Shown here piece after piece: positions 1 through 64,000 of a stretch of 64,000 nt of DNA. Position numbers and translations under genes: made by a program. The stretch is from Syntrophales bacterium. Lineage in GTDB: Bacteria; Desulfobacterota; Syntrophia; Syntrophales; UBA2210. The first letter of the stretch is position 1. Every line of letters starts with the position of its first letter. The notes under the pieces were generated by a model. The model did not search any database and was not told the origin of the DNA. It was given only the letters and a program-made list of their open reading frames with translations. The stretch is taken from positions 2,688,001-2,752,000 of the forward strand of contig CAXXKT010000001.1 in the NCBI GenBank assembly GCA_963662405.2, in the 5' to 3' direction.

Positions 1-3000
1 ATCAGATAGAAGCAGGGGACCAGGAGGAGTGTTATCAGGGTCGCGAAGAGGACGCCGAAACCGAGCGATATGGCCATGGGGATCATAAACCGGGCCTGGC
101 GCGACGTCTCGAGCATGATGGGGGTCAGTCCGCCGAACGTCGTCAGTGAGGTCAGGAGGATCGGGCGAAAACGGCTGATCGCCGCGGCGTGGATTGCGTC
201 ATGCACCCCTTTCCCCCCTTCCCTCAACCGGTTGGCGAAGTTGATCAAGACGAGGGAATCATTGACGACAACCCCCGAGAGGGCCACGATTCCGAAGAGA
301 CTCATCACGCTGAGGCCGTACCCCATCAGGAGGTGGCCGAAGATCGCCCCGACGATCCCGAAGGGGACGCTTGCCATGATAATCAGCGGCTGGATGTAGC
401 TCTTGAATGGGATGGCCAGGAGGGCGTAAACGGCCAGCATGGCCAGCATCAGCCCCATGAAGAGACTCTTCATGCTGTCCGAGAGGTCAGCCTGGCGCCC
501 CTCGAATCCATAATTGAGTCCGGCGTATTTTTGTTGCAGCTCCGGCAGGGTTTCCGCCTTGAGTGTGGCGAGGATGCGGCTCGCCTCGCTGGGGGGATTG
601 ACATCCGCCGTGACCGTGATGACCCGCCGCCCGTCGCGCCGGCTTATCTCCGTGTAGGCGCGACCTCGCTTCATGTTGACCGCCTCACGGAGGGGGACCT
701 CCCGACCGGTCGGTGTCCGGAGCATCAGTTCTTCGAGGTTGTATTCCGAGGTGCGTTCATCTTCGGGGAGACGAACCATGACCGTGACTTCGTTACGCCC
801 CCGTTGCTGGCGCAGGACCTCGTTTCCGTAGAAGGAGTGACGAACCTGCCCCGCGACGTCACGCGCGGTCAGACCGAGCGCCCGTCCTTCGGGGCGAATT
901 GTAAAATCAATCTGCTCTTTTCCGGGAGCAAAACCATCATTGATATCCTTTACTTTCTGAAAATAGCTCAAGTTCTCCGCCAGCTCCGCCCCGGCGGTTT
1001 CCAGGACCCCGAGATCACGGTGACTGAGTTCGATGGACATGGCCGCCCGCGATCCGGGCCCCCCGGCGTCGGACTTAAATGTGAGGGTCTCCAGACCGGC
1101 GATCGTCCCCACCGCGCTTCGCCAGGCCCTGACAAAATCCCCCGTCTGCATGGGACGTTCATTGGCCGGGGTCAGATACACGCGTACCCGGCAGGTGTGA
1201 CTCCCGGCCGTTCCGTTGACCGTATGTCCGATATCGGAAAATATCCCCTTGACCAGCTGTTTCCCCCCGCTGGCGTCGGCAATTGCTCGTGCAGCCTCCA
1301 CCAGTGATGCCTGGACCGACTCGGTTTTTTCTATTGCCGATCCGTACGGGAGCGCAATCTCCACCTGGGCGAAGTCCGATTCGATCCGTTCCATCAGGGT
1401 GATCCCCATACGCCCGCTCTTGACGTAGACGAGGGTGACGATCAGGATCGCCATCCCGACGGCGACCGTCAGGTATCGCCAGTTGAGGGTTCGATCAAGA
1501 AAGGGACCGTATCGTTCTCTTACCAACCGGGTGAAGCGGTTGCTGAAGCGTTGTTGACTGTTGTGAAGCCAGGCCATGACCACCCGATCGGGTTTGTCGC
1601 TCCGGTGACTCAGGTGTGCCGGAAGGATAAAGAGACTCTCCACCAGGGAGATGGCAAAAACAGTGATCACGACGACCGGGATCGCCATGAACATCTTTCC
1701 GGATATCCCCGGCACGAAGAGGAGGGGGGTGAAGGTCACGATGTTGGTAAGGATGCTGAATGTAACCGGCATGGCCACCTCGCGCACCCCGGCGACCGCC
1801 GCTTTGCCGAAGGGATATCCGCGTTCGCGATAGGTATAGATATTCTCTCCTACCACGATGGCGTCATCGACCACGATCCCCAGCGCCACGATAAAGGCGA
1901 ACATGGACATCATGTTGATACTGATACCAAAACCGGGCAAAAAGAGGATCGAACCAAGAAAGGAGATGGGGATTCCCATGGTGACCCAGAAGGCCAGGCG
2001 TGCCTCCAGAAAGAGTCCCAGGAGGATCAGTACCAGGGCGAGCCCCATATAGCCGTTGTTGAGGAGCATCGTCAGCCGCTGACGATAGACGTCGGACATA
2101 TCACGGAGGATATCGATACTGATGCCGGGCGGGAGTGTTTTCTGCCATTCCTTCATGTGCCTCATAACGGCATCCGCCACCGACAGGGGCGTCTGGCCTC
2201 CCACCCGTGAGACGTCGATCATCAGGGCCGGTTGCCCGTTGAACCGGGCGTACCGGTCCGTATCTTCGAATCCGTCGATGATCGTGGCGATATCCTCCAA
2301 GAGCACGCGAGTGCCGTCGCTGGATGAGATAATGGGGATCCGGGCGAACTCCCTTCCATAATCGCGGCGTTCCCTCATCCTGACCAGGATCTCGCCACCG
2401 GTGGTCTTGATTCCGCCTCCCGGCAGTTCGACGGCCGCCTGTCGGACCTTTGTCGCCACATCGTCGAGTGTCAGGTTATAGGCGCGCAACTTGTCCTGCG
2501 GGACCTCGATGCTGATCTCAAAATCACGGGTTCCGCTCAGTTCCACCTGGGTGATCTCCGGGTCCTGGAGCAGGGTGTCACGCAGTATCTCGGCCTGTTC
2601 CCGGAGGACCCTTTCATCCCGGTCGCCATACAGGACCAGAGAGATAACGCCCCGGCGGTGCGAGGCGATCCCCACCTGCGGGTCTTCAGCCTCTTCGGGG
2701 AAGGATGAGATACGGTCCACCTCACTCTGGATATCACGGGCCAGTTTCTGGAGATTGTGCCCTTCGATCATCTCGACCTGAACGAACCCCGAACCTTCCT
2801 GGGCGCTCGATGTGATCTCCTGTATGCCGTCCAGACCCGAGACGGCCTCCTCCACGGCGAGGATGATCCCCTGTTCGACCTCTTCGGGGCTCGCCCCCGG
2901 GTAGGAGACGGTAATATTGACGAAGTCCAGCTCGAACTCGGGGAAGACCTCCTGCTTGATCTGCAGGGCCCAGATGAAGCCGCCGATCAGCAGGACGAGC

Positions 3001-3077
3001 ATCAACAGGTTGGCGGCAACGGAATTGCCCGCCATCCAGGCAAGGGGGCCTCTCTTTTCGGTGTTTATTTCTGCCAT
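1..3077 (-). CDS. RND efflux transporter permease, AcrB/AcrD/AcrF family (runs off the left edge)
   Basis: Not in the ORF track. Manual translation from ATG 3077 gives MAEINTEKRGPLAWMAGNSVAANLLMLVLLIGG...EVFPEFELDFVNITVSYPGASPEEVEQGI; the left end reads RFRPILLTSLTTFGGLTPIMLETSRQARFMIPMAISLGFGVLFAT. Lies downstream of MFP and OMF genes. Confidence 0.95.
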   Translation of the reverse strand, partial: MAEINTEKRGPLAWMAGNSVAANLLMLVLLIGGFIWALQIKQEVFPEFELDFVNITVSYPGASPEEVEQGIILAVEEAVSGLDGIQEITSSAQEGSGFVQVEMIEGHNLQKLARDIQSEVDRISSFPEEAEDPQVGIASHRRGVISLVLYGDRDERVLREQAEILRDTLLQDPEITQVELSGTRDFEISIEVPQDKLRAYNLTLDDVATKVRQAAVELPGGGIKTTGGEILVRMRERRDYGREFARIPIISSSDGTRVLLEDIATIIDGFEDTDRYARFNGQPALMIDVSRVGGQTPLSVADAVMRHMKEWQKTLPPGISIDILRDMSDVYRQRLTMLLNNGYMGLALVLILLGLFLEARLAFWVTMGIPISFLGSILFLPGFGISINMMSMFAFIVALGIVVDDAIVVGENIYTYRERGYPFGKAAVAGVREVAMPVTFSILTNIVTFTPLLFVPGISGKMFMAIPVVVITVFAISLVESLFILPAHLSHRSDKPDRVVMAWLHNSQQRFSNRFTRLVRERYGPFLDRTLNWRYLTVAVGMAILIVTLVYVKSGRMGITLMERIESDFAQVEIALPYGSAIEKTESVQASLVEAARAIADASGGKQLVKGIFSDIGHTVNGTAGSHTCRVRVYLTPANERPMQTGDFVRAWRSAVGTIAGLETLTFKSDAGGPGSRAAMSIELSHRDLGVLETAGAELAENLSYFQKVKDINDGFAPGKEQIDFTIRPEGRALGLTARDVAGQVRHSFYGNEVLRQQRGRNEVTVMVRLPEDERTSEYNLEELMLRTPTGREVPLREAVNMKRGRAYTEISRRDGRRVITVTADVNPPSEASRILATLKAETLPELQQKYAGLNYGFEGRQADLSDSMKSLFMGLMLAMLAVYALLAIPFKSYIQPLIIMASVPFGIVGAIFGHLLMGYGLSVMSLFGIVALSGVVVNDSLVLINFANRLREGGKGVHDAIHAAAISRFRPILLTSLTTFGGLTPIMLETSRQARFMIPMAISLGFGVLFATLITLLLVPCFYL

Positions 3078-3097
3078 AGTCTGCCGTTTCTTGGTGA

Positions 3098-4330
3098 TTA
3101 TTGATGCTTCGGGGAGGGCCCGGAGGCCCCGTCCGCCTGAGAGGCAGTGATGACCTTCATCCCCGGTGCGGGGGTCGAGAGATCGGTAATAACGATCCGT
3201 TCACCGTCCGCGATTCCTCCGTTCACGAGGACGATCTGTTCTTCGCGCCAGGCGATCTCCACTTTCCTGATATCGAGCGTTCCGTCATCGCTCATGATCC
3301 AGATCTGTTTGCCGTCCCGCAGGGCCGAGCGGGGGAGGGCGACGACACCATCCAGTTGGGGCCCTTCGATCTCGAGACGGACATATTCGCCGATCAGGAG
3401 GGGCGGGCGGGTGCTCTCCGGGTGTTCCAGGTCGAGCGGATCGTCAACCGTGATCAGGATACGGGCCATCCTCCCTTCCTCTTCGAGTTCTCCCAGCAGC
3501 TTGACGACGTTCCCGGTTCGCTCGTACCCGGCGCCGTTCCCGTAAAGGATACGAGCCTTTGACCCCTCCACCCCTTCGGCGCGGGGGATTGCAATCCACT
3601 TGAGGCGATCGACCGGGACCGACGCGCGCACCCGGTATTCATCCGTCCCCACCAGTTCGGCAAGGGCGTCCTGGGAAGAGACGCGGGATCCCAGATCTAC
3701 ATTCTTTGTCCGGACGATACAGTTAAAGGGCGCACGGACGACGGTACGGGAGAGGTCCAACTCGGCCTGTTTCAGAGCGGCTTCGGCCGCGTCAAGATCC
3801 GCGCGCGCCTTTTCGAGATGGGGTTTGCGCAGGGCCAGTTCGGAATCGAGGGATTCTGCGGATATCGTCCCCTGGAGAACCTCCCATTCCCGTTTGGCAA
3901 CGTCCTGCTGTCCCAGCTCCAGCTTGAGGGCGTATTCGGCGTTGACCACGGCGCTCCGTTGCTCGGCCAGGGCCAGACGGTAGTCCTGATCGTCAATCCT
4001 CAGGATATCTTCCCCCTCCTTCAGATGTCCCCCTTCCGTGAAGCGAGGGTTGATCCTTATAACATCACCGGTTACCCGGGATTTGAGGGTGATTTCCCGA
4101 TGGGGTATGACGCTCCCCATCGCCGTGACGATAACCTGGTGTGATGTGTGCTGAGCCGGGAGGACTTCCACCAGCGACACCTCCCGCACGGGGGGTGTTC
4201 GGTGCGCCTTGGGGGAGGTGCTGCCCAGATACAACGCGATGGCTACAGCGACGATAAGAACCGCGATAGGCAATGCAATCTTGAGTGTCTTTCGACCACT
4301 TGGCGTAATATCCTGTTTCTGTTCTTCCAT
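3098..4330 (-). CDS. RND efflux periplasmic adaptor (membrane fusion protein)
   Basis: N-terminal TM anchor, lipoyl half-motifs (SRVTGDVIRI...GG, VVRAPFNCIV) flanking a helical hairpin. ATG 4330 preferred over TTG 4336. Confidence 0.93.
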   Translation of the reverse strand: MEEQKQDITPSGRKTLKIALPIAVLIVAVAIALYLGSTSPKAHRTPPVREVSLVEVLPAQHTSHQVIVTAMGSVIPHREITLKSRVTGDVIRINPRFTEGGHLKEGEDILRIDDQDYRLALAEQRSAVVNAEYALKLELGQQDVAKREWEVLQGTISAESLDSELALRKPHLEKARADLDAAEAALKQAELDLSRTVVRAPFNCIVRTKNVDLGSRVSSQDALAELVGTDEYRVRASVPVDRLKWIAIPRAEGVEGSKARILYGNGAGYERTGNVVKLLGELEEEGRMARILITVDDPLDLEHPESTRPPLLIGEYVRLEIEGPQLDGVVALPRSALRDGKQIWIMSDDGTLDIRKVEIAWREEQIVLVNGGIADGERIVITDLSTPAPGMKVITASQADGASGPSPKHQ

Positions 4331-4336
4331 GGACAA

Positions 4337-5779
4337 TTATCCTTTACTCGTATTACCGGGAGTGAGCCCTCCGCCGGGAGTCATCTTGTCGGTCCATGTT
4401 CCCCCCAGGGCGCGGTACAGGGAGACCCGGGCGGTCAGCAGTTCCGCCTTCCGTTGAACCAAGTCGATTTCGAGCCCCTGCACGGTGAGGACCTGTGTCA
4501 AGACGGGAAGGTAGTTATCGATCCCCTTCAGGTACCGCTCACGGGCCTCGCCCAGAGCCCGGGTGGCGGCTTCCCGCTCGGCCTCCACGGCGTCGATATG
4601 CTCCCGGATCTTTTTTTCAGTGAGAAGCGCGTCTTCGACCTCCTTGATTGCCGTATAGACTATCAGACGGTAGGCGGAGAGATTCTCATCCACAACAGCC
4701 CGCCGGCGATCCACCTCCGCCGCTCGATATCCCCCGTCAATGAGAGGCCCCACCAGATTGGCAGCCAGATTGGCCAGCCAGTTATGGAAGAGCAGGTCGA
4801 TATCTGGAGCCTGATATGCCGCCGAGGCGCTCAGGCTGATGCGGGGAAGACGATTGGCCCGTGCCGCGGCGACCTGCCAGTCTGCGGAGCGAAGTTTCAA
4901 TCCCGCCGACCGCACATCCGGACGGGAGGCCAGAAGGTCTGCGGGGAGTCCGGTCCGCGGAATGCCTGGTGGTTCAGGCAGGGTGGATCTGTTGATCGCT
5001 ATCGGCGCACGGGGTGGTTTCCCCAGAAGGAGGGCAAGCTGGTACATCAGGAGCTGTTCCTGTTCCTCCACGAGAGGTACCTGTCCCTTTACCTTCTCGA
5101 CAATCTGCCGTTGCTGGTAGACATCGAGCGCGGTGGCCATCGATTTCCGGTACCGGAGCTCTATCAGTTCAAGGAAGGTTTTATTAATCTGCAGTTGCTC
5201 TTCCAGGATCTGTCTCTGTCTCCTCTGCGATATGATCCCGATCCAGTATTGAGCCACCTCGGCGGCGAGGGTCATGGCGGCCGTGTTGATGTCCTCACGG
5301 GTCGCGGTTGCGTCGAGAATTGTGGCCTCTCGTTCGGAACGGATTCGGCCCCAGAGATCCAGTTCGTACGTGCTTGACAGGCCGAGCGAGTAAGCTTCTG
5401 TGGATATCGTTTCCCGGCTGCCGGTACCGGTCTCAGATCGCCGGCGCGTAAAGGAAGCGCCCCCGGTCATCGACAGATCGGGATACAGCTCCGCACCTGC
5501 CTGGATGGCGAGGGCCTGTGCCTGTCTCAGGCGGGCCCATGCCTCTTTGATGGTGAAGCTACCCGACAGGGCCTCATCGATCAGGGTGTTCAACTCCCCG
5601 TCATTGAATTCTTCCCACCATTGCTCAGGTCGGTCCGCTCCGGAGGAGTACAGGGCGAAGGTCCGAGGAACCTCGCCTGCCGGAGACGTTCTGACAGGCG
5701 GCCTGAAGGGATTGCACGATGAGAGGAGAAAAGCCGCAGCGACGACCAACAACATTATGTTCAGATTCCGACGGTTCAT
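4337..5779 (-). CDS. Outer-membrane efflux lipoprotein, NodT/TolC family
   Basis: Lipobox LLSSC, WWEEFND, YELDLWGRIR, LLASRPDVRSA and LYRALGGTW motifs. Confidence 0.95.
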   Translation of the reverse strand: MNRRNLNIMLLVVAAAFLLSSCNPFRPPVRTSPAGEVPRTFALYSSGADRPEQWWEEFNDGELNTLIDEALSGSFTIKEAWARLRQAQALAIQAGAELYPDLSMTGGASFTRRRSETGTGSRETISTEAYSLGLSSTYELDLWGRIRSEREATILDATATREDINTAAMTLAAEVAQYWIGIISQRRQRQILEEQLQINKTFLELIELRYRKSMATALDVYQQRQIVEKVKGQVPLVEEQEQLLMYQLALLLGKPPRAPIAINRSTLPEPPGIPRTGLPADLLASRPDVRSAGLKLRSADWQVAAARANRLPRISLSASAAYQAPDIDLLFHNWLANLAANLVGPLIDGGYRAAEVDRRRAVVDENLSAYRLIVYTAIKEVEDALLTEKKIREHIDAVEAEREAATRALGEARERYLKGIDNYLPVLTQVLTVQGLEIDLVQRKAELLTARVSLYRALGGTWTDKMTPGGGLTPGNTSKG

Positions 5780-5823
5780 CCCCCATCCTTAATGCCCGGT
5801 TTTCTTACGTTGTGTTCTAATAC

Positions 5824-5851
5824 AGTCGTATCAATTCTACAAGTGGTTACA
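5824..5851 (-). promoter_or_regulatory. ECF sigma-type promoter for the efflux operon
   Basis: Minus strand reads TGTAACC-acttgtagaattgat-ACGACT; same boxes and 15-nt spacer as the divergent promoter at 5928-5955. Confidence 0.75.
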
Positions 5852-5927
5852 AAAAAGTTCTCCCATCAGAGAGTACGCGAAAAGCTACTATATAATCTCC
5901 TGAAATTATTGCAAGAGATCTTTTTGT

Positions 5928-5955
5928 TGTAACCGATTGGGCCAGGCGTACGACT
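5928..5955 (+). promoter_or_regulatory. ECF sigma-type promoter for the spy-sigma operon
   Basis: TGTAACC-gattgggccaggcgt-ACGACT; the AAC-containing -35 and CG-containing -10 resemble ECF promoters; an ECF sigma gene lies downstream. Confidence 0.75.
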
Positions 5956-6021
5956 TAGAGAGCAAAGGAAAAATTCCACAGATAAATCGTAGACAGACAA
6001 AAAAATGAATGGAGGAATACC

Positions 6022-6555
6022 ATGAAATCAACACGAAAAAGCATTGTCGTAACGGCAGTTGTCCTGGCGGTTGTATTTGCCTTTTCATCGGCTGCGATGG
6101 CCCGGGGATTCGGGATGGCCGGCGGAGGATATTGTGCCGGACCCGGACTTGGTGGTCCCGGAGGTATGGGACCGGGGGTTGGAATCCTGCAGGACCTCAA
6201 CCTCTCCGATGAGCAGCGGGATCAGGCCCTCGAGATAACGGAATCCCACCAGATCGGCATGATCAAGGCACGGGGGGATCTCATAAAGGCTCATGATGCC
6301 CTGGGAGACGCCCTCCACGGTGACCCGTTGAACGAGGAAATGGTTCGCCAAGCCTACGAGAAGCTGTCTTCCCTCAAAGAAGACCTCCTTGTTGCCAAAG
6401 CGAAAATGATGAGCGATCTGAAGGCGATCCTGACACCCGAGCAAGTTCAATTGCTGAATGAAAGAACGGCAGAACGATTCGACTGGAAACAACAGCGCCG
6501 CGGTCACGGGAAACCGTCTGCCGGCCGGTGGGGTGGTGATTGTCCCCGGCGGTAA
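6022..6555 (+). CDS. Spy/CpxP family periplasmic chaperone/sensor
   Basis: Signal peptide, Gly/Met-rich linker, LNLSDEQ and ILTPEQ (LTXXQ-type) motifs. Confidence 0.9.
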   Translation: MKSTRKSIVVTAVVLAVVFAFSSAAMARGFGMAGGGYCAGPGLGGPGGMGPGVGILQDLNLSDEQRDQALEITESHQIGMIKARGDLIKAHDALGDALHGDPLNEEMVRQAYEKLSSLKEDLLVAKAKMMSDLKAILTPEQVQLLNERTAERFDWKQQRRGHGKPSAGRWGGDCPRR

Positions 6556-6738
6556 GAATTCCCCGTTCATGGCGGGAACGGGTGGGTGTCATTTTTTTTC
6601 CTCTCATGCCCTCTCCGTTTCCCGCTTCGCGGGAATATTACGAACATCTGAGGCTTACGCTGATTATTATGCGTTGCATCCTGCCCCCCTTTTTGGTTAC
6701 TATGACGGCAGGTGGAACAGACCATACCGTGTGAATCC

Positions 6739-7341
6739 ATGCAGACTACATCCAGCAAACCCAGTGATCGCGAAATCATCCAACGGATTGCTGGCGGAGA
6801 CGCAGACGCGTTCGCACAGATACTGGCGCGGTACAAGGATCATGTAATGGGCATTGTAAGCAGGCACGTCCCCTTCGACCAGGTCGAAGAGATCGCCCAC
6901 GATACCTTCATCAGGGCGTATCAGTCGCTCGCGACCTTCAGGGGTGAGGATAACTTTCGTCACTGGATCGCTTCGATCACGGTACGGACCTGTTACGATT
7001 TCTGGCGGGAGCGCTACCGGTCGAAGGAAGTTGCCATGAGTTCATTGAATGAACAGCACCAGGAATGGCTGGAAAATGTCATATCGGACACGTCGGACGA
7101 GCAATTCGGTGCCAATGGATCGCGTAAGGAGGCCCGTGAGGTCCTGGACTGGGCGCTGGCGAAGCTCTCCGCCGCGGACCGAATGGTCCTGGAGTTGGTA
7201 TATCTTGAGGGGCTGTCGGTGCGCGAGGCCGCCGAGATGCTCGGCTGGACCGTGGCCAACGTTAAGGTCCGCTCGTTTCGATCCCGGAAAAAGCTCCAGA
7301 AAATCCTTTCCGGGCCGATTGGGGAAGGGGTGATACAATGA
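6739..7341 (+). CDS. ECF RNA polymerase sigma-70 factor
   Basis: Region 2 (EEIAHDTFIRAYQSL...FRHWIASI) and region 4 (LVYLEGLSVREAAEMLGWTVANVKVRSFRSR). Alternative GTG start at 6712. Confidence 0.95.
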   Translation: MQTTSSKPSDREIIQRIAGGDADAFAQILARYKDHVMGIVSRHVPFDQVEEIAHDTFIRAYQSLATFRGEDNFRHWIASITVRTCYDFWRERYRSKEVAMSSLNEQHQEWLENVISDTSDEQFGANGSRKEAREVLDWALAKLSAADRMVLELVYLEGLSVREAAEMLGWTVANVKVRSFRSRKKLQKILSGPIGEGVIQ

Positions 7342-7658
7342 AAGACAATATGACAAAGATCAGAGAAGCCCTCGCGGTGGCGTATCGGGAAAATGAACCG
7401 GTTTCTGCCGATGAGCTGTGGGAGACGCGTGTGATGGGGCATGTCCGGAGCCTCGGCGCGCCGGTATCGGTCTCCTCCGCAAGTTTCGCCGGGCTCTTCG
7501 GCCGGTTCGTATGGCGTTTCGCCCCGGTTGCCTGTATCCTGATTGTTGCCCTGACGATCGGGTTGGCCAACCTTGATTACACGCCTGAATATGAGATAAC
7601 CGCGTCGTTCATGGCCGATCCGATCGAGAGCGCGGTCGAGCAGGTCTGGGGGACATAA
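7338..7658 (+). CDS. Putative membrane-anchored anti-sigma factor
   Basis: ATGA overlap with the sigma gene; small protein with one TM segment. Confidence 0.65.
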   Translation: MKDNMTKIREALAVAYRENEPVSADELWETRVMGHVRSLGAPVSVSSASFAGLFGRFVWRFAPVACILIVALTIGLANLDYTPEYEITASFMADPIESAVEQVWGT

Positions 7659-7670
7659 GGAGAAGGGGAT

Positions 7671-8081
7671 ATGAATAACACAGTAAAGGTCACGATCGGT
7701 GTACTCCTCGTTTTTGTCCTCGGAATCCTTGCGGGAGCGTTCGGGATTCAGGCTTACTTAAAATACCGTACCTCACACTTTGTTCAGAGAGGCCCCGAAG
7801 CCCGGGCGGAGCGGTTCCTGGAGCATCTCTCGCGGGATCTCGATCTGACGGATGACCAGCGGGCCGAAATCGGCACGATCGTGAGAGAGTCGCACCGGAG
7901 ACTGGCCGAGATCAGCTGGCGGTGTCGCCCCGAAATACGGGGTATTATTGAGGGCGATTTCGAGAAGATCCGCCGGGTTCTCACGGATGATCAGCGCCGA
8001 AGGTTCGAGCGGTTCCAAATGCGGTTTTACCAGCGGGGGAAACACCGAATACTCGACCGTCCGCCCCCTCCCCGGAATTGA
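7671..8081 (+). CDS. Membrane-anchored periplasmic Spy/heavy-metal-sensor-like protein
   Basis: RBS aggag, N-terminal TM, LDLTDDQ and VLTDDQ motifs. Confidence 0.75.
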   Translation: MNNTVKVTIGVLLVFVLGILAGAFGIQAYLKYRTSHFVQRGPEARAERFLEHLSRDLDLTDDQRAEIGTIVRESHRRLAEISWRCRPEIRGIIEGDFEKIRRVLTDDQRRRFERFQMRFYQRGKHRILDRPPPPRN

Positions 8082-8974
8082 CCGGGCCGTGAGAGAGGGC
8101 GCCTCTCTCTCTTCCTGTGGCATATTGAGGGGCGGAGTGCTGAAAATCGGCGTACGGAGGCCCTCGGGTGCTCCGTGCTGTTTCGTATAATCCGTATCAG
8201 GTCGCTCACAGGACTATCCGATTCTGCTCCGGAATCAGAAAGACTGGCGCCCATTTCAAAGAGACCGGTTTGGGCGGACATGGTGTACCCTTCGGTCGTG
8301 GTTGTCCCTTCCAGATCCCTCTCGGGGAGGGGTGTCCCCAATGGTAACTGCGGCTTGATATCCGACACAACGAGGTGGTGAGCGTCCCCGATGATTTGTT
8401 CTGAATGAAGACGCGTCCCCCACGGAAATGACCCCGATCCGGCCATGAAAATCGGGAAATCGTACATCGCGGATGGCCGTCTACCGGACGTCACGCTCTT
8501 TGCCACTCCTTCGCTCTCTTACCGTAAAAACCAATCCACGGTCTTTCAAGGCCCGCTTCCGTATTTTCATTCGTTGCCCTTCTTCATCCTTGTTGTTTCA
8601 AGACGCCCATCTACCGAACATCCGGCATGAGGGGCGGCGGCTCGCCCTTGATGCCGTGATCCATGGATTATACGTCAATCACCCAGAACGATACCCCTTT
8701 TTCTCTTTTCGAAAAACAAGGTCTTTCGAATCGTGCCACAATTCCCCCGTCTTTCCAGTCGATCAAGGCATGCCGCGAGTGATTGATAAGTCGTTGCTCA
8801 ATCGCCAGCTCTCTCACGGTTGGTGGTCAAGGGGCATCCATGATATGGACCATGATATTCAAAAAGATACAGTGCCCCGGCCCCCCAAGGGCTACTGATC
8901 AATCATTTGGCAAAGAAAATAAAAATACAGCCAGGCCGCGCATCGTATAGTCTGAAATTACACTGACAATACCC

Positions 8975-9004
8975 TTGACACATAACTTGTCTCCTCTATA
9001 TACT
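8975..9004 (+). promoter_or_regulatory. Candidate sigma70 promoter for the 9184 gene
   Basis: TTGACA-N18-TATACT. Confidence 0.5.
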
Positions 9005-9183
9005 GCGACCAGGAAAAATGGTGGATGCACCGTATCGAAAGATGCGGAGGCCTGCCGATAATCGGATTGCAATCAGGTGGGACATTCTGAATAGGTGACG
9101 AGGAATCTTGTTGCTGTTCGCTATGGATCATTGCCGACCACATTACTCACATCTGTTTCGACTTCAGGAAGGGGGCCGCTGCC

Positions 9184-10407
9184 ATGAAAGAAAAGGTTTT
9201 CTCATGTTCCGTTATCTGTATCCTTACGGTGTTGTTTGTTGTGATGGGGGGCCATGCGTGGGCCGACGATGTCCGTTGGATGCAGGAAGGTGTCCGTGTA
9301 TGGTATCTGGGGGGCGTTGACGGTGAAGGCGCCACCTCCTCAAACGCCGAGGAGGCCTATACGCTGGGTGCCGTGGCGGGGGGCAACATCCCGGTGACCA
9401 AGCATGCCGCCTTGACCCATTGGACGTCTCCGCAGGCTCCCACCACGACGGCCTATCCCCGGGCCGGCATGGGCCCCTGCTGGATACACCCCTTGGTCCT
9501 GGATACCCTGGTAGCGGGAAATTACTGGATGGGCCAGGAGATCACGCTGGTGACGCGCTCGTCTTATACCTACGATACCTTTCCCTACAAGCTCCTTCCC
9601 ACTCAGGCCCTCTTCAACCTGAAATCACCGCGAGAGATCGTGAAACTCTCATACATGATTCCCGGTTCCAGCACGGGCAACGCCTATTTTGATTCGGAAA
9701 CGGGGCTTCTCCTCTACTATCATACCCTCTGGGGTTCCAATAAGATGTTCTTCATCCTGAGCGAGATCAACTACAACTTTGCCACGCGGAGGGCCTTCGC
9801 CGAGGACGACGGACCCCATACGGGGTTCAAATCGTTCACCAGCGAACAGTCGTCGGGTGGGTCTGTCGTCATTCAGTCCCTCGTGGAGACGCGCTACGGC
9901 AATATCATCGAGATGCGGGTCCTTGCGAGTACTTCAGGGATGTATGGCGGCACAGGGTCGGGCGATCTGAATTATTGTTACTTCGGCGATGTTCCCATCG
10001 TGCGATACAAGGACGCGACGGTGGCCCCCAGTTACCCGCCGGAGCAGTGGGACCCGTACGGCGAGTACCTCTGGTGGTGGATCCCCCCCGCCGCGCTGAC
10101 GAAGCCGTCCATTTCGGTCCTTGCCGTTCCTATGACTCCCGCTGGTTCCCCCAATCCCTTTACCGCCACCCAGAGCCCGTCGCGCCTCTACTTTTCCCAC
10201 CTCTGGTTCGGCGGCGACGGCTATATGACCCAGTTCTCCGCCGTAGACACAACGATTAGTCTTAATGTGGCTCCGGGACAGTACCTTTTTCAAAACGGCA
10301 CAACCGTGTACGGTCTCGCGTATTACCGGAATACCATGGGGCTGGCGATTCCAACAGCCGCAGTCACCGTTGCCCCTTCGATACTGGCACCACTCTTGTT
10401 CAAGTGA
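9184..10407 (+). CDS. Secreted hypothetical protein with C-terminal hydrophobic tail
   Basis: 407 aa ORF, signal peptide ending AWA, rich in aromatic and Ser/Thr residues, ends APSILAPLLFK. Confidence 0.85.
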   Translation: MKEKVFSCSVICILTVLFVVMGGHAWADDVRWMQEGVRVWYLGGVDGEGATSSNAEEAYTLGAVAGGNIPVTKHAALTHWTSPQAPTTTAYPRAGMGPCWIHPLVLDTLVAGNYWMGQEITLVTRSSYTYDTFPYKLLPTQALFNLKSPREIVKLSYMIPGSSTGNAYFDSETGLLLYYHTLWGSNKMFFILSEINYNFATRRAFAEDDGPHTGFKSFTSEQSSGGSVVIQSLVETRYGNIIEMRVLASTSGMYGGTGSGDLNYCYFGDVPIVRYKDATVAPSYPPEQWDPYGEYLWWWIPPAALTKPSISVLAVPMTPAGSPNPFTATQSPSRLYFSHLWFGGDGYMTQFSAVDTTISLNVAPGQYLFQNGTTVYGLAYYRNTMGLAIPTAAVTVAPSILAPLLFK

Positions 10408-10618
10408 ACCAACTGGTTGTCGGGGCAGGTGTCAGTGCACGGAGTGCGGTGATCTTTCAGAAAGTGATACCTATCACCCGGTTGGAAGAAGGGGGTGCGA
10501 TTTCGACGCATATCCCCTGCGGATTGTAATTACCCTTTGTCCAATTCCGCTGGGTCATTTTATTCGAGAGAACCGGGGGAGGGGAGAGGTATCCCCCGGC
10601 CAAGGGAACCCAACGCTG

Positions 10619-10978
10619 TTAGGTAATCCGGTGGACCTCAAAGCGGACGGCCCCTTCTTCGACCATCTTCATAATCGTGCGCTGCCGGCGTGAGAGATGG
10701 GAGTCGGCCGTCTTGAATTCAACGAGGATGACGGCATCTTCAGTGAACTGGACCCCGTCGATGGGGGTCCCCAGAAATCTGAAATCCTGCGAGTCGTAGG
10801 GATACGATTCCAGAAAGGGCATGAACTGCTCGGTGAGTCTGCCGTACCGGACCGACTGGGATCGTTTCTGCCACCCGAGCATGGCGAGTCTTCGTCTCGC
10901 GGATACCAAGAGTAAAAACAGAATGATACAGACGACGAGCAGGACGATTATCGTCACTTCTTCGGGGTGTAACCTCAT
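10619..10978 (-). CDS. Holliday-junction-resolvase-like endonuclease (Endonuc_Holl type, PD-(D/E)xK) with N-terminal TM
   Basis: SQSVRYGRLTEQFMPF...DFRFLGTPIDGVQF...VEFKT...LSRRQ motif. Confidence 0.85.
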   Translation of the reverse strand: MRLHPEEVTIIVLLVVCIILFLLLVSARRRLAMLGWQKRSQSVRYGRLTEQFMPFLESYPYDSQDFRFLGTPIDGVQFTEDAVILVEFKTADSHLSRRQRTIMKMVEEGAVRFEVHRIT

Positions 10979-11257
10979 GCTGCTTTCTCCCTTGGCTGAC
11001 TCGTTTCTGACAATGGTTGATCTTTCAAACGCGAGAGATCGATTTGCGTTATCGAACCGGTTTGGGTCTTTACCGGCACCACATCCGTGGTGACTTCAAG
11101 GTGCCGTTTCATACCATTCTTGATGTCGTCCGATCAATCACCTTTATCTCTATTGCTCAGAAATGCCGAAACACGGCTCCTTCATGGCATCCTTTCCCCC
11201 CTTGACTTGCCCCGTTCATGCCGATATCATCCCGATAACCTCTGAAAGGTGGTTCAT

Positions 11258-12034
11258 ATGGGAAATGATGAGGGGATACGACCGCGGGACGATGAAACCG
11301 TCGATGAGTTTTTCCACGGCCGCCTCAGGGTCCTGCAGAAGGAGAAGGGGTACCGCTTCTCGATTGACTCGCTTCTCTTGGCGGATTTCGTGGTTCTTCG
11401 AAAAGGAGACCGGGTGATCGATCTGGGGACGGGAAGCGGTATCGTGGCGCTGATCCTGGCGCTCAGGTCCCCGGAAGCCCGTATTGCTGAGGTCGAGATA
11501 CAGAAAGATCTGGCCGAGATGGCAGTACGGAGTGTCGCCCTGAACGGCCTGGAGGCACGAATCAGGGTCTACCCCGGTGATGTGAAGAAGATTCGGAAGC
11601 TCTTTGAGCCGCAATCATTCGACGTCGCGGTCTTTAATCCCCCCTACCGGAGGCTGAACTCGGGAAAGATCAATCCCAACGGAGAGCGTGCGATCGCTCG
11701 GCACGAGGTCAAAGGGACGATCGAGGATTTCCTCGCCTCCGCCCGTTATCTGGTGAAAGAGGGGGGACGGATCTTCGTGATCTATCCGGCGGCGCGGGGA
11801 GCACACCTCATCGACCGGATGCGGCGGAACGGAATCGAGCCGAAGCGCTTGCGCATCGTACACTCGAACGCTACGTCCGGGGGGGTATTTGTCCTTGCCG
11901 AAGGGATCAAAGGGGCAGGGGAAGAGCTACAGATTATGCAGCCGCTCTTCATCTACCGGGCAGACGGCCGATATTCCCCGGAAGTCGAGGATATCCTGGA
12001 CGGATCATCGCTGAACCTTCCCGATCCGAAATGA
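11258..12034 (+). CDS. tRNA1(Val) A37 N6-methyltransferase family (YfiC/TrmM-like)
   Basis: GYRFSIDSLLLADF, IDLGTGSG, NPPY and IARHE motifs. Confidence 0.9.
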   Translation: MGNDEGIRPRDDETVDEFFHGRLRVLQKEKGYRFSIDSLLLADFVVLRKGDRVIDLGTGSGIVALILALRSPEARIAEVEIQKDLAEMAVRSVALNGLEARIRVYPGDVKKIRKLFEPQSFDVAVFNPPYRRLNSGKINPNGERAIARHEVKGTIEDFLASARYLVKEGGRIFVIYPAARGAHLIDRMRRNGIEPKRLRIVHSNATSGGVFVLAEGIKGAGEELQIMQPLFIYRADGRYSPEVEDILDGSSLNLPDPK

Positions 12035-12107
12035 TCCTTCGGCAATATGGCACGGCGAAATCTCCCCCCGGTTATTTCCGGTTTGCACAATCAGTCAAAA
12101 GGCAAAT

Positions 12108-13289
12108 TCACGAGCAGACCTCCTCTTCAACGATGCGTGGTGATCGGAGAGCGAAGAAGAGTGTTCCGGAAATAAGGAGGATACCTGCTATGGGGAAGAG
12201 GGCCGGAAGACCCACGATATCCATCAAGATTCCCCCCAGGATCGGGCCGATAAAAAAACCGACATTCATGATCGAGTGAAAAATTCCCATTGTGTACCCC
12301 AGGCCGTAGTGCCTTCCCTCCTCAATGAGGAGCGCCGTTGTGGCGGGGAGCGACAAGGTGCCGGAGAGGGCGAGGACGATATTGATCAGAATCAACGTTC
12401 CAAGCGTATCGGCAAAGGGGATGAGAAAGAGAAAAATTCCCGTCATGACGCCCCCCGCAATGACAAGGACTCGTTGATCGCACAGGTCTGAGAGCAGCCC
12501 GACGGGCCTGAGGAGCAGTGCGGTGGTGATGGAACCCGCGGCGATGCAGACGCCAATTCCCAGGTACCCCGGCTGAAAATAGGTGTCGATGAGGATCGGA
12601 ACGAAAATGGAGATGACAATAATGCTGAACGATCGAGCCAGGATAAAGCAGAACAACCCCTGGAGGGTATGATTGGAGAAGATATCATGATAGGGGGTAT
12701 GGGGTAATGTACGGTGCTCGCGGATCCGCCGATCATCCGTCTCGGTGAAAAGGAAGATGCACAGGGCGATCAGGCAGAGAATAACCAGGGTCAGGAACAT
12801 GCCGCGATATCCCAGGATATCGCCGATTCCTCCGCCGATTATCGGCCCGAGGGCAAGCGCGGCATAAAAGGAGATATCAAAGGTTCCCATGGAAGAGGCG
12901 ACATGATCATTTTCCGAGATGTCTCCCACTAAGGCCTGGGCAACGGGACGGACCATGGCGGTGGCGATCCCTTGGAGAAAACGAAGCACAATCAACAGTA
13001 TAAGACTTCGGGGAAGAAAGAAGAAGATGAAGGCAACCAGGGTATGGATGATCAGGCCGGCGATGATAATCCCTTTTCTGCTGTTCCCGTCGGAACACCT
13101 TCCCATGAGCGGGGTGGCGATGATTTTTGCGAGGAAGAAGCCGGAAAATACGAGGGCAACCATGATCCCTCGTCCCGTGAGTTCTTGCGCATAGAGCGGA
13201 AAGAAGGGATTTACTACGGCAAACCCGAGTGTCACGGCGAAGACCGTCGTAAACAGGGACGTAAAAACTCGTTTTTGCTGACTGGTCAT
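12108..13289 (-). CDS. MFS transporter
   Basis: About 12 hydrophobic segments; LRFLQG and GPIIGG motifs. Confidence 0.92.
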   Translation of the reverse strand: MTSQQKRVFTSLFTTVFAVTLGFAVVNPFFPLYAQELTGRGIMVALVFSGFFLAKIIATPLMGRCSDGNSRKGIIIAGLIIHTLVAFIFFFLPRSLILLIVLRFLQGIATAMVRPVAQALVGDISENDHVASSMGTFDISFYAALALGPIIGGGIGDILGYRGMFLTLVILCLIALCIFLFTETDDRRIREHRTLPHTPYHDIFSNHTLQGLFCFILARSFSIIVISIFVPILIDTYFQPGYLGIGVCIAAGSITTALLLRPVGLLSDLCDQRVLVIAGGVMTGIFLFLIPFADTLGTLILINIVLALSGTLSLPATTALLIEEGRHYGLGYTMGIFHSIMNVGFFIGPILGGILMDIVGLPALFPIAGILLISGTLFFALRSPRIVEEEVCS

Positions 13290-13379
13290 GGCCGGTATCC
13301 GAAGGGATCATTGAAGCCAGACCTCCGCCGGAGAAAAGGGATAATTCCCTCATCTCCGGCATGGCCCACGGCTGTCGCG

Positions 13380-14882
13380 TTATTGCTTGATATATTTGGC
13401 CGCGTTTTCACCGGCAATGCGTCCGGAATTGACGGCAAAGCCCAACGTACTTCCCGACAGAACCACGTCATAGCTGTCGCCATACATGCCGCCTGCGTCA
13501 TTGCCGACCGCATACAGGCCGGGAATTGCTTCCTGTGACTTGTTCAGGACCTCGGTCTTATGGTTGATCTTGATGCCGCCCAAAGTGCCCAAGGCGAAGG
13601 GTACGGCTTTGAATGCATAGAACTTCGATTCCCGGACCGCCCGGATGTACTTCGGATCTTTTGCAAAGAGCGTGTCCTGGCGCTGATCGGCCATTTGGTT
13701 ATACTCGTCGATCGTGGCCTGGAGTCGCACCGGATCGACCCCAATCTTTTCAGCCAGTTCTTTGATGGACGATGCGACAAAAACGAAGCCTCTTTCAACG
13801 CCCCGCTTGATATCGCTTTCGAGGCGGGTCAGTTTGGTGGCCACGGGGACCATAACGCCGACACCCACGTCGATGCCTTGTTCCATCATGTACTTTTTCG
13901 TGTTTTCATCAATAATAACGTACATAACGCGTCCCGGTTGATTGGCCAGTGCGTTCCCCGCATAGGGCCAGGAGAAGATAATGCTTTCGTCGCAGAAGCG
14001 GTCACCCAGCTTGTTGACCCAGAGATAGGGCTGCCGCGCCGGGGCGTTGAGATGAGATTCCGGACCTTCTCCCGGAATGCCGGGACGGTACAATTGAAGC
14101 ACGTCGGTACCAAAGGCGTCGGCACCCGCCGCCCAGGCCATCTGAATACCTTCTCCCATTTTTTTGGCATTTCCCACCGGGATGATATCCCGGCCAAAGG
14201 TCGTGTATTTGTCCAGCATTTCTTTGTTGTTGATATATCCGCCCGTTCCGATGACAACGGCTTTGGTATTGATCTGGACTTTCTTGCCGCCCGTGCCTTC
14301 GGCAATAATACCGGTAATACGCCCGGTTTCGTCCTGAATCAGCTTTTTACCCGCCGTTCTGAGCATAACAGTCACGCCTTTTTCCTTGGCACTGTCGTAC
14401 AGCGCCTGTGCCAGGGCCTTGCCGCGTCCGTCTACGATATGCCAGGTCATGAGTCCCCCGGGATAATTGGCGGCCGGCTCTTTGAACGTGACGCCTTGTT
14501 TTTCAAGCCAGTCGATGGTGTCCGCCGATTTGTCGATAAATGCTCGGGCCAGCCGCGCGTTTGCACGCCAGTGGGTGTATTCCATCAGGTACTTGAACGC
14601 TTCATCGCGGCTGTAATTGATGTTTTTCTTCCGCTGCAAACTGCTTTCCACCGCAAAAACCCCCTCGGCAAAATTGGTGGTCCCCCCGACGGCAGGCATT
14701 TTTTCAAGGACGACGACCTTTGCGCCGCCCTCAGCGGCGGCAACGGCCGCGGATAGCCCCGAAGCCCCCGCGCCAACGACGACCATGTCGGTCTCGATGG
14801 CCTGTGCCGAGGCCATGCCGACGGTCATGATGACCAGGCACAGGACGGCAATACCTGTGATGATTCCTCTTGTTCCTTTCAT
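13380..14882 (-). CDS. Exported FAD-dependent oxidoreductase (flavocytochrome c/fumarate reductase flavoprotein superfamily)
   Basis: Signal peptide ending ASA, DMVVVGAGASGLSAA, GGTTNFAEG, TLGGIKIN and IPGLYAVGNDAGG motifs. Confidence 0.92.
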   Translation of the reverse strand: MKGTRGIITGIAVLCLVIMTVGMASAQAIETDMVVVGAGASGLSAAVAAAEGGAKVVVLEKMPAVGGTTNFAEGVFAVESSLQRKKNINYSRDEAFKYLMEYTHWRANARLARAFIDKSADTIDWLEKQGVTFKEPAANYPGGLMTWHIVDGRGKALAQALYDSAKEKGVTVMLRTAGKKLIQDETGRITGIIAEGTGGKKVQINTKAVVIGTGGYINNKEMLDKYTTFGRDIIPVGNAKKMGEGIQMAWAAGADAFGTDVLQLYRPGIPGEGPESHLNAPARQPYLWVNKLGDRFCDESIIFSWPYAGNALANQPGRVMYVIIDENTKKYMMEQGIDVGVGVMVPVATKLTRLESDIKRGVERGFVFVASSIKELAEKIGVDPVRLQATIDEYNQMADQRQDTLFAKDPKYIRAVRESKFYAFKAVPFALGTLGGIKINHKTEVLNKSQEAIPGLYAVGNDAGGMYGDSYDVVLSGSTLGFAVNSGRIAGENAAKYIKQ

Positions 14883-14947
14883 CCCTTTCCTCCTTCCTGG
14901 TGTTTTGCGACATGCGCATATAAGTTGTGAAACTACCTACTCCCCTA

Positions 14948-14963
14948 TGCGACGGATATGCCA
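14948..14963 (-). promoter_or_regulatory. Sigma54 (-24/-12) promoter for the flavoprotein-MFS operon
   Basis: Minus strand TGGCAT-ATCCG-TCGCA fits TGGCAC-N5-TTGCW spacing; a divergent enhancer-binding protein gene is adjacent. Confidence 0.75.
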
Positions 14964-15096
14964 TCTATAACCCATTATTATTAGAGGATTGTTCCGAAAG
15001 AGATTGTGCTTGAGTGGTATATATGACAGAATAAGATACCATATTCGGTATATTCTTTGCCGTCTGTCAAATAAGATACATTAAGGAACCATACCT

Positions 15097-16689
15097 ATGA
15101 AACGCAATTCTATCAGGGATCTGGAGTTCTTTCAACAGGCGACACTGCGGATCTGCGGCAGCCTTGAGATCGAGATTGTACTGGAGCGTTGCCTGGAGTA
15201 CTTGAAGCAGTACATGCCGTTGGACGGCATCTTTATGAGTTTTATCGACCCGGGCAGCACCGCGATACGGATATCCGGTCTCGTGTCGGATATTCCTTTG
15301 GACCGCCCGAAATCTCCGATTCCCCTCACGCCGGAGGCCCTACAGCGGGCCCTGAACATTAAGGAACGGGTAACCATATATCGGTCTCCTCTGGAGAGTC
15401 CCGTTACCAAGTGTATATGGAGCACATTAGGTACGGTGGATGTGTCCTGCATGGTGATCCATCTGAGGTTTCATGAACAGCCCTTGGGATACGTAGAATT
15501 GTTCGCCAAGGGCTATGACCGGTTTACTGCTGAACATGGCCGTATCTTTGCCCTCATCCATGATCCTTTGACGATCGCCGTGGCGAACAACATTCGGTAC
15601 CGTGAGACCCTCCATTTGAAAGACCTGTTGGCCGACGATAACCGTTCTCTTCGAGAAGAACTGCATAGAGTTTCATCAACCGAGATCATCGGAGTCAGGG
15701 GTGGCCTGCAGAATGTCATGGAGTCGGTATCGCAGGTAGCACCCCTTACCAGTCAGGTTCTCCTCCTGGGGGAAACGGGGGTCGGCAAGGAGATCATTGC
15801 CAATGCCATTCATTATGCCTCGCCACGCAGGGATGGTCCATTCGTGAAGATCAACTGCGGGGCTATCCCCGATGGACTGATTGATAGTGAGCTGTTCGGT
15901 CACGAGAAGGGGGCATTTACCGGTGCCCTGTCCCGCAAGTATGGGCGGTTCGAACGGGCACATCGGGGAACGATCTTTCTCGACGAGGTGGGAGACCTTC
16001 CGCCGCATGCACAGGTGAGACTGTTGCGCGTTCTCCAAGAGAAGGAGATCGAGCGTGTCGGGGGCACAAACCCCGTGAAAGTCGATGTACGGGTTATTGC
16101 GGCAACAAACAGGAACCTGGAGGCACTTGTGCACGAAGGGCAGTTCAGGGAAGATCTCTGGTTCCGGCTCAATGTTTTCCCGATCCTCATTCCTCCCCTG
16201 CGGGAGCGGAAATCCGATATCCCGGACCTGATCCATCACCTTATCATGAAGAAATCGAGGGAACTGAACCTCGGCGCGAACCCGGTCCTTTCCCCGGGGG
16301 CCATGGAGCGACTGATGGCCTATGAATGGCCGGGCAATGTGAGAGAGATGGAAAATATCGTCGAACGGTCTCTGATCAGAATGCGTACCGGAGATCCGAC
16401 AAGGCCGATTGAATTTACTGAAATATTGGTTGATTGGTCACCCTCGGTGCGAGAACGGACCCCGAGCATATCTGACGACTCAACCCGTTCACTTGATGCT
16501 GCCGTGCGTCACCATATCCGAGACGCCCTCGACAGGGCAGGGGGGAGGGTGCAGGGGCCGAACGGTGCGGCAGCACTCCTCGGGATCAATCCGAGCACCT
16601 TAAGACACCGGATGCGCAAATTGGGTATACCATTTGGAAGAAAAACCCTTTCTCACGAGGGAAAGAGGCATGAAAAAATGAACCGGTGA
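15097..16689 (+). CDS. Sigma54-dependent activator (GAF-AAA+-HTH, FhlA-like)
   Basis: GETGVGKE, SELFGHEKGAFTGA, FLDEVG, WPGNVRE and C-terminal HTH. Confidence 0.96.
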   Translation: MKRNSIRDLEFFQQATLRICGSLEIEIVLERCLEYLKQYMPLDGIFMSFIDPGSTAIRISGLVSDIPLDRPKSPIPLTPEALQRALNIKERVTIYRSPLESPVTKCIWSTLGTVDVSCMVIHLRFHEQPLGYVELFAKGYDRFTAEHGRIFALIHDPLTIAVANNIRYRETLHLKDLLADDNRSLREELHRVSSTEIIGVRGGLQNVMESVSQVAPLTSQVLLLGETGVGKEIIANAIHYASPRRDGPFVKINCGAIPDGLIDSELFGHEKGAFTGALSRKYGRFERAHRGTIFLDEVGDLPPHAQVRLLRVLQEKEIERVGGTNPVKVDVRVIAATNRNLEALVHEGQFREDLWFRLNVFPILIPPLRERKSDIPDLIHHLIMKKSRELNLGANPVLSPGAMERLMAYEWPGNVREMENIVERSLIRMRTGDPTRPIEFTEILVDWSPSVRERTPSISDDSTRSLDAAVRHHIRDALDRAGGRVQGPNGAAALLGINPSTLRHRMRKLGIPFGRKTLSHEGKRHEKMNR

Positions 16690-17303
16690 GACCCGTACGA
16701 TGCCTCCTTGTCGGCTATGATTAGTCGCCACGAAACACAGTACGCCCTTGCCTTGCCGATGGCGTCCACGATCCGTGGGAACACCCTCGCAGACGGCCCC
16801 GCCGGCTATATACATTTCCCAGAAAACATGACGAACCTCTTCGAGTGACGGTACATTCAGCCTGACAAGCCCCGTTCCTTTTTTGCCTCAGTTTCGATCC
16901 CGGTCCCCTCAAGATAATGAAGACGCCGATTTCTCGATTGAGAGAGGGCCTCTCCCCCGCTGGTAGGCACGAACTCTTTTAAAACCGGAAAGCCCTGCGT
17001 ACTCTGAAAATTCGTGGATTCAGACTCAGTCGGCACCAGGTGCTCCGCATGATTGACTCGGTGGATCGATGGTGCGGCGGGTTCCGGCACATGCATGTTC
17101 CCGTTTCATTTCGCCCAGAGCCAGCGGATCTTTCTTTAACCGGTGTCCCTTTTGCTCGTCGAACTTGAAATCTTCCGATGGTATAATTCCCGCCATCGTT
17201 CCCCGTATCACATCCGCCGTGGCGCAGACGTCCAGCGGTTTGAGAGTTCCTTTTCGATGCCGTAATGCGGCATGCGGCGGGTACTGTGGGGTTGAAGGAT
17301 TTC

Positions 17304-17804
17304 CTATTCGTTCAATCTCCGCTTGATAATCTCCTTTGTCATTACCCTTTTCAGTATACCCTTCAGTTCCTTGTCCTCGATCTGAGAGAGGTTCTCTCTG
17401 ATGATCCGCCGGTCCCGTTCCTTGAGGAGTTCCTCGCTGAATTCTGCGGACTGGGTAGATGGAAGGTGCGGTTTCGGCGGGATGTCGCCGATCGAGAAGT
17501 GGATATTGTGTATTTCATCTTTGCCCCACTCGGCGTTGACCTTGTCCATGATCTCCCTTTTGAGAAACCGGAGTTGCTGCATCCACGCCGGGGTCGATAC
17601 ACGTACAGAGAGGGTGTGGTTCTTGAATCTTACGGGGGCCGTCTGAGCCGATATCTGTGGGCCCACCGCCTTGTGCCAGACATCCGTGGCGCGGCAGTCC
17701 AGGGCGTCCAGGTGTATCTTTCTCCTCTCGAGGACCTTCGGCAGAAAATCCCCCAACTTCAGGAGATTCTTCCGGCGTTTTCTGGATCGTCGTCGCTGGT
17801 ACAT
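17304..17804 (-). CDS. DUF721/DciA family protein
   Basis: WHKAVGPQISAQTAP...TLSVRVSTPAWMQQLRFLKREIMDKVN. Confidence 0.85.
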   Translation of the reverse strand: MYQRRRSRKRRKNLLKLGDFLPKVLERRKIHLDALDCRATDVWHKAVGPQISAQTAPVRFKNHTLSVRVSTPAWMQQLRFLKREIMDKVNAEWGKDEIHNIHFSIGDIPPKPHLPSTQSAEFSEELLKERDRRIIRENLSQIEDKELKGILKRVMTKEIIKRRLNE

Positions 17805-17887
17805 GGAGCTCTTTTTCGCACAGTTATACCGTCCAGTCAAGACGGGGATATTATGATAATTGATTCCGTGATTTCTCTGTGTTATGA

Positions 17888-18274
<387 letters not shown>

Positions 18275-18307
18275 AAAGACGAACCCGAAGGACAAAAGGG
18301 TGAGCCG

Positions 18308-19630
18308 ATGAAAAATCCCCGTTCGGATATCAGGGCGATCTTCGATGCGGGACTCGCAGCCGCGGATCCCGGCGAGGCGATCAGGCGCGCCGTCAGACGT
18401 GAAGGAGAACGACTGGAAATCCACGGCGGGACATACGAACTGGACGCCTTTGACCGGATCCTGGTGGTCGGTACCGGCAAGGCCGCCGCGAGCATGGCCG
18501 CCGCGCTTGAACATATGCTGGGGGAGCGCATAACCAGGGGTACCATCACCACGAAGTATGGATATGGATCACCCCTGAGGATCGTCTCCATTGCCGAGGC
18601 GGGACATCCGATTCCTGACGAGGCGGGGGTCCGTGGGTGCCGACGCATCCTCGATCTCCTGCACACTGCCGGCGAGCGGGATCTCGTCCTGTGTCTGATA
18701 TCGGGCGGAGGGTCTGCGCTCATGCCGTTCCCTGCCGATGGTATTTCTCTCCAGGACAAGCAGGAGACGACGCAGGCCCTCCTGGACTGCGGGGCCGATA
18801 TCCATGAGATCAACACCATCCGGAAACATATCTCGGGGATCAAGGGGGGGCAGCTGGCACGGGCCGCCTTCCCGGCGACCCTCGTGACGCTTGTCCTGTC
18901 CGACGTGATCGGCGATGACCTCGACGTGATCGCCTCCGGTCCCACGGTTCCCGACCGGAGCACCTTTGCCGACTGCATCGGGATCGCGGATCGGTACGGG
19001 CTTGCCGACACGCTCCCCCTATCAGTGATCACCTATCTGAGAGATGGGGCAGCGGGGAGACATCCCGAAACGCCCAAGCCTTCCGATCCGGTCTTTGAGA
19101 GGACCGGTGCATTCGTTATCGGCAGCGCTTCCCTGTCACTCGATGCGGCACACGAGAAGGCCCGTGCCCTGGGATACAGCGCGGTCATTCTCTCCTCGTC
19201 GATTGAGGGAGAGACGAGAGACGCCGCCCTGTTTCACGTTGCCGTTGCCCGGGAGATACGGAAATCAGGGAACCCGGTACCGGTGCCGGGGTGTATCATC
19301 TCGGGGGGAGAGACGACGGTCACCATCCGCGGTGACGGTCTCGGGGGACGGAATATGGAATTTGTCCTGGCCGCCGGCATTGCATTGGATGGACTCAATG
19401 GTATCACCGTCTTGAGTGGCGGGACGGATGGAACGGATGGTCCCACCGACGCGGCGGGGGCCGTCGCGGACGATTCAACGGTGCAAAGGGCTCGAGAAGA
19501 GGGGGCTGACGCCGAGCACTACCTCGAAAGCAACGACTCTTATCACTTCTTCGACAAGATCGGGGATCTCCTGAAAACCGGCCCCACCATGACGAACGTC
19601 ATGGATCTGCGGATCTTCCTGGTCACATAG
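18308..19630 (+). CDS. Glycerate kinase type 2 (MOFRL family)
   Basis: GTGKAA, GHPIPD, ISGGGSAL, GGETTV, GGRN, GTDGTDG and TGPTMTNVMD motifs. Confidence 0.95.
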   Translation: MKNPRSDIRAIFDAGLAAADPGEAIRRAVRREGERLEIHGGTYELDAFDRILVVGTGKAAASMAAALEHMLGERITRGTITTKYGYGSPLRIVSIAEAGHPIPDEAGVRGCRRILDLLHTAGERDLVLCLISGGGSALMPFPADGISLQDKQETTQALLDCGADIHEINTIRKHISGIKGGQLARAAFPATLVTLVLSDVIGDDLDVIASGPTVPDRSTFADCIGIADRYGLADTLPLSVITYLRDGAAGRHPETPKPSDPVFERTGAFVIGSASLSLDAAHEKARALGYSAVILSSSIEGETRDAALFHVAVAREIRKSGNPVPVPGCIISGGETTVTIRGDGLGGRNMEFVLAAGIALDGLNGITVLSGGTDGTDGPTDAAGAVADDSTVQRAREEGADAEHYLESNDSYHFFDKIGDLLKTGPTMTNVMDLRIFLVT

Positions 19631-19912
19631 CCGGGCAGGGAAATCTCGACCGTGAGTTTCTGGTAAGAGGGTGCTGTCCTCCTGATAAGAACCTGTGCGG
19701 ATTTGATTGGTCTTGAGCATTCTTATTTAGTACATCTCCAACTGCTCAAAATCGTTTCAGGAGAAAATCGATGATTGCTGATTGGAAGTTTCTCGACAAA
19801 ATATCTTGACAATACATGATCATAGAGTTAGCTATATGGCAATTTTGATCTTTACGATTTTTCTGTTTGTGAATGACGTTAACCGTGGGGTGATTATGGT
19901 ATTCTTATCTTG

Positions 19913-19954
19913 AAGCCTTGTTTTTCGAATAGAGAAAAAGGCTTTTTGTTTTTT
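19913..19954 (+). terminator. Intrinsic-terminator-like hairpin upstream of the DUF1566 gene
   Basis: AAGCCTT(g)TTTTTC-gaata-GAGAAAAAGGCTT followed by tttgtttttt. Confidence 0.55.
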
Positions 19955-20014
19955 GTGAGAGGGGTAATCAAGGGAATCCATCCATAATCTGCAATCGAAT
20001 ACAGAGGAAAAACG

Positions 20015-21094
20015 ATGAAGAATAAACGAACAATATGGCTTTTTATCCTGATACTGCTTCTGTTGACAGGATGTGGAATATCCTTTGCCGGTCAGTTCCC
20101 CGATACCGGGCAGACCACCTGTTATGATGCCGCGGGGAATGTGATTCCCTGTCCCCAGCCGGGCGAGGCTTTCTACGGCCAGGATGCTCAGTGTGCGGGG
20201 CCCGCCCGGTCGTACATAAAGCTGGGGGAAAACGGCGTTCAGCTGCCCGATACCGCCACCCAGGCCGGCGGCTGGATTATGATCAAGGACAACGTCACCG
20301 GCCTTGTCTGGGAGATCAAAACCGACGATGAGTCCATTCGCGACAGGGATAACACATATAATTGGTACGACTCAAGTAATGTTTTTATTGTCACATTGAA
20401 CGCACAGAACTTTGGGGGCTATTCCGACTGGCGGATGCCGACTGTGAAGGAGTTATCCTCACTGGTCAACAGCGGCACATATGATCCGGCCATAGACACC
20501 GCGTGGTTTCCCCACACGAGATGGTCTCGCTATTGGTCGTCTACTCCCGACGCCGGCAATGTGAGCAAAGCGTGGCGGGTGGAGTTCGGCAGCGGCTACG
20601 TCTACTCCCTCGGCGATAAGTATGATTGTTATTCTGTGCGCGCCGTTCGCGGAGAGTCGTCGAGCTCTTCCGGCTGTCTCGTAGACAACGAGGACGGAAC
20701 AGTAACCGACACGGAAACCGGACTGATGTGGCAGAAAGCGACGGCGCCCGGCGAATACACCTGGCAAGAGGCGTTGGCATATGCCGCAGGACTCACACTG
20801 GGGGGATATTCCGACTGGCGGCTGCCGAACCGCAATGAACAGCAGACCCTGATAGACTATTCCCGATACGATCCGGCCATCGATCCATTACTGCAGGAGG
20901 ACACGGAGACCAACTATTGGTTGTCTACTACCGACGCCTATTCTACGGACGACGCGTGGTGCGTGTACTTCTCCACCGGCTCCGTCGCCAGCTACGATAA
21001 GTCGAATAGTAGTTGTGTGCGCGCCGTTCGTGATTGGAATCCGTCAAAGGCCATGCCCTGGATACCGCTGCTGTTGCTTAAAAATCCAGAATAA
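20015..21094 (+). CDS. Secreted protein with two DUF1566 (Lcl C-terminal, C-type-lectin-like) domains
   Basis: PDTGQTTCY...FYGQD N-terminus and two D..TGL.W / GGYSDWR.P / YW.ST / VRAVR domains; ends MPWIPLLLLKNPE. Confidence 0.93.
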   Translation: MKNKRTIWLFILILLLLTGCGISFAGQFPDTGQTTCYDAAGNVIPCPQPGEAFYGQDAQCAGPARSYIKLGENGVQLPDTATQAGGWIMIKDNVTGLVWEIKTDDESIRDRDNTYNWYDSSNVFIVTLNAQNFGGYSDWRMPTVKELSSLVNSGTYDPAIDTAWFPHTRWSRYWSSTPDAGNVSKAWRVEFGSGYVYSLGDKYDCYSVRAVRGESSSSSGCLVDNEDGTVTDTETGLMWQKATAPGEYTWQEALAYAAGLTLGGYSDWRLPNRNEQQTLIDYSRYDPAIDPLLQEDTETNYWLSTTDAYSTDDAWCVYFSTGSVASYDKSNSSCVRAVRDWNPSKAMPWIPLLLLKNPE

Positions 21095-21243
21095 TGATCA
21101 CTTCAGTTGGGTCGTGGTAATTGATAATATATTCTTGGTCCTTTTTGATGATTGCCGTATGTAATATAATATTACGATTGTAATACCTGAAAACGACACT
21201 TCGGGAAGAAAGGTGTCAGCATTCAACCAACAACCCTGTCTCC

Positions 21244-22590
21244 CTATCCCATAACCTCCTTCAGAACATCTTCGACCAGTGTCCGTATAGTGTTGAGCCT
21301 CTCTTCCGTCTTTGCCTCGAAGCGCAGGACCAGGACGGGCTGGGTGTTGGAGGCACGGACGAGTCCCCAGCCATCATCGAACCGGACGCGCACGCCGTCA
21401 ATGTCGATCACGTCATACTCAGCCGCAAACCGCTCCTTGACCCGCTCGACGACATCAAACTTGATGTCGTCGGGGCAGTCGATTCGTATCTCGGGGGTAC
21501 TGAAGGTCCGGGGGACATCCGCGAGGAGTTCGCTGGGTGTCAGGTTCGTCAGAGAGAGGATCTCGAGGAGGCGCGCCGATGCGTATATGGCGTCGTCATA
21601 GCCGAAATAGCGATCCGCGAAGAAGATATGCCCGCTCATCTCCCCCGCCAGCAGGGCTAGTTCTTCCTTCATCTTTCCCTTGATCAGTGAATGTCCCGCC
21701 TTCCACATGATCCCTCGTCCCCCTTTTTGAGCGATGTCGTCGTAGAGCGTCTGGGAACATTTGACCTCCCCGATGATGGTGGCGCCGGGATTCTCTTGCA
21801 GGATGGCACGTGAAAAGAGGAGGAGGAGCTCATCCCCCCGGACGATCTCGCCCTTGTCCGTGACGACGCCGATCCGATCCGCGTCGCCGTCGAATGCGAT
21901 GCCGATATCCGCCATTTCCTCCCTCACCAGGTCGATGAGACCGGTGAGGTTTTCCTCGACCGTCGGATCGGGGAAATGGTTGGGGAAGCGGCCGTCCATC
22001 TCACAGTAGAGGGGCATGATGGAACAGCCGAACCGTTGCAGGAGGGGGACGGTAAAGAATCCTCCCACGCCGTTTCCTCCGTCGATAACTACCTTCAGGC
22101 CTTCGCGTATCGTGACGCCCTTGAAGAGGTGATCCTGATAGGCCTGGGCGACGTTTTCCTGATGGAACGATCCCTCGCCCGATGCGTACCGGTCTTTCTC
22201 CATGATTGTTCGCAGTTCCTGTATGTCGTCCCCGTAGATGGTGTCCGGACCGATGCAAATCTTGAATCCATTGAACTCCGGGGGGTTGTGGCTCCCCGTC
22301 ACCATGACGCCGCCGCCGGTGTCCAGGTGCCTGATGGAGTAGTAAAGCATGGGGGTGGCGCACAGGCCGATATCGATCACGTCGATCCCGGCGGCACGAA
22401 GTCCTCCCATGATTGCCCCATGATATTCTTCGGAGCTGAGCCGGCAGTCTCTCCCGACGGTCATGTCCTGAACGCCCCGTTCCTTTCCGTATGTCCCGAT
22501 GGCCCTCCCCAGGTTGTAGACAAAATCGTAATCAAGATCGGCCCCGACGAGCCCCCTGACATCATATTCCCTGAATACCTGCGGATTCAT
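21244..22590 (-). CDS. Phosphomannomutase/phosphoglucomutase
   Basis: FREYDVRG, TGSHNP, FDGDADR, GEMSGH and RASNTQP motifs. Confidence 0.96.
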   Translation of the reverse strand: MNPQVFREYDVRGLVGADLDYDFVYNLGRAIGTYGKERGVQDMTVGRDCRLSSEEYHGAIMGGLRAAGIDVIDIGLCATPMLYYSIRHLDTGGGVMVTGSHNPPEFNGFKICIGPDTIYGDDIQELRTIMEKDRYASGEGSFHQENVAQAYQDHLFKGVTIREGLKVVIDGGNGVGGFFTVPLLQRFGCSIMPLYCEMDGRFPNHFPDPTVEENLTGLIDLVREEMADIGIAFDGDADRIGVVTDKGEIVRGDELLLLFSRAILQENPGATIIGEVKCSQTLYDDIAQKGGRGIMWKAGHSLIKGKMKEELALLAGEMSGHIFFADRYFGYDDAIYASARLLEILSLTNLTPSELLADVPRTFSTPEIRIDCPDDIKFDVVERVKERFAAEYDVIDIDGVRVRFDDGWGLVRASNTQPVLVLRFEAKTEERLNTIRTLVEDVLKEVMG

Positions 22591-22736
22591 ATCTTCTCCC
22601 CCGAAACGGTGATTTGCCGACTCCTACCATATCCGCCCACTTTAGACAATATGTCTTCTCCGATATCAGTTGACACCCGCCGGATGCCATGTTAGGGTGA
22701 CAACAATTCACGAAAGAATTACCGGGAGGTAGGAAT

Positions 22737-23777
22737 ATGGCGTGGCAGGACGATGACGGAAACCCCTGGGGCAACCAGCAGCCACCCGATCTGAAAGAGG
22801 CGATCGAAAAGTTCAAGAAGTCGTTTCCCTTCAAGGTCCCATTCGGTGGAAAGTTCGGTTTGATCCCCGTGATAGTAGTAGCCTTGTTGATTTTCTGGCT
22901 TGTATCCGGGATCTATTTTGTTGCCCCTGACGAGGTTGGCGTGGTCAAGAGATTCGGTAAGGCGGTTCGCACCACGACACCGGGACCCCATTACCATGCC
23001 CCGATGCCGATAGAGACGGTCCTGAAACCGACGGTGACGCAGGTGCGGAGGATCGAGATCGGGTTCAGGACGATCGGAGACCGTCAGCTCGGCAAGCTCA
23101 GGGCAGTAACGGACGAGAGTCTGATGCTCACCAAGGCCGAGAACATAGTGAACTTGACCTTTATCGTCCAGTACAAGATCAAGGATGCGGCCGCGTATCT
23201 GTTTAACCTGAAAGATCAGGACAAGACGGTCAAGGATGCCGCGGAGGCGGCCATGCGTGAAACGGCCGGAGAAAATGAGATCGATGATATCCTGACGACC
23301 GGCAAGTTTCAGATCCAGCAGGACACGAAGGCAATCCTCCAGCAGATATTGGACGAATACAAGGCCGGGATTCATATCGTGGCCGTTCAGCTTCAGGATG
23401 TCCATCCCCCCGATGAGGTGATGGCCGCCTTCAAGGATGTGGCCAGTGCGAAGGAAGACAAGGCCAAGATGGTCAACGACGCGCATGGCTACAGCAATGA
23501 GATCCTCCCGAAGGCGAAGGGGAAGGCATCCCAGATCGTCAACGATGCCATTGCCTATAAGGAATCGAAGATCATCTCCGCAGAGGGGGATGTGAGCCGG
23601 TTTCTGCAGGTCCTGGAGCAGTACAAGACTGCACAGGAAGTGACTAAGAAGAGACTGTATATCGAAATGATGGAAGAGGTCCTGCCGGGGATAGAGAAGG
23701 TGATTGTTGCCGAAGGGATCGGTCGGAATATACTTCCCCATCTTTCACTTGATAAGAAGAATATAACCACGAAGTAG
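22737..23777 (+). CDS. hflK: FtsH modulator HflK
   Basis: MAWQ...NPWG..QPPDL, SPFH domain, QLQDVHPPDEV..AF.DV. Confidence 0.95.
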   Translation: MAWQDDDGNPWGNQQPPDLKEAIEKFKKSFPFKVPFGGKFGLIPVIVVALLIFWLVSGIYFVAPDEVGVVKRFGKAVRTTTPGPHYHAPMPIETVLKPTVTQVRRIEIGFRTIGDRQLGKLRAVTDESLMLTKAENIVNLTFIVQYKIKDAAAYLFNLKDQDKTVKDAAEAAMRETAGENEIDDILTTGKFQIQQDTKAILQQILDEYKAGIHIVAVQLQDVHPPDEVMAAFKDVASAKEDKAKMVNDAHGYSNEILPKAKGKASQIVNDAIAYKESKIISAEGDVSRFLQVLEQYKTAQEVTKKRLYIEMMEEVLPGIEKVIVAEGIGRNILPHLSLDKKNITTK

Positions 23778-23796
23778 CAGGGTGCGGAGGCTGGGA

Positions 23797-24645
23797 ATGA
23801 AGACAAAGGGAAAGCTGGGTATCGGAGCCGCTCTGATCGTGATTCTGGTCGCGTCTCTTTCGATCTTTACCGTGGATCAGACGCAGCAGGCGATCGTCAT
23901 ACAGCTCGGGAAACCGCTGAAAGGGATATATGGTCCCGGGCTCCACTTCAAGGTGCCCTTCATTCAGCAGGTTGTTCAGTTCGAACGGCGGATATTGGTG
24001 TACGACGCGACACCGACCGAAATCCTGACACGGGACAAGAAGAATCTTGTGGTGGACAACTATACGAAGTGGGCTATCGAGGATCCGCTCAGATTTTACA
24101 CGACGGTGCGAAACGAGGATGGAGCGCAATCGCGGCTGGACGATATCGTGTACGCGCAGCTTCGGGTCGAGCTTGGTAAGCATGACCTGTCGGATATTGT
24201 CTCGACGACCCGTGATATCATCATGACGAAGGTGACGAAGAAGGCCGCCGAGCGTGCCGGGGATTACGGTATCCGCGTCGTCGACGTGAGGATCAAGCGG
24301 GCGGATCTGCCGGAACAGAATGAGAAGCATGTCTTCGGCCGGATGAAGGCGGAACGGGAACGGCAGGCGAAGCAGTACCGTTCCGAGGGTGAAGAGGAGT
24401 CCAAGAAGATCACGGCGAAGGCCGATATGGAACGGACGATCATTCTGGCGAAGGCCTACAAGGAGTCGGAGCAGATGAAGGGTGAGGGGGATGCCCGGGC
24501 GGTCAAGATATATGCCGACGCGTATCAAAAGGACGTTCGGTTCTATGAGTATATCAGAAGCCTTGAGGCCTACAAGAAGGCCCTCAAGGAGGATGCAAAA
24601 CTGGTGATCGGCGCTGATTCTGAGTTTTTCAAGTTCCTGAATTGA
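23797..24645 (+). CDS. hflC: FtsH modulator HflC
   Basis: PGLHFKVPFIQ, LTRDKKNLVVD, DVRIKRADLP, RMKAERER; follows hflK. Confidence 0.95.
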   Translation: MKTKGKLGIGAALIVILVASLSIFTVDQTQQAIVIQLGKPLKGIYGPGLHFKVPFIQQVVQFERRILVYDATPTEILTRDKKNLVVDNYTKWAIEDPLRFYTTVRNEDGAQSRLDDIVYAQLRVELGKHDLSDIVSTTRDIIMTKVTKKAAERAGDYGIRVVDVRIKRADLPEQNEKHVFGRMKAERERQAKQYRSEGEEESKKITAKADMERTIILAKAYKESEQMKGEGDARAVKIYADAYQKDVRFYEYIRSLEAYKKALKEDAKLVIGADSEFFKFLN

Positions 24646-24782
24646 TAAGCCGATACGAAGACGCAATGCAATGGTTTTCGTGACGTGGAGTGAGAGAATT
24701 TCAATTTCTCCTTGACTTTCCGGGTTTTTGACGGTAGGTGATACCCAAAACGTGAGAGATGTATCCAGGAAGGGAAGAGAAT

Positions 24783-24854
24783 ATGTTTGAGCTGTTGGGC
24801 AACTTTTTTAGCTTTTTTGGTTTTTTTGGTGAGGTCTGCCCTCTGAGCTCTTGA
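24783..24854 (+). CDS. Phe-rich attenuator leader peptide MFELLGNFFSFFGFFGEVCPLSS
   Basis: Purine-rich RBS (ggaagggaagaga); 7 Phe codons in 23 aa, including three FF pairs; directly upstream of a terminator. Confidence 0.8.
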   Translation: MFELLGNFFSFFGFFGEVCPLSS

Positions 24855-24868
24855 CACAAAGCTGTATG

Positions 24869-24913
24869 AGCCGTGGGCAGACCGAGCAACTGCCCACGGC
24901 TTTTTTTATTTTT
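24869..24913 (+). terminator. Attenuator terminator 1
   Basis: Perfect 12-bp stem AGCCGTGGGCAG/CTGCCCACGGCT, 9-nt loop, T-rich tail. Confidence 0.88.
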
Positions 24914-24914
24914 G

Positions 24915-24946
24915 GGGCCGTGGATAATCCACGGCCCTTTTTATTT
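24915..24946 (+). terminator. Second tandem terminator-like hairpin in the leader
   Basis: GGGCCGTGGA-taa-TCCACGGCCC followed by tttttattt. Confidence 0.7.
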
Positions 24947-24964
24947 CAAAGGGAGGGAAAGGCA

Positions 24965-26164
24965 ATGCGGAAAATATGGTGTATCATCATAGGCGTACTT
25001 CTTGTCCTGGGGATGGCCCCGGGCCTGCACGCGAAGGCGATCAAGGTGGGCGCGGCGATCAATCTGACCGGTCCCGCCTCCACCTGGGGACAGTTCCACG
25101 CGAAAGGCCTGCGGGATTATTTCCGGTATGTCAATGAGGTCAAGGGAGGCGTGGACGGGAACCGGATAGAGATGCTCCTCGTGGATACCATGTACAAGGT
25201 TCCCGAAGCGGTAGCGGCGGTCAGAAAATTCGCCGTCAGCGACCGGGTTGATATGATCGCAACCTGGGGAGCGGGAGAGGGACTTGCGGCAAAACCGATC
25301 ATTCAGCGCTACAAGATCCCCACAATCAATTACTCCACGAGCTGGGAAATTCTTGAAGAACCAATCGATTTTATGTATCTTCCTTTTGGAAGCTACCGGC
25401 TCGACTGCTATGCGATCCTGGAATACATCGCTGCAAACCACAAGGGGGAAAATCCGCCGAAGGTTGGTCTCCTGACGTACAACAATGCCTACGGACGGTC
25501 GATACATAAACCAAGCAGGGAATATGCGGAGAAACATGGGATCGATATCGTCGCAATCGAGGAGTTCCCCCCGAAGACGCTCGACCTGACTACGGAGCTG
25601 TTGAAACTGCAAAAGAACGGTGCGGAGTACATCTTCATGCAGATGCTCCCCGCGGCGATCATCACCACCTTCAAATGCGCCGACAGGATCGAGTATGCTC
25701 CCCAGTTCTTCGGGACCTGGACCTCGACGGATCCTGATTTCTTTACCATGGGAGACGGTCTGATCAGGGATCGATTGAAGATGCAGTTCCCCGGCGGATT
25801 GCCCGTCGACAAGGGTGAGGGGATTACGATCATGGAGGACATGTGGAAGCGATACGGCACGGTCGACTCTTTTGACGCCTCCTACTGGGAAGGAGTGGTC
25901 CTGGGGATGATCATGGAGCGTGCATTCGTCCGTGCCCAGGAAAAGTATGGGAAGGTGACGAGAGAAACCATCAACAAGGCGATGGAATCCTTTTCAAATG
26001 AACGATTCGGTGGGCTTATGCCTGACGTTTCCTATTCGAAGACGAATCACGAGGGCTCCTTCACGGCGCGGATCGTCAGGGTCTCGGAGGAGGGAACATA
26101 CCGTCCTGTTACCAACTTTTTCGTGCCCGGCAAGGGAGAGATAGAGGTTCTGGAGGGCAAATGA
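24965..26164 (+). CDS. ABC transporter substrate-binding protein, LIV/HAAT family
   Basis: Signal peptide, IKVGAAINLTGPA, YVNEVKGGVDG; RBS gggagg. Confidence 0.93.
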   Translation: MRKIWCIIIGVLLVLGMAPGLHAKAIKVGAAINLTGPASTWGQFHAKGLRDYFRYVNEVKGGVDGNRIEMLLVDTMYKVPEAVAAVRKFAVSDRVDMIATWGAGEGLAAKPIIQRYKIPTINYSTSWEILEEPIDFMYLPFGSYRLDCYAILEYIAANHKGENPPKVGLLTYNNAYGRSIHKPSREYAEKHGIDIVAIEEFPPKTLDLTTELLKLQKNGAEYIFMQMLPAAIITTFKCADRIEYAPQFFGTWTSTDPDFFTMGDGLIRDRLKMQFPGGLPVDKGEGITIMEDMWKRYGTVDSFDASYWEGVVLGMIMERAFVRAQEKYGKVTRETINKAMESFSNERFGGLMPDVSYSKTNHEGSFTARIVRVSEEGTYRPVTNFFVPGKGEIEVLEGK

Positions 26165-26982
26165 AGGCTTTTCGCGGTCAGCCCGACATCTTTAAGGCCA
26201 TATCCGGCGACGGTAAACGTGCCGATCTAACAGTTGCCGATCTATCACTGCGTTTCGGAGGACTGACGGCCCTGAGCAATGTCGGTTTTGAGGTACAGAC
26301 CGGTGAACTGTTCGCTATTATCGGTCCCAACGGTGCGGGAAAAACCAGCCTTTTAAATTGTTTGACCGGGTTTTATCGACCGCAGGAAGGGGTGATTCTC
26401 TTCAACGGCAAAGACATCACAAACCTGCCGACCCACGGACTGGTCAGTCGCGGCGTCGGCAGGACCTTTCAAAATATCGAACTGTTCCCTGGGATGACCG
26501 TCCTGTCGAATATGCTCCTGGCGCGTCATTCACTGTGCGGTTATGGCCTGGGACGGGCGCTCCTTTTCCTGCCCGGGGTACGCAGGGAAGAGATACGGCA
26601 TCGTCTCGTGGTGGAAGAACTGATCGATTTCCTGGAGATGCAGGCGATTCGAAAGAAACCGGTCGGATCTCTTCCTTACGGACTGCGCAAACGGGTCGAA
26701 CTCGGGCGGGCACTGGCGCTTGAACCGAAGCTCCTGGTCCTGGACGAACCCTTTGCCGGTATGAATCTCGAGGAGAAGGAAGACATGGTGCGGTTCCTCT
26801 CCGAACTGAACGGTCAGTGGGGGCAGACCATGATACTTGTCGAACATGATATGTCGATTGTTATGACCATATCGAACCGCGTGATGGTATTGAATTTCGG
26901 GGAAAAGCTCGCAGAGGGGACCCCCGAGGAAGTACAAAACGACCCAGAGGTCATACGGGCGTATCTGGGAGATGCACAGTGA
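26161..26982 (+). CDS. ABC ATP-binding protein, LivG-like
   Basis: GPNGAGKT, GRTFQN, LPYG, LDEP and VIRAYLG motifs. Confidence 0.95.
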   Translation: MKAFRGQPDIFKAISGDGKRADLTVADLSLRFGGLTALSNVGFEVQTGELFAIIGPNGAGKTSLLNCLTGFYRPQEGVILFNGKDITNLPTHGLVSRGVGRTFQNIELFPGMTVLSNMLLARHSLCGYGLGRALLFLPGVRREEIRHRLVVEELIDFLEMQAIRKKPVGSLPYGLRKRVELGRALALEPKLLVLDEPFAGMNLEEKEDMVRFLSELNGQWGQTMILVEHDMSIVMTISNRVMVLNFGEKLAEGTPEEVQNDPEVIRAYLGDAQ

Positions 26983-28928
26983 ACCGAAACCCGGAGGCCT
27001 CGAAACTCGATACGAAGATGCATCAGAATCCCGAGGGATGGCAGACACTTCCGCAGACCCTCATGGGCCAGGCGGAAAGATATGGGGACCGCATCGCCAT
27101 CCGCGAGAAGGCGTATGGGATATGGCAGAGCTACACGTGGCGGGATTACCGTGCATTTACAAAGAAGGTGGGGTTGGGACTGTGCGCCCTCGGGCTGACA
27201 AGGGGTGATAATATCGGCGTTGTTATGGACAATCACCCCGAATGGCTCTTCAGTCAGTTGGGCGGTCAGGCCCTCGGTGCCGTTATACTTAATCTCTTTA
27301 CCTCCGCCGTCAGCAGCGAGATCGCGGGAACCCTCAATAGAATCAATGCCGCATATGTCATCGTGCAGGACCAGGAACAGGCGGACAAGCTGCTCGACAT
27401 GCGCGACAGCCTCTCCCATGTACGGAAGGTGATCTACGTGGACCGGACCGGGATGAGCGGACCATACCGGGACGATGACTGGCTGATCAGCTTCGCAGAA
27501 CTGCTGGAGAGAGGGGAGGCTTTGGACCGGAAGGAACCCGAGCTCTTCCTCCGGGAGGTGGGGAAGGGGAGGCCGGATGATATTGCCCTGATGATTATGA
27601 CATCGGGGACGACCGGGATCTCCAAACTGGCGATGATGTCGCACAGCAACTTTGCCGCAATGGCGGAAAGTTGGCTGGAGACGCTCCCCGTGGGAATGGA
27701 GGTGGACTGGCTGTCCATGTCCCCCCCCGCATGGATCGTCGATCAGATGTGGACGGGGGTCGCACTGGTCGGGGGGATGACGATGAATTTTCCCGAGACG
27801 CACGAGACGGTCATGGAGGATTTTCGCGAGTTGGGCCCCACGGTTATCATCACCTCGTCCCGTTTCTGGGAGGACCTGGCCTCGACGATCCGCGTCAAGA
27901 TAGGGGATGCCGGACCGATGAGGAGGGCGCTCTTCCGCGTGGCGGAGCGTATCGGCGGGAAGATCACGGACCTGAAGGCCGAGCGGAAAGATCCGGGGTT
28001 CTTATTGCGCTGTGCGGGGTGGCTGGTTTCTCTCACCATATTTCGCCCCCTTCTGGACCGGGTCGGTTGTGCGCGGTTTCACAGCGCATACACAGGGGGA
28101 CATCCGATCAGCCCCGACGTGATACGCTTTTTCCGTTCCCTCGGGTTGAACCTCAAACAGTGTTACGGCCTGACGGAATCGGGGGGGATCTTTCAGGTCC
28201 AGCCCGATGACGAAATCAAGCCGGAAACGGTCGGGAAACCGTTGTCGGGGATGACGGTAAAGATCTCAGAGGATCAGGAGGTTTTTCTCTCCAGCAAGGC
28301 GGTTTTCCGAGGGTATTACAACGATTTCGAGGCTACCCGTGCCGCTTTTGTGGATGGGTGGCTGAGCACCGGTGATGCCGGATACATCGATGATGACGGC
28401 CATCTCGTCATCATCGGGCGCCGGGAAGAGATCATCCGCAACAAGCAGGGTGAGGCCTTTTCTCCCGATTTTATAGAGACGCGTCTCAAGTTCAGCACCT
28501 ACATCCGCGAGGCGGTCACCTTTGGTGAGGGACGTCCCTACATCACCGCGCTGATCAACATCGACATGGGAAACGTCGGTAACTGGGCCGAGGAGCGAAT
28601 GATTCCCTATACCACCTACACCGACCTTTCGCAGCGACGGGAGGTCGAGGACCTTGTGCGCGGGGAAATCCTGGCGGTGAATGAACGCCTGCCGGATGCA
28701 ATGAAAATCCGCCGATTCATTCTCCTCTACAAGCTCCTCGACGCCGACGACGAGGAGCTGACACGGACCGGGAAGGTGCGCAGGAGATTTGTCTACGGGC
28801 TCTACCTGAAACTGATCAATGCCATGTATGAAGATGCGGATGATGTGGATGTAAAGACGACGATCCGCTATCGAGACGGGCAGGTGGGGACGTTGGAGAC
28901 CCGCGTCCGTATATTGAAACTTGATTGA
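26979..28928 (+). CDS. AMP-dependent acyl-CoA synthetase (long-chain fatty acid-CoA ligase-like)
   Basis: TSGTTG, YGLTE, TGDAG and ELTRTGKVRR motifs. Confidence 0.93.
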   Translation: MNRNPEASKLDTKMHQNPEGWQTLPQTLMGQAERYGDRIAIREKAYGIWQSYTWRDYRAFTKKVGLGLCALGLTRGDNIGVVMDNHPEWLFSQLGGQALGAVILNLFTSAVSSEIAGTLNRINAAYVIVQDQEQADKLLDMRDSLSHVRKVIYVDRTGMSGPYRDDDWLISFAELLERGEALDRKEPELFLREVGKGRPDDIALMIMTSGTTGISKLAMMSHSNFAAMAESWLETLPVGMEVDWLSMSPPAWIVDQMWTGVALVGGMTMNFPETHETVMEDFRELGPTVIITSSRFWEDLASTIRVKIGDAGPMRRALFRVAERIGGKITDLKAERKDPGFLLRCAGWLVSLTIFRPLLDRVGCARFHSAYTGGHPISPDVIRFFRSLGLNLKQCYGLTESGGIFQVQPDDEIKPETVGKPLSGMTVKISEDQEVFLSSKAVFRGYYNDFEATRAAFVDGWLSTGDAGYIDDDGHLVIIGRREEIIRNKQGEAFSPDFIETRLKFSTYIREAVTFGEGRPYITALINIDMGNVGNWAEERMIPYTTYTDLSQRREVEDLVRGEILAVNERLPDAMKIRRFILLYKLLDADDEELTRTGKVRRRFVYGLYLKLINAMYEDADDVDVKTTIRYRDGQVGTLETRVRILKLD

Positions 28929-28945
28929 AACAGGAGTGCTGTCAT

Positions 28946-29824
28946 ATGGAATTCTTTATCCATCTTTTGGTGAACGGCTTGAGTATCGGTTTTCTCTATG
29001 GCTTGGCGGCCATGGGGTTCGTCATGATATTCAAATCTTCCAGTGTCCTCAATTTTGCGCACGGAGAGCTGATGGCCCTGGGGGCATTTGTCTTCCTGGT
29101 CCTGATCGGGTGGGCGGGTTTGCCGGTCTACCTGGCCTTTCCCCTGGCCCTTGTCGGCTGTTTTATCCTGGGATTTGTCGTGGAGCGCATCTTTCTGCGG
29201 CCCCTGATCGGAGAACCCCTCATCTATGTCATTATGCTCACCGTGGGGCTCGCCTCGATATTCAAAGGGATTATGCTGTTCATATGGGGTGGAAACCTCT
29301 ATACATTCCCCGATTTTCTCCCTGCCGGTATCGCCGTTCACTGGGGGAGCATCCATATTCCCCCCGTGTATGTCGTGTCGATCGCGATCGGTCTGATTTT
29401 TCTCATACTCTTCGGCCTCTTTTTCAAGTATTCCTCGCAGGGGATTTACATGCGATCGGTCGCGGATAACCAGCCGGCCGCCCTCTCACTGGGGGTGCAC
29501 GTGCGGAAGGTCTTTGCCCTTTCCTGGGGCATCGCGGCCCTCGTAGCGGGGATGAGCGGGATTGTCCTCGGTATCATCAACGGGATCAATGTTCATGACC
29601 TCTCCTCCATCGGCCTCAAGGTTTTCCCCGTCGTCATCCTGGGAGGATTAGACAGTATTGGCGGGGCCGTGATCGGAGGGCTCATTATCGGTCTCCTGGA
29701 GACATTCACCGGCGGGTACCTGTCGACATCGCTCCGTGACGTCATTCCCTACATCGCATTGGTATTCATCCTGATGGTAAAACCGTACGGTCTCTTCGGC
29801 CTGGTGGAGATAGAAAGGGTATGA
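28946..29824 (+). CDS. ABC permease, LivH-like
   Basis: NFAHGE and ILGGLDSIGGA motifs. Confidence 0.95.
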   Translation: MEFFIHLLVNGLSIGFLYGLAAMGFVMIFKSSSVLNFAHGELMALGAFVFLVLIGWAGLPVYLAFPLALVGCFILGFVVERIFLRPLIGEPLIYVIMLTVGLASIFKGIMLFIWGGNLYTFPDFLPAGIAVHWGSIHIPPVYVVSIAIGLIFLILFGLFFKYSSQGIYMRSVADNQPAALSLGVHVRKVFALSWGIAALVAGMSGIVLGIINGINVHDLSSIGLKVFPVVILGGLDSIGGAVIGGLIIGLLETFTGGYLSTSLRDVIPYIALVFILMVKPYGLFGLVEIERV

Positions 29825-30894
29825 TGAGAAAACTACGCTTTCACCCCTGTGGGAATTTCAACGATCGATACGAGCAGGAGCTGACGATCTTCGAGACGGA
29901 CTTCGGCCGTACCGCCCTTGTGGCAGGTCTTATTTTTCTGTTCGCGGTGGTGCCGTATGCAAGCGGCCCCTATCTTCTCTATATTCTTAACATGGTTGCG
30001 ATAACTGCCATTGCTGCCATCGGTCTCAATATCCTGATCGGTTTCACCGGACAGCTTTCCCTGGGACATGGGGCCTTCTTCGGCGTAGGGGCCTACGCCG
30101 CCGCCATCCTTGCTACGGACGCGGGATTTCCCTTTCTCCTGGCCGTCCCCTGCGCGGGTCTGATTACCGCCCTGGTCGGTGTGCTCTTCGGGTTGCCTTC
30201 CGGGAGGCTGAAAGGGCTCTACCTCACGATCGCGACGCTGGCCGGACAGTTCATCATCGAATACCTCCTCGTCCACTGGGAGGGCCTGACCAAGGGCACG
30301 ATGGGGATCGTTCTCCCCGAGGCCTCCCTCTTCGGGGTAGCCCTCGGCGGCGACCGGAGTTTTTTCTATATCGCCTACGGGGCCCTGATCATTATGACCT
30401 TCATTGCCGTCAATCTCATGAGGACGCGATACGGGAGGGCGTTCGTGGCGATACGCGACAATGACCGGGCCGCAGAGGGGATGGGAATACCCATATTTCC
30501 CTACAAGCTCCTTTCCTTCGGGATCAGCTCCTTCTACGCGGGGGTTGCCGGGGCGCTCTGGGCCTATTATATGATCAGCATTACGACGGAACCCTTCAAT
30601 CTGGGACTTTCCGTGGAATATATCGCGATGGTCATCATTGGAGGGCTGGGGACCGTCGCCGGTTCCATTTACGGGGCAATCTTCATCACGGGACTGAACG
30701 AAGGTCTACGGTGGCTGACCGATGTCCTGATGAGCACCGATCTTTTCAGCGGGATAGGGCTCTCCATGGCGCCACTCCGAGAGCTGGCATTCGGATCGGC
30801 CATCGTACTCTTTATCCTGCTGGAGCCACGGGGGCTTGCCGAGGTGTGGCGTATCATCCGCTCCAACTTCCGGCTCTGGCCGTTTTCGTACTGA
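29821..30894 (+). CDS. ABC permease, LivM-like
   Basis: GQLSLGHGAFFGVGAY, GRAFVAIRDN and EPRGL motifs. Confidence 0.95.
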   Translation: MMRKLRFHPCGNFNDRYEQELTIFETDFGRTALVAGLIFLFAVVPYASGPYLLYILNMVAITAIAAIGLNILIGFTGQLSLGHGAFFGVGAYAAAILATDAGFPFLLAVPCAGLITALVGVLFGLPSGRLKGLYLTIATLAGQFIIEYLLVHWEGLTKGTMGIVLPEASLFGVALGGDRSFFYIAYGALIIMTFIAVNLMRTRYGRAFVAIRDNDRAAEGMGIPIFPYKLLSFGISSFYAGVAGALWAYYMISITTEPFNLGLSVEYIAMVIIGGLGTVAGSIYGAIFITGLNEGLRWLTDVLMSTDLFSGIGLSMAPLRELAFGSAIVLFILLEPRGLAEVWRIIRSNFRLWPFSY

Positions 30895-30903
30895 GAGGGT
30901 GTC

Positions 30904-31707
30904 ATGCGCGACAACATTCTGCTCCAACTGAACAATATCAGCGTCGTCTATTCGGATGTCATCCAGGTCCTGAAGGGGGTTTCCCTCGCCGTCAGGGAGG
31001 GAGATATCGTTTCACTCCTTGGAAGTAACGGGGCGGGAAAGACGACGACGCTCAAGGCTATCTCGGGCCTCCTGAAAACGGAGAACGGAAAGGTCACGGA
31101 CGGCGACATCGTCTACGAAAAGGGCCTCATCCAGAATTCTCCCCCGGAGGCGATCACCCGCCGCGGGATCATCCAGGTCCTCGAGGGGCGGCAACCCTTC
31201 AAATATCTGACGATCGAGGAGAATCTCCGGGTCGGGACGGCCACACGGTGGGGAAAACCGTACGGCAAGGATCTGGAACTTATCTATGATTACTTTCCGC
31301 CACTGAAGAAGAGGCGCAAGAACCTGGCAGGATACTGCAGCGGCGGCGAACTCCAGATGCTCGTGATGGGACGCGCCCTGATGGCACACCCCAAACTGCT
31401 CCTTCTGGACGAGCCATCGCTGGGGCTCGCCCCCCTCGTGGTGAAGGAGATATTCACGATCATTGAACGGATCAACCGGGAACAGGAAACGACGATCGTC
31501 CTCGTCGAGCAGAACGCGAATATGGCGCTCCGGATCGCTCACTACGGGTATATCATGGAAAACGGCAGGATCGTCATGGAGGGTGAGGCCGATGATCTAA
31601 AGAAAAATCCCGATATCAAAGAGTTTTATCTGGGGATGGGGACGGGGGGTGACGCCAAGTCATACCGGGACGTCAAATCATATAAGAGACGCAAGCGGTG
31701 GTTGTGA
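30904..31707 (+). CDS. ABC ATP-binding protein, LivF-like
   Basis: GSNGAGKTT, SGGELQM, LDEPSLGLAP and VEQNA motifs. Confidence 0.95.
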   Translation: MRDNILLQLNNISVVYSDVIQVLKGVSLAVREGDIVSLLGSNGAGKTTTLKAISGLLKTENGKVTDGDIVYEKGLIQNSPPEAITRRGIIQVLEGRQPFKYLTIEENLRVGTATRWGKPYGKDLELIYDYFPPLKKRRKNLAGYCSGGELQMLVMGRALMAHPKLLLLDEPSLGLAPLVVKEIFTIIERINREQETTIVLVEQNANMALRIAHYGYIMENGRIVMEGEADDLKKNPDIKEFYLGMGTGGDAKSYRDVKSYKRRKRWL

Positions 31708-31719
31708 GAGGAGAGTGAC

Positions 31720-32964
31720 ATGGAAAGATACTTTGATGACCTGGAGGAGCGTTCGTCGCTCGATCGAGAGGCTGAGAACAATCGGAAGTTGTCCGGGATG
31801 GTTGACAGGGCCTATACCTGCTCTCCGCTGGTCAAGAAAACCCTCGATGACCTCGGGTTGAAACCGTCGGATATTGCCACCGTCGGCGACCTCGGGAAGC
31901 TCCCCGTCATTTCACGGGAAGCGGTGGTCGAGCTGGAGCAGCGGGACCCTCCCTTCGGGGGCCTTTCTCGGCAGGATCTCCCCGCGGCCCGGATATTCAC
32001 CTCACCGGGACCCGTCTACGAACCGCATCTCGGTGAAGGCGAACTGTGGGGACGGGGATACTGCGCCGCAGGTTTCCGCGAGGGTGACCGGGTCCTCAAC
32101 ACCTTTTCATACCACATGGTGGCCGCCGGTCTGACCTTTCATGAAGGGCTCAGGGCCGTCGGGGCGACGGTGATTCCCTCCGGCACCTCGGGGACCGAGA
32201 CACAGGTCCGGTTGATCCGTGACCTCGGAGTGACGGGATACACCGGCACACCGAGCTTTTTGAACGCCATTATCTCCAAGGCCGAGGAGATGGGGTATGA
32301 TTTCGGGAAGGATTTCGGACTCCGGCGGGCGTCATTTGTGGCGGAACCGCTGCAACCCTCGCTCAGAAAACGGTTCGAAGAGGAGTACGGCATCGATACG
32401 TACCAGATGTACGGTGCCACGGAGGTGGGAGATATCGCTTACGAGTGTTCGGAAAAAAGCGGGTGGCATATCTGTGAGGATGTGATCGTCGAGATCGTGG
32501 ACCCGTCAACGGGCACGCCCGTCGACCCGGGACACCTGGGCGAGGTCGTCGTGACCCGCCTGAACGATAGCTTTTTCCTTTTTCGATTCGGGACGGGAGA
32601 CCTGTCGCGGATGATATTGGAGAAATGCCCCTGCGGCAGGACCGCCGCGAGGCTTGCCGGAATCGCCGGCAGGGTAGGGGACGCGGTCAAGGTGAGGGGG
32701 ATGTTCGTCGCCCCGAGCCAGGTGGCCCAGGTGCGCGAACGCTTCCCGGGGCTTTCCTTTCAGGTGGTGGTAACGAGAGAGGAATACCGGGACATCCTTA
32801 CGGTTATCTTCTTGAAGAACAACGAATATTCAGACATTAATATCGAACAGTTCAAGGATGTGTTTACCTCGATCTGCTCCGTCAGGATAGATCGGATCGA
32901 ATCTGTTGAAGGGGAATTGCTGGAGGGGGACAAGCCGCTGATCGACAGGAGGGGGTGGGAATAG
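31720..32964 (+). CDS. Phenylacetate-CoA ligase (PaaK) family protein
   Basis: IFTSPGPVYEP, GTPSFL, YGATE, RFGTGDL, CPCGRT and GRVGDAVKVRG motifs. Confidence 0.9.
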   Translation: MERYFDDLEERSSLDREAENNRKLSGMVDRAYTCSPLVKKTLDDLGLKPSDIATVGDLGKLPVISREAVVELEQRDPPFGGLSRQDLPAARIFTSPGPVYEPHLGEGELWGRGYCAAGFREGDRVLNTFSYHMVAAGLTFHEGLRAVGATVIPSGTSGTETQVRLIRDLGVTGYTGTPSFLNAIISKAEEMGYDFGKDFGLRRASFVAEPLQPSLRKRFEEEYGIDTYQMYGATEVGDIAYECSEKSGWHICEDVIVEIVDPSTGTPVDPGHLGEVVVTRLNDSFFLFRFGTGDLSRMILEKCPCGRTAARLAGIAGRVGDAVKVRGMFVAPSQVAQVRERFPGLSFQVVVTREEYRDILTVIFLKNNEYSDINIEQFKDVFTSICSVRIDRIESVEGELLEGDKPLIDRRGWE

Positions 32965-32980
32965 AAGGAACAAATCTGGT

Positions 32981-34036
32981 CTAGTCAAAGAGGAGTAACG
33001 GGATCCAGGGACGGGTCTTTCGTCGGTTTATTTCTCTATTGATTGCCGTCAACAAAGATTTTTCCGTAGACGAATCCTGCTCGATGCTCCAGATCATAAC
33101 CCCGCCGCTGTTGTTGATGGCATATCGTGTCTTCTTTTTGATCGTGTTGATTCCGTTAAAGTAATAGCCATCCACATGGTCAATATGGGGACCAAGATCG
33201 GGATTTTCGTCAATGATTACGGCATAGGGTTTGTAGTCTGAGGGTGTTGCCTGGTTATCCTTTGCGAAGAATGGGAGCCCCAACATAATCCGTTCTTTCG
33301 GAAAACCCCTGGTGGTGATCCAATAGTCCAGGGCCTCCACCGCATAGGTGTAGGGGGAATGGTCAACGCCGCCTTTTTCATAGGCCATGACGTTGAGAAA
33401 ATCGACGGTATCTGAGATCGCGGGTTTCACCCACTGCCCGTACCAATCCTCCGGGGACACCGCAGCAGTAAGGAGCTTCGTCTGACCGTCAACGAAGTTG
33501 TCAGGGGATTGCATGGCGGCACGCACCTCCTGCATCAACGCTACAAAATGATCGGCCTCGGTTGTTGAATCCGGAAACTCCCAGTCAATATCCACGCCAT
33601 CCATCCCGTATCTGTTGATAAAGGCGACCAGATTATCGATAAAGGTGGTTCTCATAGCCGCGTCCTCCGCAAGCGCGGCAAAGCGAGAATCAACTCCGCC
33701 TCCGTCACCGATGTCCCATCCGCCGACGGAGATCAGAACCGCGACCCCTTCGTCGTGGGCACGGCTGACCAGACTGTTCAATGCCTGCCGTTCCTCTTCG
33801 TCTATCCCTGACAGCCATTCGAGTTCTCCCGTTGCCGTTGGGACCAGGAAGGCATAATTGATCTGGGTCAGCGTGTCATATTGAACCGTTGAGAGATCTC
33901 CCCCTCTCTGCAGATATCCGACAACTTTTGGTGACAGGGCGCTCCCGGCAGAGATGGAGGAACACGTCAAACACATAACCAGAGTGAAACCTATTATAAA
34001 GGGAAGCATCTTCCCCGATCGCCATCCCGGTGCCAT
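32981..34036 (-). CDS. Secreted glycoside hydrolase family 18 (chitinase-like)
   Basis: ISVGGW, catalytic DGVDIDWEFP, NVMAY and GGVMIW; ends RPWIPLLLFD. The start may be ATG 34009. Confidence 0.93.
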   Translation of the reverse strand: MAPGWRSGKMLPFIIGFTLVMCLTCSSISAGSALSPKVVGYLQRGGDLSTVQYDTLTQINYAFLVPTATGELEWLSGIDEEERQALNSLVSRAHDEGVAVLISVGGWDIGDGGGVDSRFAALAEDAAMRTTFIDNLVAFINRYGMDGVDIDWEFPDSTTEADHFVALMQEVRAAMQSPDNFVDGQTKLLTAAVSPEDWYGQWVKPAISDTVDFLNVMAYEKGGVDHSPYTYAVEALDYWITTRGFPKERIMLGLPFFAKDNQATPSDYKPYAVIIDENPDLGPHIDHVDGYYFNGINTIKKKTRYAINNSGGVMIWSIEQDSSTEKSLLTAINREINRRKTRPWIPLLLFD

Positions 34037-34073
34037 GGTCTCCTGTCACCATCCTCCAAAAAACTCGGCGCGC

Positions 34074-35516
34074 TCACTTTTCGCTTCGCAGGCCTATGAT
34101 GCGCAGGGCGGAAAAGAGCACCTCCTTATCATCCCTGTTCAGGCCGCCCAGAAGAAAGAGGATAACAAAATAGCAAATACAGCCCGCCATGACAATAGAC
34201 CAGATGGGCAGAAACCCTATGTGTATGACCAAACCGGCCATTATGACGGAGGCAAGCACCGGTCTCCAGACCAGCGTCCATAGGTGGACCCTGACGAAAT
34301 ATTTCCCGATAGATAGGTAGATAAGTATGAATATCGCCACTTCACAGATAAGTGTTGCTGTGGCGGCGCCAACATGGGCGTAACGTGGGATGAGAAACAG
34401 ATTGAGTATGATCTTGAAACCCACCACCCCTCCGATAATGATAGTGAAGACCTTTTGCCGGTCAATCATGTTCAGTAGATTTCCACCCAGATAATTGAGA
34501 AAGGCAAGCACTTCCGCCCAGACTAATACCCGCAGTGCCGGTGACGCATTCTCAAATCCCCCGCCGAAGATAAAGGGTATCAGCCGGGGTGCCAGCAGAA
34601 ACATCCCCATGCCGATGGGAAAGGCAAGCATACTGAGATATCGAAAAGACCTGCTGAAGAGGTCAGTCAGGGCTTCCGTGTCCTTTTTGGAGTAGAGGGC
34701 CATGGGGGGGAGGATCGCCGCCACGATCAGGAGGGGGATGTAATGGATGACCTCTATCAAACGGTACGCAGCGTTGTACCACCCCGTTACCTGGTCACCG
34801 GCCATGAAGGAGAGCATCACCGTGTCGATACGGTAATAGACATACAGGAATGAGATGCTGAGCGCGAAGGGGAGGGAACGCACAAACAGTTTCTTCCATA
34901 GCGCGAAGTCGGCTTCCGGTCCGAAAGAGAAATATTTGATGGAAAATATGAAATACAGCGTATACTTGACCAGATTGGAGACGAGAAGGGCCAGGATCAG
35001 AAACAGAAGTGATCGCGTGATATAGAGAAAGACGACACCGACACAGAGGGCGACCGCCCGCTCCGTCATGTCGATCAGGGCGGTCTGATCCATCCTCTCA
35101 TTGGCCTTGAGGATGTTTTCGAAGACCGAGCCGACACAGATTATCATGTAAATGATTGCCACCACCACAAAACTGTGGATCACCAGCGTATCATCCTTGA
35201 TAAACATAAGCAGCGCCACGGCAAGGGTCGCCGAAACGATCCCGATGATCGAGGTCAAAGACAGGATATTGTTGGCATAGGAAGTGGTGATATCTTTGTT
35301 TGCCGGGACGTCCTTGATGATGATGTACCCCATGCCGGGATTACACAGGATGATAATGAGATACCCGTAGGCGAAGATGAAGGAGTATTGTCCGACCCCC
35401 ACATCTCCCAGTGTCCTCGCGATATACACCATCAGGAGGAAAGAGAATACATTTCCCACGGCGGTTCCCGCAAACAGGGCGAGCGTATTTCTGATTATGT
35501 TATTTTTTGATTGCAT
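34074..35516 (-). CDS. wzx: Wzx-type oligosaccharide flippase
   Basis: About 14 TM segments; IDTVML...GWYNAAYRL and LIPRYAHVGAA. Confidence 0.9.
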   Translation of the reverse strand: MQSKNNIIRNTLALFAGTAVGNVFSFLLMVYIARTLGDVGVGQYSFIFAYGYLIIILCNPGMGYIIIKDVPANKDITTSYANNILSLTSIIGIVSATLAVALLMFIKDDTLVIHSFVVVAIIYMIICVGSVFENILKANERMDQTALIDMTERAVALCVGVVFLYITRSLLFLILALLVSNLVKYTLYFIFSIKYFSFGPEADFALWKKLFVRSLPFALSISFLYVYYRIDTVMLSFMAGDQVTGWYNAAYRLIEVIHYIPLLIVAAILPPMALYSKKDTEALTDLFSRSFRYLSMLAFPIGMGMFLLAPRLIPFIFGGGFENASPALRVLVWAEVLAFLNYLGGNLLNMIDRQKVFTIIIGGVVGFKIILNLFLIPRYAHVGAATATLICEVAIFILIYLSIGKYFVRVHLWTLVWRPVLASVIMAGLVIHIGFLPIWSIVMAGCICYFVILFLLGGLNRDDKEVLFSALRIIGLRSEK

Positions 35517-35637
35517 GGGCCTTTGCAGTAAGAAAAAAACAGGTGATAGCCTCTTAAGAACCCCGCATTACAAGCTGAGAAGCTGATAACCACACGGGTT
35601 TCGTGCGGACGGAAATGCCTGTGTTTAATTGTCCTTG

Positions 35638-36594
35638 TTACTCTCGAATTCGCCGTCGCCAATCATCCAGGACCGTCCGCAGGGTCTGCTCAAGGGGGAT
35701 CTGTGCCTCCCAGTGCAGCATGGTCCGCGCCGTTTCCGCGCTTCCCAGGGTCTCGGGAATCTCGGACGGACGCATGCGCTCGGGGTCGGGCTGGACCGTA
35801 ACGGCACATCGGGTCTGTCGCAACAACATCTCCAGAAGATCGGCGATGGGGGTGGATGTGCCGCGACAGAGATTCACCACCAGCCCTGCCGGCAGGGTGT
35901 CATTCATCTCCAGCGCCAGGGCGTAAGCCCTGATCACATCATCCACATCGAGAAACTCCCGTCTGGCCTCAAGGTTTCCCACCCGCAGGACCGGTTCCTG
36001 CAGGCCTGCCTCGATGCGGGCGATCTGTGCGGCAAAGGTGGAAGCGACGAACTCTTCACCCTGTCCGGCGCCGATGTGGTTGAAAGGGCGCAGGCGAATC
36101 ACCTTCAGCCCCAGAGCGGCATATTGTCCGGCCATGAGGTCGGCGGCGGCCTTGCTTGCGGCATAGGGATTCATAGGCTGAAGGAGGGCCGTTTCATCGA
36201 CAGGCACTCCGGCCTGAAAAGAGTATCCATAGACCTCGGCCGAACTGATATGGATGATTGTCGCCGACGGGGCCCTCTTTTTCACGGCCTCGAGAAGATG
36301 CAAGGTCCCCATGACGTTGATTTCCCAGGTTCGTTCGGGATCGGCAAACGAGGTTGGCACATGGGACTGGGCGGCAAGATGGATGACATGGGTGGGACGA
36401 AATGCGGCAACCGACTCTTCGACCGCCTCCGCGGAGCAGATATCGATGTTCGTCGGGGACGAAGGCTTACCCGGCTCATAGTCCCAGACAAGAAACCGGG
36501 CGGAGGCAAACGATCCCTGCCGCAGGGACCGCAACAACCGGGGACCGACAAACCCCGTTGCCCCGGTCAGTAAGAGAGAATAAGAAGAGGTCAT
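35638..36594 (-). CDS. NDP-sugar SDR, GDP-6-deoxy-4-keto-mannose reductase (Rmd)-like
   Basis: TGATGFVG, HLAAQSHVPTSF, YAASK, RPFNHIG and GNLEARREF. Confidence 0.85.
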   Translation of the reverse strand: MTSSYSLLLTGATGFVGPRLLRSLRQGSFASARFLVWDYEPGKPSSPTNIDICSAEAVEESVAAFRPTHVIHLAAQSHVPTSFADPERTWEINVMGTLHLLEAVKKRAPSATIIHISSAEVYGYSFQAGVPVDETALLQPMNPYAASKAAADLMAGQYAALGLKVIRLRPFNHIGAGQGEEFVASTFAAQIARIEAGLQEPVLRVGNLEARREFLDVDDVIRAYALALEMNDTLPAGLVVNLCRGTSTPIADLLEMLLRQTRCAVTVQPDPERMRPSEIPETLGSAETARTMLHWEAQIPLEQTLRTVLDDWRRRIRE

Positions 36595-37010
36595 AGGTGC
36601 TTTCAATTATCTTTAAAAGGGTGACAGACTCCGTTTGGGTAGCAGTCTCTCGGGAGAAAAAATATTCACCGTCTTTTTCCTCTGAGATGGAATTAGTATT
36701 AAATTTTTATAAACAATTGACGATCTCTATTTTACCGGTGCTCCGGTGCTCCGGTGCATAACGGAGCATCTATCAAACGGGTCCCGCACAGCAGGAAACC
36801 GGAGGGTGCATGCCAAGGCCTCTATGATAACTGATGTTTTAATCGCTAAAAAACAACGTATATGTGTGCCATGGCCATGTCAAGAAATAAGTACAGATGT
36901 CTCCGAATTCCCGGATCTCTGATAATTCCTTGAAGAAAGAGGGGGACGATGTATAGAATAACAATGAGAATTAATGCATGCTGTTATGATACGCGGGAGG
37001 GAATAGGGGT

Positions 37011-38708
37011 ATGAAGAGAACAGCTGTCGGTTTCCTGTCCGGGATCCTTTTGTTTGTGGCCCTCTTTCTCGCGTCGCCGCCCGTCTGGGCGGAGGATCTG
37101 CATGCCGATGTGACGGAAACGGCAGGGGGCGATCCACCCCCAGTCTATCCCGTCATGCGGCCGGATCGTGAGACGCTGGAGCGGTGGATAGCGGACTATG
37201 AGAAGGCCCCCCGGATCTCAACAAGAACCTTCGGGAGGACCCTGCCTCCTCCCCGGGGCTCACAGAGCCTTCTCAACCATCTGCAATACACGCCCAGCCA
37301 GCGCAATCAGGGGTCATGCGGCGACTGCTGGGTATGGGCCGGTACCGGCATCATGGGGATCGATCTTTCCGTCAACGAAGGAGTCTTGGACCGGCTGTCC
37401 GTGCAGTACATCAACTCCTGCAAAAGCGGCGATTATGCCTGCTGCGGGGGCAACCTTGCGGATGTGAGAAGTTTTTATACCAGCAATCCCCAGGCCCTCC
37501 CCTGGTCCAATTCCAACGCACACTTTGCAGATGCAAGCCGGGGATGCGGCAGCGGATCATCGACCGTATCCTGCGGCTCTATCGCCACCTCCCCCGCCTA
37601 TCCCATCGATTCAATGTCGTACTCGACCATCACAACCAGAGGGGTTTCACAGGCGGCGGCCATCGCCAACATCAAGGCCGTGCTGGACGCGAACAAGGCC
37701 GTTTGGTTCGCCTTCTACCTGGCTAACACTCCAGACTGGCAAGCTTTCTATCATTTTTGGGGCAGTCAGGGAGAAACCGCCCTGTGGGACCCGGACCCGT
37801 ACTGCGGTCATACCTGGGACGAGGAAGAAGGCGCGGGACACGCGGTCCTGTGTGTCGGCTACAATGACGACGACCTTGACTCCGCGAATCATTACTGGGT
37901 GATCCTCAACAGCTGGGGGACGGCCAGCGATGGAAGACCCAACGGCCTCTTCCGGATGAAGATGGATATCAATTATAGTGGTGTGATTGATTATGGTGGT
38001 TACGGTCTCCTTGCGCTCCAGTGGCAAACCTTGAACATCGACTGGGGTGACGTGCAGCCGGCGGCGCCCTGCCGGGTCACCTACCGGTACAACGACACCG
38101 TTCCCTCCGCATTCGACGACATCAGCTCGACGGGGACCGCACTGGGCCTCGGTGACGAGGACTATGCCTCCTTTTCCATCCCCTTCACCTTCCGCTTTTA
38201 CTGCGATGATTACACATCCGTGACGGTCGGTTCAAACGGCGCACTCTATTTTGCCGATGACTCCCTGGGATATCAAAACGTCTGTATCCCCGGGACGAAT
38301 AGCTCCGGTATTTCTTCCTTTATCGCCCCCTTCTGGGATGACCTGAACCCATCGTCCGCGGGGGAGGTCTATTATCAGGTGAAGGGGGACGCTCCCGACA
38401 GAAGGCTCATCGTTCAGTGGAAAGGGGTGCCGCACTATTCCAGCGGCGATGGCGCGTCGACCTTCCAGGCGATACTGTACGAAAGGAGTAATGAGATACT
38501 CTTTCAGTACCAGGATGTCGACTTCGGAAATGCAGCCTATGATGACGGCGCGTCCGCGACCGTGGGAGTCCAGCGGGATGAAACAACAGGGACCGGCTAT
38601 TCATGCAACGAGGCCGCCCTCAGCGACGGCCTCTCCATTTTGTTTACCCCCTCGGGCGCCGGATTTCTACCCGGTTCTGTCTATCTGCCGTTATTGCTCG
38701 GAAATTGA
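37011..38708 (+). CDS. Secreted papain-like C1 cysteine peptidase with a C-terminal nidogen-like domain
   Basis: QGSCGDCW, GHAVLCVGY and NSWG catalytic motifs; IAPFWDDL domain; ends VYLPLLLGN. Confidence 0.92.
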   Translation: MKRTAVGFLSGILLFVALFLASPPVWAEDLHADVTETAGGDPPPVYPVMRPDRETLERWIADYEKAPRISTRTFGRTLPPPRGSQSLLNHLQYTPSQRNQGSCGDCWVWAGTGIMGIDLSVNEGVLDRLSVQYINSCKSGDYACCGGNLADVRSFYTSNPQALPWSNSNAHFADASRGCGSGSSTVSCGSIATSPAYPIDSMSYSTITTRGVSQAAAIANIKAVLDANKAVWFAFYLANTPDWQAFYHFWGSQGETALWDPDPYCGHTWDEEEGAGHAVLCVGYNDDDLDSANHYWVILNSWGTASDGRPNGLFRMKMDINYSGVIDYGGYGLLALQWQTLNIDWGDVQPAAPCRVTYRYNDTVPSAFDDISSTGTALGLGDEDYASFSIPFTFRFYCDDYTSVTVGSNGALYFADDSLGYQNVCIPGTNSSGISSFIAPFWDDLNPSSAGEVYYQVKGDAPDRRLIVQWKGVPHYSSGDGASTFQAILYERSNEILFQYQDVDFGNAAYDDGASATVGVQRDETTGTGYSCNEAALSDGLSILFTPSGAGFLPGSVYLPLLLGN

Positions 38709-38851
38709 AGCTCAAAGGGATGGAAGGACTGAATGAAACATCATGATTGCGGCGCGAGGGAGGGAATTATGTTGTTGAAATTATTGTTGACAAGGTGAGG
38801 TAAAAATTGTATCTGAAAAATCAGTTTTGGCACACATCAAAGGGATCATCT

Positions 38852-39493
38852 ATGACATATAAATCACTTTTCATCGGCATACTATTCTTATTAGTTGTTT
38901 TTGTTCCTTTTTACGCAGGTGCCGTGGATCAGCAGAGGCGCGCCGTCCACATCGAGGGAACGTCTTTTGAAGACAGCATTATCAGACTCAGCGAAATCTT
39001 CGACATAAAAATCATTCTTAAGGACATCAATAATCTTCCCCACCACAAGTTCGACCTCGCGCTGAAACAGGCGACAGTGAAAGAGGCCGCGCAGGAAGCC
39101 ATAGAAAAGGCTGGTCTGCAAAGCCATGTCTTGGTTGTGGATGAGCAAGCACATACAGCCCGTATCTGGATTCTACGGGCTGGTACAGCAGACACTATTA
39201 GAAGATTACAACCAGAGCACCATATGAGATCAATGACACCTGAAGAGTTTAAGGCCCTGGAGCGGGTTGATTCAGAAAACTTCAGGGGGATGACTCCAGA
39301 GGAATATGGGAGATTGGAACCGGGATCGAAAGAAAATTTCAGGGGGATGACCCCCGGGGATTTCGCGGGCTTAGAGCCAGCTCAATCAGAAAACTTCAGG
39401 AAGATGACTCGGCAAGAGTATGAAAGGATGGAACCGGAATCGGAGGAAAATCTCAGAGGGATGACGCCTGAGCAGTTTGCTCAGCTACCATAA
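38852..39493 (+). CDS. Secreted protein with a possible STN-like domain and 19-aa C-terminal repeats
   Basis: Signal peptide; five copies of an ENFRGMTPEE-type repeat. Confidence 0.8.
   Translation: MTYKSLFIGILFLLVVFVPFYAGAVDQQRRAVHIEGTSFEDSIIRLSEIFDIKIILKDINNLPHHKFDLALKQATVKEAAQEAIEKAGLQSHVLVVDEQAHTARIWILRAGTADTIRRLQPEHHMRSMTPEEFKALERVDSENFRGMTPEEYGRLEPGSKENFRGMTPGDFAGLEPAQSENFRKMTRQEYERMEPESEENLRGMTPEQFAQLP
39218..39490 (+). repeat. 57-bp coding tandem repeat, about 5 copies
   Basis: gaaaa(c/t)ttcagggggatgac-like unit recurring every 57 nt. Confidence 0.85.
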
Positions 39494-39583
39494 GCTGAAT
39501 GTGGGATCATTATTATGCAAAGAAAAAAGAGTCTTACCTTAAGGCTCGATGTCTATGATGGATTTGATTATAATTAGGAGGAG

Positions 39584-39943
39584 ATGATGATGAAAAAGGT
39601 ATTGATTGGTTTATTGGCTGTTAGCTTAGTTCTGTGTGCTTCATCGGTTTTTGCAGGGTGGGCCAACTATACTGTTAAATGTGCCGGCCCGTATGAAAGT
39701 TCCAGTTTTCCCTCTGTAGGTCAAATAATGTGCGTTCAGCTGGAGCCTATTGCTGGAGGAGCGTCAAATTATTATCGTATTAAAGCGGATGTTTCCAACG
39801 AACTGCTTGCAGTCGCTCTCACTGCCTTGAGTAGCGGTCTCCCGGTTCGAGCGAATATAGAACAAAATTATTCAAATGGACATTGGAGCGACTACGAAGT
39901 GCTGACGCTGTTTATCTACGATTCAACGGATTCCCTTCCATAA
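39584..39943 (+). CDS. Small secreted hypothetical protein
   Basis: RBS aggagga, signal peptide ending VFA, two Cys in the mature part. Confidence 0.8.
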   Translation: MMMKKVLIGLLAVSLVLCASSVFAGWANYTVKCAGPYESSSFPSVGQIMCVQLEPIAGGASNYYRIKADVSNELLAVALTALSSGLPVRANIEQNYSNGHWSDYEVLTLFIYDSTDSLP

Positions 39944-40076
39944 CATTTGGAAAAATCTTACAACGGCCATCGGGCTTCCTTTTGGTCTCAAGGTTGAGTA
40001 TCAGTCCTGAGCGAAGATGGCTACGGTAGCACAACCTTGTGGAATAGATCAGGGATTCCGTGAAATCTTTTACCGA

Positions 40077-40128
40077 AACAGAATGGTCTGATGCCCAGCC
40101 CTATGACCGGGCGTCAGACCGTCCTGTT
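40077..40128. terminator. Long hairpin between convergent genes
   Basis: aacagaaTGGTCTGATGCCC...GGGCGTCAGACCGtcctgtt; no strong U-tract. Confidence 0.5.
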
Positions 40129-40142
40129 CAATTCGGGGTCTC

Positions 40143-40412
40143 TCAGCTCATGCTATCTTGCGTCTGTCCCTTTTTGAACTTGATAACGTAGATATTATAG
40201 AGAATCAGCACGATTGTCCCAGCGATTACCAATATTAGACCTACAGATTTAACACGTACCGCCTCATACAGCAAAAGGATAGAGGCTATGAGCCTCATTA
40301 CAAAAAAGTTATAAGAAACGATAGATCTCCCTATCTTATGTGTTTCCCAGGCTTGATAAATCCAAGAAGCCAAAAAAAGGATTCCCCCTGATATTCCTGC
40401 TAGCTCGGCCAT
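40143..40412 (-). CDS. Small 3-TM protein, lipid-A-biosynthesis N-terminal (LAB_N)/SemiSWEET-like
   Basis: GGILFLASWIYQAWETHK.GRSIV..NFF..R.IASILLLY pattern. Confidence 0.7.
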   Translation of the reverse strand: MAELAGISGGILFLASWIYQAWETHKIGRSIVSYNFFVMRLIASILLLYEAVRVKSVGLILVIAGTIVLILYNIYVIKFKKGQTQDSMS

Positions 40413-40483
40413 AGTTCTTCGTTCCTTCTTCGTAAGTTAACTTCAGTTTATTCGGAATTTCAAAAAATGAATGTTTCCCGGTA

Positions 40484-41107
40484 TTATCGTTTTTGCCGAC
40501 GGTCCTCGCGCGGTGTAGCAATTACAATTATAAAAGGAAATACGATATAACTCCTGCAAACATCCACGTATGGCGCAATACACTGAGTAAATTCACTATA
40601 TCCCCAATGATTAATATGTTCGGGATGATTGCCGAAAGATCTAATGTTTCTGCCCCGTAAAAGGTTCATTATCCGAAACCAGGGTTCAAGAGGAACTGTT
40701 AAGAGAAGATGTCCTCGGCTTAAACGGGCCAATCGTTTCAAAAATCGAGACGGATCAACAATATGCTCGAGAACTTCCGATGCTATGACCAAATCAAAAC
40801 TATTATGCTGTACATTCCAATTAAACAGATCAACCTTTATAAATTCATACGATGGATACATTGCCCGAACCCTGTTCAGTGCATCTTCCCGAAGATCAAT
40901 ACCCACAAGAGATTTAAATGTAACGCCTCGTTTTTCCAGTTCCTGCAAGAAATATCCTTCTCCCGTCCCGAAGTCAAGGACGGTGTCGGGCTGAATGTGT
41001 TGGATATCTTTGGCCACTTTATCAAAAAACCTGCCAAGGACCAATTTTTGAAGCGGATTCCTGTTTTCATACTTTAACCGGTGTGGAGCAGCAGAATTGA
41101 GATACAT
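40484..41107 (-). CDS. Class I SAM-dependent methyltransferase
   Basis: LDFGTGEG, EVLEH, LTVP.EP and HPEHINHW. Confidence 0.9.
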   Translation of the reverse strand: MYLNSAAPHRLKYENRNPLQKLVLGRFFDKVAKDIQHIQPDTVLDFGTGEGYFLQELEKRGVTFKSLVGIDLREDALNRVRAMYPSYEFIKVDLFNWNVQHNSFDLVIASEVLEHIVDPSRFLKRLARLSRGHLLLTVPLEPWFRIMNLLRGRNIRSFGNHPEHINHWGYSEFTQCIAPYVDVCRSYIVFPFIIVIATPREDRRQKR

Positions 41108-41163
41108 ACCTGTTATAAACCTCTCCTTGTTGTTGTGAAGGCTTTCTAATTAAGGAACCGAGA

Positions 41164-41910
41164 TCAGAACTCTTTCTCAGCAACAACCAAAAGAGTTAAT
41201 CCAAGCGGGGGCCTGAACCTGTTTTCAAACACGGAAAACCAGAACCGAAGAAGAAACGATATAGTCCTTTGTGCGAACCCTTTATTTTCTCTTCGAAGAG
41301 ATTCATTGACCTGTCTTTCCAAAATATTCAGATAAAACCACGTCACGGGTACCCCTATAAAATTCCAGTATCTTATGCTCTGTATTCTGCAAGAGCTTGA
41401 ACTGAAAAGTCTTTGAATCATTTTTTTGTCATATCTTCGGTAATGGCCAACCTCAATATCCTTTGGGCCATAAAGTGAGGGCATTGCCGGAATTGTCAAG
41501 ATAAGCCTCCCTCCAGCTTTGAGCATATCTATCAATTCCGATAATGCACTTGCATCATCCTCAATATGTTCAATCACATCCAGGCATACGATCTGTCGGA
41601 AGGAATTCTGGTTTTGCGCTGAGAAATCGGAGATACTTGCTTTATAAACCGAATCAGAGCTTAATTTATATTTGGATAACATCGTTCGTCCCAAACGAAG
41701 CATCTCATCTGATGTGTCGATTGATATAACCCTAAATCCGTTTCTTAATAGGAAAAGCGTCAGACCGCAGGCTCCGCATCCCACATCCAGAACGGTGTCG
41801 TCTTTATCAAGAATTTGTATAATTAGCTTGTTTAATGCACTCACTCGAAAATCGTGTTCTTGCGCGGCGCTTATACGCTGCCAGTGATTATATAAACCGT
41901 TCTGGTCCAT
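41164..41910 (-). CDS. Class I SAM-dependent methyltransferase
   Basis: LDVGCG, LDVIEHIEDD and GHYRRY. Confidence 0.9.
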   Translation of the reverse strand: MDQNGLYNHWQRISAAQEHDFRVSALNKLIIQILDKDDTVLDVGCGACGLTLFLLRNGFRVISIDTSDEMLRLGRTMLSKYKLSSDSVYKASISDFSAQNQNSFRQIVCLDVIEHIEDDASALSELIDMLKAGGRLILTIPAMPSLYGPKDIEVGHYRRYDKKMIQRLFSSSSCRIQSIRYWNFIGVPVTWFYLNILERQVNESLRRENKGFAQRTISFLLRFWFSVFENRFRPPLGLTLLVVAEKEF

Positions 41911-42065
41911 ATCCTATACTTTCAACTCCAATTTTTCTCGTGTATGTGGACTTTATGAAAATCCTTTGTTCAGAGGCAGGGTATGCTGACCTCTACCTGA
42001 AGCCGACCACTTCGCACCGCGTCGTTCGGATTCACTTACTGTTGATGATTCCTGAGGTGTGAAAC

Positions 42066-42998
42066 TTACTGATTTAAGGTCAATTCTATAAGATCATCCC
42101 CGGAATGATTCTGTGTATGGTGAGTCACCATTTCCGCTATCAAACCTGCTGAAATAATCTGACATCCCATCAAAAGAAGGAGGACTCCGAGCATAAGGAG
42201 GGGCCTCTCGCCGATCGACTCACCCATAAGCCATAAGACAGAAAGATAACTACATATGCCAAATCCGGCCAATGAAAATAACAGTCCAAACCATCCGAAG
42301 AAATGCATCGGCCGTTTAAGATATCTCGTGATGAATACTACCGTGATAAAGTCAAAAAGCCCGTGGAAAAACCTTTCAATCCCGTACTTTGATTTGCCAA
42401 AGGACCTTTCATGATGTTCGATGGGAATCTCTGAGACCTTCCATCCCGCCGCGTGGGCAACGGCAGGTATGTACCGGTGCAGATCGCCATACAACGAGAG
42501 CCCTTTTGCTACGGATTTCCGATATGCCTTGAATCCGCAGTTATGGTCGTGCAGTTTAAGGCCCGAAAACAAATTAATCATAAAATTGAACAGTCTTGAG
42601 GGCAGGTTCTTACTCAGCACCGGATCTTTTCGTTTATGTTTCCAGCCTGAAATCAAATCATAGCCCTCTTCGAGTTTTGCGAGAAAACGGGGGATCTCTT
42701 TGGGGTCATCCTGAAGATCCGCATCCATTGTGAAAATGATATCCCCTTCAGCCACGCGAAAGCCTTCATTCAGCGCAATGGATTTACCGAAATTTCTCCG
42801 AAGTTTTATGACCCTGACCTTAGGGTCATTTCGCGCCAACTCGTGCATTATTTCAAAGGATGTATCGGAACTTCCGTCGTCTACGAGTACGATTTCAAAA
42901 TCGTTTGTTACACCCACCATTTGAGTGCAAATCTCTTCATAAAGGGCATTTAGGCTTCCCGCTTCATTGAACGTAGGGATAACAAAAGAAATATCCAT
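42066..42998 (-). CDS. GT2 polyprenyl-phosphate glycosyltransferase (ArnC/GtrB/DPM-like)
   Basis: VDDGSSD, RRNFGKS, MDADLQDDP and two C-terminal TMs. Confidence 0.93.
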   Translation of the reverse strand: MDISFVIPTFNEAGSLNALYEEICTQMVGVTNDFEIVLVDDGSSDTSFEIMHELARNDPKVRVIKLRRNFGKSIALNEGFRVAEGDIIFTMDADLQDDPKEIPRFLAKLEEGYDLISGWKHKRKDPVLSKNLPSRLFNFMINLFSGLKLHDHNCGFKAYRKSVAKGLSLYGDLHRYIPAVAHAAGWKVSEIPIEHHERSFGKSKYGIERFFHGLFDFITVVFITRYLKRPMHFFGWFGLLFSLAGFGICSYLSVLWLMGESIGERPLLMLGVLLLLMGCQIISAGLIAEMVTHHTQNHSGDDLIELTLNQ

Positions 42999-43097
42999 TT
43001 TATCTCCTTCACAAGGTACGGTTGGTGTGTTTGTAGCTGCAGCTATTAGCAGGGTTAAGGGAGCGGCAGTTTTGCAAAAAAAGTGGTTAAATTTTAG

Positions 43098-44981
43098 CTA
43101 CGGGGACTTCGTGCCGCCCCGATAGGCTAAAGAAAAAGACAGATCTCTCGTATCTTTGCTCTTTGTGATTTTTGACGGGATTCCGGACTTATCCGCTTTA
43201 AAGCGTATCAATATCCATTTATCTCCTGATTCCGAGGTATTTATTTCAAGAGAGAAAGGGGCCTGTGCCACCCGTTCATTGTCCCCGATATGTAGTTTTA
43301 CCATTGTGCCCGGCATATAACTGTTCACTGAAAAACGTTCTATTTTCCGACTGTTCCTTAACAAAAGGGCGGACTCCTTTTTTGACCATACGTGTGTTTT
43401 CTCGCTTTGGTAAAACCCGGTGTTCAGTAAAACGGGTTTGCCGTTTACGGTAGTTTCCCTGAAAAGATCAGAGGAGCTCGAAACCTCAATCCATTTGCTC
43501 AAATTTGTTATATTTTGTGCCTGTACCGCGAAACGTTTCCCTTTGAGATCAATGAGATAATCATATCTCGCCTCTCGGGGCGGTGATGGGTACATATGTC
43601 TGTTTACCATTTTATCGCCTGTTATATAAGGTTGAAGTTGTATTTGGTTTTTTTCGAAGGGCATCACTCCTTGAATGTGTCCACTTTTGACAATATCTAT
43701 GTGTGCCCGCTCCGGCTCAAGATGGTGCTTGTACACAAATATAATGCTCAATCCCAGTGTTAGAAGGGATAAGACAACGACTTTTTTCTTTTTCAGTTTA
43801 AGCCCCCCAAGAGGCAGCACTAGAAAGGGGAACACCTGCAAAAAATAACGGTTGCCAAGAGATTGCCCGCCACCGTAGTAATTCGTATGAAAGAGGGCTA
43901 CATAGAAAAGAATGTACAAAAAAATACCGATAAGCGGCGCAGCGAGAAGTTGCAAATCGGGTTTATTCATTATACGGAGGATTGAGAGTGTGATTATGAG
44001 GAAAGCAAAGGGAATAAAAACGACCATTCCCGTATAGGCGCCAAAGAAATAGTAGTAGAAGGATCGGGCCTTTTCTCCTGCCTCCGAGGTGTCGAGTACC
44101 CTCTTGATGACTCCCGGCATATCGAAGTGACGACCCGTGTCAATCGCATGGTAAGAAGACGGTGGCCTATTGCTGTCAAAGGTAAACTGATTTGACATGG
44201 TTGAATAAAAGCGGTTCCCCTTATAGGGATTCCAGCTTTTGTAGTCTGAATAATGGAGATACGGAAGAATGAACAAAAAAAATCCAACCAAGAATAACAG
44301 AGCAAAAGTTCCAACCACGCGAATGCCCCGATTCTTTAAAAAATAAAAAAAAAGAACGGGAAAAATCACCAGTATAGCCGGGGGCTTCTCTGAGACGATA
44401 AAGGCCGTCACCAGGCAGAGGGCTGTAAAATACAGTTTGTTTGGTTGATCAAAAAGTTTTGTCAGAAGAAAAACAAATATGGAACTGAGGAGGGCCAGAA
44501 AGAGGTCGGAATGTACGTAAAATACATACATGTATACATATGAGAAGAATGTGAACGAAATGGTCAGAAGAACGGATTCCATCTTCTCGTAAAAGACCCG
44601 CAACGTCAAAAATATGAAAACGTTGATCAGTCCGAATATCAATACGTTTCCGACAGCGAACCCGGCCGTTCCGAAGAGGAAAATAAATACCGCGAGAAAA
44701 AGGGAATACCCGTATGGCTTTGCAAAGGCATACCCTTCTTGATAGCTTTGAAAAAACAAACCGTCAGGATTTTTGCTCCAGTTCAGTTCTTTCCAGTATT
44801 TGCCGTCACGCTCATCGTATTTCAGATCTAAATCGTGTGCGATGCTCAGTGCCTGTAATGCATGAGAGGACGCATCACCGACTAACGGATATTCGGTCAT
44901 GTGAAAATTCAATCCCATTGCCGTCAATATCAGCGATAATGTGACCAGCAATACGATGTTTATAAACAGGTTTTTGCTCAT
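43098..44981 (-). CDS. Polytopic membrane protein, probable GT-C fold glycosyltransferase
   Basis: TM1 followed by an acidic loop (GDASSH...DLD), about 11 TMs, GNRYF, soluble C-terminal domain. Confidence 0.7.
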   Translation of the reverse strand: MSKNLFINIVLLVTLSLILTAMGLNFHMTEYPLVGDASSHALQALSIAHDLDLKYDERDGKYWKELNWSKNPDGLFFQSYQEGYAFAKPYGYSLFLAVFIFLFGTAGFAVGNVLIFGLINVFIFLTLRVFYEKMESVLLTISFTFFSYVYMYVFYVHSDLFLALLSSIFVFLLTKLFDQPNKLYFTALCLVTAFIVSEKPPAILVIFPVLFFYFLKNRGIRVVGTFALLFLVGFFLFILPYLHYSDYKSWNPYKGNRFYSTMSNQFTFDSNRPPSSYHAIDTGRHFDMPGVIKRVLDTSEAGEKARSFYYYFFGAYTGMVVFIPFAFLIITLSILRIMNKPDLQLLAAPLIGIFLYILFYVALFHTNYYGGGQSLGNRYFLQVFPFLVLPLGGLKLKKKKVVVLSLLTLGLSIIFVYKHHLEPERAHIDIVKSGHIQGVMPFEKNQIQLQPYITGDKMVNRHMYPSPPREARYDYLIDLKGKRFAVQAQNITNLSKWIEVSSSSDLFRETTVNGKPVLLNTGFYQSEKTHVWSKKESALLLRNSRKIERFSVNSYMPGTMVKLHIGDNERVAQAPFSLEINTSESGDKWILIRFKADKSGIPSKITKSKDTRDLSFSLAYRGGTKSP

Positions 44982-45018
44982 TCGTTTTGTTGGGAAGACA
45001 GTGAGTCACAGAATTTTT

Positions 45019-46248
45019 TCATTTGTATAAATATTCACCTGCTGCTTTAAAAATAGATCCGGCACAGTTTTCCCAGGTCATGGGTTTATATTCATTTTTA
45101 ATTTTATTCTCCCGCGCTGTGAGATCGTCTGTGTGATCAACGTACCATTTGATTCTCTCGGCCCATTTAGACATATCCCTGGGATCGATGTACTCAACGA
45201 GTGTGCCCCCGACTTCCGGAATAGACGCCGCACTGGATGACAAACAGAATTTCCCGTATGCAAGGCTCTCCGCTACAGGGAGGCCCCAACCCTCATATAA
45301 CGAGGGGAAGACCGTGAACATCGCATTCAAATAGAGATTGGCCAGGTCATTATCTGAGATATGGTTAAGGATTCGAATATATGGTTTGGTTTGCTTATCC
45401 GATAGCAACGCTGCCATTAACTTTTCAACCCCCCAACCCTGCATTCCAACGAACACAAGCAGGGGGAGATCTTTGTTCCTCCTGTCAAGCAAGTGCTTAT
45501 AAGCACGGTATAAAGTTTCGTGATTCTTGCGACTCTCAATGGTGGACACGAACAGGATGAAACGATGTCTGCATATTTTCTCAACGGCGGGAGACGGGTG
45601 TGTACCTGTACCTGTATTTGCTAAAATATTACTCCCGAGTTGCACGACATCAAGGGCAGGAATCGGTGCTCCAACGGTTTCTAAGAACTCCTTGAGATCT
45701 CTACGCGAGCATTCCGAGATGCAGAGAATCTTGTCTGCGCACCAGGCTGCGTTAGAAAAATATTCGGGGAATTTTTGGGGAACACCATCAACACAATATT
45801 GCGGCATGAGAATCGGAATAATGTCATAACAAAAAAGTATTACCTTTAAACGTAGCCGCGTTTTTAACTCATAGAGAAACACCAAGTCCTTTTGATCCCA
45901 ATCAAGACCCAGGGAAATGTAAACGTCTCCAGTATCAAAAGGCTGCACAAAACCCCGAGGCAACGTACACGGAAACTTCGATGATTCCCCCGCGTTTGAC
46001 AGGCCGGAATGGTGAGTCAAGGGTGGACCTGCCTGTCCCCCTGCATCAAGCCGCATCAGGGCAGTGCCCATCTCTTCATCATTGATTTCGAAGTACCTCT
46101 TCGTCCCGCGATCGAAGCGACAAAACCTCACGCACTGATTCCCGGCACTCAAAAAATATCGTGCTGCTTCAGCTTCCACACGAACGACTCCCAACGCTGG
46201 ACGCTCCCATCCAAGCGTTGTGGTGGCGTCAAACCAGATACTCATCAC
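45019..46248 (-). CDS. GT4 glycosyltransferase
   Basis: YDIIP, STIESRKNH and PSLYEGWGLPVAE. Confidence 0.92.
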   Translation of the reverse strand: MMSIWFDATTTLGWERPALGVVRVEAEAARYFLSAGNQCVRFCRFDRGTKRYFEINDEEMGTALMRLDAGGQAGPPLTHHSGLSNAGESSKFPCTLPRGFVQPFDTGDVYISLGLDWDQKDLVFLYELKTRLRLKVILFCYDIIPILMPQYCVDGVPQKFPEYFSNAAWCADKILCISECSRRDLKEFLETVGAPIPALDVVQLGSNILANTGTGTHPSPAVEKICRHRFILFVSTIESRKNHETLYRAYKHLLDRRNKDLPLLVFVGMQGWGVEKLMAALLSDKQTKPYIRILNHISDNDLANLYLNAMFTVFPSLYEGWGLPVAESLAYGKFCLSSSAASIPEVGGTLVEYIDPRDMSKWAERIKWYVDHTDDLTARENKIKNEYKPMTWENCAGSIFKAAGEYLYK

Positions 46249-49200
46249 ACATTCCTTCGAGCTGACAGCATTTTTAACACTTCTCGCGGCAGTTCACGCA
46301 ATGACGTCTCCCATGTAAGTTGTTCGCGCAAATTCCGGTGAATATCCACATCATGATCTATCTCTTGTGGGGTTCCAAGAACCTTACGTATTGCAGACTG
46401 AAAATCTTTCGGTGTGTCTGCCACGTGCACTCCGGGAAGAGAACGGTAGGTTTCAAATCCCCGAAGGGCCATACTTGTGCATACTACCGGCTTACCTGAA
46501 TAAAGTGCCTCGGCTGTTTTGATATTTGATCCTCCACCGGCGCCAATGGGAAGGATAAAAGCGTGTGCAAGACTTTTTACCGCGGCCAGGTCATCATCTT
46601 CAAGAACTCCCAGTACTTGAATTTTAGACAGATTGAGCTCACGCCATCGTGATTTTGAAAGTGCTTGTTTAAGGTGCGTACCGACACCTCCGACTACAAC
46701 CAATTTTGATCCGGGAGGAATAAACCCCAAAGCGTCCCCGGCAGACCTGATAAACCCTTGATAATTTGGCGGGTGTGCGCTTGCAATGACGATTGGCCAG
46801 GGCTGCTTTGGCAGCTTGGTTTGCCAGAAGTCAATTTTCACAGAATTTATAGGCCAGGGGCTGATCCCGTTAGGGGCTACCAGTAAATTTGAGGCCCCAT
46901 AGCCACGCAAGATTTCGGCATCCTCGTGAGTGACTGCTACAGTTAAATCGGACTCCCGTGCCGCTGCGCCCTCTATCGTGGAGATCTCGGTAATCACGGT
47001 GTCCACAACGCTACTCTCAATTGATGTTCCCAGAATTTCGCGCTTCATTGGTGCCTCAATATTTTGTGAGCTGAACACCACGACGGAGTTTCTACATCTG
47101 GGCACTTCGCGCTTGAGACGTTTCGCAAGCGGATGAAACCATGGTTGCTCCACTATAATTGCGTCAATGTCAAATTCAATGCTGTTTGCTACCTGTCTGA
47201 AGGCATGTTTGTTCGATACGGAAAAGGATGACATGATGAAATCGGAGAGTGCCGGAATAAGTTTCCCCTGATAGAGCCGGTGTGGGCTATCCGAAGGAAA
47301 AGGAACGTCATTCTTGCCAATCTCGGCTGCTCCATAGGCTTCTGCCTGATAAAACCCAATTGATCGTACCATGAAACCGGCTTCTTCAAATGCCGTCCTG
47401 ACAGCTTCTGTTCGCAGCTGCCCGCCGTGACGTGGCTGAAGGATCGGGTATGGAGATAAAAGGAGTACGCTCGGTTGTTTTGCGCCTGTTTTTAGCAAAC
47501 CTTTCCAGTTTTTGGGCTTTAAAGATGAGGCGCCATAATTTCGTGATACACCCTTTCCCCCCAGTATCGCCTCGATAAACTGACCGGAGCTCTCCGACCA
47601 AGTCAGAAATTTAATGCCTGATGACAACGGAACTCGGCCCTTTGCATGCATGGAAAGCCATTCTTTTAGGGCGGACGCAAGCATCCCCGGTGCTGTGCCT
47701 GAAAAATAAAAGGCGCTTTCACCCGCTATTTCTCTGAATACAGGAAGATCTCTTGCGATAATTGGCAACTTGTATCGCGCCGCCTCGATGAGTGGCAATC
47801 CGAATCCCTCACCCTCTGAAGATGCAAGCAAACATGCTGAGGCTTCATAGATTCTCTGAAGATACTCATCACTTATCCCCTCAAGCCACAGCAAACGATT
47901 CCCAAGCTCCGCGTGATTTCTTATAGCCTCGATCAACGGGTCGACTTGCCAACCACTTTTGCCGACAATAACTAGTCCAACATCTATGTCTTGACGCCAT
48001 AATAGCTCAAAAGCAGATAGGGCTTGTTTGTAACCCTTTCTGGGCTCGATAGTCCCGACCATCAGAAAGGTCGGTCTTGATTTTATCAACGACAAGACTT
48101 CCCCGGCGTTGTCAGGAAGTCCACCGGTGGGAGCCGAATTTTCAATGTCGGCACCGAGATGAAACCAACGCAGGGCAAAGGGACGTAAAGAAGATTTTTG
48201 TCTGGCATCCATCCAACTGCGCAACTCATTGGCAACCGCCCTCGAAATACAAATTGCACCGTCGCTATCGGATACAACGTCAAGCCATCTGGCATGGCCT
48301 TCACTTTGAGCCAATGGAAATGCCTCTGGAATGGTAATGGGCAAAAGGTCATACACTACGAAGAAAACCTTGACACCTTGCTGGCGAAGAAATTGATAAT
48401 AATCGCGGCATTCAGGGACGATCTGTGGTTGAAGATCAAGGCCTACGAAGATGTCTCCGCATTGCGGCTCAATCAGTGGATCCCCCTTGTTTTCAATACC
48501 TTCACCCAGAAACATATGTGTAAACCTGTTCGCCCGTCTATAATTCCGGCTGCCTGGGATCGAATAAACGGCTTCCACATCATATCCCGACGGTGGACCC
48601 GATAAAAGTTCGCGCAGGATAGCGCGTGTGACACGCTGGATTCCCGAGCCGGAATCGCGTTGCACTAACTCGGAGATATCTACATATATGCTCTTTTGCC
48701 GTCCCGGCGCGGGGTGATTTATAGCAATCGAAGAAGATATCCTTGCACAATCGGCTTCAGTGAGTTTATTGGGGTTGGTTGTATTTGCGATGGCGTAAAG
48801 CAATCGCTGAACAACTTCCCCTTTTCCAAACTTGGGGGAAAATCTCTTTTGCCCTTCATCGTACAGTTGTTCTAAGGCAGCAATCGCACGTTTTGCCGAC
48901 TCATCCCACGAAAATTTCTTTGACTGTTTTTTGCCGTACCCTGACAATTCAGTCCTGAAAGGTTCATTTTCAAGGGTATATATTAATTTGTTTTTAATCG
49001 CACCCACATCAAGCGGATCAAACAGGGAATCATTACGCCCAATCACTTCGGGCACACTAGTGGTGTTCGATCCGATGACCGCTGCACCACAAGCCATGGC
49101 TTCAAGGGCCGGCAGGCCGAATCCCTCCTGAAGAGATGGAAAGACAAATACCCTGCAGAGGTTGTAAAGCTTAGCAAGCACTTCGTCCTCAACATATCCC

Positions 49201-50078
49201 GTAAAAACAAGCTCGTCTTTGCGCAATCCTCTCGATGTTGCCTCATTTTTTAAAAGGTCTGTATTGTATTGAGGCATTTTTCCCGCGAAAACGAGTTGAT
49301 GATTTTGGCGGAGTGTTACGGGAAGCCGGGCGTAAGCTTGAATCAGACGGTGCAGGTTTTTACGACCGTCTGCCCCACCGGAATAGAGGACGAAGGGTTG
49401 GGAAATGTGATAGTCGTTTAATAGCGCTTGCTTGCTTTCTTCCGTGATTACAAGTGGCCTGAACACGGAGGTGTCACAGGCGGTAGAGATATTAATGACA
49501 CGGTCTGATTCAAACCCGAGTGTCTCACATCCCTCCTGAGCTGCTGACGCCGAAATCGCCAACCACAAATCAGCTTTTTTAAAACTTTCTATCTTACGGA
49601 GATAATTGTCCTGATATGTCGGGTTGCCGGTAAGGTATGTTTCGGGATTGAGCAGGGGGATCAGATCGTAAAGAATTACCGCCGTGTTGAGCAGCGGAGC
49701 AAATTTGCCGATGCCGGTTACCGCATCATCTATATACCCTTCGAATAGGCTGGTGACCAGTACCACGTCCGGTTGCAGGCTGGCAAGAAATGCCTCGCGA
49801 ATAAGTTCCGCCGTCTCGCGCCGAGACTCATTGCCCGACGTATAATCCCGTACAGGGCCGGGTGCGTGCCAGACGCGGATGTTTTCCTGTGGGAGAAGAT
49901 TGTCAAAAGCGGCACGGATGGGTTCAATGGTGTTGGGAAAAAGCCCGTTGAGCGCAAGTATGATTTCTCGCTCGTCCCTGTTGCGCACAATGGCTTGAGC
50001 CAGAGACAGGGCATAGCGGCCGATACCCCGAAAACGGCTTTCGGTTTGAGCACCTTGGAGATCAATAACAATCCGCAT
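46245..50078 (-). CDS. wbdA: Three-domain GT4 polymerase, WbdA-like
   Basis: N-terminus MRIVIDLQGAQTESRFRGIGRY resembles enterobacterial O8/O9 WbdA as I recall it; two EGFGLP motifs plus a third GT-B domain. Confidence 0.85.
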   Translation of the reverse strand: MRIVIDLQGAQTESRFRGIGRYALSLAQAIVRNRDEREIILALNGLFPNTIEPIRAAFDNLLPQENIRVWHAPGPVRDYTSGNESRRETAELIREAFLASLQPDVVLVTSLFEGYIDDAVTGIGKFAPLLNTAVILYDLIPLLNPETYLTGNPTYQDNYLRKIESFKKADLWLAISASAAQEGCETLGFESDRVINISTACDTSVFRPLVITEESKQALLNDYHISQPFVLYSGGADGRKNLHRLIQAYARLPVTLRQNHQLVFAGKMPQYNTDLLKNEATSRGLRKDELVFTGYVEDEVLAKLYNLCRVFVFPSLQEGFGLPALEAMACGAAVIGSNTTSVPEVIGRNDSLFDPLDVGAIKNKLIYTLENEPFRTELSGYGKKQSKKFSWDESAKRAIAALEQLYDEGQKRFSPKFGKGEVVQRLLYAIANTTNPNKLTEADCARISSSIAINHPAPGRQKSIYVDISELVQRDSGSGIQRVTRAILRELLSGPPSGYDVEAVYSIPGSRNYRRANRFTHMFLGEGIENKGDPLIEPQCGDIFVGLDLQPQIVPECRDYYQFLRQQGVKVFFVVYDLLPITIPEAFPLAQSEGHARWLDVVSDSDGAICISRAVANELRSWMDARQKSSLRPFALRWFHLGADIENSAPTGGLPDNAGEVLSLIKSRPTFLMVGTIEPRKGYKQALSAFELLWRQDIDVGLVIVGKSGWQVDPLIEAIRNHAELGNRLLWLEGISDEYLQRIYEASACLLASSEGEGFGLPLIEAARYKLPIIARDLPVFREIAGESAFYFSGTAPGMLASALKEWLSMHAKGRVPLSSGIKFLTWSESSGQFIEAILGGKGVSRNYGASSLKPKNWKGLLKTGAKQPSVLLLSPYPILQPRHGGQLRTEAVRTAFEEAGFMVRSIGFYQAEAYGAAEIGKNDVPFPSDSPHRLYQGKLIPALSDFIMSSFSVSNKHAFRQVANSIEFDIDAIIVEQPWFHPLAKRLKREVPRCRNSVVVFSSQNIEAPMKREILGTSIESSVVDTVITEISTIEGAAARESDLTVAVTHEDAEILRGYGASNLLVAPNGISPWPINSVKIDFWQTKLPKQPWPIVIASAHPPNYQGFIRSAGDALGFIPPGSKLVVVGGVGTHLKQALSKSRWRELNLSKIQVLGVLEDDDLAAVKSLAHAFILPIGAGGGSNIKTAEALYSGKPVVCTSMALRGFETYRSLPGVHVADTPKDFQSAIRKVLGTPQEIDHDVDIHRNLREQLTWETSLRELPREVLKMLSARRNV

Positions 50079-51454
50079 CAGGTATTTTCCTTACGGCCTT
50101 GCTCCAGGGCTTTTTTGAAATCGTGGTATATCGTTTTAGCTCTTGGCGATAGAAGATCGAAGTCGGTACCCTCGTTATCCTGCGTGTGTGCGTTTCGGTC
50201 TGTCCCTTCAAATGACAGGAGGGGTTGGTCGATCAGACCCTTTTCCTGTCCCAGTTTCATAAGACGGGCTTTTAGGCGTGGATATTTATTGACCTGCCCA
50301 AGAAGCCTCAATCGCAAGGGGTCTCTTTGTATCGCAAAAGCCATGGCTTTGACTACCATCCAGGAGGCAAATCGGGCAGGTAAACGCATCACCCACCGTA
50401 CAAGCGATACAGGAAGTCTGCATATCATTTTAGCGACATCCAGGAGTTTTCTGAGTGGCCAGGTAATTCGCCATGACCAACTTGCATATACAGCCTGGAG
50501 GGAAATGTCGGCTTGTGCGGCACGGTGCTCTGCCTGGACGGCCCGAGACTCGGCTTGTGTGGCATGGTGCTCTGCCTGGACGGCCCGAGACTCGGCTTGT
50601 GTGGCATGGTGCTCTGCCTGGACGGCCCGAGATTCGGCTTGTGTGGCGCGTGACGTTGCTTCGCGGGCGAGAGTTTGCGCTTCAGTTGTTTTTATGTTGA
50701 TATTGTGCAGGATGGATTGATCATATTGGTTTGAAAGTACTTCAAGTTCCATCCCATGCTCTTTCTCGAATGCATGATCAAACTTGGCAAGTGCCTCGGG
50801 AGAAGCTGTCTTTTGCGCTATAACAGCGTAATCCGGACTCACGCCGGTGATGACATTGTGCAACCTTTGATGATCGCTGTTTATAACATTGTCCGGTTCG
50901 TGCAGCCGTAATACTTTGGCTCTTTCAAAGCCATGGTACTCAGGAAGGAAGGATAATAATTCTGGTGGTATAGGCCTATTGTGGGTTGGATCCAGATAAA
51001 AATACTTGGTTGCAACCATGATATTTTCGGGATTGGGCGTTTCCATGATAAGAAGGCCCCCTGGTTTCAAAATCCTCAATGCCTCGGCAACAACAACATT
51101 AAGATCGTCAAAAGACAGATGCTCCGCCACATGAAAGGCGCTGATGATCGTATGGCTATCATTCTCAAGTGTCTTGATAAACGCAACTGCGTCTCCTTTT
51201 GCAGCGGGGAGTTTTTTCTCGTGGCAATCCGCCAGCATTCCCTCATCAATATCAATGCCATAGGCGTCAAATCCCGATTCGGTCATTAATTCAAGCCATT
51301 CCCCACGACCGCAGCCAATGTCGAATATCTTGAGTTTAGCGTCCGTCTGTTTGAAGGGTTCCGAAAAGGGCAGATATACGCGCAGACGATCTTTTATTAC
51401 TTCTCGCGAGCCACGAAACCGATCTTCAAATGCTTTATAAAAACCAGTTTTCAT
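50078..51454 (-). CDS. wbdD: O8-type WbdD-like chain-terminating methyltransferase with coiled coil
   Basis: FEDRFRGS, DIGCGRGEW, ETPNPEN, FYLDPTH; coiled-coil repeats; located between wzt and wbdA. Confidence 0.8.
   Translation of the reverse strand: MKTGFYKAFEDRFRGSREVIKDRLRVYLPFSEPFKQTDAKLKIFDIGCGRGEWLELMTESGFDAYGIDIDEGMLADCHEKKLPAAKGDAVAFIKTLENDSHTIISAFHVAEHLSFDDLNVVVAEALRILKPGGLLIMETPNPENIMVATKYFYLDPTHNRPIPPELLSFLPEYHGFERAKVLRLHEPDNVINSDHQRLHNVITGVSPDYAVIAQKTASPEALAKFDHAFEKEHGMELEVLSNQYDQSILHNINIKTTEAQTLAREATSRATQAESRAVQAEHHATQAESRAVQAEHHATQAESRAVQAEHRAAQADISLQAVYASWSWRITWPLRKLLDVAKMICRLPVSLVRWVMRLPARFASWMVVKAMAFAIQRDPLRLRLLGQVNKYPRLKARLMKLGQEKGLIDQPLLSFEGTDRNAHTQDNEGTDFDLLSPRAKTIYHDFKKALEQGRKENT
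50508..50647 (-). repeat. 42-bp coding tandem repeat, about 3.3 copies (ATQAESRAVQAEHH)
   Basis: Units start at 50508, 50550, 50592 and 50634 on the plus strand and are nearly identical. Confidence 0.95.
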
Positions 51455-52671
51455 ATTGTTTTAATCTCTATCTCCGGTTCAAGCCAGTGGTTGCCTTCGA
51501 AGTGAGTCTTGTCGACGTTTATTACGTTAAACACCAGCGCGAGGTTGAGCCACTCGTAATTCGCGGTCAAATGGGTGTCGCGGTCGTGCAAGGCGACCTG
51601 GACCGAGTAGCTGCCAACCCCGAGATCGGCAGAAAAAGAAACAGTAAACAGATACCGGTTTCCCGCCTGCGGATCATGAATCACCTGTTTGGTGTGCCAG
51701 GTATTGGTGCCATACATGACCTGGCCGAGACGGTCTTTAATGCCGTAACCAAACACAAGGGTTCCCAATGCCTTTAACACCCTTACTTTAACCCGAAGCT
51801 CAACGGGTTCTCCCACCGTGATGAATTCTACTGTTTCACCCTTCGCATTGTAAAGAGCGATTTCTTCCACCATCGCCTCTCCAGTGCCGGAGTGCGTTTG
51901 AACTCGTCCGGTTTCAAGCTGTTTTACTTCAACCGTACTATTTTCTTTCTCGGCGATAAGTGCATTGTAAAAGTCCATTACTGCTTCGGGGGCGCCGTCT
52001 TTAATCACAATACCGTTTTCAAGAAGGATCGCCCGGTTGCAGAGGTTTTGGATAGCGCCCCGATCGTGGGAGACGAACAGGAGGGTCGTGCCCTCTTCTT
52101 TGAATTCACGGATTCGAGAAAAGCTTTTATGCTGAAAGTATGCGTCACCGACAGACAGTGCTTCATCCACGATTAGAATTTCAGGTCGAACGCAGGTAGC
52201 CACAGCGAAGGCGACTCGGATTTGCATCCCCGTGGAATAGGTGCGAATAGGTTGATCGAAATAGTCGCCCACCTCGGCAAATGCCTCGATTTCATCTATC
52301 TTGCCGTTTATTTCGGACAGATTCAACCCGGCCAGTTGGGCACCCATATACGCGTTCTGCCGGCCGGTAAATTCCGGGTGGAATCCCATGCCCAGCTCCA
52401 GCAGGGCGGAGATGCGACCGTCGATTTCCACGGTCCCGGTCGTGGGCTTGGTGGTGCCCGTGATGATTTTGAGGAGAGTGCTTTTCCCGGCGCCGTTTAC
52501 TCCCACGATACCGACGGATTCTCCCTGCTTTACGTCAAAGGTGATATTTTGTAGTACCCACCGCGGCTCATGGTGGATACCGAAGGATAACCATTCAGCG
52601 AGACGGCCGTATTTACGGGAATATCGCTTGTAGGCCTTGCCGATACTGTGAACGCGAAGATGATAATTCAT
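51451..52671 (-). CDS. wzt: Polysaccharide ABC exporter ATPase with C-terminal carbohydrate-binding domain
   Basis: GVNGAGKST, YSTGM, DEALSVGD and a Wzt_C-type extension. Confidence 0.95.
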   Translation of the reverse strand: MNYHLRVHSIGKAYKRYSRKYGRLAEWLSFGIHHEPRWVLQNITFDVKQGESVGIVGVNGAGKSTLLKIITGTTKPTTGTVEIDGRISALLELGMGFHPEFTGRQNAYMGAQLAGLNLSEINGKIDEIEAFAEVGDYFDQPIRTYSTGMQIRVAFAVATCVRPEILIVDEALSVGDAYFQHKSFSRIREFKEEGTTLLFVSHDRGAIQNLCNRAILLENGIVIKDGAPEAVMDFYNALIAEKENSTVEVKQLETGRVQTHSGTGEAMVEEIALYNAKGETVEFITVGEPVELRVKVRVLKALGTLVFGYGIKDRLGQVMYGTNTWHTKQVIHDPQAGNRYLFTVSFSADLGVGSYSVQVALHDRDTHLTANYEWLNLALVFNVINVDKTHFEGNHWLEPEIEIKTI

Positions 52672-52677
52672 AAGAAC

Positions 52678-53478
52678 CTATAATTCATCGACTATTTCAC
52701 CTTGAAGCTTGTAAAAGGCAAAGATTCCCAGAAAGATAAAGATAAGCGATAGCAGTAGCGGGTAGATGAGATTTGCCCAGTCAGGGAACCGATGCTCGAG
52801 AAAAATTCCCTGGTAGGCATGAATCAGGGGCCAGAGTGGATTCAGGTCGAGGATTCTCTGGGCGGTTTCCGGCAGGGTAGGGGCCACATAGACTATGGGG
52901 GTCAGCCAGAACCAGAACTGCAGAACGACCTGGACCAGCTGCTGGACATCCCGGTAAAAGACGTTAATGGTGGCGAGGAACATTCCCAGCCCGATGGTAA
53001 ACAGCAATTGAATCATAAGCACCGGCAGGGCTGACAGGACAACCCAACCCGGGAAAGACGATGTAATAATGAGAAACAGCACAAAAAGAGACAGGATAAT
53101 GGCAAAATTCAATAAACTGGATATGAGAACAATAATGGGAAGACACAGCTTCGGGAGATTGATCTTTTTGAGCAGATTCGCGCTTTCCACGAAGATATTC
53201 ACACTGCGGCCCAGCATTTCGGCAAACAGTCCATACGTCAGTACGCCGGAGCAGAGATAGATGGAGTAGGCGAATTTCGAATCGTGGGCGGGCATGCCGG
53301 GACGCATGATATTGGCAAAGATGACGGTGAATATAACAATCGTTGCCAGGGGCTGGGCCACCAGCCAGAAAGGTCCAAATTGAGTGCCGGTCCAGCGGGA
53401 TTGGAACTCGCGTTTGACCGAACTCCACATCATGCCTCTGAAGGACCATACATCTCTGAGCATTTGAATGCTAATCAT
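52678..53478 (-). CDS. wzm: Polysaccharide ABC exporter permease
   Basis: FYRDV...WFWLTPIVY, LNP and terminal IVDEL. Confidence 0.95.
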   Translation of the reverse strand: MISIQMLRDVWSFRGMMWSSVKREFQSRWTGTQFGPFWLVAQPLATIVIFTVIFANIMRPGMPAHDSKFAYSIYLCSGVLTYGLFAEMLGRSVNIFVESANLLKKINLPKLCLPIIVLISSLLNFAIILSLFVLFLIITSSFPGWVVLSALPVLMIQLLFTIGLGMFLATINVFYRDVQQLVQVVLQFWFWLTPIVYVAPTLPETAQRILDLNPLWPLIHAYQGIFLEHRFPDWANLIYPLLLSLIFIFLGIFAFYKLQGEIVDEL

Positions 53479-53539
53479 ACCAAGGAGACCCCAGCCCGAA
53501 AAAACATTTGTAGAAAATAACTACCATGCGGTTTGTTAC

Positions 53540-54694
53540 CTACCACGATCTTCCGGATTTGTCACGAGCAACCCGGTCAAAAACCTCCAGCGTTTTCACG
53601 GCCGTTTTCCGCCAGGAGAACTGCCGTGACCGCTCAAAACCCCTCAGAATCATGGATTGCCGTGCGGTTGAATCCGTCAGTACCTGATCCAACTCGTGGG
53701 CAAGGGCGTCCACGTCTGTGGGATCGATCAAGACGGCGGCATCACCGGAAACCTCCGGCATACTGGCCGCGTTGGAACAGATTACCGGGCAACCGCATGC
53801 CATGGCCTCAAGGATGGGGAGTCCGAATCCCTCATAAAGACTGGGAAATACAAAAGCGGATGCTCCCGAGTACAGACAGGCAAGGGTCTCTTCGTCCACA
53901 TGTCCGGCGATGAATATCCTTTTGCGCAGATCGGGATCGATACGCCGCAGCCATTCTTTATCCCCCCAGCCGTACCAGCCAACCAGGATAAGGGGGACCT
54001 GTGTCTGTATCCTGGTGAGTGCCTTGATCAGCAACGAAAGATTCTTCCGCGGTTCCAGGGTTCCGACAAAGAGGATATACTCCTCAGGCCATCCCCGGTT
54101 TTGTAGTGTTTCCGTGACGTGCGGTTTTTCTCGAGGGGAAAATATGGGATCGGCCGCAAGATAGGTTGTTGTGACGAGATCGGGAGGTACCCCCGTTTCT
54201 TCAATGATTTCATTTCTGACATAGTCTGAAATAGTCAGGATATGAGAAGCGTAGGGAAGCCTCCGCTGAAAAAAAAGATCAAAAAACCAGAGACGTTCCC
54301 GGGGGTGCTCGTTCCGGTATTTGATAAGGGAAAGATCGTACATGGTGTAGACAACCGGAACATCTCTGAGGGCCGCCGGGAAAAAGGTCGTTTCGTGATA
54401 CACATCAACCGGCTGCTTTTTGCAACACCTCTGCAAGCGATTCTCGAAATAATACCAGTGGAGGGTGCGTAACCCCGTCACCACGGGATCAGGTAATCGC
54501 CAGACCATTTCTCTCGTTTTTGACCAGCCCGCTGATTCGGCCTGATCGGGCATATGGGAAGAGGTGAGGGGACCCGTGCAGTACGTCACAGAGGTGTTAG
54601 GCAGTTGCTGCAGCTCGTTGTAGAGGCAGCGCTCATATCGTGAAATGCCGGTAAGTAATCCGGCAAGGGGGATTCCGTTCGCGAGGATTTTCAT
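53540..54694 (-). CDS. GT4 glycosyltransferase (WbdB/mannosyltransferase-like)
   Basis: TGISRY, GTLEPRKN and PSLYEGFGLPILEAMACG. Confidence 0.92.
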   Translation of the reverse strand: MKILANGIPLAGLLTGISRYERCLYNELQQLPNTSVTYCTGPLTSSHMPDQAESAGWSKTREMVWRLPDPVVTGLRTLHWYYFENRLQRCCKKQPVDVYHETTFFPAALRDVPVVYTMYDLSLIKYRNEHPRERLWFFDLFFQRRLPYASHILTISDYVRNEIIEETGVPPDLVTTTYLAADPIFSPREKPHVTETLQNRGWPEEYILFVGTLEPRKNLSLLIKALTRIQTQVPLILVGWYGWGDKEWLRRIDPDLRKRIFIAGHVDEETLACLYSGASAFVFPSLYEGFGLPILEAMACGCPVICSNAASMPEVSGDAAVLIDPTDVDALAHELDQVLTDSTARQSMILRGFERSRQFSWRKTAVKTLEVFDRVARDKSGRSW

Positions 54695-54712
54695 TGTGAT
54701 GCCTGATGTAGT

Positions 54713-55612
54713 TTAATGTGTTGGACGGAAGGGTTTTAACCCTACGGCAACTCCCATGTTGCGGCTGTCGGTGGATATCCCTTCCAATTGAGGGTTCCAT
54801 GTCCGACTTACCTGAAATGTCAGGGCCGTTGAGTCTTTTAGTTCTTCGGGAGTGATGACAAGTTGTTTCCAACTATGATCACTGAAGGTTTCCCGTCTGA
54901 TCAGATCTCTATCGCTCATGATATCGACCGTAACCGGCTCTTGATCGATATCGGGATGGGCGCACAGGAGAAAAAGTGTTACACCTTTCTTAAATTCTCT
55001 TTGCACATTCAGAGAGGCCCGCATCCCGGTCCAGCGAAAGCGGGGCGGCAGGTCATCGGAAAACCGTCCGGTGGATTCCCAGGCATGAAACCCGACTCCC
55101 TCCACAGGCATAATCCTCAGAAAGGCCACCGGACTAACGGCGACGCCCAAATCTCGTGTATCTTTATTGATTCCCAGCTTGGATGGATTGAATGTCTTGC
55201 TGACCTTCATCTTCAGGGTCATGTCCCGACCCGCTATGCCGGGGAGGTAATAATAGAGAGGTCTGGACCCACTTTCCATAAAATGGACAGTATCCAATAA
55301 TGTCTCATTCATATAAATCGTGAGTTCAACCCCTCGTTCATCGATGTTATGTGGAGCCGCGTACACCGTCAGTCCCAGTATGTCGGTTTCAGCTCTTGTT
55401 GGCTGACATGCGGCCTTCCCGGTCCATCGCATTTTCCTTTTATCGTTTTTTCCTCCCCATTGTTCCCATCCATACAAGCCATACTCAAACGGAACTGGGC
55501 ATGCATTTTTCGTACAGTAATTGTACAGATGCCCGACGAAAACCACCAATACCATAAACAACAACAGCGGCTTTACAAAACGATTATATGGGGGTAAAAA
55601 CGGACAGGACAT
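54713..55612 (-). CDS. Membrane-anchored periplasmic protein with two internally repeated domains
   Basis: N-terminal TM; two G[LF][YH].WE...RWTG...NP...D.R.[LM]GVAV units. Start is ATG 55612 or TTG 55621. Confidence 0.75.
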   Translation of the reverse strand: MSCPFLPPYNRFVKPLLLFMVLVVFVGHLYNYCTKNACPVPFEYGLYGWEQWGGKNDKRKMRWTGKAACQPTRAETDILGLTVYAAPHNIDERGVELTIYMNETLLDTVHFMESGSRPLYYYLPGIAGRDMTLKMKVSKTFNPSKLGINKDTRDLGVAVSPVAFLRIMPVEGVGFHAWESTGRFSDDLPPRFRWTGMRASLNVQREFKKGVTLFLLCAHPDIDQEPVTVDIMSDRDLIRRETFSDHSWKQLVITPEELKDSTALTFQVSRTWNPQLEGISTDSRNMGVAVGLKPFRPTH

Positions 55613-55625
55613 GGAAAACAATCAC

Positions 55626-57122
55626 TCATGAAATCGGTTCGGTGTTGCTCACCGCTTTATACTGAATCGAAAGCATGGCTACAACAAACCAGAAGAGAAG
55701 TTGCTGTGGCGATAACAGCAGGGGATGACCGGTCACCATCGTAATCAGGTATGCGCCGAATCCAAAAAGAAGCCCCCTTCGTACGTTACGATAGCAGACG
55801 TCCTGCACGAATTGATGCAGCCCTGCTCGAAAAGCACAATAGATAATGATTAAGAACACAATCAGTGCCGGGATCCCCAAGTCAGCGGCAAACTGGAGGT
55901 AGTAGTTATGGGCATTCTCGCGCCTCTGGGGATGGGGGGTGTCGGAATAGTGATAGTACGGTGATATGCGACGGAAGGTCCCGATGCCACTTCCTGTCAA
56001 AGGGTATTCCCTTAAAATGCCAAGCGCCTGATCAGCACTCATATATCTGCCCGCCAAGGGACTTTTCGGACCAATGAGGTTTTTCACAAGGAGCCGCCTG
56101 GCATACCGCTGCATTGTGTAATGATCAGACTTCTCGATCAGAGAAGGGAATAGATTGAGAAGTAAGAAACAGGTGCCTATCACACCCAAAAAAACGATGC
56201 TTTTGCGTTTCCCAAACGTACATGCCAGAAAAATAGTCCCGATAATACAAAATGCCGCCACCGTCGCGATACTGCTTGATAAGAAAATAAGGAATGCAAG
56301 CATCACGGCAACCGCAGTGCCAATCATCCGCTGAAGCGGGCTCGTTGTTGTTCTCGATATCCCCCAGAACACGAAAAGGAGCACAACAACATAACTTCCC
56401 CATGAATGTGGATCATCAAAGGGAGAGAATAAGATCAAGCCCTTATGTTTTGCGGGAAGATTAAAAGCGGCCTGTATGAGATAAAAGACAAAAAGAATGA
56501 TGACATGGACAAGAAAAACGTATACAAACCTTTCCCATCTCTCCTCGTCTGCAGCTTCTAATTCCATGATTCTATACAGAAAGAGCCCCTGGAGAAGAAT
56601 AAAAGCAGCAAAAGGACCAAACATCGGATCGGTTTGCATCATTGATGGATAACACGACCACAAACGGTACAGGACATAATCCGGGGGATATTGAAGCATA
56701 ATTGCGATAAGAGATAAGACAACAACCGCCGATAGGACATCTATCATGTCACCAATAATGGACTGCGGTCGCATAGCTTGTCTACGATAAAAGAACCGTT
56801 TTGTAATCCAAGTCAGGTAAATACCGGCAAACCAGAAACTCAAAAAACACACCGGAAGCAAGCCCACCTGAAACAACCCGTTCACCAGCGGGATGCATGC
56901 GATAAAAACGAGGAGGCTCCACAGGATACTCCACCAACTGACCACGGCAATTCCCAAAATTCCGGCGGAACTTACAAGGAAAAGCCCCGAGGGAGCGTTG
57001 TAAAGATACGCCGAAATCAGCCAGAGGCACAGCACGCCGAAGCCAGTAAACGCGAAGTACCGGAGAATATCAAAGATACGATTCATCCTGCCATCAATAT
57101 GTCCTAAAGAATTTTTTTTCAC
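55626..57122 (-). CDS. O-antigen ligase/oligosaccharyltransferase family (Wzy_C)
   Basis: Polytopic; PLTGSGIGTF...NAHNYYLQFAADLG. Confidence 0.9.
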   Translation of the reverse strand: MKKNSLGHIDGRMNRIFDILRYFAFTGFGVLCLWLISAYLYNAPSGLFLVSSAGILGIAVVSWWSILWSLLVFIACIPLVNGLFQVGLLPVCFLSFWFAGIYLTWITKRFFYRRQAMRPQSIIGDMIDVLSAVVVLSLIAIMLQYPPDYVLYRLWSCYPSMMQTDPMFGPFAAFILLQGLFLYRIMELEAADEERWERFVYVFLVHVIILFVFYLIQAAFNLPAKHKGLILFSPFDDPHSWGSYVVVLLFVFWGISRTTTSPLQRMIGTAVAVMLAFLIFLSSSIATVAAFCIIGTIFLACTFGKRKSIVFLGVIGTCFLLLNLFPSLIEKSDHYTMQRYARRLLVKNLIGPKSPLAGRYMSADQALGILREYPLTGSGIGTFRRISPYYHYSDTPHPQRRENAHNYYLQFAADLGIPALIVFLIIIYCAFRAGLHQFVQDVCYRNVRRGLLFGFGAYLITMVTGHPLLLSPQQLLFWFVVAMLSIQYKAVSNTEPIS

Positions 57123-57184
57123 TATCCTAAGGGCTCATGAGCTCAACAGCTCAATCACTCCTCAACCCTCAATCTCTCAATCTT

Positions 57185-59158
57185 TTACCCACTCCTCGCC
57201 CCCTTGAAAACAATATTTCCCACCGCCTTCCAGAAATAGACCCACTGTGTCTTGACCGGATGCGTCAGGTAGGCGTCGATATACCGCCTCTCAGACTCAC
57301 ATATTTCATCAAAAGTCTTGGGCAGATCCGCATAGAAGGGAGGAATGAGTCCCGGAAGAACGCTTTTCCGCAATTCACGGAGATCATCAGGGTACATGTT
57401 GAAATACTGATAACTCAAAGGTCTAACTCCAACAAGATTGAGATCTCCCCGTATCCAGTTATAAAGCATGGGCAGTTCATCCAGCCATGTCTTTCTCATC
57501 AACCGGCCCAGAGCTGTAACGCGAAAATCGTCCCGGAATTTCCCGCCCCGCTGCAACCTGTTTTTGTCGAACACATAGCCCTGGAGATATTCGGAATAGG
57601 GGTGCATAGTCCTGAATTTATAGACTACTATATTGCGTCCCCCCGCACCGATCCGGTTGAGTCTGACAAGGGGGCCATAGGAAGGGTTTTCATCGACCGA
57701 AGAGGTCTTCATTTTCTGTGCTATAAAATACAGTTCATTCCCGATCTCCCGTTCCGCGACTATCGAAAAACCGCAGAAGCAGAGGCGGCCCAGTGCCTCT
57801 GCCCGTGAAATAGCCCGGTTCTTCCCCTTCGTTAGCGCGAAATATATCTTTTTTGTCACTGGAAGCTTAGGTAAGAGTCGTCGAAAGAAAAAATCGATAG
57901 AATAGAGAATATACCTGAAATTTTTGGGATATTTCTTGAAGAAGTATTTGTGGTGCAGTGCAATGGTATGCACTTTCCCGACAAAATACCCGCCGGGAAG
58001 AATGATCCTGTGGGCTTCCAGAAAATAGCGGTTCAACCACCGGATATTATTGATACGCATAGTGTTGATTAATAGACGTGTCGGATGTTCATCGAGGATT
58101 GCCAGGCGTATCCGCTCCCTGCTGTGCGCGATTGTCGATTCCGCCCTGACAATATGGGACAGATCCACCTTCTCATCAAGAAAGTCAAAGACCTCCGGCA
58201 CGTCGGAAAACGCCTCCCGCAAGGTATCCCTCACGGGGCTCGTGAGGCGGGCACGCAATGTATCGATATCGACATCGAGTGGAAGGTCTTCCTGCCGGAT
58301 AGATGCCGTCACTTCCTCGATCGATTCAATATCTTTCCCATTATTGTCATTTCTGCTGAGGGTGTAATAGATAAGATACAGAACAGATTCGCCGATGAAA
58401 AGAAGAGTAAAAAATCCGAATACCTGCAATCTCGAATAATAAAACAACCTGAATGCGAAGATGAGAACCGCCATGGTCGCCGCCATGAAGGCGACCGCCT
58501 TTACCCACTGCGCCATGGCGTAGAAATAATTTCGATACCGGCTATCGAATTTCCTGGTTATAAGAGCGGTGGCAAACCACAGACCATAGACGAGAAGAAG
58601 GAGCCCCTCGTAGCGGGATGACAGGTTAAGCGTCCCTCTTTTTAAATAATTCATTATAAAAAAGATACCAGTGACCAGGAGGAAATCACCAACCGACAAA
58701 ACAAGGATCGCCCCGAGCCCCGGTCTCGCCCGAGACGCGGTGAAATCGGTCCCCGTTTCAGCTCCTCTTGTCTGGTGAAGCATGCGATACCAGATCGAAA
58801 AAACAATCAACTCCCCCATAAAAAAAAGACCGCAGGTCCCGAAGACCTGCAGCCTCGAATATCCGTGGAGCCCCAGCAGATACACCATGAGGGCCACGCA
58901 GTAGAGGATATATATCGTCGATCGCCCCAACAGAAACACCAACGCCTGATACCCTTTATGAAAGTCGAACCGAAATTTGTCCGTAAAGAGCGAAACAAAT
59001 AGCCATATGCAATAAATTGCGATTAACAGTTTTGCGTACAGGGGAGAAAGCTCGAACGTCCCCCGTTTCCAATAATTCATTCCGAAGAACGCGATATTCA
59101 GCAGGACAAAATCGATAAGAACAAAATAAAAATGGGAAAGATAACCTTTCCTCACCAT
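57185..59158 (-). CDS. Priming phosphoglycosyl transferase (Bac_transf) with extended N-terminal membrane region
   Basis: YKFRTM, DFRVT..GR.MRK.WLDELP, LVGVRP; duplicated 4-TM N-terminal units. Confidence 0.9.
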   Translation of the reverse strand: MVRKGYLSHFYFVLIDFVLLNIAFFGMNYWKRGTFELSPLYAKLLIAIYCIWLFVSLFTDKFRFDFHKGYQALVFLLGRSTIYILYCVALMVYLLGLHGYSRLQVFGTCGLFFMGELIVFSIWYRMLHQTRGAETGTDFTASRARPGLGAILVLSVGDFLLVTGIFFIMNYLKRGTLNLSSRYEGLLLLVYGLWFATALITRKFDSRYRNYFYAMAQWVKAVAFMAATMAVLIFAFRLFYYSRLQVFGFFTLLFIGESVLYLIYYTLSRNDNNGKDIESIEEVTASIRQEDLPLDVDIDTLRARLTSPVRDTLREAFSDVPEVFDFLDEKVDLSHIVRAESTIAHSRERIRLAILDEHPTRLLINTMRINNIRWLNRYFLEAHRIILPGGYFVGKVHTIALHHKYFFKKYPKNFRYILYSIDFFFRRLLPKLPVTKKIYFALTKGKNRAISRAEALGRLCFCGFSIVAEREIGNELYFIAQKMKTSSVDENPSYGPLVRLNRIGAGGRNIVVYKFRTMHPYSEYLQGYVFDKNRLQRGGKFRDDFRVTALGRLMRKTWLDELPMLYNWIRGDLNLVGVRPLSYQYFNMYPDDLRELRKSVLPGLIPPFYADLPKTFDEICESERRYIDAYLTHPVKTQWVYFWKAVGNIVFKGARSG

Positions 59159-59269
59159 AAACTCCCCATAGTTTCTACGTTAATTCCTCACACCCTTTTT
59201 CATTTTCTCATCAGATCAAGAGTTTATCAGCTTTTTCACTCTTCACATAATCTCCAAATTCCCATAAGT

Positions 59270-60367
59270 TCAACTCCGAAACCGGTATTGATACTCAGGG
59301 TCCTCTTGCATTGTTTTCACACTCTCTGGATAATTTTCAACAAACCAGGTCATAAATTGAGCTACGTCGATTTTTTCCTCCAGCATTTTGTCTTTCCGTA
59401 TAGAAAAAATCTCTTTTATATTTTCTGTGGAGACAAGTTCACGAACTGTTTCAAGCAATTGTTCTGATTGATTCGGCTTGATGCCGAACCCTAGTTCGTA
59501 GGTGTCCTCAATCTCTGCCAAATATCCGATTCTTCCAACGAAGTCATTAACCCGAACGAAGGGTGTGCCCAAAACCCCTGCCTCTGCTGCCATTGTCTGG
59601 CTGTCTCCTATATAAAGAGAGGCAAAGGCTATGACATGATGGATATCTAAAGGATCAATGACCAAACGGTAGGGCTCGAGCTCAGGAGGCAGATCTCTTT
59701 CACTTGTAATATATACCTTTCCCCGTGGTGAGAGTATGTCTATCAATTTCATTGCAAGAGCATTGTTGATTCCTTGTATTCCCTTATCGTGATGGGCCGT
59801 GAGTTTGGCAAAGCGGATTAGAAAAAAGGGGTCACTGGTATTGAAGTAGGATTCAACAATATCACGTGACGGGTCAAAATGATTTGGGTGTAGGTATGAT
59901 AGCTCGTGGTAGCCTTCATATTTAATGGACTTGCTTTCCCACTTGCCATTATTACATACCCGTGGCGACAAAATATGAGAGCACCAAGGATAACTTGTCA
60001 GAGAAAACATTGGGACAACAGAGGTATCATCTTCATTGACAATGATTGATGGTATTTTCAGCAGGGTCCCAACGTGCCCGATTTCCACGGAGGTACCCAT
60101 GAGTAAATCCGGTCGCTTTGACAAACAATAATGGAAGAGCTTCCCCTCACGCTTTATGGCACCCCAAGCCATCCCTGCCTTGGTGTCTTTACGGCCTTTA
60201 GGTAAAAGGTTTTGATAAAGGATGTTGCTCCGTCCGAGCAAATCCTCAAGAATATCTTTTTTCTTGATCAAAATAGAAACATGATGCCCATTTGTTTGAA
60301 GATTTCTAATGATATTCTTGAACAAATGAAAGTGAGCCGGGTGTCCAAGATATATAAGATAATTCAT
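59270..60367 (-). CDS. DUF354 family (GT-B-like) protein
   Basis: HPAHFHLFK, GYHELSYLHP and GDSQTMAAEAGVLGTP. Confidence 0.85.
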   Translation of the reverse strand: MNYLIYLGHPAHFHLFKNIIRNLQTNGHHVSILIKKKDILEDLLGRSNILYQNLLPKGRKDTKAGMAWGAIKREGKLFHYCLSKRPDLLMGTSVEIGHVGTLLKIPSIIVNEDDTSVVPMFSLTSYPWCSHILSPRVCNNGKWESKSIKYEGYHELSYLHPNHFDPSRDIVESYFNTSDPFFLIRFAKLTAHHDKGIQGINNALAMKLIDILSPRGKVYITSERDLPPELEPYRLVIDPLDIHHVIAFASLYIGDSQTMAAEAGVLGTPFVRVNDFVGRIGYLAEIEDTYELGFGIKPNQSEQLLETVRELVSTENIKEIFSIRKDKMLEEKIDVAQFMTWFVENYPESVKTMQEDPEYQYRFRS

Positions 60368-60467
60368 GATTCGGCGATAATCTTGATTTTAATGGCAAAA
60401 CAATTTGAATTTTATATTTTGCTTAATAGAATTGATGCTATTCATTCCATAATCAATCAAAATATTA

Positions 60468-61829
60468 TTATTCAATCAAAACAAATCTTCTTTTTCCGCT
60501 TATTGTCAGTGGGACATTTTTAACAATTTCGACTTCAACTTTTTTTTGCATCTCTTTTTCCCAATAGTTTTTAATAAAAGTCGAAACATCGGGTTTAAAT
60601 AGATTATTCACTACTAGCTTAAATATAACCCTATCAATACTATCTACTACCTGAAATTGATCAATTGCACCAAAAGTTGGGAGGTCTTGGCGAGAGAAAA
60701 AGATTGTAAAATCATGCACTATAAACTTGCCTTTGGGTAATTCCAAAACCTCATTTTCCCTACCCAATATTCTAGTAATCTTTAAATGTTTTCTGCCACA
60801 CTCGCAAGGTTTTGAATTTATCTCCACTAAATCTTGCGTATCATAGCGAATGAATGGATGAGCCAAATTCCACAAATCAGTTGAAATAAGTCGACCAACC
60901 CCTTCTAACAACAGGTTACCATCTTCATCAATTATTTCGCTGATGCCATATTCTTCAGTTGAATGATAACATGTGTGAGTAGGGCATTCAAATACCATAG
61001 AATTGCCCTCGCAAGCATAGGAATCAAAAATTCTGCAATCAAATGCCTCCTCGATTTCATTGCGAGTTTCAGCAAATAATGTGTTGCCAGTTGTTGTTAT
61101 TGCCCTTGGTGAAAATTTATATTCTGGGTGTAGCTTTTTATAGCGTGCTAAAAACAATAATGGATCTGGATAGCATCTGATTACTTTAGGTTTGTAATCC
61201 TCTACTTGACTGAGAATAAAAGCAAAAGTTTCATCAATTAAGGGACTGGTTGCCAAGTATAAATTATTACTCATTTTATCCTGTAAACGTTTCATTGGGT
61301 TTTTTCTAGGGTTTTGACTCAGTTTAATATATTTGTCACCCAAGCGAAAACCCATCCAATACCATCCCCTCAAATTTGCAGCGATATTCATAGAATAAGC
61401 TTCTTTGGTCCTAAAATAGGATAAAGGCTCTCCAGTTGACCCACTTGAGCTGCTTTTTACTCTTTTATTATTGGGAACATTCCTTGATGTAAATCTGTCA
61501 ATCCCTTCTTTTTTAATGATAGATTTTGTCAAAACAGGAAGTTTAGCTAAATCATTCTTCATTTGGATATCATTCGGAGTTAAATTAAGACTATCAAATA
61601 AATCATGATAATAGGGAACGTAATGATAAGCATTATTGATGAGTATCTTAAGCCGTTTGTTTTGAAACGATTCGATGTGCTCTCTTGACCAGAACTGGCT
61701 TTTATTTAGGAATTTAAGTTTATTATAAACAGAGTTGCCCGTGAGCAAATCGCTTATCGGCAAGTATGTTTTTTCTTGCAAAAAGTGAGATAAAAACATG
61801 TGTGTTTTGTTTTTCATTTTACTCCCCAT
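60468..61829 (-). CDS. CapK-like adenylate-forming enzyme (PaaK superfamily, capsule-associated)
   Basis: SSGSTGEP, YACE, IRYDTQD, CECGR and SGKRR. Confidence 0.88.
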   Translation of the reverse strand: MGSKMKNKTHMFLSHFLQEKTYLPISDLLTGNSVYNKLKFLNKSQFWSREHIESFQNKRLKILINNAYHYVPYYHDLFDSLNLTPNDIQMKNDLAKLPVLTKSIIKKEGIDRFTSRNVPNNKRVKSSSSGSTGEPLSYFRTKEAYSMNIAANLRGWYWMGFRLGDKYIKLSQNPRKNPMKRLQDKMSNNLYLATSPLIDETFAFILSQVEDYKPKVIRCYPDPLLFLARYKKLHPEYKFSPRAITTTGNTLFAETRNEIEEAFDCRIFDSYACEGNSMVFECPTHTCYHSTEEYGISEIIDEDGNLLLEGVGRLISTDLWNLAHPFIRYDTQDLVEINSKPCECGRKHLKITRILGRENEVLELPKGKFIVHDFTIFFSRQDLPTFGAIDQFQVVDSIDRVIFKLVVNNLFKPDVSTFIKNYWEKEMQKKVEVEIVKNVPLTISGKRRFVLIE

Positions 61830-61881
61830 ACAATAGGGATCTCTTCATTGTTAAAAACGGATTATCGATGGAGAACTTTTA

Positions 61882-62883
61882 TCAATTATTATATATACTG
61901 ATTAACTTGTTTTTTTGATTAGACCATTTAAGTGAATTTGAAAACATAAGGCCATTATTAACTAATAATATGTTTTTGTTTTGGTCAGCAAGAGCTTTAA
62001 GTATCTTATCTTGTAATTTATCTAAATTGTTAGATTGAAACAGATAACCTGTTTCACCATCTTTAACGATATACTTGATACCGCCGACATCTGAGGATAT
62101 AACTAATATTCCATTGAGATATCCTTCGATTATAGATAACGGATAATTATCAATTGTGCTTGGGTTTATCATAATATCAGCTTTATTTAATTCAGTATAA
62201 ATAGATTTATTATCAATTTTACCTTTAAAAACAACATCGTGTATATCTAGTTTGCTTACATAATTCTCTAGATTTAACTTCTCTCCACCATCACCAATGA
62301 TAGTTAGCGTCGCGTTATTATACTTAGATTGAATTACTTGAAATGCATCAATAGCTAACCTAATGTTATATATTTCTTCGAGTGATCTGATTGTAATAAA
62401 TTTTGGATTAAAATTTTTTCGAATCTTAAAAACATTTATATTATCATTAATTATGTTTGGGACAATAACTGATTTATATCCGAATTTATAAAATGTATCA
62501 TGCAAAAATGGTGAAAGTGTGATTAATACACTTAGATACTGGAAGAAATATTTCAACATCCAATTCCAACTTTGAAGAAATTGTTCGGCACCACCGCCAT
62601 GATAAGTTGCAATACTTTTTTTACCCCAGAGCCACGCTGAAATTATCGAAATTGCAATTGGATAAAAACCCAAGTATGAACAACCATGAGCGTGAATTAC
62701 ATCGAATCTTCTACTTCGTATTAATAGTAGGGGAAAAGAAATAAATTTATGAAAGTAACTTCCATGGGTATTGTGAAATTCAGCAAATATGTTCTCTTTT
62801 GGAAGTTCGGAAAGAAGTAAATCAATTTGACCAGATATTGAGCCAGTATTTCCTTTATAATTGCCTACAATCAACACTTTCAT
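61882..62883 (-). CDS. GT4 glycosyltransferase
   Basis: YHGG, NPSTIDNYPLSIIE, SDVGG and DGETG. Confidence 0.9.
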   Translation of the reverse strand: MKVLIVGNYKGNTGSISGQIDLLLSELPKENIFAEFHNTHGSYFHKFISFPLLLIRSRRFDVIHAHGCSYLGFYPIAISIISAWLWGKKSIATYHGGGAEQFLQSWNWMLKYFFQYLSVLITLSPFLHDTFYKFGYKSVIVPNIINDNINVFKIRKNFNPKFITIRSLEEIYNIRLAIDAFQVIQSKYNNATLTIIGDGGEKLNLENYVSKLDIHDVVFKGKIDNKSIYTELNKADIMINPSTIDNYPLSIIEGYLNGILVISSDVGGIKYIVKDGETGYLFQSNNLDKLQDKILKALADQNKNILLVNNGLMFSNSLKWSNQKNKLISIYNN

Positions 62884-64000
62884 AATTCGAATAACATTTC
62901 TTTTTTCATATTATTAATAATACCCGCAATTGCTCCTAAAAAAAGGAAACTGAATGAACGAAAAGTTATTGCATACATTTGACCTGAAATAGATAAAATT
63001 AAAGGGACTATTAATAAAGCAAGATATATCGGTTTCAGAATTTGATATGTGTAATATGGTGGAAGAAATTTATTGTTTTTCTTATAAAAAACAAATGCTT
63101 TGTAGTAGATCAATAAATAAATCGTTAATCCAAATAGCCCACTACCATGTGCTATTAAATTATAATCAATATGAATCTGTCTTGGCCCAAATGAACCATC
63201 GGCGTAATTACCAACCGAATTCATAAATTCCGTTCCGAAAAATGAATTCAATGGATTTTCAAAACTGAGTAGACCTTTCCAAATAGATACTGTTTCCAAA
63301 TATCTCATTTCCGTTTTGTAACTAACCGCAGTAAATCTCTCCGCCCTAATATTAATTTGATCATGAATTATATTTGCATAATTATAATAAACAATAACGA
63401 GTATTATACCAATAATGAAGAGGGGCAATAATATTTTTCTTTTTCGTGGCCAAAAAAATATTTCAATCAAAAAACCTGCTAGTACTGCAAGAATTGCAAT
63501 CCTTGTCAAATTTAGAACAAGCATAACAAATAGAACTAGCCCCAAGATCATGTATATCGCATTCTTTTGTATATTATTGGTAAAACCCATTAGGAGTGGG
63601 AGTAAAAGCAAAACATATACACTTGAATTAAAAGAGTGTCCGGACAGACTACCAGCAGCTAATATTTGCTCATTGCCATAACTTCCACCTATACCAGAAA
63701 CTGAACATATAATTGCATTAATTATCATAATAACCATTATAATTATTATGGGTTTAGTTAATTTTTTTAAGTGAACTATGGTCTTGATAAGATAAAAGCC
63801 TAATGGATACATCAGAAGAGATGCGCATATTTGCAAATATACCCGAAAAGATATGTAGAAAGATGAAGAAAAGAATACCAGTAAAAACGAATAAATAATA
63901 TAAAAATAAATATATGAGCAAACTGAATTTTTCCGATAATAATTTATAATAATATAAATCACAAATGAATAAATTGTAAGAGCTCTGACTATTGCTGAAA
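62880..64000 (-). CDS. Wzy/O-antigen ligase-like polytopic protein (start lies beyond the right edge)
   Basis: Frame stays open to the edge (SAIVRALTIYSFV...); many TMs; LTR and H.DY motifs. Confidence 0.75.
   Translation of the reverse strand, partial: SAIVRALTIYSFVIYIIINYYRKNSVCSYIYFYIIYSFLLVFFSSSFYISFRVYLQICASLLMYPLGFYLIKTIVHLKKLTKPIIIIMVIMIINAIICSVSGIGGSYGNEQILAAGSLSGHSFNSSVYVLLLLPLLMGFTNNIQKNAIYMILGLVLFVMLVLNLTRIAILAVLAGFLIEIFFWPRKRKILLPLFIIGIILVIVYYNYANIIHDQINIRAERFTAVSYKTEMRYLETVSIWKGLLSFENPLNSFFGTEFMNSVGNYADGSFGPRQIHIDYNLIAHGSGLFGLTIYLLIYYKAFVFYKKNNKFLPPYYTYQILKPIYLALLIVPLILSISGQMYAITFRSFSFLFLGAIAGIINNMKKEMLFEL

Follow-up and report, generated by a model that had tools for sequence, protein, structure and literature searches.

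We identified a leader region that is very probably a transcription attenuator operated by translation of a leader peptide and predicted to sense charged tRNA-Phe. The region lies in the genome of a Syntrophales bacterium, within the 64,000-nucleotide stretch of contig CAXXKT010000001.1 that was analysed here (positions 2,688,001 to 2,752,000 of the forward strand; this whole stretch is called the window, and coordinates are counted from its first letter unless a contig is named). Read-through of two tandem terminators would lead into an operon of ABC transporter and CoA-ligase-like genes. Sequence reading and folding revealed the parts by which a ribosome-mediated attenuator is recognised, i.e. 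a short ORF with a start codon and a Shine-Dalgarno (SD) sequence, a conserved cluster of codons for one amino acid, an intrinsic terminator and an antiterminator exclusive with it. The original prediction, which was made from the letters of the DNA, had proposed an architecture of the pheL/trpL type. Every sequence prediction following from it that can be examined in silico held, and the support for it is comparative. The coordinates of all features are given in Table 1.

Table 1. Positions of the leader elements and of the operon genes in the window.
Feature	Position	Strand	Basis
Putative sigma-70 promoter of the leader: TTGACT (24713-24718), 17-nt spacer, TAGGTG (24736-24741)	24713-24741	+	predicted from the sequence
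Purine-rich SD-like tract of the leader ORF, GGAAGGGAAGAG	24768-24779	+	read from sequence
Leader mini-ORF, 23 codons and TGA, MFELLGNFFSFFGFFGEVCPLSS	24783-24854	+	read from sequence; frame conserved in relatives
Regulatory Phe codon cluster FF-S-FF-G-FF, codons 8-15	24804-24827	+	Phe conserved in relatives
Antiterminator 5' arm, GGTCTGCCC (24833-24841) and GCTC (24847-24850), inside the last leader codons	24833-24850	+	sequence, alignment, folds
Shared segment of 16 nt, antiterminator 3' arm and terminator 1 5' arm	24868-24883	+	sequence, alignment
Terminator 1, 13-pair stem (24868-24880/24890-24902), 9-nt loop, T7-A-T5	24868-24913	+	-25.7 kcal/mol
Proposed relay pairing, terminator 1 3' arm (24894-24903) with terminator 2 5' arm (24914-24923)	24894-24923	+	predicted
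Terminator 2, 11-pair stem, 3-nt loop, T-run; hairpin 24914-24938	24914-24947	+	-21.9 kcal/mol
Gene 1, periplasmic substrate-binding protein, Peripla_BP_6, LivK-like; SD AGGGAGGG (24950-24957)	24965-26164	+	E 1.2e-45
Gene 2, LivG-like ABC ATPase	26161-26982	+	profile matches
Gene 3, 649-aa AMP-binding (acyl-CoA synthetase-like) enzyme	26979-28928	+	AMP-binding 1.8e-57, AMP-binding_C_3
Genes 4 and 5, LivH- and LivM-like permeases	28925-29824, 29821-30894	+	profile matches
Gene 6, LivF-like ABC ATPase	30904-31707	+	profile matches
Gene 7, PaaK-like (phenylacetate-CoA-ligase-like) enzyme, 414 aa	31720-32964	+	PaaK models 3.2e-60, 5e-49

Leader peptide and its conservation

The ribosome binding site and the 23-residue ORF with seven Phe codons described in the original prediction were both recovered. 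The ORF starts with ATG at 24783, ends with TGA at 24852-24854 and carries six of its seven Phe codons within 24804-24827; a possible alternative in-frame start (ATG) lies at 24759. Upstream regions of relatives contain a TTGAC -35-like hexamer at a roughly equal distance, and the pattern TTGACN-16..18-TAnnn[T/A] was found in 17 of the 29 relatives. The weak -10 hexamer of the window (TAGGTG) does not fit this pattern, and its leader promoter was not called by the consensus scan.

Of 41 genomes chosen at levels from genus to order, the window's own among them, 35 have an orthologue of the binding protein, and 30 orthologous loci from the same order were compared; the structure counts given below refer to an alignment of 29 sequences. 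An in-frame mini-ORF with the motif FFxFFxFF precedes the operon in 29 of the 30 loci. The absence of a Phe-rich short ORF from orthologues, which the original prediction had named as evidence against itself, was confined to one locus without the element (L030). Of the 29 relatives, 28 have an in-frame ATG. In 27 of the 29 the stop codon follows the start of the box GGTCTGCC by exactly 19 nt and in the other two by 10 nt, and all three stop codons are used at the fixed distance (TGA 18, TAG 6, TAA 3). The N-terminus of the peptide differs among relatives in both length and sequence, and the core reads G-FF-(S/G)-FF-(G/S)-FF-x-(E/G)-V-C. The six F positions are occupied by Phe in 26, 26, 29, 23, 25 and 21 of 29 sequences, respectively, the other residues being Tyr in seven cells and otherwise scattered non-aromatic ones.

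Synonymous variation between TTT and TTC is present among the Phe codons of the leaders (139 TTT vs 19 TTC, n=158). The nine neighbouring genes show the opposite preference (95 TTC vs 67 TTT), so the abundance of TTT in the leaders could reflect an RNA-level constraint on the U-runs instead of codon choice. The U-runs are also base-paired to the purine-rich SD tract in the fold of minimum energy, and together with the TTT preference this leaves room for a role of the T-runs at the level of RNA.

Of 301 genomes from the order, 179 contain the exact 17-position pattern of the two conserved boxes; the reversed control gave only sporadic matches. The exact pattern occurs once in the window's own genome, where the leader of the DAHP synthase gene (see below) differs from it by one mismatch. 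A scan of the public genome collection with the pattern returned at least 119 matching stretches; 80 loci were retrieved, of which 79 could be analysed. Among the matches listed, 18 of these 79 loci have this leader ahead of the same operon, 17 of the 18 with at least four Phe in the last 30 residues, and all 18 belong to records of Syntrophales, Syntrophaceae, Syntrophus or 'Deltaproteobacteria'. The remaining listed matches were mostly chance hits in unrelated taxa. At one locus (L102) the operon is present and the open frame is only 8 residues long. Elsewhere in the phylum, one of 18 orthologous operons has the Phe leader (L215) and the other 17 carry a different leader. To judge from this distribution, the wiring of the operon to a Phe leader seems to be largely specific to the order Syntrophales.

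Terminators and antiterminator

The intrinsic terminator proposed as a 12-bp hairpin at 24869-24901 does have 12 Watson-Crick pairs there, to which a G-U pair (24868/24902) can be added, followed by T7-A-T5 at 24901-24913. The perfect complementarity claimed for the 3' part of the ORF was also reproduced, as GGTCTGCCC (24833-24841) is the exact complement of GGGCAGACC (24875-24883). We found that this antiterminator is extended by pairing of GCTC (24847-24850) with GAGC (24868-24871). Since the 3' arm of the antiterminator sits within the 5' arm of terminator 1, both structures are mutually exclusive, as had been proposed. A second conserved terminator (24914-24938) follows, which was absent from the original prediction.

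The 226-nt leader folds with -83.2 kcal/mol compared to -64.6 kcal/mol for shuffled sequences (z = -4.0), and none of 200 shuffles was as good. In the alignment, 93.9 % of the 345 cells of terminator 1 are paired and four of its pairs vary at both partners, e.g. with C-G in place of U-A in nine sequences. For terminator 2 the paired cells amount to 81.9 %, with seven pairs showing changes on both sides. The antiterminator (9+4 bp) is pairable in 94.7 % of 377 cells in the 29 sequences, vs 25-47 % with the partner slid, and none of 500 shuffles matched the observed pairing percentage or covariation score. Variation in the antiterminator is mostly one-sided and compatible with wobble pairs, and two-sided changes occur only in the short inner helix 2 (five cells). 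Detection by script found a hairpin with a T-run in 28 of 29 relatives, one of them a mis-detected stem, and two terminator-like hairpins in 21 of 29. The alignment of orthologous upstream regions, suggested with the original prediction as a check, thus bears it out in the Phe codons, the frame and the stop as well as in the pairability of terminator and antiterminator.

Folding of partial transcripts and the proposed order of events

Nascent RNA ending at 24889 folds into the antiterminator. Its 13-pair core has -23.5 kcal/mol and the extended form reaches about -30 kcal/mol in a constrained fold, so that the extended antiterminator is predicted to match or exceed the stability of terminator 1 (-25.7 kcal/mol). 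We also carried out the folding with a masked ribosome footprint that had been recommended. With the footprint at the stop codon, terminators 1 and 2 fold, and with the footprint at Phe codon 9 or 12 the antiterminator arm is free and the antiterminator folds. The claim that stalling at the Phe codons frees 24833-24841 stood for these two positions and failed in part for the last Phe pair (codon 15), where the footprint covers part of the arm.

From the parts, their mutual exclusivity and their conservation, all seen in the sequence and its comparison, we infer the following order of events. When Phe is plentiful, the ribosome would run to the stop codon (24852-24854) and cover 24833-24850; terminator 1 would form and transcription would end at 24901-24913, with terminator 2 serving as a back-up. 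When charged tRNA-Phe is scarce, the ribosome would stall at codons 8-12 and leave the arm 24833-24850 free to pair with 24868-24883, by which terminator 1 would be blocked. The freed 3' arm of terminator 1 would then likely capture the 5' arm of terminator 2 (relay pairing in Table 1), and both stops would be passed. The relay is predicted when the antiterminator is enforced in RNA reaching to 24927, before the 3' arm of terminator 2 exists. Its 7-bp core is pairable in 94.1 % of cells, a value reached by 43 of 500 shuffles, and the evidence for it is mostly conservation, so we treat the relay as a putative element of the switch.

In trpL, an upstream 1:2 (protector/pause) pairing gives termination without translation, a feature that is not universal among known attenuators. 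Our search for a 1:2 protector hairpin found none that was convincing in the window (z +1.0); relatives had a mean z of -0.8, with 7 of 29 below -1.5. Without a convincing protector pairing, an untranslated leader would probably read through.

Gene content of the operon

The seven genes of the operon, the first starting with ATG at 24965, are tightly packed, with overlaps of 4 nt or gaps of 9-12 nt. As originally predicted, they encode a transporter and CoA-ligase-like enzymes, i.e. LIV-type ABC components together with the AMP-binding gene 3 and the PaaK-like gene 7. The closest solved relative of the gene 1 product is 3lkb (E 2.9e-31), and its structure matches carry the generic name 'branched-chain amino acid binding protein'. 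The best match of gene 3 is FadD11, under the cut-off of that model. Gene 7 scored 203.9 bits against a curated equivalog cut-off of 700 and 167 against 646.3 with the two PaaK models, and it is well below both, so we refer to it as PaaK-like only.

The six core genes follow the leader in all 12 relatives examined, with the acyl-CoA-synthetase-like gene embedded within the operon in each of them, and the PaaK-like gene follows LivF in 6 of the 12. The leader is preceded on its own strand by hflK- and hflC-like genes, which end at 24645. Of the 12 relatives, only two, both from the genus of the window, have HflC as the upstream neighbour. Judging by these neighbourhoods, the leader element is associated with the ABC operon and not with hflC.

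Related leaders in the same genome and in relatives

The same genome was scanned for mini-ORFs that carry codon runs and are followed by a strong terminator. Leaders with WWW were found before the trpE-trpD...trpB operon, before a gene for a 453-aa TrpB-like PLP enzyme and before a homologue of the indolepyruvate-oxidoreductase (IOR) alpha subunit followed by a TRAP transporter, and a Val/Leu-rich leader precedes an acetolactate-synthase-like gene (ilvB). Tandem terminators are also present at the trpE, TrpB-like and ilvB leaders, i.e. at three of the scan's four other leaders. The DAHP synthase gene, located near the gene for prephenate dehydratase, is preceded by a leader encoding MMGGTMNLTYWFSYFYFGGSVCPSLMSS with mixed Tyr/Phe/Trp codons and two terminators (contig 1, about 2127000-2127250, minus strand), which is an evident paralogue of the leader in the window.

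Like the leader in the window, the DAHP-synthase, trpE, TrpB-like, IOR/TRAP and ilvB leaders combine a mini-ORF, a C-terminal arm of the type ...VC(P/L)..., a terminator of the type GCC(G/A)TGGGC and, except for the IOR/TRAP leader, tandem terminators. Based on these shared elements, all of them are evidently paralogues of one chassis. The sister leaders carry a Tyr/Trp/Phe mix, WWW or Val/Leu codons, and among these leaders only the one in the window is purely Phe and only that one would control a transporter/CoA-ligase operon.

In relatives, the module GGTCTGCC...GCCGYGGGC was also found before ilvB, where its translated frame is a different one and contains VVVVV. In one relative genome, the leader of DAHP synthase contains FWGYYYPW and that of the ABC operon FFVFFSFF. 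The chassis also occurs outside the order, there with Phe-containing ORFs before DAHP synthase/DHQ synthase or aldolase/DHQ-synthase-II operons. At one locus (L123), the frame ahead of DAHP synthase that would encode YFYFYFYF lacks a start codon, and the frame with ATG is Leu/Phe-rich. As the chassis is re-read in other frames with different codons, the conserved 'EVC' would reflect a constraint on the RNA, and the regulatory codons would be the meaningful variable. The leaders of the same genome match their operons and relatives reuse the chassis in another frame, which argues that the codons track the pathway. The locus exhibits a modular attenuator chassis that has been adapted to codons for Phe, Trp or Val or to an aromatic mix, even by a change of frame, and its tandem terminators may be switched together.

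Alternative explanations

The leader ORF could be translated and control the terminators while reporting the general speed or coupling of translation (slowdown, stress or an antibiotic) and not Phe, in which case the Phe codons and U-runs would be incidental or structural. Such a role would fit the strong bias of the leaders to TTT next to genes favouring TTC, as well as the minimum-energy fold, where the SD tract is paired to the U-runs, and drug-sensing leader ORFs gate some ABC transporters, e.g. bmrCD, as presented in the part of the source used here (PMC4191407). However, the identity of Phe survives the TTT/TTC changes and some of the replacements are Tyr. The codons of the sister leaders on the same chassis (Trp, Val, Tyr/Phe/Trp) match their operons, which is hard to explain without amino-acid specificity, and we consider a general sensor of translation quite unlikely. 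A somewhat different explanation makes the conserved RNA a protein- or ligand-binding switch or a small RNA, with the GGTCTGCC and GCCGTGGGCAGACC boxes as recognition sites and the small ORF irrelevant. The primary sequence of both boxes is indeed unusually conserved across the order (the 179 of 301 genomes with the exact pattern), the use of a different frame for the box in the ilvB-type leaders shows that the RNA is constrained, and there are weak, below-threshold similarities to sRNA models. On the other hand, no Rfam family was found at threshold, the conservation of the boxes is explained by their complementarity to each other and to the terminator arm, and the ORF frame, the stop position and the Phe codons are conserved independently of the boxes. 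That the ORF is irrelevant to an RNA switch of this kind thus appears very unlikely.

There may also be no regulation at all. In that case the hairpins would simply end transcription of hflKC upstream, and the T-runs would be a low-complexity spacer that is open by chance. The position of hflK and hflC just upstream on the same strand, with no other terminator before 24868, would agree with this. The comparative data already contradict it, as the element also stands before the ABC operon where the upstream neighbour is not HflC, which is the case in 10 of 12 relatives, and 29 of 30 loci keep the ORF, with synonymous changes and all three stop codons at one position. A TTGAC-type promoter-like site between hflC and the ORF also speaks against it, and we regard simple termination of hflKC as extremely improbable. 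Attenuation in response to charged tRNA-Phe is the reading we retain below.

Comparison with known attenuators

In E. coli, the pheL-pheA and pheM-pheST leaders (Rfam Phe_leader) combine a Phe-rich short ORF, an intrinsic terminator and a mutually exclusive antiterminator, with the position of the ribosome acting as the sensor. The leader in the window shares the Phe-rich ORF, the terminator and the exclusive antiterminator, and sensing by ribosome position is predicted for it. It differs in having no sequence or covariance-model similarity to the E. coli leaders, in its host, which belongs to Syntrophales and not to Gammaproteobacteria, and in its target, which is a transporter/CoA-ligase operon instead of pheA or pheST. 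It also differs in its tandem terminators with a possible relay and in having no supported 1:2 hairpin. A cmscan of 24400-25200 with E up to 10 gave 13 weak matches, none from an amino-acid leader family and none at the gathering score. In particular, the Rfam Phe_leader model (gammaproteobacterial pheL) did not match the leader at E up to 10, and among T-box and riboswitch models the only match was a chance-level SAM-II on the opposite strand (E 9.1).

The bmrB leader of bmrCD in Bacillus subtilis, as far as it is described in the part of the report cited (PMC4191407), is similar in that an ABC transporter operon is placed under ribosome-mediated transcription attenuation, which in the window is predicted. 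It differs in responding to antibiotics, in controlling an exporter and in having no amino-acid codon run. Attenuators upstream of ABC transporter operons ('ABC-leaders') were predicted by Naville and Gautheret in 2010, and in the portion of their paper used here very few ABC transporters are said to be known to be attenuated (PMC2965389). The five ABC-leaders in Figure 4 of that paper come from taxa other than that of the window, and its main text has no occurrence of 'Syntrophus', 'Deltaproteobacteria' or 'phenylalanine' (PMC2965389). The literature search returned no description of this element, and PMC4833913 had no relevant passage. The mechanism is classical, and this family of attenuators and its target operon appear to be undescribed.

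Possible role of the operon in phenylalanine supply

The codons of a leader peptide can be taken as a built-in label of the amino acid that an operon serves. Syntrophic Desulfobacterota are mostly uncultured and central to methanogenic degradation, and the Phe codons would assign a role in Phe supply to a widespread, unannotated LIV-type ABC/acyl-CoA-synthetase operon of these bacteria. Because induction would occur upon shortage of charged tRNA-Phe, the operon is expected to serve the supply of Phe and not its catabolism, and we infer that it raises this supply.

How it would do so is less clear. The acyl-CoA-synthetase-like gene embedded in all 12 operons and the PaaK-like gene present here suggest that the cargo is a carboxylic acid activated by CoA. 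The most likely single route, which we put forward tentatively and with some doubt, is that an aromatic acid such as phenylacetate is imported, activated with CoA and then reductively carboxylated to phenylpyruvate by an indolepyruvate-type oxidoreductase. The main alternative is that the transporter simply takes up Phe or other hydrophobic amino acids. Three homologues of IOR-alpha are encoded in the genome, and one of them sits behind a WWW leader with a PaaK paralogue and a TRAP importer as neighbours. Routes from aryl acids to aromatic amino acids have also been the subject of work on rumen bacteria. Comparably, aryl acids feed the synthesis of aromatic amino acids via IOR in Methanococcus maripaludis, according to the part of the report drawn on here (PMC4162585). 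Against salvage of phenylacetate, the operons of 6 of the 12 relatives have no PaaK-like gene, and the nearest solved relatives of the binding protein are amino-acid binders with only generic names. We also count against this function that 17 of the 18 orthologous operons outside the order have no Phe leader. Given prephenate dehydratase and DAHP synthase in the genome, salvage would not be required.

A broader and even more speculative scheme, which we think is rather unlikely to hold in full, would be that Syntrophales salvage aryl acids to aromatic amino acids with each branch gated by its own leader. The Phe leader would control the ABC importer and two CoA ligases for phenylacetate, the Trp leader would control the IOR and the TRAP importer beside the PaaK paralogue for indoleacetate, and one stalled ribosome would disable two terminators via the relay. 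If such salvage does take place, the codons of attenuators would act as labels telling what is carried by transporters that cannot be assigned otherwise, and they would point to syntrophic consortia in which aromatic acids from fermentation are cross-fed. It would also provide a testable route from environmental phenylacetate to phenylalanine in these bacteria.

Paralogous leaders in the same genome

Besides the Phe leader of the ABC-transporter/CoA-ligase operon, we recovered further leaders from the same genome of the Syntrophales bacterium, with runs of codons read as regulatory. The leader with a WWW run at L042 is preceded immediately by the end of a PaaK paralogue and followed by a homologue of the indolepyruvate-oxidoreductase alpha subunit and then by the TRAP transporter genes DctP/Q/M, an arrangement which suggests a salvage of indole acids under the control of Trp. 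The leader of the DAHP synthase gene, a leader in which Tyr, Phe and Trp codons are mixed, is an attenuator of the common aromatic pathway. Among the other three loci (L041, L043 and L045), a 453-aa TrpB-like gene and the trpE operon each lie behind a WWW leader, and an acetolactate-synthase-like gene lies behind a Val/Leu-rich one. As each of the three has two terminators in tandem, this doubling looks like a house style of attenuators in this genome.

Leader loci of the genome and genes flanking the region in the window
Feature	Location	Strand	Remark
WWW leader mini-ORF (…NLSTNWWWCEITGRGLFAV) with strong terminator	contig 1, about 2014647-2014790 (L042:148-300)		outside window
Paralogue of the Phe leader (MMGGTMNLTYWFSYFYFGGSVCPSLMSS) and a tandem pair of terminators, 5′ of DAHP synthase gene	contig 1, about 2127000-2127250	minus	outside window
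Leader locus L041	contig 1, 784475
Leader locus L043	2089063
Leader locus L045	1338488
Lcl C-terminal-domain protein	20015-21094		window, flank
GH18 glycosyl hydrolase	32981-34036		window, flank

Variation among related leaders

The conserved antiterminator and terminator boxes (GGTCTGCC…GCCGCGGGC) are reused in the ilvB leaders (…LLVVVVVLMGSAARYL) of relatives from family f15 (loci L178, L180 and L182); these leaders share the module with the Phe leaders but read it in a different frame. Upstream of DAHP synthase at locus L123 (2380-2660), the frame YFYFYFYF-REVCP has no start codon and the ATG-bearing frame is MKMPKSLVLFLLLFLLQGGLPIG; either the assembly is wrong here or the same U-rich tract is read differently.

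Five orthologous operons from other families of this phylum (L218, L221, L222, L223 and L227) carry another conserved upstream region in place of the Phe leader, namely a promoter-like box TTTACTTGC…TGTGTAAAATGG followed about 60-90 nt on by GAAAGGAGGTGAT. A variant Phe leader, MSMATKNMIEKSFGFFFFD, is found at L215 (genome G504, also another family). Its stop codon TAG immediately adjoins GGTCTGCC, and the ORF therefore ends before the antiterminator arm and not inside it.

Alternative pairing and surroundings of the Phe leader

Codons 3-7 of the Phe leader (GAGCTGTTGGGCAAC, window 24789-24803) are similar to terminator 1 in its 5′ arm, and in the fold predicted without a ribosome they pair with the 3′ arm of that terminator. 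The relatives have no such feature. The two flanking genes in the table are unrelated to the attenuator finding.
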